From Eutreptiella sp. 'Long Island Sound 2002' (taxonomy: Eukaryota; Protista; Euglenida): a DNA stretch of 64,000 nucleotides. The stretch is from NCBI GenBank assembly GCA_964036045.1, contig OZ038378.1, positions 4,588,001 to 4,652,000 of the forward strand, given 5' to 3'. Positions 1-64,000 of the stretch are shown in pieces. A model generated the notes under the pieces. The model was not told the DNA's origin. It did not search any database and was given only the letters and a program-made list of their open reading frames with translations. Positions within the stretch are counted from its first letter, which is position 1. Every line of letters starts with the position of its first letter. The translations under genes were made by a program, and so were the position numbers.

Positions 1-1157
1 TCACCGCCGCGCAGCAAACGACGGTCACCCAGATGCACCTGCCGTGCAGGGTGACCCTGTCTGAGGATTGTGGGCTTGTGGCAGGGGAGGGGGGATTTTT
101 TGTAGCCCGTTTTGCCTACCGGCTGGGGTCCAAACACTGGTGCTTGGACCTAGCCGTGGGGTCGGAGGAGGGGGGGTTGATGGCGCGCGCTGGCTCAATT
201 GCTTTTAAGCAGGTGCTGTCATGGGACGTGCAGGGGGAGGGGTTTTTCTCGGAGGCTTGGCACGCCATGCGTGGCCACGTCTCCACCTTCCGTGCCAGCG
301 CTCTGGGGGGGGACGTCATTGACCCAGAGGTGGTCAGTGATGGGGAGGTGACGGATGGGGGGAAGAGTGATGGCGGCCGCAGTGATCGGAGTGCCCGCAG
401 TGGGACCGCAAAAGGAAAAAAACGGGCCGCCAAGGACATCAACCCCCCCGCCCCCCCCAAAAAGCTGGCGGGCAAGGGAAATGCAGCCGCACCTCAGAAG
501 GCGGCCCTGGGGAGCCCCCTTCGTGAGCCTGGGTCACCGGGCACTGTGCCCATGATCGTGTACCGGGAGGCATGCCGTGACCGTGACCAGTTTCGCCAGG
601 AGCGGGATGCTGCCCGTCTGGCAGCGGAAGCAGCCACCCGTCTCAAGGAGGAGCTGGACACGGTCAAGCGGCAGCGGGACGACCTGCAGGCGAAGCTCGT
701 GGACGCTGATCGCCAAGGGGCTGCCACTGAGGCACGCCTGGAGGTGCTGCAGCGGTCCAAGGGCTGGAAGAACATTGAATCTGGGCCGGGGGCTGCATCC
801 CCCTCCCAGTCAGGGGTTCCGGTTGCACCCCCCGCCACCTACAGCGCGCAGTCCATGCAATTCCTGGCATCGGGACTGTTGGAGTACGCCCACTTGGCCA
901 CGCGGCTGATGGCCGACGCCAAGTCGTCGTGCCAGCAGCTGCAGACCATTGCTGGGCTGGCTCGAACAACCACGATGCCGGACCTGAGCGTGGACAGCCT
1001 GCCGAAGGTTGAGGCGGAAGTGTCAACCCGCCTGCAGAACGCCGACCGCCGGTACCGGTCGGATGTGGTGGCGGCTGCTCAGCAGCCTGGCTGGGAGCCA
1101 GAGCAGTCCGCGTTCGGCAGTCCGGGTTCTCTCCCTGGAACTGCGGCTCTGTGGTAG
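1..1157 (+). CDS. Hypothetical protein with central coiled coil; probably 5'-truncated by the window edge
   Basis: 374-aa ORF from ATG 33, and the frame is also open back to position 3. GC-rich and intronless. Acidic/basic low-complexity linker followed by a helical stretch (YREACRDRDQFRQERDAARLAAEAATRLKEELDTVKRQRDDLQAKL). No family recognised. Confidence 0.5.
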   Translation, partial: TAAQQTTVTQMHLPCRVTLSEDCGLVAGEGGFFVARFAYRLGSKHWCLDLAVGSEEGGLMARAGSIAFKQVLSWDVQGEGFFSEAWHAMRGHVSTFRASALGGDVIDPEVVSDGEVTDGGKSDGGRSDRSARSGTAKGKKRAAKDINPPAPPKKLAGKGNAAAPQKAALGSPLREPGSPGTVPMIVYREACRDRDQFRQERDAARLAAEAATRLKEELDTVKRQRDDLQAKLVDADRQGAATEARLEVLQRSKGWKNIESGPGAASPSQSGVPVAPPATYSAQSMQFLASGLLEYAHLATRLMADAKSSCQQLQTIAGLARTTTMPDLSVDSLPKVEAEVSTRLQNADRRYRSDVVAAAQQPGWEPEQSAFGSPGSLPGTAALW

Positions 1158-1440
1158 CCGCTGGACCCCCACTACGTGGTTCGTATATATGTATGGTATA
1201 TATTGTTGTTGAGCACTTCATGACATTTCTTTTGGGGGGGCTGGGGCCACAGATTGCAGCGTGCTGTGCACTTGCTGCACCACTTTCTGCCCTGCTGTGT
1301 GCCTTTGTTTCACAGGTAAACGTGCCGTGATTGTGGCCGTGTACCGATTGCAACTGTATGTTATTCCAAAAATATTGACGGAGCTGAAAATTTTCCAAGG
1401 CGGCCAGGGGCCACCACTTTCAGCTCTGATGTGCTGCTTC

Positions 1441-1720
1441 TTTTCACACAGGCCAGTGGCCACAACTTTCAGCCCTGGTATGGGCACGAACAAGTGAGGG
1501 CTGTGCTGCCTTTTTTCACACAGGCCAGTGGCCACAACTTTCAGCCCTGTTGTGGGCCTGTGTTCAAGACCAGGGCCGACTCTGGCCCCTGTGGTATGTT
1601 AATTGCGACCCTTTTTTTTTTCTTTCAATTTTGCATGCAGGCCAGAGGCCACGTCTTTCAGCCCTGTTACGGGCACGAACCAGAGCAGGGGTGTGCTGCC
1701 TTTGTTCACACAGGCCACAC
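1441..1720. repeat. Degenerate ~70-bp tandem repeat
   Basis: Three copies of CAGGCCAG(T/A)GGCCAC..CTTTCAGCCCTG at about 1450, 1521 and 1638. Confidence 0.75.
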
Positions 1721-1796
1721 AGACCGCAAACAGTATTTGAAAACAGTATTGGCCTCTTGTGTGGTGCCTGTGTACTGCCTGTCTTTTGGTGTGCAG

Positions 1797-1995
1797 TGAC
1801 TGAGAGGTAACTGAGAGCTCAGTGAGAGCTAACTGAGCGCTCACTGAGCTCACTGAGCGCTCACTGAGCCATTTGGCGCGCTCAGTGAGCGCTCACTGAG
1901 CGCTCAGTGAGCGCTCACTGAGCGCGCCAAATGGCTCAGTGAGCGCTCAGTGAGCGCTCAGTGAGCGCGCCAAACGGCTCAGTGGGCTCTCAGTC
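1797..1995. repeat. Left palindromic array of 11-bp units CTCA[C/G]TGAGCG; contains a perfect 108-bp palindrome
   Basis: Base-by-base check: 1848-1955 is its own reverse complement (centre 1901/1902, first mismatch at 1847/1956). Confidence 0.95.
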
Positions 1996-2215
1996 GGGTG
2001 GATGGAATTGTTGGCCGCCACAAACAGGTGGTTGTGGGCAGGGGGTGCAAGGGGGATGTGCCACCTACCACCAGGGACTGAAAACAGGTGTGTGCCAGGG
2101 CTGGGGGGGGGGGGGGGGGGCTGCAGCGCATATTACGGCAGCAACCGGGCGGAGGGGGGCGTCAAAGGGGGCAATGCGAGACGCTGCGGGGGGTGGGGGG
2201 GGGGGGGGGGAGGAT

Positions 2216-2365
2216 GGGACAAACTCCCTGGCGGCATCCTCGGGGGGGGGTACGACGGGACAAACACGCTGGCGGCATCCCCGGGGGGGAGAGGGGGGCA
2301 AACACCATGGCGGCATCCCCCCGGGGGGGGGGGGGGGTGGGACAAACACCCTGGTGCAACCCCAC
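2216..2365. repeat. Four ~40-bp G-rich tandem units upstream of the transposase
   Basis: GGGACAAAC..TGGCGGCATCC(C)n(G)n units start at about 2216, 2257, 2295 and 2339 (the last is partial). Confidence 0.8.
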
Positions 2366-2466
2366 TACCCCAACCCGACGAAGAGTGTGAATCCTGCAGG
2401 GGCAAGGGGGGGGAAGGCTAGGGACAACAATCAAGGGGAAACAGGTGGGGGGGATAGCAAAGAGAT

Positions 2467-4290
2467 GTGAAAAGAGGTAAGTGTGACGCAAGCACGGGGA
2501 CTGCATGTGGCAATACACCTCTACCACAGGTCCTACACAAAATGCCACCCAAGCGGCCCTTTTCCTTGTTGGGAACACAGCGCCAGCGCGCAACCCGGAT
2601 TGAGCATCTGGAGGCCGCGGTGGCGGCCTCCCTATGTGAGGAATATCGGGCCGAGCTGCAACCCGATGGTAGCATACTGCTAGTCCCTGAGGACTATAGC
2701 CGGCCCACGGACACCACCCCCGACATCAAGTCGGAGGCCTTGCGCGTGCTGTGGCGGATGCGTAGTTCACAGATGTCGCGCCGCGACATGGCCTACCTGC
2801 TGCCCGACCTGGACAGCACCGTTAGCTGGGCCGACGTGGCCCCGTGGCTGAAGCACCTCAGCCAACCTGCTAGCCGGCGGGTTTGTATCCTTGAGGGGGA
2901 GTATGAGATGCAAGGGGCGTACTGCAATATTGCTGAGCGGCTAGCCCTGCTCTATGAAGCGCGTGCCGTACGCACACCGGAAGCCTTGCAACCGGGCGCG
3001 CAGCGCAACACCTGGGTGACCATCGGCGTTGACGGCACCAACCGGTGGAATCGGGCCTACGTGCACTGTGCAGTGGCTGCACCGGGTTGTGGGCCCACAC
3101 AGCTTGCTAGCTGGTGGCTGTTTGAGGGTAGCGAGATGTGGGCCACGGTGTACGGCATGCAATCGGAGTGTGACTTCGATACGCAGCTCCGCGCTGCTAC
3201 GGCCCTGCAACTGCCGCATGCGGATGGGGTGGCACGCAGCCCCCTATTCTTCGTCCGGGCCGATGGCAAGGCCCACATCATGCTGGCCGGCGGGGACGGC
3301 TTCACCAAGAAGAGCCCCGGGGCCATGGTGTGCCACTGCTGCGGGGCAAACAGTGAAACGGTTTTGCGCAAGTTCGGGGGACAAGAGGTTGCCCTGGAAG
3401 GAATCAAGGGACATGTACGGCTGACCGGGGTGTTTCGTGACATCCCGGCGGACCGCCGCATTCCTGACTTCGGTGCGCATGGAGTCATGCGTGTTGCCAT
3501 TGCGGGGGTCAATGGAATTGTGCGGGGGCTGGTGACCCATGGCGGGGTATCGAGGAAGAGTGCGGCCACCATGGTGCAGGGGGTTATAAACGGGGCACGG
3601 AAAGTGGCCCGCACGGTGCGGCCTGGAAAGTGGGGGGCGGACAAGGCAAATGCCAAAGGACAGGTGCGCATGGAGTTGGGGGCTGCTGCGCACTTTGTCA
3701 AGGCCCGGCTGTGGGGCCCACTGTTGCAGCTGGTTGCACCGGTGATGGGGAACCATCAAGTGGGGGGCAGGCCATGGGTTGATGTGTGCACGGAGTGGTG
3801 GGAGGCGTTTGCGGCCATGGCCGAGGTGGCCTGGAAGGCCGACTTTCTGAGTGGTGCAGAGCAACGTGCCTTGCTGCAACGGCAACGGACCATGGGGGCA
3901 AGGCACCTTGACCTGGGATGGGGGAAGACGTTGTGGACGCACATGTGGGTTGACCACATGTATGCGTATGTTGCACGGTGGGGGACCATTGCAAGGTTTA
4001 GTTGCTTTGCATTGGAGGGCAGCCACGTGCGACTGAAACGGTTGCTTAGGAATAGTGGGGGGGTTAGCTTGCTGAACGATAGGTCCGGCTTGCAGTGTGT
4101 GGTGGATAACCACACGCTAGATGACCACCTCCGCAAGGAAGGTTGGGAGGTGGAGAGTAGGGCCGTGACCAAGCAAAGGGGGTTCCAACGACGGTGCATG
4201 ACTTGGTCACGTGCCCGGCGGGAGAGGAAGGGGAGGGAGAACATGGTGAGGAGGATTGTGGAACGTGCATTGCGACAAAGGACCAAGTAA
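2467..4290 (+). CDS. RAG1/Transib-superfamily DDE transposase, intact, intronless (first ATG at 2542)
   Basis: 607-aa ORF. Motifs (ORF numbering): VTIGVD189G; LFEGSE; FVRAD266GK followed by C289xxC292; IPD334FGAH338 (cf. RAG1 SIDALH); H492xxxxH497, then R-W-G-T-I and E517 exactly 20 residues after the second His. RAG1 has the same layout: H937/H942, RDGSI, E962. Confidence 0.85.
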   Translation: MKRGKCDASTGTACGNTPLPQVLHKMPPKRPFSLLGTQRQRATRIEHLEAAVAASLCEEYRAELQPDGSILLVPEDYSRPTDTTPDIKSEALRVLWRMRSSQMSRRDMAYLLPDLDSTVSWADVAPWLKHLSQPASRRVCILEGEYEMQGAYCNIAERLALLYEARAVRTPEALQPGAQRNTWVTIGVDGTNRWNRAYVHCAVAAPGCGPTQLASWWLFEGSEMWATVYGMQSECDFDTQLRAATALQLPHADGVARSPLFFVRADGKAHIMLAGGDGFTKKSPGAMVCHCCGANSETVLRKFGGQEVALEGIKGHVRLTGVFRDIPADRRIPDFGAHGVMRVAIAGVNGIVRGLVTHGGVSRKSAATMVQGVINGARKVARTVRPGKWGADKANAKGQVRMELGAAAHFVKARLWGPLLQLVAPVMGNHQVGGRPWVDVCTEWWEAFAAMAEVAWKADFLSGAEQRALLQRQRTMGARHLDLGWGKTLWTHMWVDHMYAYVARWGTIARFSCFALEGSHVRLKRLLRNSGGVSLLNDRSGLQCVVDNHTLDDHLRKEGWEVESRAVTKQRGFQRRCMTWSRARRERKGRENMVRRIVERALRQRTK

Positions 4291-4326
4291 GTGCTTATGA
4301 TGGATGATTTGTGCCCGTGCATGTTA

Positions 4327-4497
4327 AGTGAGCCCTGAGTGAGCCCCCAATTAGCTCTCACTGAGCGCTCACTGAGCGCTCACTGAGCCATTTGGCGCGC
4401 TCACTGAGCGCTCAGTGAGCCCTCACTGAGCGCTCAGTGAGCCGGCTCAGTCACGGCTCAGTGACGGCTCAGTCGGGATGCTCAGTCAACTGAGCCG
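4327..4497. repeat. Right palindromic array of CTCA[C/G]TGAGCG units
   Basis: Starts about 37 nt after the stop codon. 4357-4403 is the exact reverse complement of 1919-1965 (47 bp), and 4367-4403 is an exact direct copy of 1848-1884 (37 bp). Internal perfect palindromes at 4399-4420 and 4422-4441. Confidence 0.95.
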
Positions 4498-5280
4498 TCG
4501 AAAAAAAGAAACCCCCCCGGTGAAATCCTCTTGGCCTAGGGATTGGGATCCCTTTGGGGACATTCCAAAACCCCAACCCACCCCCGAAAGCCACAACTTT
4601 TCACATTAAACCCCTTGAAAAACACCACTTAGCCCCAAATGAGCCGTTTTAGCCCCAAATGAGCCCCAACTTCACATTTCCAAGTGAGCCGCAGGTACAC
4701 ACTTGTAAGCATTGGGCATAGGATCTCTAGGTTGCAAATGTGTTGCCACATGGTCAAGCATCTTCGTCACATTTTGAACATCATCGCAAAAGACCTAGTT
4801 TTTCACGTCTAGTTAAGGCCTCAACACTGTTTGGTCCACATAGGGGTATAGAGTACCCTGCAAATTCGGGTAGCTATTGATGTCATCGATGTCTGTGGTG
4901 CAATTGATACCACACCTAGGTATGGAGTACCCTACAAATGGGGTTAGCTATCAATGTCTGCAGTGCTATTGATAAAGATATTCACCTCCTTACCAGAAAG
5001 CTCCCAACATCCATTGGATTTGATGCTCATGTTCAAAAAGCAAATGTCACGTGACGAGAAAGGCAGCATCTTTCCCCATTGGCTAGTCTATTCGCGCGAA
5101 ACGGATCTTGGCCAAATTTTTCAGCCACATCGAAAAAATGGGGTAGTTTGGACAGCCTATACCCCCTATCAAGACTTAGAATGCGCCTCCCCCCTCTCTA
5201 ACATCAACCCTTCCGAAGGAACAAGTGCAGGCATGGCCATGCATGTGGGCCAGCGCCAGCAGACGTCTGCTTGCCAAAGG

Positions 5281-5690
5281 ATAGGAATTATGGGGAAATA
5301 TGGGGAATTATGGGGAATTATGGGTTTGTATGGGGTTGTACGGGGAATAATGGGGAATGATGGGGTTGTATGGGGTTGTATGGGGTTGTATGGGGAATTA
5401 TGGGGATTCATGGGTTTGTTTGGGGAATTATGGGGAACCGTCCCTGATGCTGGATCATCCACTGTTGCAGTCCCAGATGCTGGATCATTCAGTGCTGCAA
5501 TCCCAGATGTTGGATTATCCATTGTTGCTGTCCAAGGTGCTGGATCATCCACTGTTGCAGTCCCGGATGCTAGACCATCCACTGATGCAGTCCCAGATGC
5601 TGGATTGTCCACTGTTGCTGTCCTAGATGCTGGATCATCCACTGTTGCAGTCCCAGATGCTGGATCATCCATTGTTGCCGTCCCAGATGC
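5281..5690. repeat. Compound minisatellite: (TATGGGGAAT)n-like 10-mers, then about eight 30-bp units CCAGATGCTGGATCATCCACTGTTGCAGTC
   Basis: Directly visible. Reverse-orientation pieces of both units occur at 5996-6115; 10-mer arrays also at 6543-6603 and 41885-42000. Confidence 0.9.
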
Positions 5691-6344
5691 TGTGATAGTG
5701 GGTAGTGGTACAATAGGGCAACATATGCAGCTCACACAATTTGCAGTACCACGGCCCTCGGCAGATTTGATTCTCAATCTTGCAAAATTTCGGCCCCACA
5801 CGGCCGCCGACGTTGAGCGGTGCAATAGCTTTTACAAAGTGACCCGCACGGACAAGCAACACTCCTTGAAAGATGCGCATCATTTGGGACGCTTAAGTTT
5901 CGTGATGAACGGTGTTGCTCCGGCGCCTATGGCCGTTTGACATGAGGCCATGTGAATGAATGTCTTCCCGACTTGTGTTGCACACGCATCATAAAAATTC
6001 CCCATAATTCCCCATATTTCCCCATATTTCCCCATACAACCCCATAATTCCCCATAATAACAGTGGATGATCTAGCATCTGGGACGGCAACAGTGGATGA
6101 CCCAGCAACAGCAGTACCCTTAGCGCCGCCACCTTGCGGTTGCACAGCCTCCTGAGTAGGAGTAGGCAGTGGTGCAGCAAAAGTAGCAGCCGTATCAACA
6201 CCTTGAACATCAGCAGCAGCATCAGCAGCAGCAGCAAAATCAAATGCACATGCTTCACGGTGACCATGTGGTACCACTTGTAGTGCAGCTGTGCAAGACA
6301 CCCATCCTCCACCACGACGGCCCCCAGTACAAGCGAGGCCAATC

Positions 6345-6603
6345 TCAGTACTGGTGACACACTTGATGTCCTGCTTCTTCATGACCCTAGCCAAATGACC
6401 CTGCGACAGGTACTCCCTTGGGGGTTTGTAGAGGTACAACAAACGAACTTACAAGACATTGTTGAAAGCATGAAAATTTGAATCTGACATGTCCGTGGGG
6501 AAGGAGGGCAAAAGGAACAAGAAAGACACTAGCAGCAGCAGCATAATTCCCCATATTTCCCCATATTTCCCCATATTTCTCCAAATTTCCCCATAATTCC
6601 CCA
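6345..6603. repeat. Dispersed repeat, second copy at about 41676-42000
   Basis: Both loci share ACACACTTGATGTCCTGCTTCTTCATGACCCTAGCCA..GAGCATGAAAAT.TGAATCTGACATG..AAGAAAGACAC, followed by a CCCCATAATT array. Confidence 0.85.
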
Positions 6604-6810
6604 TGGACAGAATTGGTTGCCTCAACCCTGCCTTCTCGGGGGCCCAAAAGTGGGCGGAAATGCTACATCACCCCTGCATTCACGGGGATCCCCAAACAAA
6701 GGGGGACAAAATCAGAATTGGCTGCCTAAACCCCGCCTTCCGGGGGGCCCACAAGTGGGCGGAAATGCTACGTCACCCCTGCTTTCTCGGGGATCCCCAA
6801 CAAAGGGGAC
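6603..6810. repeat. Satellite-like family (core GGCTACATAACCCCTGCCGTCTCGGGG), ~110-bp dimer
   Basis: Related copies at about 22330-22410, 44380-44610, 45120-45240, 47530-47910, 51700-52320, 56500-57085 and 58700-58790. Confidence 0.75.
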
Positions 6811-6902
6811 AAAATCAAAGCACAAAAAAAGCAAAAAAAAAAAAAAAAAAAAGCAAAAAATTTCCCATGGTGTCTGTGATCTTGCCTATAGTCCTGCAAA
6901 CT

Positions 6903-6973
6903 GCCCCCACTGGGGTTCAAACCCAGGACCATGCAGTTGCAGAAGCACTACTTTACCCACGAGGGTATGGGCC
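6903..6973 (-). pseudogene. Degenerate tRNA-like sequence (possible SINE head; Cys-like GCA)
   Basis: Minus strand reads GGCCCATACCCTCGTGG...CTGCAA...CTGGG-TTTGAAC-CCCAG. T-stem is perfect, but the acceptor and anticodon stems are broken. Confidence 0.45.
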
Positions 6974-9376
6974 ATCTCTGACACACCTCTGCACAGGGGT
7001 GGTATTCATATTTGGTCCAATTTGGTTTTCATCCATTATTGCTTTCTCCTCAAAAAAACTGAGTATTTTGAGTATAGACACATGGGTTGAAAACCCATTT
7101 TATCACCCTCGACTAGTTCAAGCAAATTTTCCTTAGAACGCCTTTGGCGCCCATGGTCCGGCACTTTCCAGCCAATTTCCCGGGAGGGGGGGGGGGGGGT
7201 CGGCGTAAAGGGTCCGGTCCCGGCGAGCCCCCCGTGCTAACATTATTATGAAGCAAAACCGCCGATGACCTCCATGGGATTGTAAAGATATTTGTGCATT
7301 TCGAGAATCTGACGATACAAACCCTCCAAGGATTGCAACCATGTAGGATTGTGAACTTCGAAAAAGCTCACCATGCATAATCTCCAAATTTTGATGCAGT
7401 GCTTTGAATGGCTTTGCTTTCAAATGGGGGCCACGTATTAACCCTCTGGCCCACCAATGTAGTGTTGTGAATTGTCAAAATGGACAACCACACATGAACT
7501 CCAAGGAATTGCAACAATGCAGTGTTGGAAAAGGTGGATCGCTCATCAATTCCAAGTGATTGCAATGCCAAAGTGCCATGAATCTTTGGAACCTAAAAAT
7601 GCTGCACATTTGGGGACTTTGGGGGGGCTTGTTGTTAGTATCTAAAGGTTTCTGGGTGCTTGGCATTAATTCTAGGAGGTTTTAGGGTGGGCAGTGTTGA
7701 CCATTGAGTATGACGCTGACCTTCTGATCTTGCAGCTCCTGCCCAATCGAATGGACGTTCGTGTATGCAGACCATGACAGCACAGTTTCTGCAATCATCC
7801 CATTCACAGCCCTGAAATGCATGCAGTGCCATGTAAACTCGGTGCGTGGGTCCATGGAACAACCCCAATACACACATCGTGCGCGCACGGTACTCCTAAC
7901 GTGGAAGAGTGGTGCAGTGAAGAACCATAGCAAAATGAATCATTGACGGTTTTCTGGCTGTCCTCAAATGGCTTCAGGAGCTTTCTCATCATTTGGACAA
8001 CTGCACATGTGTTCCTTTCGGTGCTATTGGGGGTTGAGCTACACAGGCTGCAGGTTTTGACATGTTGTGTTGTCCTTAGCGACAAACACTATCAAGGGTG
8101 CAATGTGCATTTCATCATCTTCTCCAGAATCTGAAGCAGATGATAAAATATCTGAGGCAAACCTATCAGAGAGCAGTGACTGATCGCGGGTGTACCCTGT
8201 ACAAATATAAATGCAATTTGCAGGCTTAGCTAGACTGCATCAGAGGCAGGCAGTGTGGGCAGAACCTCCAAAATACTGAGTGTGTTTCACAAAGCCGTCA
8301 ACCACATCCAGCACATTGCTCGGGGGTTGGGGGGGTCCAGCTGCCCCCGGCCCTAGTCTCTGGCATGCCGATGGCCGCCGGATGTGAAGGCAACCTCTCA
8401 CCGGAGGCTGCCGGATGTGGCCTATTCTGGTGCTGGAGCCGGGTGTGAGTGTTGTTGTGTGTTTGGGTTTTAATCGACTGTGTGGCGCTCTCCTAGGCTG
8501 TCGGAAGACAGGCCGACGGCCAAAAAAGCGCCACAACAAACTTGAAATACAGCATTTGAACCAGGGATACGCAGTTTGCAGGTCTGTGCATATACTGAGG
8601 CACTGCACTACTCTGCTCACCACTTGTGCATGGGTGGCATAGTGTCTGATGACAAATATGACTACTATTTACAAGTCTGGCTGAACCAGTGTGCAAGATG
8701 CAGGTATTGTCACGCAGTCCTTGCTCCTCTCTGGCCACATGCAACACAAGACAATGCATTGGACAGGGGTTGGTGCAGCCTAGACAGTCCAATCATATCT
8801 TCCCACATTTAGCCAAAATGGCTTGCCATTCCAAAGGGTCCATGGCTGAACTGCCTGAGCTGTCTCTACCTGTAAAGCAACCGACCCTGCTGCCCTCCCA
8901 GAAACTTCTAGTTACGCTTCTGGGAGAGTGGTGTTTGCCCTGCCGGAGTGTGCCAGATGTGGACCAAACTTCTGCCGGAGGCTGGTGGATGTAACCTCAT
9001 GTTTCTGCCGGAGGCTGCCGGAGGAGGCCAAAAATCTTGCCGGAGACGAGGGGCAGGTATGCCCCCACCCCCTCCTGCTGTGGCTGCTTGCGAACGCACA
9101 CTTCAGTGCATGGTGAAAAGAAATTGCTCCTCTGAATGTCCCACTGTGAATTTCTGGCCAGGATCAAACATAGTGAAGGATGGGGCGTGGCGCTCCCCTC
9201 CTCCTCTAGCACTCGGTCGCTCTAATGATGCCCCAACAAAAATGGACCAGGCGCGAGGCGGAGGGGGCACAGGAGTGTCAGGGAGCAGTAGCCCGCAGAC
9301 TGTAGCCACCCAGACAACGCCCCAATCATCATGGGCACAGTGCACTGCAGCCCAGTCACACTGCCCCAAGGCGCCT

Positions 9377-10432
9377 TCACTCGTCGGTCACAACCCCAAG
9401 GAACTCCTCATGGCGGCAGAGAGGACAAAACGGGGCGCCGTGCGTGACCTGCTTCCAGTTGACCCAGCACTCTTGGCAGAGCTTGTGACAGCAGCTCAAG
9501 GTCTCCGGGACCCGCGGACCCTCCGCAGCAAAGGGCTCCAGGCAGACCGGGCAGTCCGTCTGATCGTTCTTCTCCAGCTGCTCGAGCTTCTTCTGGAGGC
9601 CGCCCAGCACCGCGGCCATCGCGCGATTGTTCTGCTCCGTCGCCCGCATCATGTGGTACGCGCACCACGTGCGGCCGTCGTCGTTGGGAATCGACATCGC
9701 GTCGTGGGAGTCGATCTGCTTCATCTGGAGGGCCATGCCCCGGGCGACCGCCGGCGGCACCTTCGTCTCGCACTCCGTGTGGAAATCGACCAGAGACTTC
9801 CGGGTCTTCTCCATCTGCTGGGCATACCCCTCGAACAGTTGAAACTTCGCCGCACGCTCCTCGTCGGAGTCGGGCTCGGTCCGCAGCTGCGCGAGCAATC
9901 CTTCGAATGCTGCATCCGGAGCACGTGCAATGGCTTCCATTGGCGCAGCCATCGCGGGCGATTCGCGGGCGCCAACAATCTGCGCCACCTCCGCCATACA
10001 CTGCTCCTCCTCTTCGTCTGAGTCTTCGGCCACATCGATGACCTCCATCGCACTGACACCGCGCAGGCGGCTCAATACGCGTTCTTGGCGCTCCTCCGAG
10101 GCTTCCTGCGCCAACTGCCAGCGCTCCGACACCGCACTGCAGGCACCGGGTCTCCGCTCTGCGCTGGCGCTGGAGGCGCTGGAGATCTGTTGGAGAGCTT
10201 CATGGGCCAGCACGTGCGACCGCACGGCGCTGTCCTTCAGGGCCTTGCACTTCTTGGCCTGGACCATCACGTCACGCGACCGGTCCGCGCGTCTTTGCAG
10301 CTGCGCCCGCTGCTGTGGCGTCATCCGCTCGCACTGCGCCGACCTCACTCGCTGCAGCCATGCCTCAACATCCTCGGACGATGGCTCCGACCAGCACTTG
10401 GATCCCTTCGAGACGATCTGCTTGGTGCTCAT
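9377..10432 (-). CDS. C3HC4 RING-finger protein (putative E3 ubiquitin ligase) with helical N-terminus
   Basis: C-terminal CPVC-x16-CCH-x2-CQEC-x13-CPLC. GC-rich coding bias. A pyrimidine-rich acceptor (TTCTCTGCAG, ending 10445) lies 12 nt upstream of ATG 10432, which is preferred over the track start at 10525. Confidence 0.85.
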   Translation of the reverse strand: MSTKQIVSKGSKCWSEPSSEDVEAWLQRVRSAQCERMTPQQRAQLQRRADRSRDVMVQAKKCKALKDSAVRSHVLAHEALQQISSASSASAERRPGACSAVSERWQLAQEASEERQERVLSRLRGVSAMEVIDVAEDSDEEEEQCMAEVAQIVGARESPAMAAPMEAIARAPDAAFEGLLAQLRTEPDSDEERAAKFQLFEGYAQQMEKTRKSLVDFHTECETKVPPAVARGMALQMKQIDSHDAMSIPNDDGRTWCAYHMMRATEQNNRAMAAVLGGLQKKLEQLEKNDQTDCPVCLEPFAAEGPRVPETLSCCHKLCQECWVNWKQVTHGAPFCPLCRHEEFLGVVTDE

Positions 10433-11244
10433 TCTGTGCTCTTCCTGCAGAGAATAGGATGCAGAAGTTTCCGCCCGTTGACGTTCAAATTTTAAGGGAA
10501 GGTGTGACATGCTTTGGTGGTGCATTGTTGAATAGCATGCTCTGCCCTACACCCCCCTCCCCCCATAAGCCTGCTAGGAGCCCCCTAGACCCTGGCATTA
10601 CCCTTCTTCCTGGCCGTGACAGATTTCCTAAAGGGACTTGCTAGCTTCTTGGTCGCAAGTGCACATGTGCTAGTTTGAGTAAATGTTTCACAATTGACCC
10701 AAACTGCACCCTTTGCTGATGTAATCGGGCACAATTCTCAGAGACACACACTAGGTACGCACGTGGCCCCGACATCCTGGATTCTCTGTGGGTTGGGCCT
10801 AGATTATGTGCGCTTGCAATGCGATATGCAACGCACAGAGGATGAACGGTGGTTTGAAGGCTGCCCCAAATGCAGCAAAGGCCACAGGAAACAAATGGGG
10901 CAGGGCTGGCTTCCCACTGCAAGGGAATTTCGGAATAACACCAAGGACATGGATGGTTTCCATTTTGTGCAGCTGAAACAGTGTCGCGGTCATGTCCAAT
11001 GGGCAGCCTCAACAAAGCTATGTAATTTATTGACATCCTGCTGAAGCATCTGACGGAAAGAACGTGAAACACATGCAGGGAAGCACACAGCACAGCCCTC
11101 CTCAGTTTCCCGGGAACCAGAATTGAAATTGGTGCAACTCCTGGGTCTACAAGATGCATACTTGTTCTTTTCTGGGCTACACACAAGATATGCACTTTGA
11201 AGAGTTACTTAGCAAACACACAGTCCAGTTGCAACAATACACTT

Positions 11245-11415
11245 ACACATGATGCACACATTCGGATTTTGGGGTTCACACTGTTGACACTTTTGGTATA
11301 CACATCAACCCCTATTCTGCCAGGAACACACACATGATGCACACATTTGGATTTTGGGATTCACACTGCTGACACTTTTGGTATACGCACCAACCCCAAT
11401 TCTGCCAAGAACGCG
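11245..11415. repeat. ~86-bp tandem duplication
   Basis: ACATGATGCACACATT.GGATTTTGGG.TTCACACTG.TGACACTTTTGGTATAC occurs twice in tandem. Confidence 0.85.
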
Positions 11416-14127
11416 ATGCAAAACATGTGATGGGGCCAGCCCCCATGGCCCTTGATCCTGGGAACAATCCTTCCACGGCCTGCCCTCATGGCATATCTTG
11501 CTTGAGTTCCTAATGCTCAAGGTGTCATTGAGTGTACTTCAGAGAACCCAGGAAAATAGAAGGTCCCTTTATGTACAGTACAGGTGCACCCGGGTGCACC
11601 CAGAAACTGGGCGGACCTTAGGTTTGAGCAACACACAGTCATAACATGCGTTGACCCTTCATACAGTAGTGCAGTAGTGCAGTAGTGCAGTTGGTCTGCC
11701 ATGCCCACTAGTGCAGTTGGTCTGCCATGCCCACAGGGCATCATTCATTGGTACATGTGGTGGCGCATATGCAATGCATGGAGTACAGTGTGTCAGCAAG
11801 CATCATGGGTGCACGGGCGGCTGCAGTCAAGGATATCCCTTATCCATCATACAACGGTATAGCTTCAAATGTGTCATGCATGGTGCATAGAGCACACAGC
11901 ATAGGTGACTTGAAATACCCACCAACTGGGGCACCGGGAGTGAACCCAAACCACAAAATGGGGTCCATCCCGGTAATCACATGGCCATAGGAACAACTGC
12001 GACCGTGATCCAGAGATACCTAGACGCACGAGCGACTACATTTGACACCAGCATGAAGACCTTTCGGTCATCCGCCGGTAGGGACTTAGGGTATGGCTAA
12101 CCAAGCGACGGCATGTTATCTTGTTGCTCCTTATACCAACGTGCGATGCCTAAAATGTCAGGTAGGCCCCACGCCCGGTTGAGCTGTGCCATGGCTGCGG
12201 TTTCAGCTTGTGCACCGGATCTAACCGGCAGCAATCCGAGTGTGGGGCCGACTTGCTCTCGCCACTTGTGTTGGGATCGACGGGGATCCCGCACCATACG
12301 TCCAGACGGGGGCACTTCCTCCCAAGCCGCCGCGTGCACCGAGACATCCGGGGAGTTGTTGTCTTGCCTTGTGCCATGAGGCAGGGATCCTGTGCCATGG
12401 TACTGGGACAAAGCGGGCCATGGCATGATATCCAATCCCGTGTGTGTGTATGGTGGCGGCGGGGATGGTGGCGGACCTTTGTGCCGCATTGCATCATGGG
12501 ATATGGTGTCCTTGGACACCATATCCGTGAGGACACCCACAGCATGTTGTGCAAACTGGACGTCAAGAGACATCTTATGCATGATCCTCTTGGCATCCAC
12601 CCAATGTACCTGTCTACGGGCACAACGTTCAACACTGTCCACATCAAGTGGGGGACATGCACCGCTGTGTGTGGCTCACTTTGCCCTGTGGGCCGTGAGA
12701 GCGGCCTCAAATTAGCACTCATGGCTGGCAATGCTCGGGCACTGTGTGGTTGGCTAGGCAGCATGCCTGGAGGTGGACTCATGTATGGCTGCCAATGGCT
12801 GCCCGGAGCCTGCTCACCCACATGCGGACGTGGTTGCTGACATTTCTTTGCTGCGTAACAGCATTGCGTGCCCCTGCGGCATGACGAGAGGGCTCCATGG
12901 GGGCCCTTGCAGCTTGAGTCGGCCGCCCTAGTCGTGGTTGTTGTTGCCATGACCCGCGGGTAGGATGTGAACGCATTGCTAGAGCCGCGCGGGCTCAGGC
13001 ATGCCCAGGTCTCTGCGGAGACGCTTTATTTCTTGCAGGTGCGGTCCCCTCTCCGGCGATGGGTACGCTTGGTACCATACCCGGTCGGGACCTGTTGCCC
13101 CTGCATTCCAGTGTGTGCCATCCATGGCGGCATGGGGAAGGGTACCATGACCGGCACAATACTCCATGCTGCATGCATTGTCCTAGGCGGGCTGCTTTGT
13201 CGACGTATGCGGGGAAGCATTAATGTGCCTGATCGGGACCGAGATGTCGAAGACTGTGCTTGGGACGGTGTTTGTGATCCGGAACTGGGAGGCCCACTGG
13301 AACAGTGTCTCTATTGTTGCCTTCGGACTATCTCCTTTAGGTGTGGCGGGCCTTGGTGCATCGCTGCCATCAATGGTTCCCAGGCACCTTGGGAGGCCTT
13401 AACTGCCCAGGGTGTGTCTGTATGTGCGAAACAAGGACGTTTCCTAGGTTCAAAAAAAATGCAAATCAGCACCCACAAATTGCACGCAGCGCACAACGCC
13501 TCCTTATTTCACCTGAAATCAACCCCCATTTCCCCAATTTTACCCCCTTTTCTCGAAATGTAGATGTGCAAACACAGGAAAACAGGCATGGAAAATCCGG
13601 AAAATGGCATTCAAGTGCCGATCACATTGTCCACGGAAAGGTTTTGGATGTCTGGACCAGTTCGATCTCGAAACAACGTGCCAAAGATACCTAAAATATA
13701 CCCTTTTTTTAACCAAATTCCAATGAGAAGCGAAATTTCGCCACATATGAAGAAATTATAGAATCATAGTATGAAATTCCGAGCCGCTAATGTCTGCATT
13801 CAAAATCTCTAGACACAATGGAATATTCAACTGGATGGCACATTGGGTCACAAATACAGTACATGAGATACAAACAAACACAAACCCAGTAGACAGACTG
13901 TCACATCTGCCTAATCACTGGCACTGCAGGCTGCCAACACCGCAGATCAGTGTAAACAAATTGCATTCGAATTGAGTCGGGACAAAATCAAAATGAAATT
14001 CTACTGCTCAGAGTATGAAGATGGTGACATTGCATATCACTCCCACCAATTTCTCATCACAGCAGTAGCCACCAAATCACCTGTACCTCTTATTGCCCAA
14101 TGTTTTGCCCTTCTGGGGTGCTTTGCT

Positions 14128-14841
14128 CTAAGATGTTTGTGTGGCACCACCACTAACCAGTTGCAAGAAATGCCCCAATCCTTCTGGTGTGTGCGATTGC
14201 GAGGCCTGGCTGCCACGTCCCGGACTGGTCACATTTTGACTCTCCATAGACCCTGTAGTTGGTCTGTCGGCGGGCTCTGCTGCGGATTCATCCACTGGTG
14301 ATCGGTCCCTTTTTTTGGGTGTTTTGTTGGGTGTTGACTGTGGCATAGCCGTACCACCTCCATTGGCATCTCCATCTGCATCCTTCGCCGAGCCCTTTTT
14401 CGGTGTGGCCTTCGGTTTAGCCTTGGGTTTTGGTTTCGACTTTGGGTCCACACGTGTTGACTCAAGGTCCAGATCGTCAACGTCATTAGGAACGTAGGCC
14501 ACCCCAGTCCAGTCCACAGGAAACCCCTTGTCCAACTGAGGCAGATCAAACTCCCAATAAATTGGTGCCAGAGAGTCAGCTTCCCGCAAAGAGCTAGTTG
14601 TCAACTCAATAGCATCCTTTGGCAATTCATCAATGTCAGCTTTGAGATACCCAAATGCGACTGAACATTCAAATTTAAGACGGATATGCAACTGAACGGC
14701 CAGATTTGGGGATGAGGACCCCACCAATACCCAGTTCGTCACGTTTAGCGGTAGATCCAAAATCCCCATTACCCATTGCACTGCTTTAGGACTCAGGATA
14801 CTCTGCAAAGGGCCCTCAGTGAATGTCGGGTACATAGGCAA
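14128..14841 (-). CDS. Hypothetical protein (module D of the 13.5-18.9 kb element), globular N-half plus Lys/Pro-rich tail
   Basis: 237-aa ORF with protein-like composition (WEFDLPQLDKGFPVDWTGVAYVP; KSKPKPKAKPKATPKK). Possibly truncated by a premature stop. Confidence 0.45.
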   Translation of the reverse strand: MPMYPTFTEGPLQSILSPKAVQWVMGILDLPLNVTNWVLVGSSSPNLAVQLHIRLKFECSVAFGYLKADIDELPKDAIELTTSSLREADSLAPIYWEFDLPQLDKGFPVDWTGVAYVPNDVDDLDLESTRVDPKSKPKPKAKPKATPKKGSAKDADGDANGGGTAMPQSTPNKTPKKRDRSPVDESAAEPADRPTTGSMESQNVTSPGRGSQASQSHTPEGLGHFLQLVSGGATQTS

Positions 14842-17199
14842 CTAGAAAAGGGGTGCAAATCACAAAAAATCCAAGGGAGACGCGAAATTTCGCACGATTT
14901 CGGAAACCGGAAAGATTGGCGTATGATATTCACAAGGGCTGCACAAGTGTTACCTTCCTTGGAATCGGAGCCAATGTGACATTTGAAAGCACCGACTGCA
15001 TAATGTTGAAGCTTGGACTGCGACTACCCGTGTTGTAGATCATCACATTCACCACATTCACCCCTTCCTCAGCCAGATCCGCCTGTAATTGACCGTTGAT
15101 GATCCAAACTTCAGCCAAGTCACTAGCGATTAGCAAAGGTTTTCCCAATGCAACGTGTCTCACAGCCAAAGGAGGCACCCCATTGACCAGCCCTTGGGGA
15201 GTTCAATAATTGTCAAAATGAAAGGCGGACCAACGATTGTGGCATTTTGGATTGTGGTAGGGTTCAACAGACAGATTTGAAATGGTGATTCGGCGCCCCC
15301 GGCATGTGCACCCGTGGCACCAACTGTACCGAGATGAACCACACTCCCATCAACTCCAGCAACATTAAATGAATTGCATGGTCTTGAAAGGTGACTTCTA
15401 ACATCAGCGTACTTCCAAGATGTCCAAAATTCTGCTGTACAGACACAATCCCACGGAGGCATAGGATTGTCCTCAGTGTAACTCCAGTCAGCACAGCGGA
15501 ACTTCGGTGCACCAATTCCCTTAGTGTGACGTTGCAAGGTTGCAATCTCTGAAGGGTTCTCTAAAATTGATGAACACAAGGTACTAATCAATGAAAATTG
15601 GACGAGACGCGAAATTTCGCAGCATTCGGACGAATCAGAGGATTGGGCACTCCTCTTCAATGGTATTGCAACACATACTTCGAGTTTGATGCACCACATT
15701 CTTTGGACAGTTGGGATGCATAACAACTCACGTCCAACGCATGTCTCGTTGACAATCTCGTGCTACTTTAGCCAACCTAGCAACACTGGCTCGTGGAGTC
15801 TCCGTGTATTGGGCACATTGCGCCACAAATGGTCCAACCAGTCCCTCCAGCGGCTTGAATGGGCCCAGTGACAAAGGGATCCCGCGGATCTCAAAATTCC
15901 GTATACCATCAATGGCTGAATACCCACAGGTCTCAATCATTCTTGCCACAGGTACCCACCTTCGAGCCACAGAAATCACTGCAAAAATTAGGGTCATAGT
16001 GGCAGAAGAACATTCACACACCAAACTTCCTTCATCGGTTGTTTGTCCTGCCTCCTCTAGCATCACCCGGCAAACATCTGTCATACTCAGCTCGGCATTC
16101 TCTGGCTCCTCTAGATTCTCCATCAAAAGCACTGCCCGCTCACTCAAAGAAGACCCTGTGCCTGATAATTGAGCAGTCTGCTGTCGACCAGCCAGGCGTC
16201 GTTGTACACGCAAGGGGTATCCCACTTCAATACCATACACTCGAATTCCAATTGCAACCGCAGGGGATCCTGATTCTTCTTTTCGCGTGTAGCTGCATGT
16301 AGTCGTGCTGCTGAAAACCTATGCTGTCCACCAATAATCCAAAAATTGCCCACTGAAGTAGCAGCACAAAACTATTCAATGAACGGGAAAAGCAATCGAC
16401 GAAATGAGAACTTGTACAACAGCAACATGCAATTATCTGGCCAGACCAAAAAGCCCTTGATGATGTTCGCTCGTGGGACCCTCGCCAGGTTGTCGAACCG
16501 TCTTTTGACTCGGACGTCGCTCACCTTCCTTGTTTGCCCGTACTCTCTGTTCTCATCGATCCTCGGCACCTTGTACGACACAGTCACTGTCCTTTGCACG
16601 GAGTCTGCAAGGGAGACGGTCCTGATACCCGCTTTTTTGGCAGCACGGTTGTGAGGAGTTCGTTGACTGAGTCCATCGATGGTCGGTTGGGATGGTTGCG
16701 AGAGAGAAGGGGGGTCTGGGCCCACAGAGATTCGGGTTCCTATTTTGGGGGGCGCATCCGACATTGGTCAAATAGACTGCAGGCAAAAACCACCGGTTTT
16801 GCTTCAATGAACATACGGAATACGGTGCACTCCTGGATTTCAGCCCCATGAATTCCTGATTTGAGGCCAAATTACGTAGCTTCGGTGTTTGGTAGTGGGA
16901 ATTTTGTCACAACGACCGTCGATCCTAAAACAATGCTGCATTTGCTTAATGGTTCAAAAACATTCATGAATCACACACATGTACAGACAACCATAAGGGA
17001 TGTTCTAGTACTCTCTGGCTTGGAGTGATCAATGCCTTTCTTTGACGTGCCCTAGACTTTTTTGCCTAGAATGTGTGAATGGATGTGAATTTTACTGTGA
17101 GACGCTGAATTTCGCATCATTTCTGGAGACCGCCTTTTTCGTATGGGTGAATTCATGCAGTTCCAACGTGACGCGAAATTTCGCATACTTTTTGTGATT

Positions 17200-18663
17200 T
17201 CACTTATTAGGGGGTGTCTAATCAAGATGTTTGCTAGTGGTACTTCGGAGGTCTTTGCAACTTTTCCCCCGACACAGAGAGGAAGAAAACGCCTACGGTT
17301 CTCACTAACGAACAAATGTGTGTCGAGGTATGGGTCCAACTTGAGGAAATTTATTTTCAACGTTTGTGTGGGAAACCTACCCATTGTCCAATGGCAACCC
17401 CCACCCCTTCCCGTTGTAGAAGCTGTGGCCCTTCATTCCGTTGATGCCCCTTTCCTGGTACCTTTGCGGCTGTTCCATCACGAAGCTCCCTATTTGCTGT
17501 TTTTCACAAATATGTTCGAACTCTCCTTTGGAGGAACCCACCAAGCAATGATCTTCTGCAATTACTACAACAAACAGTGCCACCATCTCCAATCGAGCAG
17601 CAGCGCAATGCTGCGATTCAACGAGTCTTGGAAATCACCCGCCAAGCAAAACCGAAACCTAAACCCAAGCTGAAGCCAAATAGGGTTCCGCACCCTGTTC
17701 CAAACTCCATAAATGAGGGGTAGACTCGCCAAGTGCAAATGGAAGTTCCATGGTGTAAAGCTCTGCCCATATAGATACTGGCTTCATATCCACACACAAT
17801 GGCAAATCATGTCGAGTTGTCTGCTGCAGGTAACGGATCATGTTCAGCGGTTTCAAATGATCTATTTTGGTCCCACACCGCAGCTGAGAGAGCATCATTG
17901 GTTGCCACCGAAGGGAGAGGACGTTCTGACGTACAATGACCAAAGGTACTCTAACAAATGTCCACCGAATGATACCCAGTAAGGCATAAACACGCCGAAA
18001 GAGATCTCCATGACATGCCTGCAAAGCTTTCACTTGTGCTCCAAAGGTTTCAACGGCATCCATCAACGAAACATGACCCAGAAATGGTGGTAACACCGGT
18101 AGATGCAACACAACAACAGCCGTGCAATTATGGGAATGATCGGGATGCAGCAGATCAAGCCCAAAGTTTTTTTTTTCACCCATTTGTCATACCAAAGGCA
18201 CATCTGGTGGTTATGCATGCTTTCCCAAAGCCATGTAGCCTGCTGGCGTGCTCTGGTTATTAGTGTCGGCATTGGCTGCGTGCATAATTCTTGTTGGAGC
18301 CAACAATCGGCGTGCCCTCCGGCTCAAAGGGATTGCCACCGGTGAATCTTGAGACTGAGTCTGAGGAGCAGCAATTTTTCGTTGTAGTCTGCAAAGGCAG
18401 ATCAATTGATTTGAGAAAATAGTGTACCAACGGGGCTTCTTGCGGACACCATAAGGAAATAGCAGTTGCGTAAGATCCTTCCGAGTTTGTCTAATAGTCC
18501 GCATGGCCAGTGCCCAGACAGCAAGTAACCTAGCAGATCCACCATTCGCAACATCTGTCATCAACCGCTCTACGGTTTGAAACTCACGTCCAGCAACAAC
18601 CACACCTAACAATGCACGATCCATCGCCCGTGTGCAGCTCACAGCAATGAATCGGATTAACAT
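17200..18663 (-). pseudogene. Fragmented ORF, possibly a DDE transposase relic
   Basis: Stitched across frames: CLWYDKWVKK..SHNCTAVVVL, LPLCVDMK and LPLIYGVW. The layout is reminiscent of D..D..GxxH transposases. Several stops and frameshifts; family not established. Confidence 0.3.
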
Positions 18664-19874
18664 GCCTCAGATCAATGAACAAACTGGGTAATAAAGATGT
18701 CAGGACTCAGGGGAAAAAAAACATCATAGGCTTCAAATTGGTTCCAATACAATACAAACACACAGCAAAGATGACCATTGAAAGGAAAGGCATCAAATCC
18801 AATCCAAAGTTGAAGAAGTGGCGAAATTTCGCGTCTCGTTGGACTTGAAAGTGGTTAACAATGGGTATGATATCACATATTTTCAAATGACATGCGAAAT
18901 TTCGCATCATAATTGAAATTGGCTAATTTGGGGTGTTGATTTAGGTTGTTGAGAAAGCTTCAAGTGTATGAGAACAAAAATTGTCGTTTCAAACCCAGTC
19001 TTCGGCAATGTCTTACCTCATCCTCTAATTAGTACCCCAAAAATTAACCCCGGTATGAGGCAAAATTTTGCACTTGTGGGCGTCCGGGAGGGTGGGCAGT
19101 GAGGGCCTCCCAAGGGTACTGCTAAGATGCGAAACGGCCGCTTTGGACAAATTACACCTACACCTATGGCCCGGCCCTGCAAAGCCTACCCCTCTGACCT
19201 ACCCCATGTAGAAATGTACAAGGGTGTTGGCACACAGTGGGGGTACAACGCATGCACAACACCGAAACCAACCGCACCACATAGGGGGCCTAGCTACTGC
19301 CACATGACTCCACATGGCTTTACACAAACTCCCATTGTCACCAAATGATGACCCCACAATGGCACCCGAGATGTGCCATGATTGTTGGCAACATGTGAGC
19401 TGGATCACCTCATGGAAAAGTTGTTTAAGGAGCCGCGGGAAAGTATAGTGCATCAAGTTGCTCTAAGATGTGCATTTTCACCTTTTAGGCCTTGCATGTG
19501 GTGTTTCGAGTGGATGTTGGTTTGTCGCTCACGCCAATGCTTGATCTAACATCTCTCTTCGAGGTGATTAACAGGGATTACATGCTGAAACAAGGCCCTA
19601 TTTGCACGCGATAGGCAGGTATTTCCCGCCAAGGGTGAATATGGGATAATCCATGTAAGCTTGTGTGTACATGGGGATAACCCGAAATTTCGATGTCAGC
19701 CACTAGCTCCCCTTCCTTTATTTTAGACCTTCCAAGCACAAGCATTCCACAACCCCAAGCCACTTAGCCCACGCAAACTGCACCCTGTTTTTCACCTCAA
19801 GGGTGGCATTTGTGTGCAAAAAAAAGACGCGCGGTTTCCGCGTGTTTCCACCTGAAAACTGAGAATTAAAAAAC

Positions 19875-20635
19875 GGAGGAATCTCAAATATATTTTTTTA
19901 GGCTATCAGCGGAATGCAAGTAGTCAGAGGTATGAAAAAAACGTTTTTTTTGGCATGTTGAGTGCGTGAGGCCTCGCGCACTCAATTATGCAGAATGTGT
20001 ATTTCCCAATGGTCCTGAATAAACAGTATTCCATGCCAAATGAGGCTCTGATGTCTTAATGGGTGCCTCATGGTGTACCGTTCGGGTCATGTCAGCAGCA
20101 AGAGTGGTCAATCAATGGACGTTTTGTACACGCCATGCACTATGTAAGGTGTAATAGATCTAAAAAGGCGGGTTGCCCTCAGTCCTTGCTAAACACACGA
20201 TTTTCAGTTAGTTTACCTACAAATGAGGTGCCCAGCCTCCCATCTTTTGGGGCTGTACAACAATTTGTCAGAAGCGCTAGGTCACAGGACGTATGAAGCA
20301 AGTGCTCTAGAGGAGGATAGTCTAATCGCTACTCTTGAGCTCACTGTTTTCACAGGATTCCAAAAGGGAGGAATCTCAAAAAGCCTTTTGGAGGCTATCG
20401 GCAGAATGCAAGTAGTCAGGGGTATTCAAAAACCCATGCTTCTAGCATGTTGAGTGCGCGAGCCCTCGCGCACTGAGTGTTCCGCTGTGCAAGTCTTTAA
20501 CCCATATTGAATCTTGCAGTTTTGCTTTTGCTCCATCCTTGCTTCATGCCACTTCCGATGTCAAAAAGTGATCTCAAAAAAGCCTGAAAATCTCACTCCA
20601 GCTGGCTGAGTGCGCGAGGCCTCGGGCACTCAGCC
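19875..20635. repeat. ~110-bp direct repeats ending in a 26-bp palindrome (three palindrome copies)
   Basis: Variants of TGAGTGCGCGAGGCCTCGCGCACTCA at 19959-19984, 20451-20476 and 20607-20632. Segments 19875-19984 and 20368-20476 are direct repeats. Confidence 0.85.
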
Positions 20636-21686
20636 TCCCATAATAAGTATTTTTTCATGTGGACATGTACAGGATGTGTGAACAGCGCCCATCTTTAATA
20701 GTTTTCCAGACAATCCAAAAATTGGTATTCTTCAAATTAGCCAACAAAATTTTTTTTCGGGGAAAATGACCGGTAAGCCCTCTGATTTTGGACTAAAGAA
20801 TGGTTATTTGACCCCCCTAAAAACAGCAAAAAATGGGCAAACCTGATGAAAAATGCATTTTTTGGGAGGGTTTGAAAAACAGTATTTTCAAGATGGCAAA
20901 AAAAACTATTTTTTTCGGTCACAAAATCTAGGTGCTTAGGTGAAAAAAAGGGGGTGCAGTTTGCGTGGGCTAAGAGCCATGGCATGATGTGCCGTGTCCA
21001 CTTGCACCACCAAGGACCAAGGCAAGAGGAATTCCAAAATATGACTCACCTGCTGGCAATGGTGATGTTGATGGTAGGTGAAGGGGTTGGGGGTGGGGAT
21101 TGTTGGTGTAGCACAGTGCACGTTGTCAACCGAAGCACCCACATAAACTGTCAATTTTTTGGTTCGACCTTCAAGTTTTGAACATCAAAACAAGGTAACC
21201 TTTGAATCCATATGAAGACAACATCACAGGTGAGCCATGAACAATTTTTCAAAGAATTCAAACCCATTTGGGAACGAACTTATAATTTCCTCCCCACGGG
21301 GACTTTCCAGTGTGGTACTCGCTTGCAAAGAGCACCAAACACTGTCGGGATTGTAGTTGTTCTACTCGCAAATATACAGCGCCCATGTGTCCACGACACC
21401 ACACCATTAAACCCCCACTCCCACTTAACTCCTGCTTCACCACCAAACAATTGACTCTCTTTGCACACACCTAAACACAACCACGAGAACACCGCCATTA
21501 GGCTTGTGGTTGCTCCGGGGGGATGTTTGCCTAGCGTGTGTGTCGTGTGGTACTTTCATATCCTGGCTCTAGCCCCAACTTTATCCTCACCTAGGAAGTC
21601 TCCCAAGTAGACCACACCAGACCGCAAACCTTTCCCGCAAAGCACATTGCATAAGCCAAAATCCGAGAATTCAACAATACAAAATG

Positions 21687-22318
21687 TTACTCAAAATGTC
21701 CTGAAGAAATAACATTATTCCCACAAGTGTGGGTGTCAATACATTTACTACAATAGCGCTCCTTACACTCACCACATACTGTGACGGTGGAGTGCTTGTG
21801 ACAACACAACGTACAAAATTTTGCCTCATCCTCTCCCTCATCTTGCGTGGCCAAACATGAGGCGGAACATGGTTCCATGGTCCACAAGGAGGGTGCGGGA
21901 CTGGCCTCCGAATGAAAAACTGAGAAGGATGCAATAAAACGGATTGATTGGTGCCACTCATGAGGGTTGCCATGCCAAATGTTCCTAACAAAGCCCCAAT
22001 GCCACAAGCGAGCAAATAATTGCTCAATGCGTGCGCGATACCACCCATGTACACCATTATACCATATACCCATGTACACCATTGTTGCCGGGCTGTCAAA
22101 GTTCCATTCTTTCGTTCAATGAATCGCACGATGACATGAGTCCCGCCGTTATAAGCACCATCATGGCCCCCAACTTCAAAATCGAAGAAACCGCCTCAAG
22201 TACAAGAAGGACCATACCCATCCCAAATAAGAACATCGGCATATGTCCCAAGGGCCAACGGGCAAATCCATACAATGTTGCCCAACATATCAATGGCAAC
22301 TGTGACCTTAAAATTTGA
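21687..22318 (-). pseudogene. PIF/Harbinger-type (DDE_Tnp_4-like) transposase relic with C-terminal Cys-rich finger
   Basis: Cross-frame translation: NFKVTVAIDMLGNIVWICPLALGTYADVLIWD..(stop)..GHDGAYNG..LTARQQ / YNGVHGWYRARIEQLFARLW / GPWNHVP / CTLC-x8-CGEC-x4-CSKC-x3-HTC. A short duplication near 22044-22083 shifts the frame. Confidence 0.7.
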
Positions 22319-22779
22319 TTGGCGACAAAACCCCTACTTTCTCGGGGGTCCCCAATGGAAGGGGACAAACTCAGAACTGGCTACATCGCCCCCGCGTTCT
22401 TGGGGGTATATTGTTTAATAGGGGGGGGGGGGGGGCAAAAAACAAAAAAGGCCCGGGCGGGGAATGGTAAAAAAAGATGCCCGGCACGCGCCCAGCGCAC
22501 TAATACTCCCCCTCTACTTGCAAACACGACACGTTGCTCATGTGTCCGTGGCACCACAGAATTGAACTATGACACCCTACTGTAAACCTGATTTGGAAGA
22601 AAGGGACACCCAGGGAACATCGTTTCGATGGGTCCACTGACGCGTGGCACTGCACTGGATGTTTTGAGGACAAATATGGTTTGTATAGGCAAGAAAATTG
22701 CTAATTGCCCGAAATTCCCCAATTTCTCGCCATGAAATGCGCGTTGTGCGTGTGCTGTGCAAACCCCCGCCACCCCCAC

Positions 22780-23010
22780 ACACACACTTCGACTCTTGGT
22801 TCACTCCCACTTCACTCGCAGGTTACACCAATTTCACACCTACTTCACTCATTTTGCATTCACACCTCACTCCAACTTCACTCCAACTTCACTTCCACTT
22901 CACTCCTCCCTCATTGTCACTTCACTGCCACTTCACACCAATTTCACTCCTGCTTGATTGCCACTGCACTTCCCTTTCAATCCCACTTCACTCGCACGAC
23001 ACTCCCACTT
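22780..23010. repeat. Degenerate (CACTT/CACTC)n low-complexity tract
   Basis: Directly visible; explains the His/Thr/Leu-rich ORFs here. Confidence 0.8.
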
Positions 23011-23483
23011 CACCTCTCTCTTTGTCTCTGCTTCAAATTTATGCCAGTATTGCTGATCCACACAATTTCAGGTGGGAAGCTCACCATGACATTGAACCTC
23101 GAGTACAACACATGGGTGGCTATTCCTCAGATTAATTCAATAGCTTTCTTTGAAAGAAACCTTCATGCCTTGGTCATGATGTTGTCTGCTTTGTGGGTAT
23201 TGTTAAAAGCAGGCACTGTGAAAGCAACTGTCAACACAAGTCAGAGAGCCAAGAACACCCTCTTTGTCCAGATGGGGTATGAAGAAGTTCAACCGATCCA
23301 CTGCAAGGAAATCCAACACTACTGCCTCAACTACCTAGGCAAGCCGAATTCAAGGTCGCCAAGTTCCCAAGGATCTAGTTCTCATGGTTGTGTCTCAGTT
23401 TGCGTGAAGAGAATCAATTGTTCGGTGGTGGAGGCATCGGTCACAATCGCAACTAAATCCTCTACTCAGCATTCTTCCGCTGA

Positions 23484-23486
<3 letters not shown>

Positions 23487-23526
<40 letters not shown>
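23487..23526. repeat. (AG)20 microsatellite
   Basis: Directly visible. Confidence 0.95.
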
Positions 23527-23529
<3 letters not shown>

Positions 23530-25641
23530 CAGAGATAATGCTCACCTCAATGCTAGAAGGGCATGGGTTCAATCCCCTCTACCTCTACGCCTATGGCTAT
23601 CGATAAAGGAGACCCGTGATGAACCCATGTTTTTGTTTTCCTTTGCCAGGGTGTTTGCCCACTCGTGGAAAAGTCCTCAGTTTGTGAGAAAACAGCACAC
23701 CCCACTGAGTTTTTGTTGTGGATCCTGAAGAACCCCCCCTGAAATCTGCTACACAGGGGTGGGCGTGCATATTGGGTCACCAATTGTCAACAGTGTGGGT
23801 CCATTCTGAGCGAGGTCTGAGATGTTCCTTCTATGCGGGGGCACCTCATGCGCATACGCACATCTTGGGTCTTGTTCCACATGCCCACCCGAAGAAATTG
23901 AAAATGACATGCCAATGGGCAGCAAGAACTGCACGCATTTCCCCTTCTTGAGCGAAGGGGCGTCCTCTGACAAAGGAGACGGAGAACCACTGGTGAGGGG
24001 CGACACAGATGCCTTTGCACTGAGCAGGTCAGGTCTGGTCGGGTGGCGCCATTGTCGGTGAGACCGCCCCGGGGGCTAAGCAGCAGAACGTGCCCGTGAT
24101 GCGCACACTCCGAATAGGGCCGGCCCCAGTGATTTGAGACAGGCAACCCCCGGCCCTGGGCCCCACCCAAAATGTTTGTCTGTCTTGGGGGATCCACGTG
24201 TTCCAGACCGAAAGAATCATCTGGCGGACGATTTTGCAAAGGGTTGGTTGAACAGCGTATGCTGTGTTAATACACCGCAGTCAAAGAGCAATGGTTTGCT
24301 CGCGCCTGCCCTTGATCTCACAAACCTCATCCAGGTCGATTTGCCGAGTTACAATGGGACTCACGACAGTGGCCTGTGTTGTTGCCCTCCTCCCGCCCAC
24401 CCTGTCTTGAATCAGCGTCTGCTCATGCCTCCACTCCTTGACAAGACCACAAAGAAGCTGCAAGCGTTGCCCTGCTCATTTCCTTCCTTCCCTGGGCCTC
24501 AGCTCACAACCCAGCACGCCCCACAAAACAAGATTCAGGATTCGGCTGACCGTTGAGCCGTTCGGCCCGCGTGTCCTCAGTTGGTGCAATCAACAAGGGT
24601 TTGTGGTCATTAAAAACAAAGACAAGACCACAGAAAGATCATAATGCTGCTCCTCACTTTTGGTTTTCACTGGTGATTCCGAACCATCCAGTTGTCTTTC
24701 GGTATTGGCAAACAGGTGCACCTAATGCCCCCTCCCCATTTGCACCACCCCAGAGTTGAATCAGCACAGCGAAGTGCACGCAGGACAACCATCGCACATG
24801 ACTTTGACAACTACAGATCTGTTTCACCTGTTTTCGAAATCTTCGATTTTTTCTTCCGCTTGTCACAAAACATGCCCTTGAAACGAGCAATACCCACCCC
24901 CCTTGTTTGGCAGTGCAGAATCCGTGGTGTACTTTGCGAACTTCAATTGCCTGCTTTCAATTTGATCGGGTGCTGCGGTGTTGCGATGTCCCTCTGGAAT
25001 CAGCGGCACCGAACCTGAAAAGAAGGAGGAACAAGGGATCACCAAGGGGAAAATCCACGGAAAATCGGCAATGCAAAGACACAAATGCATACATTGACAC
25101 GCGGACTTGACGCATGCAAAAGGCCCACACATCGCAGTTACTGGAGGCCCTAATACATGTGGACCCTGGGGGAACCTCCAGCACACAAGTTGCAAAGTAT
25201 GTTTTTTCCACTATCTTTGTATGCCCTCCTGCAATGGCGGTGCTGGGTCATCACACTTGTGCGCCTCAGCTGAATCCATAGCACCATCAACCGGAAATCA
25301 TAACTCCCATGGGAGCGATGAGGGATCGGCTTTAGCCAGTGTGTCGACTGGTCGATAGAGCTTGATGTGATTTGGAATTTGGAATTCCACATGTCTGCTG
25401 AGTGAATTTGCCACTTGTGACCAAAATGATCCACATCAAAACATGCAACCACGGAGGGTGTCTGTTTCAACAACTGAAGAAAGAAAAGCAGGAGAGGTTT
25501 CCCAGAAAGCCTCAAGGGGAGGGGGGAAACTGGAGGCAGGCGCTGCAGACGCAACTGGCCAACTGGGTGGTTTGGGGGACGCGCTGCCAGATTTGTCACA
25601 GGGCTGGGACTTTGTAGGGGGCCGGTCCATACTTGGCACTT

Positions 25642-26190
25642 ACACCTGCCAAGGCAGGTGTCGGCAGGTGTCACTAAAAATTTCGGCAGGTGTCACAAAT
25701 TTTTCTGGCAGGTGTTGGCAGGTGTCAGGCACTTTGGCAGAAGCACACGGAAACACACACACAGACACAATCCACGGACTTAAATGTAGAGGAAAACCAG
25801 GCCATGTTCTGCAAAAGAAAAGAAATATATCTTGGACTGATGGATTACGGACTGCACACAGACTGCCTCTTGCGACGTGGGAGCTGCCTGTGACGTGGGA
25901 GCTGCCTCTTGAGCCTCTGTAACCTTCTCTGTAGCTTCTGTAGGTTGGGAGGGACTGCTTGCTGGGGGCTGTTTATCCACCCGACGGTCCCTCTGAAAAA
26001 TGGGAAACATGATTCAAAGTGCCTGTGACACAATGCAACCAAAAATCACCACTGACAAAGGGAAGACGACACTGACCCCTGCACACATGCACACCACACA
26101 AGTCACAAGAAGTCTTGGCAGGTGTCGGCAGGTGTCACAAAGAGTTTTGGCAGGTGTCGGCAGGTGTCACAAAAAAGTTTTGGCAGGTGT
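25642..26190. repeat. Two clusters of GGCAGGTGT motifs
   Basis: Five copies at 25653-25727 and five at 26117-26190, plus one inverted copy at 25642-25650. Confidence 0.85.
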
Positions 26191-29100
26191 TAGCACCAAA
26201 TATGGGCCGGTCCATGTGGATCAGCCTTTGCTCCAACACAGCTGTCAGTTCCAATGTGAATATGGATTGTGGCAAAATAGTCGGGGGTGGCACTACTGGG
26301 CAGTGGATATTAGAAGGGCGCTGAACTTTCACCATTTTGATGCATATAGGCCTGTGCCACCTGTGCACAGTCCCCCCAGAACGCGCACCCTTGTCTCCCA
26401 ACCTTGGGGGAGCTGTCACCAAATGATGGCCAAGGAGGGGGGGGAGGGGCTATGTGCTGGGACTCTAACCCAATCTTTCCACTACAACTAGTTCGTAACT
26501 ACAGGAAAAATTTTCTTCGGCACCGAGGACCTTTAGAGAGAAACACATGCACCGTGCCTGTGTTCTTACCAGCCCATTTTGTGTATTTTCAGGGTGGCAG
26601 GGAAGCGGCGGCCTAAGGGGTGAGCATACAACAACAGAGGCCTCCACTCTACCTCCTCACCAACGGTGGTTGTGGCCGCCTACACCACCCGCCAGGGGAG
26701 GGCCGCAGGAAGAGAAGGAAGAAGAAGAACTCTCGGGTACAGCCGCTCAGACCGAAGAGCCCCGTGCCCCACAGGGTGCCCAAGCCTGTGAGGCCAATTC
26801 GGACGTTTCCCGTTTCGGTCTGCCCAATTCACTGAGGCACTTGTTTCGCGTTGTGCAACGTTGCTCAATGAGGTGCCCATTCCCATGATGCAACCGCATC
26901 CTCTGGATATTCACATCATCACTTATGAGGAGGCCCGTTCCTCCTCCTCAGCAGACGTAAATGATGAGCTCACCATGGGCGGGGGGCGGGGGCAGGATGG
27001 TGGTGAGGTGCAGAAAAAAGCACAAGGGGAAAGAAATGTTGTCCCCACACGTCGAAAACACACACACTGCATGTGCATTTCTCTCTAGGGAGGCAAGTGA
27101 CGGCGCCCCCTTGATGGGGGGGGGGACTGTGCAAGGGGGGTCTGTGGTGTAAAATGTGGTCCCGGTGGCTTTGGTAGTCCCACTGGTGGACTGGACTAAG
27201 GGAGGGCGGTGCACAGGTGCTATGAAGGGGAGGTGCGGTACTCAGGTGGCGTGTGTGCGATATATTACCCCTCTCCACTTCAATCTAGCTAGCAACAAGC
27301 AAGCAACAAGCAAGCAAGCAACAAGCATGTCATCATCCTGTTTTGGCCTTGACTCCATCCCAATGCTCCGGGCTCTACTCTACTGCAGCCATCCTACAGC
27401 CTGGGTGGCGTTGGCCTTGCCACATCCAAGTTGTGAGGTTTTGAGGTAGTTGACACCAGAGGAGAGGGAAGAAGGAACCAGGCAAATTCTGCACAACTCC
27501 TGAAACACCCAATGTATATAGAGCAATTTGAGTGTATACACGTAGGGTTGAAAAACATTTTTACCCCATGCCATATGCCCGGAAAACTTCCTTCGGGGCC
27601 TACAGCGCCAGCAATTTCCTCAACCAGGTCACCAGAGAACAACTACTCCAGGCGCAGAACGCACACCCCGTGGACCTGCACCAGGCAAAAATCTGCCAGC
27701 AGCAGACCGCGCTGGCCCAGGACGCTAGCCTCCACCAGCTCTTCTCAAATGGCAGAAAAGTGGTTACAAGAACTTTAGGGGGGTCTGGAGGGGAAGGAGG
27801 GGGGGGAGGTATCTTCGAACGGGCCGCACCCCTCACACGCCGCTTTCTTTGTTGGTTGCCGTGTACTTACTCCCTAGAGGCACTGCTTGTATGCTAGAAA
27901 GCACTACCAACTTGCTTGAAATTCCCCAGATTTATTTCTGGGTGCTGTCCTCATGTGCACCTTTATCCATGGTGGCACTGGATTCTGTTTGAATGGCACA
28001 TCATTGGCTCTAATAGTATCCAAGGTCCTGTGCACAATCACCATCCGTAGGAAATGCACAAGCCCATGCCCCAGGCCCAGGCCCATGTCTCTGAAGCCCA
28101 TACAAAATCAAAGGAACGATTGTTGGCGATACGCCTGCCTCTGCCATAGTGGGCATGGTGGTCTGCCTGCGCTGGACAGGCAACCAGGCTGAATGGCGGC
28201 CTGCCGAATTATGGTTGTGATGATCTTGAACATCTTTTGAGGTGGAAAGAATGATTGCCAGGTGAACATTGCTGCCATACACAGAGGGTAAACGCCCCCA
28301 TTTGTTGCAAAGTGCTTTCTGAGGCACCGCAAGACATGTTTTTGGAAGCCTTTTTGTTTCTTGTTCGCCCGTTTTGGGACTGTATTGACACCTGAATGCA
28401 ACACTTCAACATGTTCGTGTTTGCTCGTTACAAGAGTCCAGAAAAACGACAAATGCGCACCTGATGCCCGTTTCGCATCACGTGATGACTTGACTTCACA
28501 CCAGCGATGCCGAGCAGACCTCGGCAGTATGATGTTACAGACTCAATGTTGCTGCCTCACCATATTTCTCAATACACCTGAAGCAGCAAGCAGGTTCCTG
28601 AAATAGAGGGAGCCACAGTTGAGTACCTCCTCAACTGCACAGTCACGATGCACAACACCAGACTTCAGTCGTGCGGAACGGTACTTTGGGTCCTGGTGTT
28701 ACTGTTGTGCAGCAGCACCGGTTATGTCCCACTTACATTGGACAAAACAACCATGTTCGACAGGGCTCGTCTTGAGAATGTACCCATCACTTTGTGTGCT
28801 GTATGAGGACGTTGGATGGTATTCGGAGGATGGAGAAAACAGGCCTTTGTCAAAATGAGCACATGCCAATGACCATGCCCATGCAAGCATCCAGCCCATG
28901 CAATGCCAATACCAAATACAGCCTGTGTTTCGCCATTTTGGTTACTTTTCGTTCCCTGTGTGTTGCTGTCCAATGCACCCCCATGCCATTCCCTCGGTAT
29001 CATCCCAGCTGGGTGCGTATGCACGCCCTTTGAGAAAACCAAAACATGAGCAATAGCCTTGTTTGTTCCCATAAATTGGGGTGATGACGAGGTGCTGCTG

Positions 29101-30506
29101 GGTCACTTGCTATGGGACGAATGACTAGGGAGTGCAAAAAAAAAAAGGTAAAACGGACAATATAAGCCAAAAAAATGCAGACGTTCGGACGTGTATGGTA
29201 TAACAATGCGTCAACATGTTGGACAAGTGCCAAATAAATCATCTATGCAATAGCACCCGTACCCAACAGTGCGTTCAATGTTCAATGGCTGGCGATGAAT
29301 AATGAAATCAGCACCGCGCCAAAGGAACCGCCACGCATGAAGCGTCAGAATCTGCAAAGAATCTGCAGTTGTCAATCCAACGCACTGTTGGTAACTGTAT
29401 GCAACGAGCAAACACCGTACAGACGTAGCACAGTTTGCACAAGTCTCACCAGATCGATCAAACAGCCAGAAAGATGTGACCACAGGACGACTCACCACGT
29501 TTCAGCATGGAGAGAGCAGTCACGTGTGTGATCCTAACGAGGTTCACACAGACACACACATGCCGAGGAGTGGGGGGGGGGGGGCGGACGGAGGGGGGGA
29601 GGGAGAGAGAAATACGCATGGGCAGGTATGCAAACAAGCACAAAATTAGATGTGAGTCAAAGCAGCACCCATTACAGCCGCATACACACCAACGGTCACC
29701 AGGAGAGACCCCATGTGCTGTGCACAATACGCCGGCATGATGCGTACATCCAGAGACACGGGTTCTTTCACATGGGTCCGAACTGCGTTTCACACTACAG
29801 CTCAGCAGCGAAATATCCTGTTGCCGAAGGGACCACGCAGGCCACCACTGATGCGGTGTTGACTGGTGGTCCATACACAGGGGCTTGTTGGTGGTGATCA
29901 GGCTATGAGTATGCGTCCTGTGCTTCGCAGGTCACAATCGGTGTTCACAGCAACAACAAGGATGTAGGTGAGACCGCCGGCAGCCTTCGCCCGTTCAACT
30001 TCACTCAACTGCAAGGGAGCTGCTGAATCGATCACTGGCTGAGCTGGGGGCATGACACTACCGTAGACCAGTCTGTCTGTTAATGTTTATCCGGTCAACA
30101 CGAAATACACAGGATTTCAGGGGATACATTGGATACACACACAAAAGCACTTCTGGGACACAACACACCCAATACGCAACACACCCAGTGCCCAACACAA
30201 CCAGTGCTGCAGCGGCACCAGGGTTCATCAGGTTTGCTTGATGAGTGCTCTCCGCAGTGCAGAGCAAACATGAATGATGTGAACCGTCCTTAAGGGACGG
30301 TGGCGAAAATTGGGGGGGGGGGGACCTGCGCCATCGAAAGGGAAACAGAATTTGGTGAACAACAACACATCGTCGATGTCGTTGTCACTGAGGCAACCAA
30401 GAAATTTGGCAAAAAAAAAAGTGAATCTGGCAAAAAGGTTGACTTTGGTGAGCAGCACAGCCCCTTGCCTTCGACCTGTGCACGCACGTGTCGCCAGTGG
30501 CCACAC

Positions 30507-33500
30507 CTGTGCACTTCTGCAAGCACGTACTCCTGCCGCAGAGTCAGTCCCTCATAGAATGCGTCCATGTCGCGGTCTGACATGTGGTTGAAAAATCTCA
30601 GATCCGCGGCGCCGCTGCATCCCAAGCTGTGCTTCACCAGCAAACCCAATGGTCCCCTTCGGAGGGCCTGCGCGCCGTGAGCAGTGGGCCGCAACACACC
30701 CACGCCATAAACCCGTCGGACTTTTCGGAAACGGATTCAGGCCATCCGAGGCCGCAGCCAAAGGGAGGGCCCTGGTTGTTGTGGGCGTGGGGCCAACTCC
30801 TCTGCCCCGCCCACATCCTCAGCATTTCACTGCCACCGCACTCAAACGCAACAGGAAACGGTCGCCACCGAAAAAAGCAGACACTCAGCAAGCGCCACCA
30901 ACGGCGGGTCTTCCCGTGGCGTACCTGCACCATGCTTTTACTGAACTTGCAGGCGCGGCACATCATCTGGAGGGTCTTTAATCCGCCGGTTGGGTCTGAG
31001 GCGAAGGTGCTGAACGCATTGCCATTGTCCAAGAAGATAAAATTTGGGCGGGGTCGCCTGGCAGCACGGGATGGGGCATGCGAAGGGGGCGGGGGTGGAG
31101 TGCGCATACACGTGGGAAGAGCGTAGGCAAATGGGGGTGAGAAAGCGGCGGGAGGGAGCCGTGGGCCCGTTCTGCTGCGAACAACCCCTCCACTAAAGCC
31201 ATCGAGGAGCGGGGGGGGGGGGGGGGGCAGAGTTCCACTTGGGGGGGTGGGTGGGTGCCCCCCCCCCCCCTCCCCTACTGGTCCCCAAATAATGGAGGGC
31301 ACAGGGCCAAAGAAAAAATTTTGGGCCTAAACTGACTGGCGCTGAAGGCGCCAGAGAAAGATTTTGATTGGCCAAAGGCCTGGAGCAAAATTTGGCCCCA
31401 TCGCTTCAGCGGGGGGTAAGGTAAGGTAAGTTGCTCGGGCGATCTCCGAACTCCAGCGTATCAGTGATCCCTACCTGTCCCTCGCAGCATCCCTTCCGGC
31501 TCGCGGGGTCACCGACACCCTAGCGCCTAGGACACTACGTTCCTCCCCCACCGGGGTTCGAACCGACGCTGTGTCCCTTCCGGCTCGCGGGGTCACCGAC
31601 ACCCTAGCGCCTTGGACATTGCGTTCAGCCTCCACCGGGATTCGAACCGAGCACCTTTAGTTCAGGCGTCACGTGCATGACCGCTGAACTACGAGACCTT
31701 TGTCGCTTCAGCGGGGGGGGGGCTAGGGGGGGGGGGGGGGTCTGGACCTTACTGGATTGGATTGGATTGGATTGGATTGGATTGGATTGGATTGGACCTT
31801 CGCTCTTTTCGGGAGGACCATCCCAGGGTCACAGGCCACGCAGCCAACTAGGATCGTGACTCCGACATACGAACAGCCCCGTCTGGACCTTGCTGGTGCT
31901 GAGTTGTTAAGTGGACCTCTGGGGCGGGGGGGGGGGGGGATCACTCCTTGACAGCCGCCATCACGGGTTCAAGCGGCACGGATGGCGCGGAGCGAGTGAT
32001 GCCTGCCCCGGGCAAATCATGCTCCACCAAATGATGCTCGCCCCAGACAAAGTGACGCCCGTCCGCAATAAAACGACGCCCGCCCAGGGCAAAATGGCAT
32101 GGTCACCACCGGCCGGGAAATGCTCGAAAGTGATGGGTCCCAAGAGGAGGGTACACATGATACTCTCCCACGAAACACCTGCTTTGACTTGGGTGCACCC
32201 AGCACATGACTGTCGTGACCATGGCCTGTTTGGAAAAATGGATCAAAAACGGGTGCACAATGAATGTTTCCACCACGGCTCCGAACCCATCGCGGATACT
32301 AAAGCCTGTATTTTTGGGACAGAACCTCCTGACGTTGACCCTGTCTCTCCACATATTAATGCCGGAACAATTTCAATGTGCCCATGGTAGAAGGGTGCAG
32401 AGTGAGTGAGGCCCCCAGTTTGCGAAACGATCAGCGGTCGAGGGTCTCTGCACCTGAAAAACAAGTCATTTCCGCCGGCGTATAGCCGGTCCCAATTATT
32501 TGTGAGGTAGCTGAATATGATGGCCTCAGAGGAGATCATCCAGTCAACCCTCTTGTCGATCGGCGGGGGGTCTGCCGAATGCGTCTGCATGCACCACTGG
32601 GCCGGCTTGCCCTCATAATCATATGGGCCGATCTGAATGTGGCGTTTGAACTTCAGGATGTCACGGTCCAGATACTGCATGGACCCCGCAACCTGAGCAG
32701 GGATGGGGCGTAGGGGTATGCGTGGGCCTATGTATGGGAAGGGGCATGAAGGGAGGCACGGCCGTGGGCACAGGAATAAACAGGGGCATCGGCACAAGTA
32801 GAAGAATGCGCATGGGCACGGGCATAGGCATGGCATACGCATGGGCATCGCCCGGGGGACAAATACAGACCAGGCATGACAAGGCGAAGGCAAGAGCACA
32901 GACACGGGCATAGGTATGCGGCACGGGCCTTGGCACAGGCAAAGGCACGGGTACAGCCATCAGCACAGGGACGGGCATCGACCGGGGCGTAGACACGTAG
33001 GCGGCGCCAACGTGTAGGCGCGGGCAGAACCATGTGCATAAGACAAAGACATCAACACAGGCGTAAGGAAGGCACCAGCACAGGAACAGGCAAAAGCGTG
33101 GCATCATCACAGACAAAGGAACGGTGCAGCGTTTGGGCACGAGCGTGCGCACAGGCAGAGCAGAACAGCTCGCAGCCCGTTGCGGAGGCCTTGCCATGCT
33201 GCTCGGTTGGCACCCCTCGAACAGCCCCGGTGCGTGCGTGGTCGGCATCCTGCTCACGTCCCGGGTCTCTCCCTGACCCCCCCCCCCGGAGATGAGAGAT
33301 TGTTGAACCCTTGTCAGCATGTGGAGCAATTGTTCAGTCGAGCGGCGCATGTGGCCTCCATCTCCAAAAAAAAACAAAACCGTCACTCCCTGGACCCCTC
33401 CTCAGTGTAGGCCTGAGCAGCCCGGGTGTATACCGCACCCTCCTGCACCATCTTGGGCCCCGGGTTTGCCATAAGTGCGGAGGCGGGTGGGTGGGTGGCG

Positions 33501-34043
33501 GCCAGCCAGTGGCCCAGCAGAGCGGGAGAGGGGGGGGGCTAGGGCTTTTTTTCGGGAGGAGGGGGGGGTGCTGCGATGGATGAGAGCCACCGAAACTGGC
33601 TGTGTGACCCGCCAAGAAAATGAGAGTGCTGACAGGTGCGCCGCAGGATGTGGGTTTCACTGTTGTTCCCCAGCAAGCAAGCTCCTCGTAGTGATGAAAT
33701 GCCTCGCAACATCCTTCCACTCGACATGTCTGTGGCGAAACGCTGGGACTTTGCAATGGTGCAAAGCCTTGGAAACCTGAGATTGGTTGGGGTTTGATTG
33801 AGTCAAGGACATCTGCAAGACGGCGTTCCAAGATGTTCTGTCCACATCACCAGGTGTCAGGAAAACGCAAAGGGGTCCTCCCTAATGTACGTGAAGACTG
33901 GCACAGGCCAAGCTCTGAACTGGATGCCCCGGCCTGAAGGCGTGTGCGCGGACCAACCCAACTGCCCCATGATCTGAGCTGGTGCCTTTGCCACAGACAC
34001 CAATGTTGGCACCCGCTCTCGCCCCAGCCGCACTATCCTGGGC
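30507..34043 (-). CDS. Four-jointed (FJX1)/FAM20-like secretory kinase domain, spliced (core exons)
   Basis: GT-AG exons 34043-33891 (GVCGKGTS..ASLH), 33776-~33685 (VSKALHHCKVPAFRHRHV; donor unclear), 32692-32454 (VAGSMQYL..IFSYLTNNWDRL), 31057-30925 (FIFLDNGNAF..CRACKFSKSMVQ) and 30667-30507 (..SL..LTLRQEYVLAEVHR). Phases match at 33891/33776, 32454/31057 and 30925/30667. Motifs parallel FJX1 FDYLTANFDR/FLDN and FAM20C DNG..CRIRKST. Confidence 0.75.
31417..31702 (-). mobile_element. tRNA-headed SINE-like insertion with 16-bp TSD and (CTTAC)3 tail
   Basis: TSD TCGCTTCAGCGGGGGG at 31401-31416 and 31703-31718. Minus strand begins GGTCTCGTAGTTCAGCGG (A box)...GGTTCGAATCCC (B box). Internal ~90-bp tandem duplication includes a second B box. 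Confidence 0.85.
31756..31880 (-). mobile_element. Short 5'-truncated non-LTR/SINE insertion with (TCCAA)n tail
   Basis: Flanked by GTCTGGACCTT(A/G)CTGG at 31740-31755 and 31881-31896 (one mismatch). About eight TTGGA units on the + strand. Confidence 0.7.
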
Positions 34044-34393
34044 CTGGAGGGGGGGAGGGGGGGGCGGAAGGCGGGCAGGTCCCTGGTCCACTGAGCCCAA
34101 AACCCTGTGATGGCACTGGACAGACGGGAACAATGGCCGCACAGGCCCACGAAAACGGGAAAGAACCGGAGGAAAAAAGGGCGGAGTGGCTGGCACGCTC
34201 ACGCCCACCCACCAACCACCCCATTCCTCCCCATCCCACCCACAGCCATGGGCCCTCCCGTCCCCTGCGGTTTGGGCACCTGCAGCAACCCGGGGAGAAA
34301 CGGGTGCCCATGCAGCGGCGGGCGGGCGGGGAGGGGGGAGGGGGGGGGGGGGGGGCTCGAGAGAGCCCTCCAGCCGGACCCCCCCCCCCGCCA

Positions 34394-34660
34394 AAAAGGG
34401 CTCAATTGACGGGACCCCCAAACTCCAACCGAGACTGACCCCCGGGCCTCGAAGGTGACCCAGACCCAAAAATCGGCACAAAATGAAAATGGGATTTTTG
34501 GAATCAGCGTGTTCAGGGGGTTCAGAAAGGTCATCATTTGCCATATATTTGGTGAAAAAAAAATTTTAGACCAATTTTAATGCTCAAAAAAAATTTTCGG
34601 CGCCTTGGGCGCCAGGGTTCATAAATACTGATTAATGGTGCCTGTCAATTGAGCCCTTTT
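34394..34660. repeat. 17-bp inverted repeat pair (probable MITE)
   Basis: AAAAGGGCTCAATTGAC (34394-34410) and GTCAATTGAGCCCTTTT (34644-34660). Confidence 0.65.
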
Positions 34661-34806
34661 CCCGACCCCCCCCCCCAGTTTTTGGGGGCTCCATCGACGC
34701 TCCCCCCCCCCCGGAAGTGAAAACCCGGCGGCCCCAGCCTCTGCTTGCGATAGCACGGCATGTCGAGTCCTGGTCCACGGCCTCATGAGCGGGCACCGCA
34801 TACCAC

Positions 34807-37802
34807 CATGCGTTGGCTTGAGGTGTCTGTCACGTTGTATGCCGCGTCCTGATACCCCCCCTGGGCTGTTTCGAGCTCAGGGGGTTCAGGCTCCTCCACG
34901 ATCTGTTTGTCTTCGGATATGAAACCAGCAAAATGAGGGTTCCGGAGTACGACCTGAGAGGGCAGGGCAGGAGGGGGGACACCCCGGAGGACCCAATCAC
35001 CGGGGGGATGTTGCGTCCGGGCAGCCCCCCGCAGGAGGAAGCACCACACAGGGGGGCACGCACGGTGGGGAGGCGGGGGGCGGACAAGGTTTTTTGGCCC
35101 CATGACACAACGGCGGTTTGGACGCCAACAGGCTCGTGCCCTCCTCAATATGCTTCCCTCTATCACGCCCCATGGGGGTAATGTATGGGGCTGGGGTAGC
35201 GTAGGGAGTTTGGGGGCAACACACCAGCATTGCCTTTGGAAGGGGAGGCATGGCAACGGCAATGGGTGCGGGCCTCCAACAGAGCCCCTTCTGTTGCCCC
35301 CACACCCACGGTTGGCGCGTTAACCCTATGAAGAGGGCACCAGGCTATCAAGGCCCACACTGCAGCTGTGCAGAGGGATTAGGTGTGGAGTTCATGAGCA
35401 GGTTGTTGGGGTGGTGTTGGGGCCATTAAACTCGAAGCCGCAATCCTGGGCCCACGGAATCGCGTTTGGTGCGCAGCTGCCCGCACATGCCCCGGAGCGC
35501 ACTGCATCACAATACCTTCTTGCCCTCACAGATGTTCCGGAATGTCCCGCACTGGCGCTTGTAGTCCAGACGGTGACAGGCCTTCGAGAGGGTTGCGTTG
35601 CACAATGAAGGCATCGGGACCTAATGTGCAGCAGGTGCAGAGGCCCCTTCATTGCCTTTGCGACAGTTTCAATGGAGGTGTGTGCTCTTGGTTTGTTTGT
35701 GCTGGCAGGATCAGCAGCATGGTCATGACCGGCCCCCTGGCAGCGTAAGTATCCGGTGATCCGGTCACAGGACATTCTGTAGGCAGCGCTCTTGGCCTGT
35801 TGACTAACCCTCTCATGGGCCGAATAATCAAATTTTTGTGTTAATAATTTTTATTATCCCATAGTTCTCTGCCTTCACGAAGGCAATTAATCAACTCAGG
35901 CATTTAAGGTTTTCATGATTTGGCCACTGTTCACTCAAACCGCGTCAATACTTTATTAACTTTTGATAAATTTCAACTTGGGCCGGCATGCACGCAACTG
36001 CTGCACTGCTTCCACATTGTATGCACCTTGCTCAATGTTCTTTTGAACTCGTCTGTACTTGTCCTTGAGCACCTCAAGAAAACATAAGGAATCACATTCC
36101 AAAAAACCAACACCCCGATACGAAACACGTGCACACTAAACACATTCTGCGGAACATTCATTGTGGCACTGTGGCGTTGTGACGTGTGTGCACTGAACCA
36201 TAGCGGTCCCCCAGCTGCAAATGGATGAAAAGGGGGGGGGTGCTATCTGTCTTCGAAAAAACAGGGGGTGTTTTGATCCGGCTTCCCGCCTGTTGGCTTC
36301 ACCGAAACGCGCCGGAAAGTGTATGGGGGTCTCGGGCCGTGGTGTCAAAGAGGGAGGTTTCTGGGAGAGAGTGGAGCATGGGGAGAAAGGGGGAAGAGGA
36401 ATGTGCGTACAGAGAACTACCCCAGTTGGGGATGAAGCAATGCACGCGTGCAGGTGCCATCTTAGGTCCATTCCCCTTGTCTAACAGAGCCACCTCGGAG
36501 AGCCCTTGGATTGCAACCACTCGGAAGGACATCTCTTCAAGGAGGAGCAGGAAGCGGGGAGGAAACAAATGCGCAAATGAGAGAAACGCAATGCCGGTCG
36601 GAGGGTCCGAGGGTCCGAGGGATGCGACCGCCGATCACGCAAACCAAGACCTCTGCTTGGAAATTGCGAGAAAAGACTGCTCGCAAGTGGGAGAGGGGCG
36701 GAGGGGGCGAGGGGCAATGTGCATACTCCCGGAGGCTCTCCCTCGGGACCGCCCAGCAGATTCAGCAGTCCCATGTGGCCCCTGCATGGCGGGAAGGGAA
36801 TACCCGTCTCATGACCGTGGGCGGCACTTGATTCAGCCCCAAAACGGCGTTCACATGGAACGCAAAAATCTCTGACGCCCAGTTGGTGCAGGCCCTGAGG
36901 CAACACATGCGGAAAAGGCAACATTGTACAGGAAAAGTAGGGGCGCTGGGGGGCCGAGTATAGACGAGGGACAGACAACAGCGAGAGAGGCGTGGGGGGA
37001 GGGAGTAAGGGAGGGAGGGAGACGGCAGACAGACAGACAGAGAGAGTGAGAGAGAGAGAGCGATCTGGAGGTAGGCATCGGCTCGACACGAGCAAAGCGA
37101 CTGCTTGCCGACGAGCAGAGCAGACGCAAAGTCGTATGGATGCAGTCAGCTCCCAGAAAAGGTCTGAGGCAGCACGCTCTGCAAACATGAAGTGGAAAAC
37201 GTAGGCCCTTGAACTGCACAGGGGTTTTCTATACGCAACTGGTATACTGCCAATGGGGCGCTGCTTTTGAAGCCTGTCATCTTTGAGAAACCCCATGTAT
37301 CAGCAGCCCACAGTGGGGTCCAAAGAAGAGGCAGAAGGGGGGGGGGGGGGGCAGAGCTTCACTTAGGGGGGGGGGGAGGGGGTCCCAAGGGGTGTGTTCC
37401 TGAGTTTTGGTGGGCGCCAATGGCGCCCAAGAAGACTTTTGCCCCAAATGGACCTGTGCCGAAAGCACCGGAGAAAAATTTTCGTTGGCTGAAAGGCGGA
37501 GAGAAATTTTCCTCAATCACTTAAGGAGGGATGGTGGGTGGGGGGGGGGGGGGGCACCCAGCCCCATGGCGCTGAGTTGTTAAGCGAAGCTCGGGGGGAG
37601 GGGGGGGTCCGTTCCTCCTCCTCCTCCCGCATCTTAAACCAAATTTGCAACACTAATTGGCCAGTCGCAGGAACAAACCTGAGCGGCAGATGATGCGGCG
37701 TAAAGAGGTTGCAGCGGAAGAAGCGGTAAACGGTGCGGATGCCTTCGTTCAGGACGACCTTGAGCTTGTAATTGACCCCCCCCATTTCCAGCTGCTCCAA
37801 TC
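34807..37802 (-). CDS. Candidate upstream exons of the same gene
   Basis: Stop-free exons with canonical AG/GT: 34953-34807 (147 nt, phase 0-0), 35581-35516 (66 nt, 0-0) and 37802-37679 (LEMGGVNYKLKVVLNEGIRTVYRFF). Weaker candidates: 35736-~35656 (GC donor) and 37273-37201. Confidence 0.45.
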
Positions 37803-39380
37803 CTGAGAGCAGAGGCAGAACACCAGGCGCCTGGAATGAAGGAGTGTGCCATCACCAGAAGACTCCGGATTCCAGCAGTCCATACCCAATCGAAATCCTG
37901 GGCGGTTGGGAGTAAAGGCCGTGTGGGGAGGGGTTCACTGGTTGATTCCCGTGTTGTACAACTGGTGCCCAACGCCCCATGCCATGTTTTTCTGTGGCCT
38001 GTGGGCCCTGTTAATCCCGACCGTTTGCATTGCTCAAGAGTGGGGGGGGGGGGGGGGAGCACAGTTTTGTGGATGAAAGTGGAAGGTTTGTCCCACTGCT
38101 TATGATTACAACCTACGGCCCACTTGGCACCCTCCCATGCCGGCAGCAGGAGATCTGGCAGGGAGGCTTTCCAGAAGGTGAAATTTGGATGGTGCTGTCC
38201 ACCACGAATGATGTGGAAATTGTAACACAAGGTCAGGGAGTCGAGGCAGGGGGATAGAGGGGGAGGGGCAGGGTTCCAAGAAGGTGTATTGGTTGCACCA
38301 GTATCCAGTGCCACATCTTTCGTGTGACCTGCTTGTTGGGTTGCGGATGGGGGAGGGCCTACATACCTGGCAGTGGTTGCAAAGACGGGCACATGTGTTG
38401 AGCATTCAACAACTCAGCATGAAAAAAATTCAGGTTTGGTGTAAAATTAATTGAGGTCTAGTGTGTAAACTGCCTAAAAAGGTTGCAATGACAAAAGAAA
38501 ATGGCAATAAGGGAGGCGCCACAGAAATTGCACACTTCCCTTATTGTTCACACCGTGTCATTGAGGTTTCTTTTCATCACGCTTTTTATCTTGAAACGTG
38601 CAATCTTTTTGTAATCAAAACCTTTTTGTGCAATTATGTTCAAATATAAACACTGCACCAAAACTTTTCACCCCAAACATGAATTCTTTTACGCGGATGC
38701 AACAAAGGTGTGCATATGTACACACACCTTGGTCTGAAGGAAAAATTACATGCTGCCAGGTTACTGCATACAAACCAAAATAACTCCCTAGAATTCTACA
38801 ATTAAATTACGCAATTATCCACGTTTGTGGATCGGTGGGAAAACAAATACACACACAGACCTCACTAACTAAAACTGTTCCATTCTTTTTTTTCCACAAT
38901 CAACCTTCCCAACACCAATACAGCAGGGGATCTATAGACAGATCCATACACTTGTGTGTATGGCTCCAAGGCTAAGGATGCAAAGAGAACACTTCTTGTG
39001 CACAACAGACACACAGCAAGTGTGCTGCAGAGTAAGGGATGTGCTAAAATGTCAATTTGCGGCATGAATTGTTTCTGGGCACCATGTAACTCACCGGTAA
39101 TTAGAAACACCTCACCGGGGTGATACACCAAATCAATATCCAAGAATGGCAAGTACGAGTGAAACTATGTGGCATATCTTTGGCAGCATATCCACCAGGG
39201 TGCAGGGTCACAACGTAGGGTTGCGGAGGCAAGTAGGGACCCCCCCCCCTTACTTTGAGGGCCGGGAACTCAAAAAAGACATGTTTTGGAAGGTGTTTAG
39301 ATGGCTGGGGTTGGGTAATTGGGCTCACCAAGGAAGGGTCAAGGCCACACGCATGCATGCAAGTGTATGGATGATAGTAT

Positions 39381-40266
39381 GCACGAAGTCGCCCCCCCCC
39401 CTACCTACCCCCCCCTACCCCCCCCCCACCCCCCCCCCTACCCCCCCCCCTACCTCCCCCCCCCCTACCTCCCCCCCCTACCTTCGGCTCGCTTCACTCG
39501 ACAGACGCGGCTCGCTTTCGCTCGACGCGGGGGCCAGCCCCCGCACCCCCCTTAAATAACATGACTCCTGCGGTGGCCACAGACCGCCTTTTGTGTGCAC
39601 CGCCTTGTGTGTGCACCGCCTTCTGTGTGTACCGCCTTGCCTGTGGCCCCTTAAATAACAAGACTCCTGCGGTGGCTACAGACCGCCTTTTGTGTGTTCC
39701 GCCTTGTGTGTGCACCGCCTTGTGTGTGCACCGCCTTGCCTGTGGCCCCTTAAATAACATGACTCCTGCGGTGGCTACAGACCGCCTTTTGTGTGTTCCG
39801 CCTTGTGTGTGCACCGCCTTCTGTGTGTACCGCCTTGCTGTGGCCCCTTAAATAACAAGACTCCTGCGGTGGCTACAGACCGCCTTTTGTGTGTTCCGCC
39901 TTTTGTGTGTTCCGCCTTGTGTGTGCACCGGCCTTCTGTGTGTACCGCCTTGCCTGTGGCCCCTTAAATAACAAGACTCCTGCGGTGGCTACAGACCGCC
40001 TTTTGTGTGTTCCGCCTTGTGTGTGCACCGCCTTCTGTGTGCACCGCCTTGCCTGTGGCCCCTTAAATAACAAGACTCCTGCGGTGGCTACAGACCGCCT
40101 TTTGTGTGTTCCGCCTTGTGTGTGCACCGCCTTCCCCCCCCATACCCCCCCCCCCACCTTCTCGACCCCCCCCCCTACCCCCCCCCTACCTCCCCCCCTA
40201 CCCCCCCCCTACCTCCCCCCATACCCCCCCCCCCTACCTCCAAGGTAGGGGGGGGCGACTTCGTGC
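39381..40266. mobile_element. Non-autonomous TIR element containing a hierarchical tandem array
   Basis: TIRs GCACGAAGTCG(C)nTACC (39381-39405) and GGTA(G)nCGACTTCGTGC (40243-40266), with C-run/TA tracts inside both ends. Six 98-116-bp units start at about 39548, 39647, 39747, 39845, 39961 and 40060, each built from 16-17-bp CCGCCTT(T/C/G)TGTGTG subunits. Confidence 0.8.
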
Positions 40267-43200
40267 GATATATGGTATGGATGTAGTTAAGTATCTCATC
40301 GCTTATCTCGGCTACATGCATACAAGTGTGTGGATTGTGGCGATGAGAAAGCTTCTGATGTGACACCTACTGTGCGCCATGTTACGCAAGGGCATGGAAA
40401 TTCGTAAGTTTGCACACACATAAGAATGCACGTGCAAGGTAATGGGTGGGGGGAGGGCAAGTAGGGACCCCCCCCCTTTTTACTTTGAGGGTGGAAAACT
40501 CGGGGGGGGGGGGGGGCATGTCCAAAAAAAGTATTTCAATGGTTAGGACTGGGTATTGGGGCTCACTTGGCTGAGGGCTCACTCGGGTAGGAAGCGCTAA
40601 CAATAGGCTATGACATCATTAGCAACAAGATCCTAACACAGCAACAAAAGGTAGCCAAATTGTGGGTTAAATACAACCCAAAGAGCTCATTGCATCCCCA
40701 ACAATGCATTTCACATCATAACAATGAAAGGTGATGCACTAAATAGTCCCAACCGAAATTGTAAGGGTGTGGAGAGGGCTATGAATTGCTTTTTTTTCCC
40801 TCCAGAAAAGGGTAGTTTTTGGTACTTGTGGCAGGATTTTGTCATCGGTGATGGCATACCTGATTTGAAGCATAGATTGGCTAGCCACATTCCATGTACT
40901 TGGATGTGTGTGGCCCCATGCTGCAGGGGATAGATAGCCACAATTCACGCACTTGCATGTGGGTGGACCCAAATAGTAAGTCAAGACGCACAGCCGTAGT
41001 CCACATATGACAAAGTATCTTTCGCCGCATCAAAATCATACATATGCACTTGCACTGCAATTGCAATTGCAATTCCGTGCACTTGCCTATGTCTCGGGGA
41101 CGGTTGTGATTGTGCCAACACGGAGCGTTTTTGGGGGTTGGAGCCAGTGTCTCCCCATTTGTGTCTATGGAGTGTCCTGTAGGTAGGGGTATGTGGGGTA
41201 TATTCAAAAAGCCCTTGAAAAGGGCTTTCCGGAGATGGATGGGTTATGGGGCAAGGGGTCCGGAACCATAACGTTTCGAAAATTGGCCATTAGCGTTGAC
41301 GGCTTAGGTTTTTTTTTGCTTGTTCTAGTCAGGTTTTAGAATAAGAGCACTAAACCCCTACCCCCTTTACCGGGTGCGCTGTTTTGGGGGGGGGGGGGGG
41401 GGGAAGAGGTAACCCCCCACCCCATTTGGGGTGGGGGGTTCAAAAAATTACGTTTTGGAGAATTTGTTACACTGGGAAAGCTGAATGAGGGCAAAGGTAT
41501 GAAAAGGGGGGGGGGATCACTGTTGATGGGATCCAACCCAGAGTGCCAAAAATAGCCACTTAACCCTTTAAAATAGCCTATCCCTAGCCCCCCCCCCCCC
41601 CCCATACCATGGAAATTGGAAACGTTCCCCTTCCTTTTGCTCATTTTCATCATTCACAATCACTTTTAGGACTTTCAGTACTGCTAACACACTTGATGTC
41701 CTGCTTCTTCATGACCCTAGCCAGATGAGCCTGCGGCAGGTACTCCCTGGGGGTTTGTACAGATATGACAAACGAATGTACAAATCATTATTGAGAGCAT
41801 GAAAATCTGAATCTGACATGTTTGCGGGAATGAGCACAAAAGGAATAAGAAAGACACCAGCATCAGCAAAAATCCTGACATAAATCCCCATAATCCCCCA
41901 TAAAACCCCATAATTCCCCATAATTCCCCATACATCAACCATAATTGTCCCATAATTCCCCATAATTCAACCATAATTTACCCATAATTCCCCATAATTC
42001 CACCCCACGGTCCCCACGCGCCATTGGCCAACAACCACTCCCACGGTACCCCTTTAGGAATTATGGGAAATTTGCTCGCCAAAGCCAAAGGAAGTCCACT
42101 CGCCAGGCTCGCCAAGGTTTTGGCGAACACATAGCCCTGATAATGGCTCATGTCACCAATTTTGTGCCATAATTGCCTATTGTTAGCAAGCTGTGCAGGA
42201 TGATGTCATGCCCTATTTTTAGTCCTTCCAATCCCTTACTAGGCCCCAAAAACCAACCCCTACCCATCTAAATACCTTCCAAAGCATGTTTTTTCTTTTA
42301 ATTCCCCCACACTCAAAATAAAAGGGGGGGTCTTTATTTCCACACATCGGAGGGAAATTGCAAAAATTCCCACAAAGTGCCAAAACCCTCCGCATTGGCA
42401 TAGAACAGATGTCCCGAGAGATGTGTGTGACCCGAATATGGCAAAGGCTATATGGCCACAATTCTTGTACGTTTGTGATTGGCCACAATATCACATAATT
42501 ATTATGCTTCCAATCACCTGTTGGGAAGCAACAAGTGTCCAATGGAATAATGTTGTAAGAAGAAGCAATGCAAAGAACGAGCTTAAGATGGTTTTTCCTT
42601 GGTGGGACTGGTCCCTCGGCAACCATTGCTAGCAAGTGCGGTGCACAACAAGCAGTGCACAGCGGGTGCTTCTTGTTGCACTCGTGATCCTTTGCTCGAC
42701 AATCCAACAAACATAAAGCGTCCACAAGAGGGCCAAGTTTGTGTGTCTTACATGAATCAGAATCTTGTCCTAGGCACTATAGCATGCCATCTAGGGCAGC
42801 CTTGATGCAATAGTTTCCTTTACCACCACCTTGTGCTCACTACCTAGTGTATCAATGGTTTCTTCCATAACACAAGTTAGCTCCAAACGCACAAATACAT
42901 GGAGTGGGTTATGAATGTGGCATCCCATGGTCAATGTTGCCCCAAGAAGCAATACACAAACCGGCCATTAGACGTCATTCAAATCATGGTAGCAAGCAAT
43001 ATATCTGCACCATTAGTTGCAACAAATTGGGGGAAAACCTAAAAAAGATTCAAAGGGTTCTATTGCAGATGAAGAAAATGTAAATCTCCAGCAAGCAAAT
43101 ATCCACCCTAGCTTCGACTCCCCCCAAGCTCCAACTACAAATTTCCCATGGTTGGCGAAACCGAAAACATCATTGGCAACTGCGCACGGTAGAAAAAAAG

Positions 43201-46200
43201 CTGTGGTGGGAAACAGTCTCCATTTGGGCACACCCACCAATGTGCATGGGCACTATTGCAAGAGTAAACTAAAGTTCCATATAAAATAATCTACACCCTG
43301 ATATCTATACTAAATCTACCCACACAACCAAAATCTACCGAATCTGAATCATTTCTTTTGAGGATGCTAATTGATTTTCATCCTAATATCTCTTGCCACA
43401 TCAGCTATCCTTCTTATGGTGGGGTTGGGGCTAGGGGGGGGGGGGGGTTCTTGGCTTACAAGCCATTGGGGGCTGACACACAAGAAAAACATAATGCACA
43501 CACACAGGCTTGGTCACATGACACTATGGCCAAAAAGCAATGCACCATTCATGTGAAAAACTTGGTACCCGTTTCTCCTTCCCACTTGGTGTCACAAAAT
43601 GATCGCATGACATCAATCAACACGAGGAAGTAAGTGTACAAATGAACTTGTACATGCAAAATAAGCGGGCAACACTTGTATGTGCATAGCATCATATGAC
43701 CATACAAGTGATACAATAAAACCACGAGGCACGCCATTGAGGCATGCCACTGATGGCATGAGGATAGGGCTTAGCATGGATGACATGCTAAAACATATTA
43801 GGCATCAATAGAATAGAAACAAATGCATTAGTAGGTGTTTGGTTCAATTCTAGACCCCAACCCCATGGTGTGGGAATGGGGGCTCCAAAGGGGGGCAGGG
43901 TCAATTTCTTTCAGGGTTGGGGAGCACTTTTAAATTCCTTGTTTCATTCTGAGTTATTAAACATCCACAGTGGGGTCAAATATCCTTGTACCATTCACTG
44001 GAATCCACCTTAGTAGATGCTTAACCGAACCATCAAATGCACTCGGGAAATAGTGTAAAACACATGGCAATTGAACCTAATACATTGTTTCCATTGCATT
44101 GTTTCCATTGCATTGTTTGCAACACATTGTTCTAGGCACGCCACACCATTCCATCCATCATCGAAAGAAGCAATTGCCTTGCACAAGTAAAAGCCAAAGG
44201 CATACTCGGGGCTATAGTTAGGTTAGGATAACCACAATCTTTACAATGTGTTAGTTTGCTCTCAACTTTTCCTCCTTCCTTGCCCAACTGTCCTTAGCCC
44301 ATGCCTTAGCTTGGGCATTTGGCTCCCTTGGCACAAGTTGGGGATGTGGCGGACCTTCCACACCCTTGCCGTCACAGAAAACTGAAATGAATGGCTCCGT
44401 AGTTCCTACCATTCGGGGTAAAAGTGAAACGCCCGTGTAACCCCCCTCTGAGGTAGAGGTGAAATGGCTGTGTAACCCCTGCCATCTTAGAGAGAAGTGA
44501 AGTAGATATGCACCCTTTGTCGTCTTGGGAAAAACTGAAATGGCCGCATAACCCTGCCGTCTCGTGGAAAAATGAAATAGCTACATATCCCTAACCATCT
44601 CGGGGCATAATGCACACATATTACTCATAGTTGAAGTGTCCATTACAATCTGAGCATTTTGGGTACAAACACAGTTTGAAAAAAAAACTCTGTGCTCTGG
44701 TCCAGAGAAACCAAAAAAAATTGTCTGGGCGCCAATGCCTAAGTTGGTTATTGTTCACTGTTCACAAATGGTGTGGGTGTGGGTGGGGGTGAGGTCCGGC
44801 TCCATACGCAAGCATCCCCTGTAAACCGTTGGCCATGTGAACTTAATGTGACCATTAGCAATGGAAAAGACTCACGTTCACATGTACACCAAAACACACA
44901 AATGCTTGTAACAAAACCGAATGCAAAAAGGAAATTCATGTCATATCCATTGCGTTGCTAAAGAACAACCAATCCCTTGCACATGCAGGGGAGCTTGTTC
45001 CTTGGGGAGAAAGGGGCCATGGAACTCAGAACCTCAACCTTCTCGAAGCAGTGCAAAAGAACTAGAGGATTGTTCAACAGCCAACCCTTGTTGAAAGATG
45101 GCCTAGGAAATGAGTGGAGAGGACTGAAATGGCTACATAACCCCTACCATATCAGGTCTCTAGAGCGGAGAGGGCTGAGATGGCTGCATAACCCCTGCCG
45201 TATGCGGGTCCCCTCAGCACGGAGGAAACAACAGATGGGGTGAAAATGCATCTTCATGTTTCACTTCATATTTGAAATCTGCAGTAAATGATGAGCATTT
45301 TGAGAAGGCACAACTGGGGCGACAGTAAACATCTACCCCTTCCTCTGGGCTTGGAAAATTTTTTTCTAGCACTGTTGGCAGCATGACCCCTAGGCCACGG
45401 CCTGTCAAAACGTCGGGGAACGGTGCAAATACAAGGACCAGGCCTTTGGTTCCAAGAGAAGCGTGGAACCTGGGCTGTAAACTTTTGCACCTTGATCATT
45501 ACAGGGAGGGACGCCTGCCGAGAAATTGGGAAGTCTAGGCTGCTCCCGGACCCGTTTAGCATAGTTGGCCATCACCGGGCCAAGGCCATCAGCCCCAGGG
45601 GGTTGAGGCCCCGGGATGGGGTTCTCGGCTGCACCCATGCATCGGCCAACAGCCATTAGGCGGGAACTGTCCAGTTAAGCCGCCACATCATGCATTCGGT
45701 GGGGGATCCACGGCATCCACCACACCACACCCATAGCGGCCAAGCGGGGCTCCTCCAGGAGGTTTGTTGTCATCGCCAGGGCCAATTGGGACATTGTGCC
45801 TGACCATGGGTGGGGAGAGACGGCCAGAGGGCCTGGCGCCCCCCCATCGCTGCATCCAGGGCGGAGCCCCCACTAGAGATAATTGGTGCTCCGGGTGCCA
45901 AGTGGGCTGGCGCCCCAGGATGTCATTGCTCTCACCCTGGGCCACGATGGCGAGCTGCGTCGCCGTGCCCAGGTTGCTTGGGGCCTGTGAGGTGGGGGCC
46001 GTGTTGTCATGCTTGGTAGCCCCAACCCAGGTGTGTGTGACTGTGGGTGGGTGGGGGGGGGGGATTGAGAGTGAAATTATTGTCCCAAATCGTACAATTT
46101 TGGCTAGCCTGTGGCCTCCATTGCTGAAAGCTTAACATTCAGGCAGACTGAAGCTTGGAGGGGGGGGGGGGTTCAAAAAAAGGCATACAAATTGATTTTC

Positions 46201-46719
46201 TGCAGTCAGAATCCCCCATGCACCAGGGCGTTGAATCAATTCAAGCACCCCCTAAACAGTGAGGTCCGGCCCAGAGGCAGCATACCACATGTTCGTGGTC
46301 AAGCCCTGGCTGCTGAGCACTGGCCCTTTAGACACAGGGGAGATGCGCACAATGTCCAGGTCACCATCGGTCAGTTTGGGGGGGGAGCTCATGGGGCTCG
46401 TCCTTACACCCATTGCGTTCCAAAGCATCCGTGCCCAGGGATGACCTGCAATACTGTTGGTTCTCATCTTACTGATCAGCTCCTGGTGCAAATCTAAATG
46501 CGAGCAATTGGCATCCAAGGGCAGCGTTCGATTGAAATACTGTGGAGGCCTCAGCCTGGGGTACACCTGAACATAGGGGCCATTCATGGTGCAGGCAGAT
46601 ATGCGCGTACATTGCACGGAACACAGCTTGCCTATTTGGGCACACAACACCATGCCCCTAATCGCATGCGAGGCACTTGATACAAGCACACAGCACCACC
46701 TAACTTCTGCTGGGGCTAC

Positions 46720-47169
46720 CTAACTCAGCAACGACGAAAGGATTTTAGCAAATGATTTTAGGTATGAACCACTAAACCAATTGAGCCCTTCACTGTCATC
46801 GCTATTAAGGCTGTGGTGTTGCCTATAGGCCAAACCACCACAGGTTGCCTAAGTGCTTTCATACTTCTTCATTGTTTGTAGGTGGGACACAACGCATGTC
46901 ACCGCCATAGCCCATGCCCATAGCGCACCGACTTCATTGTGATACGACTTGTGGGTGAGCCATGCTGCAATATCCTTGTCACTCAACCAATCTCCCTCCA
47001 CAACAAGTGTTGTGTTAGCCACATGCGACTTGCGGGTGCACCTCCATGCTACGGGAACGGGCACAGTAGTATCTTCCTCGAAAAAGCTGGCATCCAACCC
47101 TTCGGCTACTCTAGGCTGGGAGAGGGGCTCCTCATTAGGGGGGGGGGGGGTGCTCATCCACGAGCGCAC
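46720..47169 (-). pseudogene. Possible Ulp1/C48 protease-like fragment (transposon-associated)
   Basis: EGDWLSDKDIAAWL followed downstream by LNSDDSEGLNWF, resembling the WLxDxxI and N..GxHW motifs. The catalytic His appears as N, and stops intervene. Confidence 0.35.
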
Positions 47170-50100
47170 TGACCTTACTAGCTAGTGCAATAGCCATCTT
47201 CAATAGGATAGTGGAGCCATGTGGCTTCTAGGAGGGAATCCACTTTCATTTTTCACTTCTTAAAAAACAACGCCTCCTCATCGGCAGGAATTCGGCCACA
47301 AGCTGGACACTCAGTTGTGGTCAAGCAAAAACCACACCTTTCACAGTGCATGCACCACAAATACACTTTCCTCACCCACTACCCACAAATCCAAAGCAGG
47401 GGCAGAAAAGGTTCAAACAGGGCCACATCTTCCTGTGCGGGGCGGAATCGCCCTTGGGGTGCACTGCCACGGCAGCCTTGGATTGTGGACCTTGTTGTTT
47501 CACTCCGTTCTTGGGGGCTTTCTTTGAGGAAGATTGTTTGCATGGGGACAAAATTAGAAGTGCCCCTGCCGTCTCGGGGGCCCACGTGTGAGCAAAGTGG
47601 CCACATAACCCTGCCGTCTCGGGGGTACCCAGCACTCAACGAAGGGAAAACCAAAAGTGGCCGTCTTGGGGGCCCACATGTGGGCAAGATGGCTACATAC
47701 ACTATGCCGTCTTGGGGTCCCCAATGTGGGGACAAAATCAGAAGGGGCTGCATAACCATTGCCATCTTGGGGGGCCACGTGTGGGCAAAATGGCTACAGA
47801 ACCCCTGTTGTCTCGGGGACCCCCCCAAAAGGGGGAGAAATTCCAGTGGCTACAAAACCGGTGTTTTCTCGGTGTCCCCATAGTGGGGAGGATTCAAAGT
47901 GGCTGCATAGCCCTCTCAAAACACAGAAAGGTTGGTGGCATTCATTTGTGTTTTTTGGTGTAGGCCGCGTGCAACTCTGGTTTGGATGGTTGGTGTAGGT
48001 CGTGTAAGACAAAAAGCGTAAATCGTGTGCACTTTTTTTGCGGCTGTAGGTCGCGTGCACTGTTTTTTTTTTGGTGGATGTAGGTCGTGGGCCAACAGTG
48101 GCGCCAGCAGTTTGAGGTTCCTTCATGTGGGGTTTTGGGGGGGTGTCAGCTATCGTATGCTCAAGTGGGCGTAGGCCATTGCTGCCCAATTTCAGCCCGC
48201 GCAAATGTTGAAATGCCGAATGGGGATTCTCAAACCTGGGCTGCAAATAATGAAATCCGGGCTGAAAATAGCCCATTTTCATCCATGGACAGGTGCCATG
48301 GGTTTCCGCCAAAAAGCTGCACAACCAGGTCATGGTGGAAACTGGAACGCTGAGCATAAACATGTGATTTTTGACCCGCATTTTTCATGCTGCTTGCTGC
48401 TGCGAAACCCTGTTTCTCCCTGAAAGTTAAAATGGCTTGTAAACCGATTCTGGGGAACCCAGCTGGGTGGACGTTCTCTTGGCGCCTGTCCCCCGCCAAC
48501 ACCCATTCGGGGGGAGGGGGGGTTGGCAAGAGGCCATGGTGTTGGTTTGTTTGCCTTTGGTGGCGCCCATTGGCCTCTCGCCCTTGCACATTCTGACCCT
48601 CTGTGGGTCCAAACGTGTTTTGGTCATATCAAAGGAGCCCCTGGATGACTTGTCCAGGTGTGTGGGGGGCTGGGGGGGGGGGGGGATGCAGGGCCTACAT
48701 GGGTCTGTACAGCAGCGCTTGGTTAACTGCGAGTAGCCGTGAGCTTCGTTTAGGCAGTGCTGTGTTTCACTGGAAAATAACCCCAAAGCCACAGCCTCCA
48801 ATAACACACCTCTTCAAATGCTCTACTCCATTCCAAAGGCAGCGTCATCGAATCCTCCGTCTGAGAGCAACAAGAAACATGGTGCTAGCTTGTGCGCTGT
48901 GGTGCCATGACAGCTCCTCATTTGCGGTGCCCTTCTCTCATTCCTCATCGAGTCGAAGACCCCTTGGCTAAGGCATTGGCAAATCAGGGCCATACTGAAC
49001 AGGCAAAAAATCGACGGTTCCCTACAGTTCAGCGGGAAACCCAGAGCATGGCAATTAAGCCGCATGGTTGGCTGATGACGGGCGGCGGTTCATGGTAACC
49101 CAGTGGTGGTTTGTGGCGGACCAACGACAGCGAACGTACCCAGACAACGTTGAAACAGCCTTGGACAGCCACCACCTGATGCCTGAGGCCTAAAAGGACA
49201 TCCCTGCCAAATATGAATGGCTATGCAGGTGGAAACAGGCAAATTGCAACAGTCTGACACAAGCCAGTCAGGAAATGGGGGAGCACAAGAACAGTACCCT
49301 ATTGTCATCTCCAAACATCACCCTCTCCGTCAAATATGGGGCGGATCTGATGGGGTACTGCAGCTTGGAATACTTCCAGCCTACAACAATGCGTAGAGAC
49401 GGTAATGCAGAGTGGTGGACAAGATCGTTCCTAACCAGACCCCAATCGATAAGTCCAACAATTGCGGTCCCAACCGGCATCCGTTGCTTTTTATCTCTGT
49501 GGTCCACCTCCCAGCTCAAACCTCCTCCACCATCCCCTTAAGCACAGCCTCACATTTCACTTGCCTGTGTTGGGGCCATCACAATTCTCCTGCCCTTGTG
49601 TGCGCACCACTGCAGGTTGTACAGCTGAAGCACACAGCAAAGTTACCGAGATCACCTGTTGTGTTGAGCTTGATACTGCGGGGCACATGGGGCTCATACA
49701 GCATCTTGCCCTTCTCTCTTTTGTGCTCTTCTTCCACCTCCTCCAAAGTAGCATACTCCACCTACACCACAATGAAACCACAAGAATGCTCCTGAACTGT
49801 GGACATTCTGGTGGAAGGAGACCGCTACGAGCAACTGTTAATAATGCACTGCGACAACCTGAATGCACTTCGCACAGGGCACATCCAACATAAACCTTCT
49901 TTATTACCCTTCCAGCTCGCTCCTAATCCTAAATTGCCTGTTCTGTGGCTCGGTGACCCTGGACAACCAAGTGACCTGTGGGCGCTTAGGAACTTTTTCT
50001 GATGCCCTGCATCCCTGACCATTCACGTTTTCCAGGTCTATACACATAGAATCAACAGTATGCGGACTTTACAGGACGGCCTCAAAGCCTCCTCTGGCTC

Positions 50101-53100
50101 TAGGGTGTTCTGGCAACCCAAATGGTCTCAATGATGCTCCACGAAAATGCAATATGTTGGGAGAAATAGCCGATTAAGGTTTCAAGTACAGTGAGCTGTG
50201 TGCTGAAAACCCTCGACTTCGAATCCTAATCCTGCAGAAAGGGGTTCTATGGCTGCAGTTGGTATTGATAAACACACTTCGAAAAAAAAGCTTTGCAGCA
50301 CACCGGACCACCAAGTGACCTGCGGGCTGTTCGGCATGTTGAGCATTGCTCAGTTTTGTTAAGGGACATGGTGCAAAGACCTTCAACTGCGCCACATTCT
50401 AAGCCACAGATGGGGCAAATCTTGCACTGCTGCACCATGCGCACCCTTTGAGGTGGTTATCTCAGGAACTGCGGGACCATTTCCCTCTATTTCCCATGAT
50501 TTCCCTCTATGCTTTGTCCACTCCTGCCGCGTTGCCCTGAGTGGCTCCAATAGTTGCGCTGCCCACACTGTGCATAAACCGTGCCAAGTGCTCCGCCAAG
50601 AGCCCCACACATCCTCTGCTGGCACAATGTAAAACCCCCTTAACTTCCCCCTCAAACTACCCCCTTGTTTGATTTCTGGTCTGGACGGGTCTTCAGCATC
50701 TTGTCCAATGTTGTAACACCAATGTGAAGATTGGCTTGAGTTGCAAAGCTTTCTACACAAAATGGCCAACACAATCCTCCGTTGGAACACCTTTTGAGTG
50801 TGCAATGCAGTCACACAACTGTTAAAGAACCGCAAATGTGACCGCCACTTGGCCATGCAGCCTTTATTTAGGACATAGGCTGCATGCTAAAAGCAGCAAG
50901 ATTGGCTACCACCATGTCACACAAGCAGGAAGAGCAATGAGGTGAGAAATGTGCAACCGCAGCACAAGCCAGCAATGGTGTCATGCCTTTGGCTGTGACA
51001 TCTTGTGGGTACATTGCTCTTTCCCACTCACCACTGGGCCGCTAAAGGGCCATTTGGGTGCTGGCACTTTACCTTTTCCCTTTCCCTTTGTGCTTGCCTT
51101 CTTCGTTTCACCTACCCCTTGCATCACAGACAGTTAGGACCACGAGAGTCAGGTGTATACCATGGTTCTGTGGAATTAGTTTCCAATGGAGTGGCCCGCT
51201 CCAGTGCAATTCACAAGCTAAATGAGGCTCTAGAGCAGCACGTGCGCTCTACGCTGCAGACCGCCTCTGCTGCTTACACTGTTACTACTTTTTCCACTTG
51301 ACCCTTTTTCTTCCTTATCTGGCTAGTTGACCACAACCGATGCGGTCCTTAATGTTCACAACACCGCATAGGATCCCAAGATGCACAAACGCATTTTGCT
51401 AGTCTTCACAAGGCTGCCGCAGACTTTAAAAACAATGTCAACGGGCACATAGTGCTGACTATTTTACATTCATACAAGTTCTTGTAGTGTGCCCACACAA
51501 ACCACAGGGTTGGTATCACTATGCAAAGAGCCCTGTGCTACTTCCTACTGCCTTTTGCAAGTGCCCTGTAACATAATTACACATGCGTCCCCCAAAGCGG
51601 GGGTGCATGGAAATGGCTCCATAACCCCAACTCTCTAGGCAGAGTCACAATTAGTGCATCACCCCTGAAAATCCTGAAAATCCTGAAAAAAGGGAGGAAT
51701 GAAAATCGAAACATGACCCCTATCCTCTCGGGATCCGAATCAAAATGGCCAAACACACACTCCTATCACGGAATCCCCAAACAGGGGAGACATCAAAATG
51801 GCTGCACCACCCCATGCTATGATGGGCCCCCGCAATGGGGAGGAATCAAAATGGCCCCACAACCAATGCCAACTTGGCGCCGCCCAAACGGGGAGACATC
51901 AAAACGGCTACATACCTCTGTTATCTCAAAAAAAGCGGACAGAAAAAGGCTACCTGACGCTTGTCGTCTCAGGGTAAGTGGCAAGACATCAAAATGGCTA
52001 TATAACCCTCATGTTCCCAGAACGGGAAGCAAAAAAGCTGCCACAACAAACATTCTTCAGCAAAACATGGGGTTTCCCTCGGAAAATGCCCTAAAACTCC
52101 CCTCACAGTATTTTTGGGAAAAAGGGAGAGAGGTTTGCGAACCCAGACATGGTATCAACTTTCTTAACAACCCCCCCATCCCCCCCGGCCGCCGCGACGG
52201 AATTGGCTGCATAACCCCTGCTGTATCAGGGTTGGCAAAGTGTGGGGAGGACTCGCATGGCCACATAACCACCGCTGTATTAGGGTACCCAAGGCAGGGA
52301 AGTCTTGGATACCACTTGGGATCGCAATGGTCAGGGGTGTATAGGAATAAAAAGATGCCCGGTGTCCAGACACTCCCTCTTTAGCAAAGGCATAATTGAG
52401 ACACCTACATAACTGAACCTGAAACCTCCCAAAAATGTCCAAGAGATATGACCTTGATCTAAGCAACATGTCTGATGTGATTTCTTCTGGCATTGGACAG
52501 GGGCTGCAGTGGCAGACACAAGCAAGCATGCGACCTGGATGTGTGGCAAGCTCCTGATAGGCCAATCCAGCTTCGAAGGATCCACTGGTGTGACATCTGG
52601 CTTCTCATCGACCGGCTGATGGTCAGGTGCTGGGGCTTCAGGTGCTGTCTTTGGCTCTGGATTATGAAAATGACCAGTGCATTCTGCTGTACAGGGGCAG
52701 CCAGAGCTTCAATGAAGAGAATGGGAAAGGATTCATAGAGCCACCCCAAAACTGACCCCAAAATGAGAAATGGGAGGGATGAGGTGCAGAAAAGGGGCTA
52801 GCTTGACAGGACTGCAGATCAGTCGCTACCTTGACCCCCCCCCCCCCTTGAAACCCCCCCCCCCCCCCCCAATGTCGTGATGGTTCCCCCCAAAAGGCCA
52901 TGATGTCAGGTTTTGAAATAACCAGCATAGTCCTGACCCAATGCCAGACTCAAACAATCCAATCCTCCCCCCAAAAGGGGAGGGGGGTCACAAAGTGACA
53001 GTTCCCCCATTTGAGAACCGTCACTTTGGGGGGAATTGCACCACGCAATGGTAGCACTGAAACTGCAGCAGTTCCAGAAAAATCGAGAGAAACATTTTCT

Positions 53101-56100
53101 TCGGCGCATTTGGCGCCTGATTCCTATGCTTTTTGGGCCAAGTGATGGTCCCTGGGGGGGGGGGGGGGGGTTGCAAGGAGGGGGGGGGGAGATTTCAGGG
53201 GGGAGGGGGGCAAGGTACAAAGTTTCTGAGGAGGTCAAAATGGCCAAATAATTTGCATAAAAGAATTCATGAGACTCAAATTAAACATGAACCCGGAAAA
53301 TACTGCGGCTACATGTTGCTGTGGGCCCTCAGGGAAGAGAGGGGAGACCGGGTTTGGCAGGGGCTGAGTTTAGTGCACCTTGGTATGAGAAGTGCATGAA
53401 CGCCACGGGGTCCAAAGACGCAAGAGGGGACCTGCTTCGGTTGCTTGTGCACGATTTGCTGAAAGCCTGGAGGCTGCCGGCACCCTGGCCTGGCGCGTCA
53501 TCCGAAGAATGCAGACATGCGCTGCCAGTCCAAACAGGACCAGACACAGCAGGTGACGCCCAGAGAGGACAAGGGTAAACCCCATGTTATCAACCCAGTG
53601 ACCCCATGGAACATCGGCGAAAAGGGACCGCCAGAAAAAAAATCTGAATGGCAGAACAGAACAGCATACATGCCCACTGGATTCTGTGACATGCTGACTT
53701 CCGGCAAACAACCAGCAACCACCAGATACCAGCCCACCATTGTCGCTTCATCATCACCTGCCATCCATTCAGCCGCTTGTGGGGCAGAGGGCAGACATTA
53801 TGGCACCACCAAGGTCCCCAGGCGAAAAGGAGCTTGTGTGCCATATTTCAGCTGCAGAATCTGTGTTTCTGGCTGTTGCTTAGTAACGCGGCCGTGATTT
53901 GAAATAATCAGCATGATCCTGATCTCATAACAGACTCACTCAGTTCTTCTTCTTTTTTTTTTCACTCAATTCAATAATTCTCAAGTAACCCCAGGGACCA
54001 TGAAGCAACGGATACTTAGCTACCGCCCCTGTGTCAGAGGCAACCGGTCATAGCTCTTGAATGTTCTGCTGCACCGCAGCATTTCAAAACCAGTACTGAA
54101 TGTTGCCTTGAGTTTGCCCACATGCTATCGAATGTCTCTTAGGCTGGTTTAAATTGGTTTTCCCCCCATGGGCTTGGCACTTGCTGCTTCGCCCAACCAA
54201 ACCCCACGCACCTCCTTCCACCTCCCCTCACTGTCATCCACACAGTAGACGAGACAACAGTGCACAGTCGTGGACATTGCTGAACCCAAAGAACGTAGTG
54301 TCGCGTGACCATTGTGCTGCTGTGCCGGCGGCACCATCCGTCACCACCACCACCAGGGAGCACGGCTCCCTCTCCCCCTTGGAGCCCGGTGATTCACGCA
54401 AGGTCCTTGCGGCGCTCGTGATCACCGCGTATGCAAAACGGGTTATGCGGGCCGTTCGGTGCTTCCCGATCCCCTCCATCTCGGGATTCGAACCACCGAG
54501 CACATCCCACATATGCCCTGAGGAATACCACTCCACTGCAGACGATGATACATGCCGTGATCCCTACCGTCTCATCATGTTCATATACCCCTTGCCCTCC
54601 TGGGACCCAACTAGCTCTGTGTGGGGTGCAATCAGCATATATCGATACACCACCCTCATGACGTCCCCCATACCCCCATCATTGTCAAAGAGCATCCTCT
54701 TCACATGGGGTGGCACTTGTGGTGTTCTCGTGACCCACAGGACATGCGCTTGTCCGCCCCATGTGGCTCCCATTACAATATGCCCTAGCCCCCTCGCGCA
54801 GGTACATGCAGACCCTTACCTCCCACTTGTATGGGTGCGTCGTGGTGCTTTTCGGGCGCCAACGTACGGTTGCGTTTTCTTGGATTTCCATCTTGATCCT
54901 CCACAACACATGCACCAGCAAGGAGAATATCTCCTGTTTATGCATCACTTCCGGCTCGCCCCATCTGTGCACTCCACTATTGCACACTACACCAACTGAT
55001 GGTCACACCACTGCGCCACCTCCATGATGATCCGTCTGTCATGTTCCTCCGGCTCTTCAATGTCCATACGCGACCGCAGGGCCATCGTTTTGAGGCTTCC
55101 TCCTCGTATCACTGATGTCCGTGCTGTCGTGGGACGCTCCATGTGATTCCGAGTCCGGTAGGCGTGACCCCCGTACTCCTGTCGCTGTCCGCTCCCCCCA
55201 CTGTTGTCCAGTTGGGTATCCGCATCCGTGTCCATTTCGATGAGGCCCAACGAGATCCAAATGGACCCCGGGTCTTCACACTGGTCCTCGCACCACATCA
55301 ACCCCCAGGGCTGTCGAGTTTGTCATCTACTGAGACCCATACCTGTGTTGCTTGTGTGTCTTGCTCTCGTGGGTGACGTTTTGAAATAAGTAGCATGATC
55401 CTGACCTCATGCCAGACTCACGCAGGTCAATAATTCTCCAGTAACCCGGGGGGGGGGGGGGGGGCTCAGTGGCTGGAGATGACCCACCCAGCCAACCAGC
55501 CAGCCACAGCCCCCCTAGGAGTGGTGGTAGTGGGTCTGCAGCACTCGCACCCGCACTGGGTTGGCTAGGAGCGTGGCTCATGACCACCCACCCAACTGCT
55601 GACGACCAACTGTGTGCCTGACCTACCGGTGCAAGCAGTGACTGTTTGGCCGTGTCTACCACCACACATGGCGAGGGAGAGACGCCCCCACTTCCTCTCT
55701 AGGCAGTCTGAGGAGCTACTGGGGGTATCCTCAAAATGCACACGACCTCGCACCACATGGTGCCTGGTGTCCCCCGGTGGGGACTTTGGACCCCACCCGT
55801 GCCCCTCCACTTGAGTTTGGTGGGCACGACATGGAATTCTAGCACAAAGCCAACCCGCTTACCGGTTCGCACGGTGGTCCTAAACATAAAAACAAAAAAG
55901 AGTTCCGTTACGCTACGTTGATCGATGAGTCTCAAGTTGTTTCTGTGCTGACTAAGCTTGTAGGTACTGAAATGTGGTGGGGTTTAGTACTCTTTTTTTG
56001 TCGGTGGCAGGCAAGTCGGAATAAGTGGAATGGAAAGTCATCTTTTTGCTTTTGCTTTGGATGTAGTGCATCCATAGGTTCAGAGCTTGGGATTATGGCT

Positions 56101-56499
56101 TGAAAGAGCAGAGTCTTAAGGGGAAGAAGCTGAGGGTAGGCTCAGAAGGTCCATATTGAGAAAAAGATCAGCATCTAAAGTAAAGGGAGATCTACTAAGG
56201 AGAAACATACATCATACTCGCTCACAACAGCACATCTTTGGGGTGAAGGATTTAAGGTCAAAGCACTCAATAGTGGGGTCAAAACAACCGGTGAGGTTCC
56301 TTCACACATGAACCTCAACAACATGTCCTAACCACAAACTACTACCGAGTACTCTGCGCCTCACGCTGGTTAATAGTGGTCAAATGCCGGGTGCGAGGCT
56401 CCAAGACAAGGCCCGGGTATGGCGCCTACTAGGGTGTGCACTAATGGTGTTGGGTGTGTGCATCCTTTGGATGCCAAACACTAAGCCAAATGCACCCTG

Positions 56500-57085
56500 C
56501 CATCCTAGAGGGAAGTGAAATGGCCCTACCATCCGAGGAAGAAAGAACTTAGCTGCATCAGCATTGCTCTTGGGGAGAAGTGAAGTGGTCACATGACCTC
56601 TGATGCCTCGGGGAGAACTTAATTGGTTGCATTAGCCGTGCTATTTTGGGGAGAAGCGGCATGGGTATGCAAGCAGAGGTTTCATTTCTCCCTAAGACGG
56701 CAAAGCTTACGTAGCCATTCCACTTCTGCTTGAGAAAGAAGGAGTTATAGATTCATTTTGTTTCTCCCTGAGATGGCAGAGGTTACACGGCCATTTCATT
56801 TCTCCCTTGCACGGTAGGGGTGACATAGCCAATTTATTTCTCTTGGGACAGCGGTGGTAACGCAAATGTTTCACTTCTTTCCAAGACGGCAAGGTGTAAG
56901 AAGGCATTGCATTTTATTTTGAGACGGCAAGGTTTGCGCAACCATTTCATTTCCTTCCCGGCACAATAGAGGGTATGCAACGAATTTCTTCCCCTTCGAG
57001 ACAACAAGGGGTTTACATAGTCATTTCACTTCTTCCTAAGACGACAAGGTTACATAGCCAATTTGCTTCTCTCCGAGATGGCATA
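56500..57085. repeat. ~40-bp tandem satellite that reverses orientation at about 56676
   Basis: GAAGTGAAATGG...GGGGA-type units before 56676; reverse-complement units (CCATTTCATTTCTCC..AGACGGCAAGG) after. Confidence 0.65.
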
Positions 57086-57654
57086 CGAAGGATTTGGACT
57101 CGGAGGCCGATCTTAAGACTCAAAGGCCGCTTGGAGGGTGCACAATGGCGTCCCCGAGGACTTGGCGTGTCGGCCAGCCATGCCATATGAGATGCACTCC
57201 TTGGGCCCTCAACGGACTTGATCCCCATGAGCCCTCTTGTGACCCCCCCCCCCCCCCCCGGGCGGCGAAGGAGAATGCTTTCTGCGCGCTGCAGGTGCGC
57301 TGTAAGCGCCGGGTTTGAGAAACCTGTTTTATTGCAGACTGTTCCGGAAACAAACCAGATAACTGAGAAATAGCACACGTTGATCTTTTGGCACCATCGC
57401 CCCATCAATGCGAAGACTATGGCCCCGGCTCATGTGTAAAGCGTGGTAGGGAAGTCTCCCCCTTCTACTGTGGTTAAGGAGGAGGGGCGTTACTCCCTCG
57501 GCCAGAAGTAGCAGAGCCCCTATACTACTTCCTTCCCCATAGCCCCCTACGTCACAGGATGCCCATTTATGTGACATAGTCGTTTCGCTTCGCAATTGCG
57601 ACGTTTTGCGGTTCGAGTCGTTGCGCATTTCGATTTGACGCCAACTATGCCGAA

Positions 57655-58666
57655 TTAATTACTCACAACGATGTCGTTTGGCGAGTAGTTGATATCCAAA
57701 GACACATAGTCGGCGGAGCATGACGTCAGAGAAGAGCCTGAGGTTGTGTCGGAGTGGGAGTCGGAGTCGGAGGACAAAGAAGAATCGTCATCCAAGGTAC
57801 ATGGCTTGGTGCGGAAGATCAAGTTTGGGAAGTGTGCCCAAGGTCCAACGGGTTGGTACCGCACCACAGCATGCACCATCCAATGGAGACGCTGGATGCG
57901 CTCCACCACATTCATCCCCAACTTGTGGGACACCTCACGACATACGGCCCAAGAGTAGAGCTAGCAGAAGGGATGCCCTCCACGCCCACGAACGAGGGAG
58001 TGTCCATCATTATACTTGGCGCACCACCGAGATCCTTCTTCTTCGGTTTCGGGAAGGGGATAATCCCATGCTTGCGGCCTAGGAATCCTCCATCCAAGAG
58101 GATGACCTCGCCCTTCTTCAAGTCGGAGACTTGTGGCCCATGCTCCTTGAGGATGCGCGTGTCGTGCTCCGGACGCCGCATGCAAGTCCGCCAACCCAAC
58201 GGTACATGCCCAAATCGTCAATCAGCAACAAGAGCTTGTACACCTCGTCTTCATACTTGGGCTGAAACAACACATCGTTGATGATGTCACCAATGGAGCC
58301 CACCGGAAAGCAATCCCCGATGAGTGTAACCAAGTACCGATATTGGCGGGTGTGTTTGTACTTGTTGAGGCGCCCCTCAAAATCCAATTCGTCAGCCAAC
58401 TCCAAGAAGTAGTCGAGACAAGTCGAAAATTCCTCCCATACCGAACAATCACACTTGTCTGCGTGCGTCTCCGATTGGGCATTGTCAAAGCTGGGGTTTT
58501 GCTTCAGAATGTATAGGAATTGAAAGACGGACTTCCGCTTCTCAAACGGACTACCCTTGTGCCCATACTCGTAGTATAGCTCCTCGGCGGACACAATGCT
58601 CAATGTGGGTGGCGGCGGCCCGCGCCAGGGGCCCCTTGTCCGCGGGCTGACGATTGCATTTAACAA
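57655..58666 (-). pseudogene. PIF/Harbinger-type (DDE_Tnp_4-like) transposase pseudogene, near full length
   Basis: Across three frames: VTLIGDCFPV, QPKYEDEVYKLLLLIDDLG, EHDTRIL, VILLDGGF, IIPFPKP, KYNDGHSLVRGR, GPWAHFP. Frameshifts plus a stop at about 57961. Shares the GPWxHxP motif with the copy at 21.7-22.3 kb. Confidence 0.75.
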
Positions 58667-60520
58667 GTGTCCCCCACTACTAGGGAGAAATCAATGGCTC
58701 CCAATGCTCAGCACGGGGACAAAATCAGAAATGGCCCACATGTTGGCATAGTGGCTACCTAACCCCTGCCCCCGGGTTGACCAAGGGGGGGGGGGGGGCG
58801 GCGACTACAATTGGTCCTGATGCAACACCCCCCCCAGCTATCTGTCAAAACTTGGGGGCGGGGGGGGGCGGCTGGGGGGGGGGGCGCAGTTGGGGGGGGG
58901 GGGGCAGCTGGAGGGTCTAGAGAGTCGGGGGGGGGGGCTGGAGGGTGGGTGGGGGGGGGTCGGCCGTGGGGGGGGGGGGATTCCCAAGGTGGGGGGGGCT
59001 ACGCGCGACCCACGGCAACCACATGCATACCTCTAGAGGGGATGTGTGTCTGGGGCGGGTATGAGGAAGCTGCTGGTGGCTATTGCGAAGTAGGGGCTGC
59101 AGATTGGCAGGTGTGTCCACAGTGGTTGTGGTGATCTTCACTTCGCAACAAACAACATTTATTTAGCACCTCGTCTTGCTAATCTGGCGCTCAAAACATG
59201 GATGGTTCGATGAAAGGGAAGCATGCACAAAAAAACTTCGGTGCCGTTGGCGCCATGGCCCCGACACCACTATCTCTCGAAACTGGGGGGGGGGGGGGGC
59301 TGGGGGGTGTCGCATACAAGGACCGGGCCCGGCCGCCCCCTTGTGGGGTTGACACCCCGTAACATAACCCGTGCCTTCTCAAGGTCCCCATGGTGGGGCC
59401 ATGCTTTCTAGTAAAACCGGGCCCCAGCCCCCCAGGGAGCACAACAAGGTGGAATCTAAAAAGCTCCACAAATTAGCACAAAAGGCAGGTTTCCCAAACT
59501 GCGCGCCGCAGGAAAAGCCTTCTCAAGGGCCACGCCCACTAGATGCTCCGCACTCTGGGTCGCAAACCCAGCCACGGATCAAAATCGTATGTGAAACAAC
59601 ACCTGAGGAATGGAGGCCACCTGGGTATCTGTCCAAAAAACAACGTTTCGAAGGCAAAAGATGCCAAGGTACACCAAAAGCAAAACAGAGTTTGGAGCTC
59701 ATTACGATGCCAACAGTTGAGAAAGTACCCAAGATGCACACAAAAATAAGCATGGGAGGCAAGGAAAGCACCCCGTAGTTGAACATGAAGGGATGACATG
59801 AGACTACATAGGAGACGTGCCGCATCATCCAGAGTGGGCTGCAGAGGACCTATGTACCAAGTAGGTTGTGCCTAAGAAGGTTGTGCCTGCCTTCAGTGAT
59901 CAGCAGACTTGCTACAAGTGTGCGGCAAACCACACGTCGGCACACGCCGGCACACCTCCCTGCTAGATGTTCAGACACAAAACCACCCCCTTGCCAGTCG
60001 TCGCCACATGCCTGGCACATACCATTGGAAAGATGTCAAGCACCTCCGCACAGTTTGGTATTTCGCCCAGGTGCAGTATGCTGGCGTTTGCACCTCCCTG
60101 CAGATTGCTGATACTACAAATTGAACCAGGGTTATCTCAACCGAGAATGCCCTGCTTAACCACTAGGGTACGAGCCATCTCTAGCAAGGTACAGCTCAGG
60201 GGTAGTATTCATATTCAGTCCGATATTTTTTTCATCCATTATTCAGATCTCCTGAAAATTCCAACTGTTTTGAGTATAGACACATGGGGGTGAAAAAACA
60301 GTTCCCGGGGGGGGGGGGGGAGGGCCCGGGTTGGCACGCGGGCTGACCGGGGGGATTTTAGGCTGGTGAGGTGCAAATTCGCCGTCCATAGTCGCGACAC
60401 GTCGGCACACGCCAGCCCACCTCCCCGCCAGACGTCGTCAGACGCAGAACCACTTCTCTGCCGGACGCCGCCAGACGCAAACCCAGCCACCCACTGCACA
60501 CTAGCAGCTTTACCCCTGTA

Positions 60521-60592
60521 CTCCCCTAGTTCAGTGGTAAGAGGCACAAGGTTGTAGGCATCCCGCCACAGGTTCGATTCCCAGTCTGCCCC
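60521..60592 (+). pseudogene. Degenerate tRNA-like sequence (A and B boxes)
   Basis: TAGTTCAGTGG (A box) and GGTTCGATTCC (B box) at tRNA-like spacing; stems do not pair properly. Confidence 0.45.
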
Positions 60593-62111
60593 ACTAAATC
60601 ACAAACGGAGGAGGTCCTCAGAAGAGTTATGTTCGACTCTGGAGGGGGCTGGCCCCTCCCCACCACTGGTGCAGGTAGCTCAGAGGGTAGCCACCTCAGA
60701 TGGAGGAATGTTCCTACCCCGTCGGAAACCAGCTGACTGCCAAGTATCCTCCACAACTGAAGTACATACAGCCATAGACTATGGTTGCAACGAACTTTCT
60801 GCAAAAAAAAAAATCGCCGTCAGTTGGCCGCCAATCATTTAACGACAACACTTTACTTGACTCATCAATTCCTTTCAATGTGCTGCAAAGTTCTCTTGGT
60901 CCGTGGTGCCCTGGCAAGCAACGGTGCTGACAACAGCTGTGTTGAAACAATATGAAGAAAGAAAATGTCTTCCCAGGACTGCAGGCAGCTGTGCTGGGGC
61001 GGGCTACTTTCGCGAGAGAAATTTAGGCGGTCTCCATTGTGTCAATGGCACAATGTAGACTGAATGTGCGCGGAACCAATGGACAGTGGTGGTTGCATAA
61101 GAGTCTCCAGCCTGTGATCAGCGTACAAGTGCAACAACATCTGTAGGCACAGCTGAGGGGTTGGAACAGGGACTGAGGGAGCACAAGGGTTTTTGAGGGA
61201 CCGATGGTTGAGGGGGGAGGGGGCATGCATCGTGAGTGTGGTTGTGCATATCAGTCATGTATGGGGGATTGACGTTGTCTATGGAGGTTGGGGCTGCGTG
61301 TAGGGAATGAGATTGTGCACAACAACGGAAGAGCAGCCGAGAGCTGTGTTAGACCAGTGCGTATATTGCGCACCTGTGCTGCTGCACTTCATGGCATCAG
61401 AAACCACATCGTCGAAACATGCAACAGTACTCTGGAAGAAGACTTGCTGCAGGAAGGAACTCAGGGGGCAATGTAAAAGCAATCAGGTGTCACCTTTGGG
61501 TCAGGCTTTTTTTTTAGGGGGGGGGGGGGTTCCCGTCCACAGATTGAGCCCTGCCGCCTCCCTCAGGGCAGCTGCCATTTCATCGTTTCCTGAAGCCGTG
61601 TGTCTGTCGCCGTCCCTCCCATGCAAAGGCCCTTGCCATGCCCCTTGGCTCAGAATTAGCTGGAAGCGTGGGCAAGCCCCCCTGTGAGACTGATTGTTAC
61701 CGCCCTGGCACTGGCACCTGCTGCCATACAGTCTCTCATTGCCCACCAACCGTTTTGTATCGTACATGAGTTGAAGAAGCACTGCCATTATGTGACCGGT
61801 ATTGGAATGGGTCCACAACAGCGCCTTCAGCCCCCCTTCCCAGAATATCAAAATTTCCATTTTTGAGCTGCAGAGGCTGGAAAACTGCATTAGCAGGTTG
61901 TGCCCAGCCCCCTTGGGACCCCCCACAAACACCCAAATAAGGTGAGAAACACACAAAGAGGGTTTAAAACATGCTTTACATAGGATATTTTATCATTGTG
62001 AATGGTCTTGAAATTTTCCATTTTTGAGCTGTAGAGGGTGGAAAACCGCTTAATCAGTTTGTGCGCACACTAAGTGCCACCGAACCACCTACAAACAGCA
62101 ATTTTGAGGAT

Positions 62112-62710
62112 TTTGGGGGCCCATGGCTCGGGCTACATGGGCCCAGCGGCCACTACGTGGGTCCCTATGGGTGCTCAAGTACCCGTGTTGTCACCAAATG
62201 ATCACCCAAACCCATCCCAGGGGCGACAAAAGGGTTTCGGAAAAAGTGGCATTTTGAAATCTTTTTAGGTGTACTAAAGAGCCTACACAATAGCAATTTT
62301 GGGTACGACTCCTTTTATCGTCCTTCGGCCTATGTACATGGGAAGAGGAGCGGAGGGTGGGGGCCGATCAGAGTTCAGGCACCCCCCTCCTCCATACAGG
62401 CTCCCCTCCTATGGAGTACGGCGGCCGAAAGGGACGAGCTAGTCGGGACTAGGTCTCTTCCATGCTCGCCCTCCTAAGGAGCCGACTGGTGTGCCCTCCA
62501 CTAGTCATCGCCCTCTCTGATCACCCAAAACCATCCTAGGGGCATTGGAAGGGTTTCAGAAAAATTCAAAATTTGAAATTTTTCAAGTGTCACCAAACAG
62601 CCTACGCAGCCGCTTTTGGAGGGCCCATGGCTCAGGCTACATGGGCCTAGCGGTCCCCATGGGTGCTCAAGTACCCGTATTGTCACCAAATGATCACCAA
62701 GACCCATCCT
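62112..62710. repeat. ~105-bp direct repeats
   Basis: GGGCCCATGGCTC.GGCTACATGGGCC.AGCGG..ATGGGTGCTCAAGTACCCGT.TTGTCACCAAATGATCACC at 62112-62219 and 62614-62710. Confidence 0.85.
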
Positions 62711-63154
62711 AGGGCCAACAAACACGTTTAAAAAAAGTCAAATTTTGAAAAAATTTTCAGCTGCCACTGAACAGCCAAACTAGTGTGAAACGGCTAAGTC
62801 CTCGCGGGGGGGGGGGGGGGGCGAGGGCCTAGGCGTACCCGGAGTTGGGAACCGGGACCCCCGCCATGGGTCAAGGGGTCCATATACAAGAAAAAACTTC
62901 TTCGGGACCTAGGTGTGAATCCACACACAACAACCGCAATACGCAAAGAAGTTTTGACACCCCCCCCACACATCCCAAAATAGCGGTACCCGGGTACCAA
63001 GGGGGGGCGGGGAAGGGGGGTCAAAATCAAAAAATTCATTACGGGACCATTTTGTCTCCCAAAATGATGATTTTACAAGGGGTTATACATCCAGTACCAT
63101 ACCTTGGGGTATCCTACGCGAATGACCCCAAAAGGGGGGGGGGTATATGGTGTC

Positions 63155-63475
63155 CAGGGCAGTCCTTAACGAAGAAGAAAAAAAGAAGTGGTCCTGCACC
63201 CAGGTTTCCCAAAAATGCCCACGGGCACACCATGTGTGGGCGGTTGGCGGTTGGCGGTTGGGGATTGGCGGTTGATGGCGGTTGGTGGCGGCGGCAGTTG
63301 GTGGTTGGGGATTGGTAGTTGATGGGGGTTAGCAGTGGTTGGCGGTTGGCGGTTGGCGGTTGGTGGCGGTTGGCGGTTGGTGGTGGTTGGTGGTTGGCGG
63401 TTGATGGTCCCTTGGGGCGGTCCTTAAGGGCGGTCCTTAACAAAAAAAAAATCTCGGTCCCAAAGGACCGCCCTG
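63155..63475. mobile_element. hAT-type MITE with internal (GGCGGTT)n array
   Basis: TIR CAGGGCAGTCCTT (63155-63167) and AAGGACCGCCCTG (63463-63475). 8-bp TSD ATGGTGTC (63147-63154) versus ATGGCGTC (63476-63483). Confidence 0.8.
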
Positions 63476-64000
63476 ATGGCGTCCGCGCCTACGCTTGATC
63501 TAACAACCCTCTTCGAGGTGATTTTGTGTTTTTAGGGTGGTAGGGATGCAGTGTCCTCAGGGGTTAGCATAAAACAACAGAAGCCTCCACTCTACCTCCT
63601 CACCAACGGTAGGAAACGCAGTTATTGGCCTAATTGGCTGCCAAAGCCGCCATCCAGTGGGTGGACTTCACCATGTTTCATCTTGGTGAGAGGGGTTCCC
63701 AATTCCATCATGATTCGGGCATCGGCCCAAACCCCACAAGAGATGCACCTCAACCAGCGGAAATTGCCAAGAAAATCATTCATCAGACGAATTTTGAACA
63801 CGTCCTCCTCTTATTTCGGTTGGCAGAGGACATCCTTCAGCTCCCTACCATGAGAGTGCAAAGTGTACATATGGTGAGGTGCAGAAAAAAGCACAAGGGA
63901 AAGGAAAATGTTGTCTCAGACATCGAAAACACACGTATTGCGCACACTGCACGTGCATTTCTCTGTTAACATACTTTTGCCACACGTCCTAGGGTCATCG

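Follow-up and report, generated by a model that had tools for sequence, protein, structure and literature searches.

What sort of element places its transposase gene between two arrays of short palindromes that match each other in both orientations, and what do the arrays do? A first-pass annotation of the window (the whole 64-kb stretch of DNA analysed here) had proposed that the arrays stand in for normal TIRs. Comparison of the window with further copies of the same element gives a clear answer on the ends and a graded one on function.

Extent and ends of the element

Window positions 1–4699 (plus strand) align to positions 3491–8158 of a second copy, L001, with 97.4% identity, and homology between copies ends exactly at 4699. 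By copy comparison the whole element measures 8.1 kb (L001:52–8158, with identical boundaries in L002, L003 and L004) and comprises three genes and four arrays, the two in the window being arrays 3 and 4. The window covers the right 4,699 bp of the element, and the left 3.4 kb, which contains the left TIR, array 1, gene 1 and array 2, precedes the window start. Every copy has 17-bp TIRs that start with TGTACCTGCGGCTCACT (TGTAC), giving the termini TGTACC...GGTACA. In the window, the right terminal region (4478–4699) holds more GCTCA/TGAGC half-sites and closes with the TIR (4683–4699, ending GTACA). The arrays therefore do not take the place of normal TIRs: a conventional TIR lies further out, its end at 4699 about 200–220 bp outside array 4, and all array units are internal.

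A TSD, reported earlier as missing, is also present. The flanking dinucleotides are identical at both ends in four of four copies (TC, AG, TG and CA). L001 sits within a surrounding 41-bp tandem repeat, which was used as the empty-site reference: with one TC removed, the reconstructed empty site gives a gapless 57-bp match to the neighbouring repeat unit, and with nothing removed it leaves a 2-bp gap. The first-pass annotation had named outer CAC TIRs with 5-bp TSDs as the outcome that would undo its reading; conventional TIRs were indeed found further out, with a TGTAC tip and 2-bp TSDs instead. No TSD was found at the flanks of the L010 copy, because this copy is old. No additional TIR copies, a sign of non-autonomous derivatives, were found in the 190 kb searched, and an Rfam search of the window gave zero matches. 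The element is thus a cut-and-paste DNA transposon with ordinary TIRs and TSDs.

The copy comparison refutes the idea that the arrays are recombination ends, whether RSS-like signals or hairpin footprints, around a TIR-less single-gene cassette. The RAG1 fold of the encoded protein, the CACTG/CAGTG within the unit and the arrays flanking the transposase gene speak for it, but homology between copies continues through both arrays to fixed TIRs and 2-bp TSDs, each element has four arrays, an excised or inverted cassette occurs in no copy, and the tip of the element is not CAC, so that we give this reading a negligible probability. Gene order and orientation are constant in five of five copies, with array unit number alone varying, which removes cassette excision or inversion, and footprints of hairpin opening are excluded by the location of the arrays, which is internal and does not change from copy to copy. 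The likeness to an RSS heptamer (CACTG/CAGTG in the unit) lies away from the cleavage border. In 1797–4497 the heptamer CACAGTG is absent and its reverse complement CACTGTG occurs once, and neither a heptamer at the cut site nor a nonamer with a 12/23-bp spacer was found, the spacings being 11, 21 and 32 bp.

Fold and family of the transposase

The transposase gene (2542–4290, plus strand) is intact and intronless and encodes a protein of 582 amino acids. At E ≤ 1, none of 17 family members matches any Pfam family, RAG1 and the transposase models (probably with one for Plavaka) included, and sequence searches of the PDB, both single-sequence and profile-based, returned no RAG1 or Transib and nothing meaningful. 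With the structure model (pLDDT 83.8), each of the best 48 PDB structure matches is RAG1, BbRAGL or HzTransib, with Z-scores of 22.1, 20.1 and 18.1 over about 400–430 residues, and the next fold scores 12.3. Candidate catalytic residues (D164, D241 and E492) and candidate zinc ligands (C264-x2-C267 and H467-x4-H472) are conserved across 17 aligned relatives. Judged by its predicted structure, the protein is a DDE transposase of the RAG1/Transib fold without a sequence match to catalogued families, and the RAG1/Transib-like character that the first-pass annotation gave to this reading frame is borne out by the fold.

The fold shared with Transib, ProtoRAG and RAG1 (Z 18–22) extends from the DDBD to the CTD. 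In RAG1, 254 residues separate D708 from E962, compared with 251 between D241 and E492 here; the CxxC and Hx4H zinc ligands are common to both, and in both the second histidine lies 20 residues before the glutamate. The element differs from this group in its TSD (2 bp instead of 5 bp) and termini (TGT instead of CAC). It shows neither a heptamer-spacer-nonamer layout nor a RAG2-like partner, and similarity at the sequence level is undetectable.

Members of the CMCT clade (CACTA/EnSpm-Mirage-Chapaev-Transib) have common C(2)C and H(3-4)H motifs and 2–5-bp TSDs, and the PlavakaA lineage within this literature is characterized by 2-bp TSDs and 5'-TGT..ACA-3' termini (Kojima 2025, PMC12730594). 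The same motifs (D-D-E, CxxC, Hx4H) are found here, the 2-bp TSD falls in the range of the clade, and TSD and TGT..ACA termini together are those of PlavakaA. The differences from PlavakaA are that the element matches no Pfam transposase model and that its host is a protist (estuarine samples), not a fungus. We place the element in the CMCT clade, with ends most like those of PlavakaA, an assignment made by end features and motifs and not by sequence homology because of the missing Pfam matches.

Upstream of the transposase ATG lies a 41-bp G-rich repeat (2203–2354, plus strand; about 3.7 copies) with ACACCCTGGCGGCA-like motifs, possibly serving as part of the promoter or 5' UTR. In L005 and L007, a transposase gene with 39% identity is likewise preceded by a similar motif, present there in two copies.

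Organization and conservation of the arrays

The array unit, GCTCA[G/C]TGAGC (consensus CGCTCA[C/G]TGAGCG), is an 11-bp palindrome of 5+1+5 structure, and the arrays match in both orientations because the unit is itself palindromic. The measurements made at first pass were correct: the CTCA[C/G]TGAGCG units are about one helical turn long, with spacings of 11, 21/22 and 32 bp in the window, 4357–4403 is the exact reverse complement of 1919–1965 (47 bp), and 4367–4403 is identical to 1848–1884 (37 bp). Array 3 (1797–1998), between gene 2 and the transposase gene, has about 11 exact CTCA[C/G]TGAG cores at 11/21-bp spacing. Array 4 (4322–4477) is the right subterminal array, starts 35 bp past the stop codon and is the inverted counterpart of array 1. 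In L001, arrays 1 (254–397) and 2 (2709–2906) enclose the gene 1 ORF (489–2498), and L001:224–397 matches window 4518–4335 in reverse with 88% identity. Arrays 1 and 4 are thus subterminal and mutually inverted, arrays 2 and 3 lie between genes, and all four are intergenic. Of the 30 unit spacings in L001, 18 are 11 bp and the remainder mostly 21 or 32 bp, close to one or more full turns of the helix.

A two-unit pattern matches the window 26 times, always in 1817–1966 or 4356–4442 (shuffles expect 0.00), and is absent elsewhere in the 64 kb. Clusters of at least three cores occur at the four element positions only in about 190 kb inspected, in line with the expectation that the arrays are confined to the element of this transposase family. 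An unrelated satellite was considered and rejected, the array clusters of the inspected sequence occurring inside the element only.

Array 3 of the window contains the perfect 108-bp palindrome (1848–1955) described at first pass, and this feature is limited to the window copy. The corresponding arrays of L001, L002 and L003 lack it: they have two to three units between two spacer motifs, compared with four here, and their longest perfect palindromes measure 10–30 bp. Logan short-read contigs from four of four runs break inside the arrays, the palindrome being known from the assembly. As a single strand, 1790–2000 has a predicted fold of -109 kcal/mol (z = -18). Across the array as a whole, unit number and centre bases differ among copies that are 94–97% identical, which points to fast slippage or conversion. 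On this comparison of copies, the 108-bp palindrome is not a designed feature but a side effect of changing unit numbers in a single copy.

Such variation among near-identical copies also speaks for the view that the arrays are functionless, microsatellite-like expansions hitch-hiking in the element. Comparison at greater depth argues against it. The transposase has a dN/dS of 0.11–0.14 at a dS of 1.9–3.4 when the main family is compared with the L010 and L011 subfamilies. L010 has four arrays, and L011 two in the examined sequence, all with an 11-bp period and the core TCA[C/G]TGA / CA[C/G]TG. Array positions, 11-bp phasing and the TCA[C/G]TGA core therefore outlast the saturation of silent sites between subfamilies, and relatives at 29–31% identity have analogous arrays, which makes functionless expansion very improbable.

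In these distant relatives the arrays upstream of the transposase gene are built from other palindromes: L008 has a GCGCGC type, and L013 has TTAGCG(YR)CGCTAA. The contigs of these relatives are 2–2.5 kb long and end beside the gene, so that the comparison concerns gene-adjacent sequence. A metagenome scan for further relatives gave only two contigs, each about 2.3 kb long. The window also contains a second element, which carries its own 12-bp palindrome.

The TIR contains the unit as well, towards its inner end, where the octamer GCTCACTG makes up TIR positions 11–18. In the main family the TIR has GGCTCACTG, and GCTCAC is found in 35 of 39 units. The TIRs of L010 and L011 read GGTTCAC or GGTTCG, and T stands at that unit position in 5 of 10 units in L010 and 7 of 12 in L011; this co-variation is based on one nucleotide position in two subfamily copies that are both old and decayed, and C is retained there in the right TIR of L010.

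A second motif, TTTGGCGC, which we take to fit the E2F consensus TTTSSCGC, is present in every array. Its matches fall inside arrays in 8 of 8 cases in L001, 5 of 5 in L004 and 4 of 7 in the window, array 3 holding three (one on the plus strand, two on the minus). The same motif lies upstream of the transposase gene in the distant relatives L008, L009 and L013. This distribution, together with the intergenic position of all arrays and the location of arrays 1 and 3 upstream of genes, would suit host factors (E2F-type at TTTGGCGC, dimeric at the palindromes) that use the arrays as promoter, enhancer or terminator with no direct role in transposition. We consider such an arrangement improbable, since it would predict neither lineage-specific palindromes, nor mirror-image arrays 1 and 4 beside the TIRs, nor an octamer common to array unit and TIR.

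Candidate binders of the arrays and related systems

Of the three functions suggested at first pass, phased protein binding fits best, given the 11-bp period, the core conserved between subfamilies and the presence of the unit in the TIR. The arrays are most likely phased binding sites for a dimeric protein encoded by the element, either the transposase or an accessory protein. More specifically, we give an even chance to the reading in which the two arrays of the window belong to four palindromic-site clusters of a CMCT-clade transposon that are bound by an element-encoded dimer, likeliest the transposase. Binding would be cooperative, with the dimers lined up on one face of the helix. The transposase would be the likeliest binder because TIR positions 11–18 are GCTCACTG and change together with the unit in two subfamilies. 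The subterminal arrays would load and pair the element ends, as En/Spm subterminal repeats do, and the internal arrays, with TTTGGCGC, might couple site occupancy to the expression of the three genes. Two observations weigh against this explanation: internal arrays are atypical for transposase end-binding sites, and a site-specific DNA-binding domain was identified in none of the three proteins.

In En/Spm, many copies of a roughly 12-bp motif, in either orientation, occupy the last few hundred bp at each end and form a binding platform for TnpA, which pairs the ends and, in maize, also regulates the element promoter. The element resembles En/Spm in its subterminal repeat clusters and belongs to the same clade. 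However, En/Spm has CACTA termini, 3-bp TSDs and a non-palindromic motif and is without internal arrays, and no TnpA homologue was identified here.

The other two genes supply alternative binders. Gene 2 (33–1157, plus strand) encodes a coiled-coil protein of 374 amino acids, or of 406 in L001, where the frame can be read from a GTG codon; its Pfam matches are sub-threshold coiled-coil matches alone, an atlas search gave a weak lead to plant Transposase_28 clusters (score 0.87), and one metatranscriptome contig over 563–836 provides transcript evidence. The element is intact and probably expressed. Gene 1 matches 2OG-FeII_Oxy_3 weakly (E 0.024–0.059, 15–16 bits; Pfam cut-off 27), its H-x-D motif and distal H are conserved among copies, and it has PhyH-like features (score 0.78), so that its product is a probable 2OG-Fe(II) oxygenase. 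A homologue search with gene 1 found same-genome copies at ≥85% identity and nothing else, and the structure model built with seven close homologues has a pLDDT of 29. Residues 1–304 have no Pfam match at E ≤ 10, ParB-like included, residues 1–320 reach atlas scores of 0.64 at most, and a PDB profile search of gene 1 gave no match.

The closest analogues are giant Plavaka elements of the red alga Bostrychia, 17–19 kb long, which encode a DDE transposase and the accessory genes PAG1-3, and in which tandem inverted-repeat arrays adjoin the oxygenase accessory gene (bioRxiv 10.1101/2025.02.11.637652). PAG3 combines a 2OG oxygenase with a ParB-like domain, the latter assigned with HHpred, and the authors propose self-binding to the array and self-modification, that is, arrays that serve the accessory protein and not the transposase (bioRxiv 10.1101/2025.02.11.637652). 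The element described here is alike in its DDE transposase, its accessory gene of (probable) 2OG-oxygenase type and its internal arrays beside that gene. It differs in its size (8.1 kb), in missing the methylase/SET gene (PAG2) and in that no ParB-like domain was found; moreover, arrays stand on both sides of every gene and near the termini as well, and neither 11-bp phasing nor identity between TIR and array unit was described in the alga. Dioxygenase cargo has been linked to the PlavakaA lineage, with TET/JBP in PlavakaB only (PMC12730594); gene 1 looks PhyH-like rather than TET/JBP.

By analogy with PAG3, an accessory protein, the gene 1 oxygenase or a gene 2 coiled-coil dimer, might bind the arrays and, acting in cis, modify the DNA or chromatin of the element so that it escapes silencing. 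The oxygenase features of gene 1 agree with this, as do arrays 1 and 2 on either side of that gene, the placement of arrays around every gene and not at the ends alone, and the private palindrome of each relative and of the second element in the window. Nevertheless, neither gene 1 nor gene 2 has a ParB-like or other DNA-binding domain detected by domain, profile or atlas searches, the oxygenase match lies under the Pfam cut-off with a poorly scoring model, and an accessory protein alone does not explain why the unit reappears in the TIR. We regard this alternative as possible, if somewhat unlikely.

The tempting picture of a RAG-like enzyme with palindrome arrays as its ends is thus corrected to an ordinary TIR/TSD transposon, one that belongs to the clade from which RAG1 arose. 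Its design, oxygenase cargo plus the element's own inverted-repeat arrays in a cut-and-paste element, was reported only in 2025, from red algae and fungi, and three details are added here: sites phased strictly at 11 bp, an array unit that is used again in the TIR and a conserved E2F-like motif in each array. A bolder and, in our estimate, unlikely proposal joins the two roles: a whole lineage of RAG1-fold transposons in protists would use private, helically phased palindromes around every gene and at both ends, and one dimer encoded by the element would both assemble the transposition complex and recruit the element's own oxygenase to erase silencing marks in cis. If true, the element would address an anti-silencing system to itself and couple it to the recognition of its ends, and the arrays would be a multi-site counterpart of the interaction between the RAG1 NBD and the nonamer. 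The identity of the binder would show what self-recognition serves in this transposon (transposition, self-regulation or escape from silencing), and the range of RAG1-fold transposases would widen to a lineage missed by current sequence models.

Boundaries and layout of the element

L001, one of four other copies of the element found in the assembly (L001–L004), aligns to window 1–4699 at 97.4%, so that the repeat spans both arrays seen in the window and extends left to window base 1 and right to 200 bp beyond the right array. The full element measures 8.1 kb (L001:52–8158), has identical boundaries in all copies compared (L001–L004) and carries a 17-bp inverted repeat, TGTACCTGCGGCTCACT, at both ends. 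The flanking dinucleotides agree in four of the four copies (TC, AG, TG and CA). L001 is inserted in a 41-bp tandem repeat, and joining its flanks minus one TC yields a gapless 57-bp match to the neighbouring intact repeat unit, whereas keeping both TCs leaves a 2-bp gap. The element therefore has conventional terminal inverted repeats (TIRs) and a 2-bp target site duplication (TSD). The first-pass annotation had reported neither, since the left end precedes the window and the right TIR falls beyond the interval that it described.

From left to right, the left TIR (from L001 52), array 1 (L001 254–397), the 669-aa gene 1 (L001 489–2498) and array 2 (L001 2709–2906) lie outside the window. They are followed by gene 2 (406 aa in L001; L001 3424–4644, window 33–1157), array 3 (L001 5282–5464, window 1797–1998), G-rich 41-bp repeats (window 2203–2354), the transposase gene (L001 6001–7749, window 2542–4290), array 4 (L001 7784–7936, window 4322–4477) and the right TIR (to L001 8158, window 4699). 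Arrays 1 and 4 are mutual inverted counterparts, with 88% identity in reverse.

Between gene 2 and array 3, segments of ~90 bp (~1441–1528 and 1629–1717, within window 1430–1720) form a repeat that is present again at L001:4933–5210. The G-rich repeats contain ACAAACACCCTGGCGGCA-like motifs upstream of the transposase ATG, and two copies of ACACCCTGGTGGCA precede a transposase gene of 39% identity from another sample (L005 1–40; L007 1–10); the G-rich motif could be a conserved part of the promoter or leader. In L003, the 3' end of the copy is split by 5.4 kb of inserted DNA (L003:11109–16479) in which several ORFs of 169–531 aa lie on the minus strand, and a Helitron-like gene pair (Helitron_like_N plus PIF1) lies just past the right end of the element.

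Structure, turnover and conservation of the arrays

Within the window, TRF and a repeat finder placed the 11-bp arrays at 1799–1968 (reaching ~1998) and 4327–4474, and 26 of 26 two-unit pattern matches (0.00 expected) fall inside arrays 3 and 4. The coordinates first assigned to the arrays, the palindrome and the repeats hold: positions 1848–1955 form a perfect 108-bp palindrome in the assembly, 4357–4403 is the exact reverse complement of 1919–1965, and 4367–4403 is identical to 1848–1884. The observation is thus confirmed, while its interpretation is largely corrected. The unit, GCTCA-[G/C]-TGAGC, is a 5+1+5 palindrome whose orientation is marked by the centre base only, which makes direct and inverted matches between arrays unavoidable; their matching in two orientations is arithmetic, not biology. 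Spacings are 11 bp, or 21, 32 or 43 bp where a spacer motif stands in place of a unit, and clusters of the unit core are confined to four array positions per element across the ~190 kb inspected.

The 108-bp palindrome is specific to this copy, since array 3 differs in unit number among copies (the spacer motif CCATTTGGCGCGC and its complement enclose four units in the window, two in L001, three in L002 and two in L003) and its longest perfect palindromes in L001, L002 and L003 reach 10–30 bp. Judged from sequence, it appears to be the product of unit turnover in a quasi-palindromic array of one copy. It would be predicted to fold into a very stable hairpin; short-read contigs stop inside the arrays.

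The arrays have been kept across deep divergence. The subfamilies L010 and L011 have transposases 65% and 62% identical to that of the main family, with dS above 1.9. L010 nevertheless retains four arrays, with an 11-bp period and in places that match those of the main family, and its terminal 250 bp are still alignable, while L011 holds at least two arrays of the same period; the TCA[C/G]TGA / CA[C/G]TG core is kept in both. Because non-coding DNA free of constraint would be expected to be random at this dS, such retention is evidence of function. In relatives at 29–31% identity from other samples, the palindrome arrays ahead of the transposase gene differ in sequence, being of GCGCGC type in L008 and TTAGCG(YR)CGCTAA, with a likewise asymmetric centre, in L013. 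Elsewhere in the window, six exact copies of the 12-bp palindrome GCGAAATTTCGC (0.07 expected) are spread over ~5 kb (13730–18905) and seem to mark another element, unrelated to this one, that has a private palindrome too. In L004, a diverged copy (82–86% identity), a variant unit that is not a palindrome is common to both subterminal arrays, with three tandem copies of CTCACTTAGCT on the left (3860–3960) and three of its complement on the right (11390–11430), which suggests a concerted change at both ends within one subfamily.

These features bear on the three roles first proposed for the arrays. Phased binding sites are borne out in general form, given 11-bp phasing, a conserved core and the recurrence of the unit in the TIR. 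Footprints of hairpin opening are rejected, because the arrays lie inside the element, at constant positions, and are retained between subfamilies. Orientation-independent recombination of the gene as a cassette finds no support: order and orientation are the same in all copies, with unit numbers alone differing. The sole inversion seen, in L002 (11714–13399), turned a single block made up of the element's final 507 bp and ~1.19 kb of flanking DNA on the right, with the AG target duplication still joined to the terminus; its breakpoints lie outside the arrays.

Fold and classification of the transposase

The ORF at 2542–4290 encodes 582 aa, for which neither Pfam nor the PDB sequences gave a match. 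Multiple copies of it are present in one eukaryotic long-read assembly (best matches 88–98% identical, on contigs of 0.3–4 Mb), and an exhaustive profile search recovered 475 relatives, for the most part fragments. An alignment of 17 relatives (28–65% identity) revealed the conserved motifs DGT, ADGK, VCxxCG, PDxGLHG, LWxHLWIDHM and EGSH, with D164, D241, C264/C267, H467/H472 and E492 as candidate residues, and produced a confident AlphaFold model (pLDDT 83.8, pTM 0.79). All of its 48 best Foldseek PDB matches were RAG1, amphioxus RAG1-like or HzTransib. Upon re-alignment, model residues 60–544 matched RAG1 460–1007 with a Z of 22.1, followed by HzTransib (20.1) and BbRAGL (18.1), the next fold being the P-element transposase (12.3). 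The RAG1/Transib-like assignment thus stands for fold and motifs, but not for sequence family.

Such a fold is expected of any member of the CACTA/Mirage/Chapaev/Transib (CMCT) clade, because the PDB has no EnSpm-type structure to compare. Members of this clade share C(2)C and H(3-4)H motifs, and PlavakaA, a lineage within it, has 2-bp TSDs and 5'-TGT..ACA-3' termini (PMC12730594). The element shows all of these, and it lacks the 5-bp TSD and CAC termini of Transib as well as sequence similarity to it; by end features and motifs we therefore file it as a PlavakaA-like CMCT member with a highly diverged transposase.

Values of dN/dS between subfamilies are 0.11–0.14, with dS saturated, and place the gene under purifying selection. 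Estuarine metatranscriptome contigs give low-depth coverage of the transposase ORF and of the sequence 3' of it, and none from this set maps to window 1–480 or 1121–1760; they suggest, without proving, transcription. Over the terminal 220 bp (window 4481–4800; runs X1 and X6), the contigs reach a summed depth 7–10x that of the ORF, a hint that there are many derivatives that are non-autonomous, or related families, with common ends, none of which were found in the 190 kb inspected.

Candidate readers of the arrays

That each lineage has a private palindrome points to a dimeric binding protein which the element encodes and which co-evolves with its sites. We give the transposase an even chance of being this binder. 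The octamer GCTCACTG of the array unit recurs at TIR positions 11–18, with further GCTCA half-sites at 11-bp spacing within the terminal 100 bp. GGTTCAC or GGTTCG is the inner TIR motif in L010 and L011, and in parallel the TIR-matching position of the array unit is T in 5 of 10 units of L010 and 7 of 12 of L011, compared with C in 35 of 39 in the main family. This joint change favours a protein that reads the TIRs, namely the transposase, although few units were available and L010 has kept C in its right TIR.

An accessory protein is a possible but less probable reader, proposed by analogy. In red-algal Plavaka, PAG3 combines a ParB-like domain with a 2OG oxygenase, lies beside tandem inverted-repeat arrays and was proposed to bind and modify its own element (bioRxiv 10.1101/2025.02.11.637652). 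This oxygenase accessory protein next to inverted-repeat arrays is the closest published analogue. Gene 1 matches a 2OG-Fe(II) oxygenase below threshold (E 0.024–0.059) and shows PhyH-like language-model features (score 0.78), but domain and feature searches of it detected no ParB-like domain. For the coiled-coil product of gene 2, the searches returned nothing informative. Host factors seem improbable as the array binder.

All arrays also contain a second motif, TTTGGCGC, in a single orientation or in both (window 1872–1974 and 4391–4398; L001 345, 2760–2840, 5364–5444 and 7850); the matches that fall inside arrays number 8 of 8 for L001, 5 of 5 for L004 and 4 of 7 for the window. It also lies upstream of the transposase gene in the distant relatives L008 (179–205), L009 (53–60) and L013 (353–423), which are just 29–31% identical and have different palindromes. 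Being conserved while the palindromes change, TTTGGCGC, which resembles the E2F consensus, may be a host-factor site, a lead rather than a result.

The element is a variant of a recently described kind, and a tractable system for learning what private palindrome arrays do.
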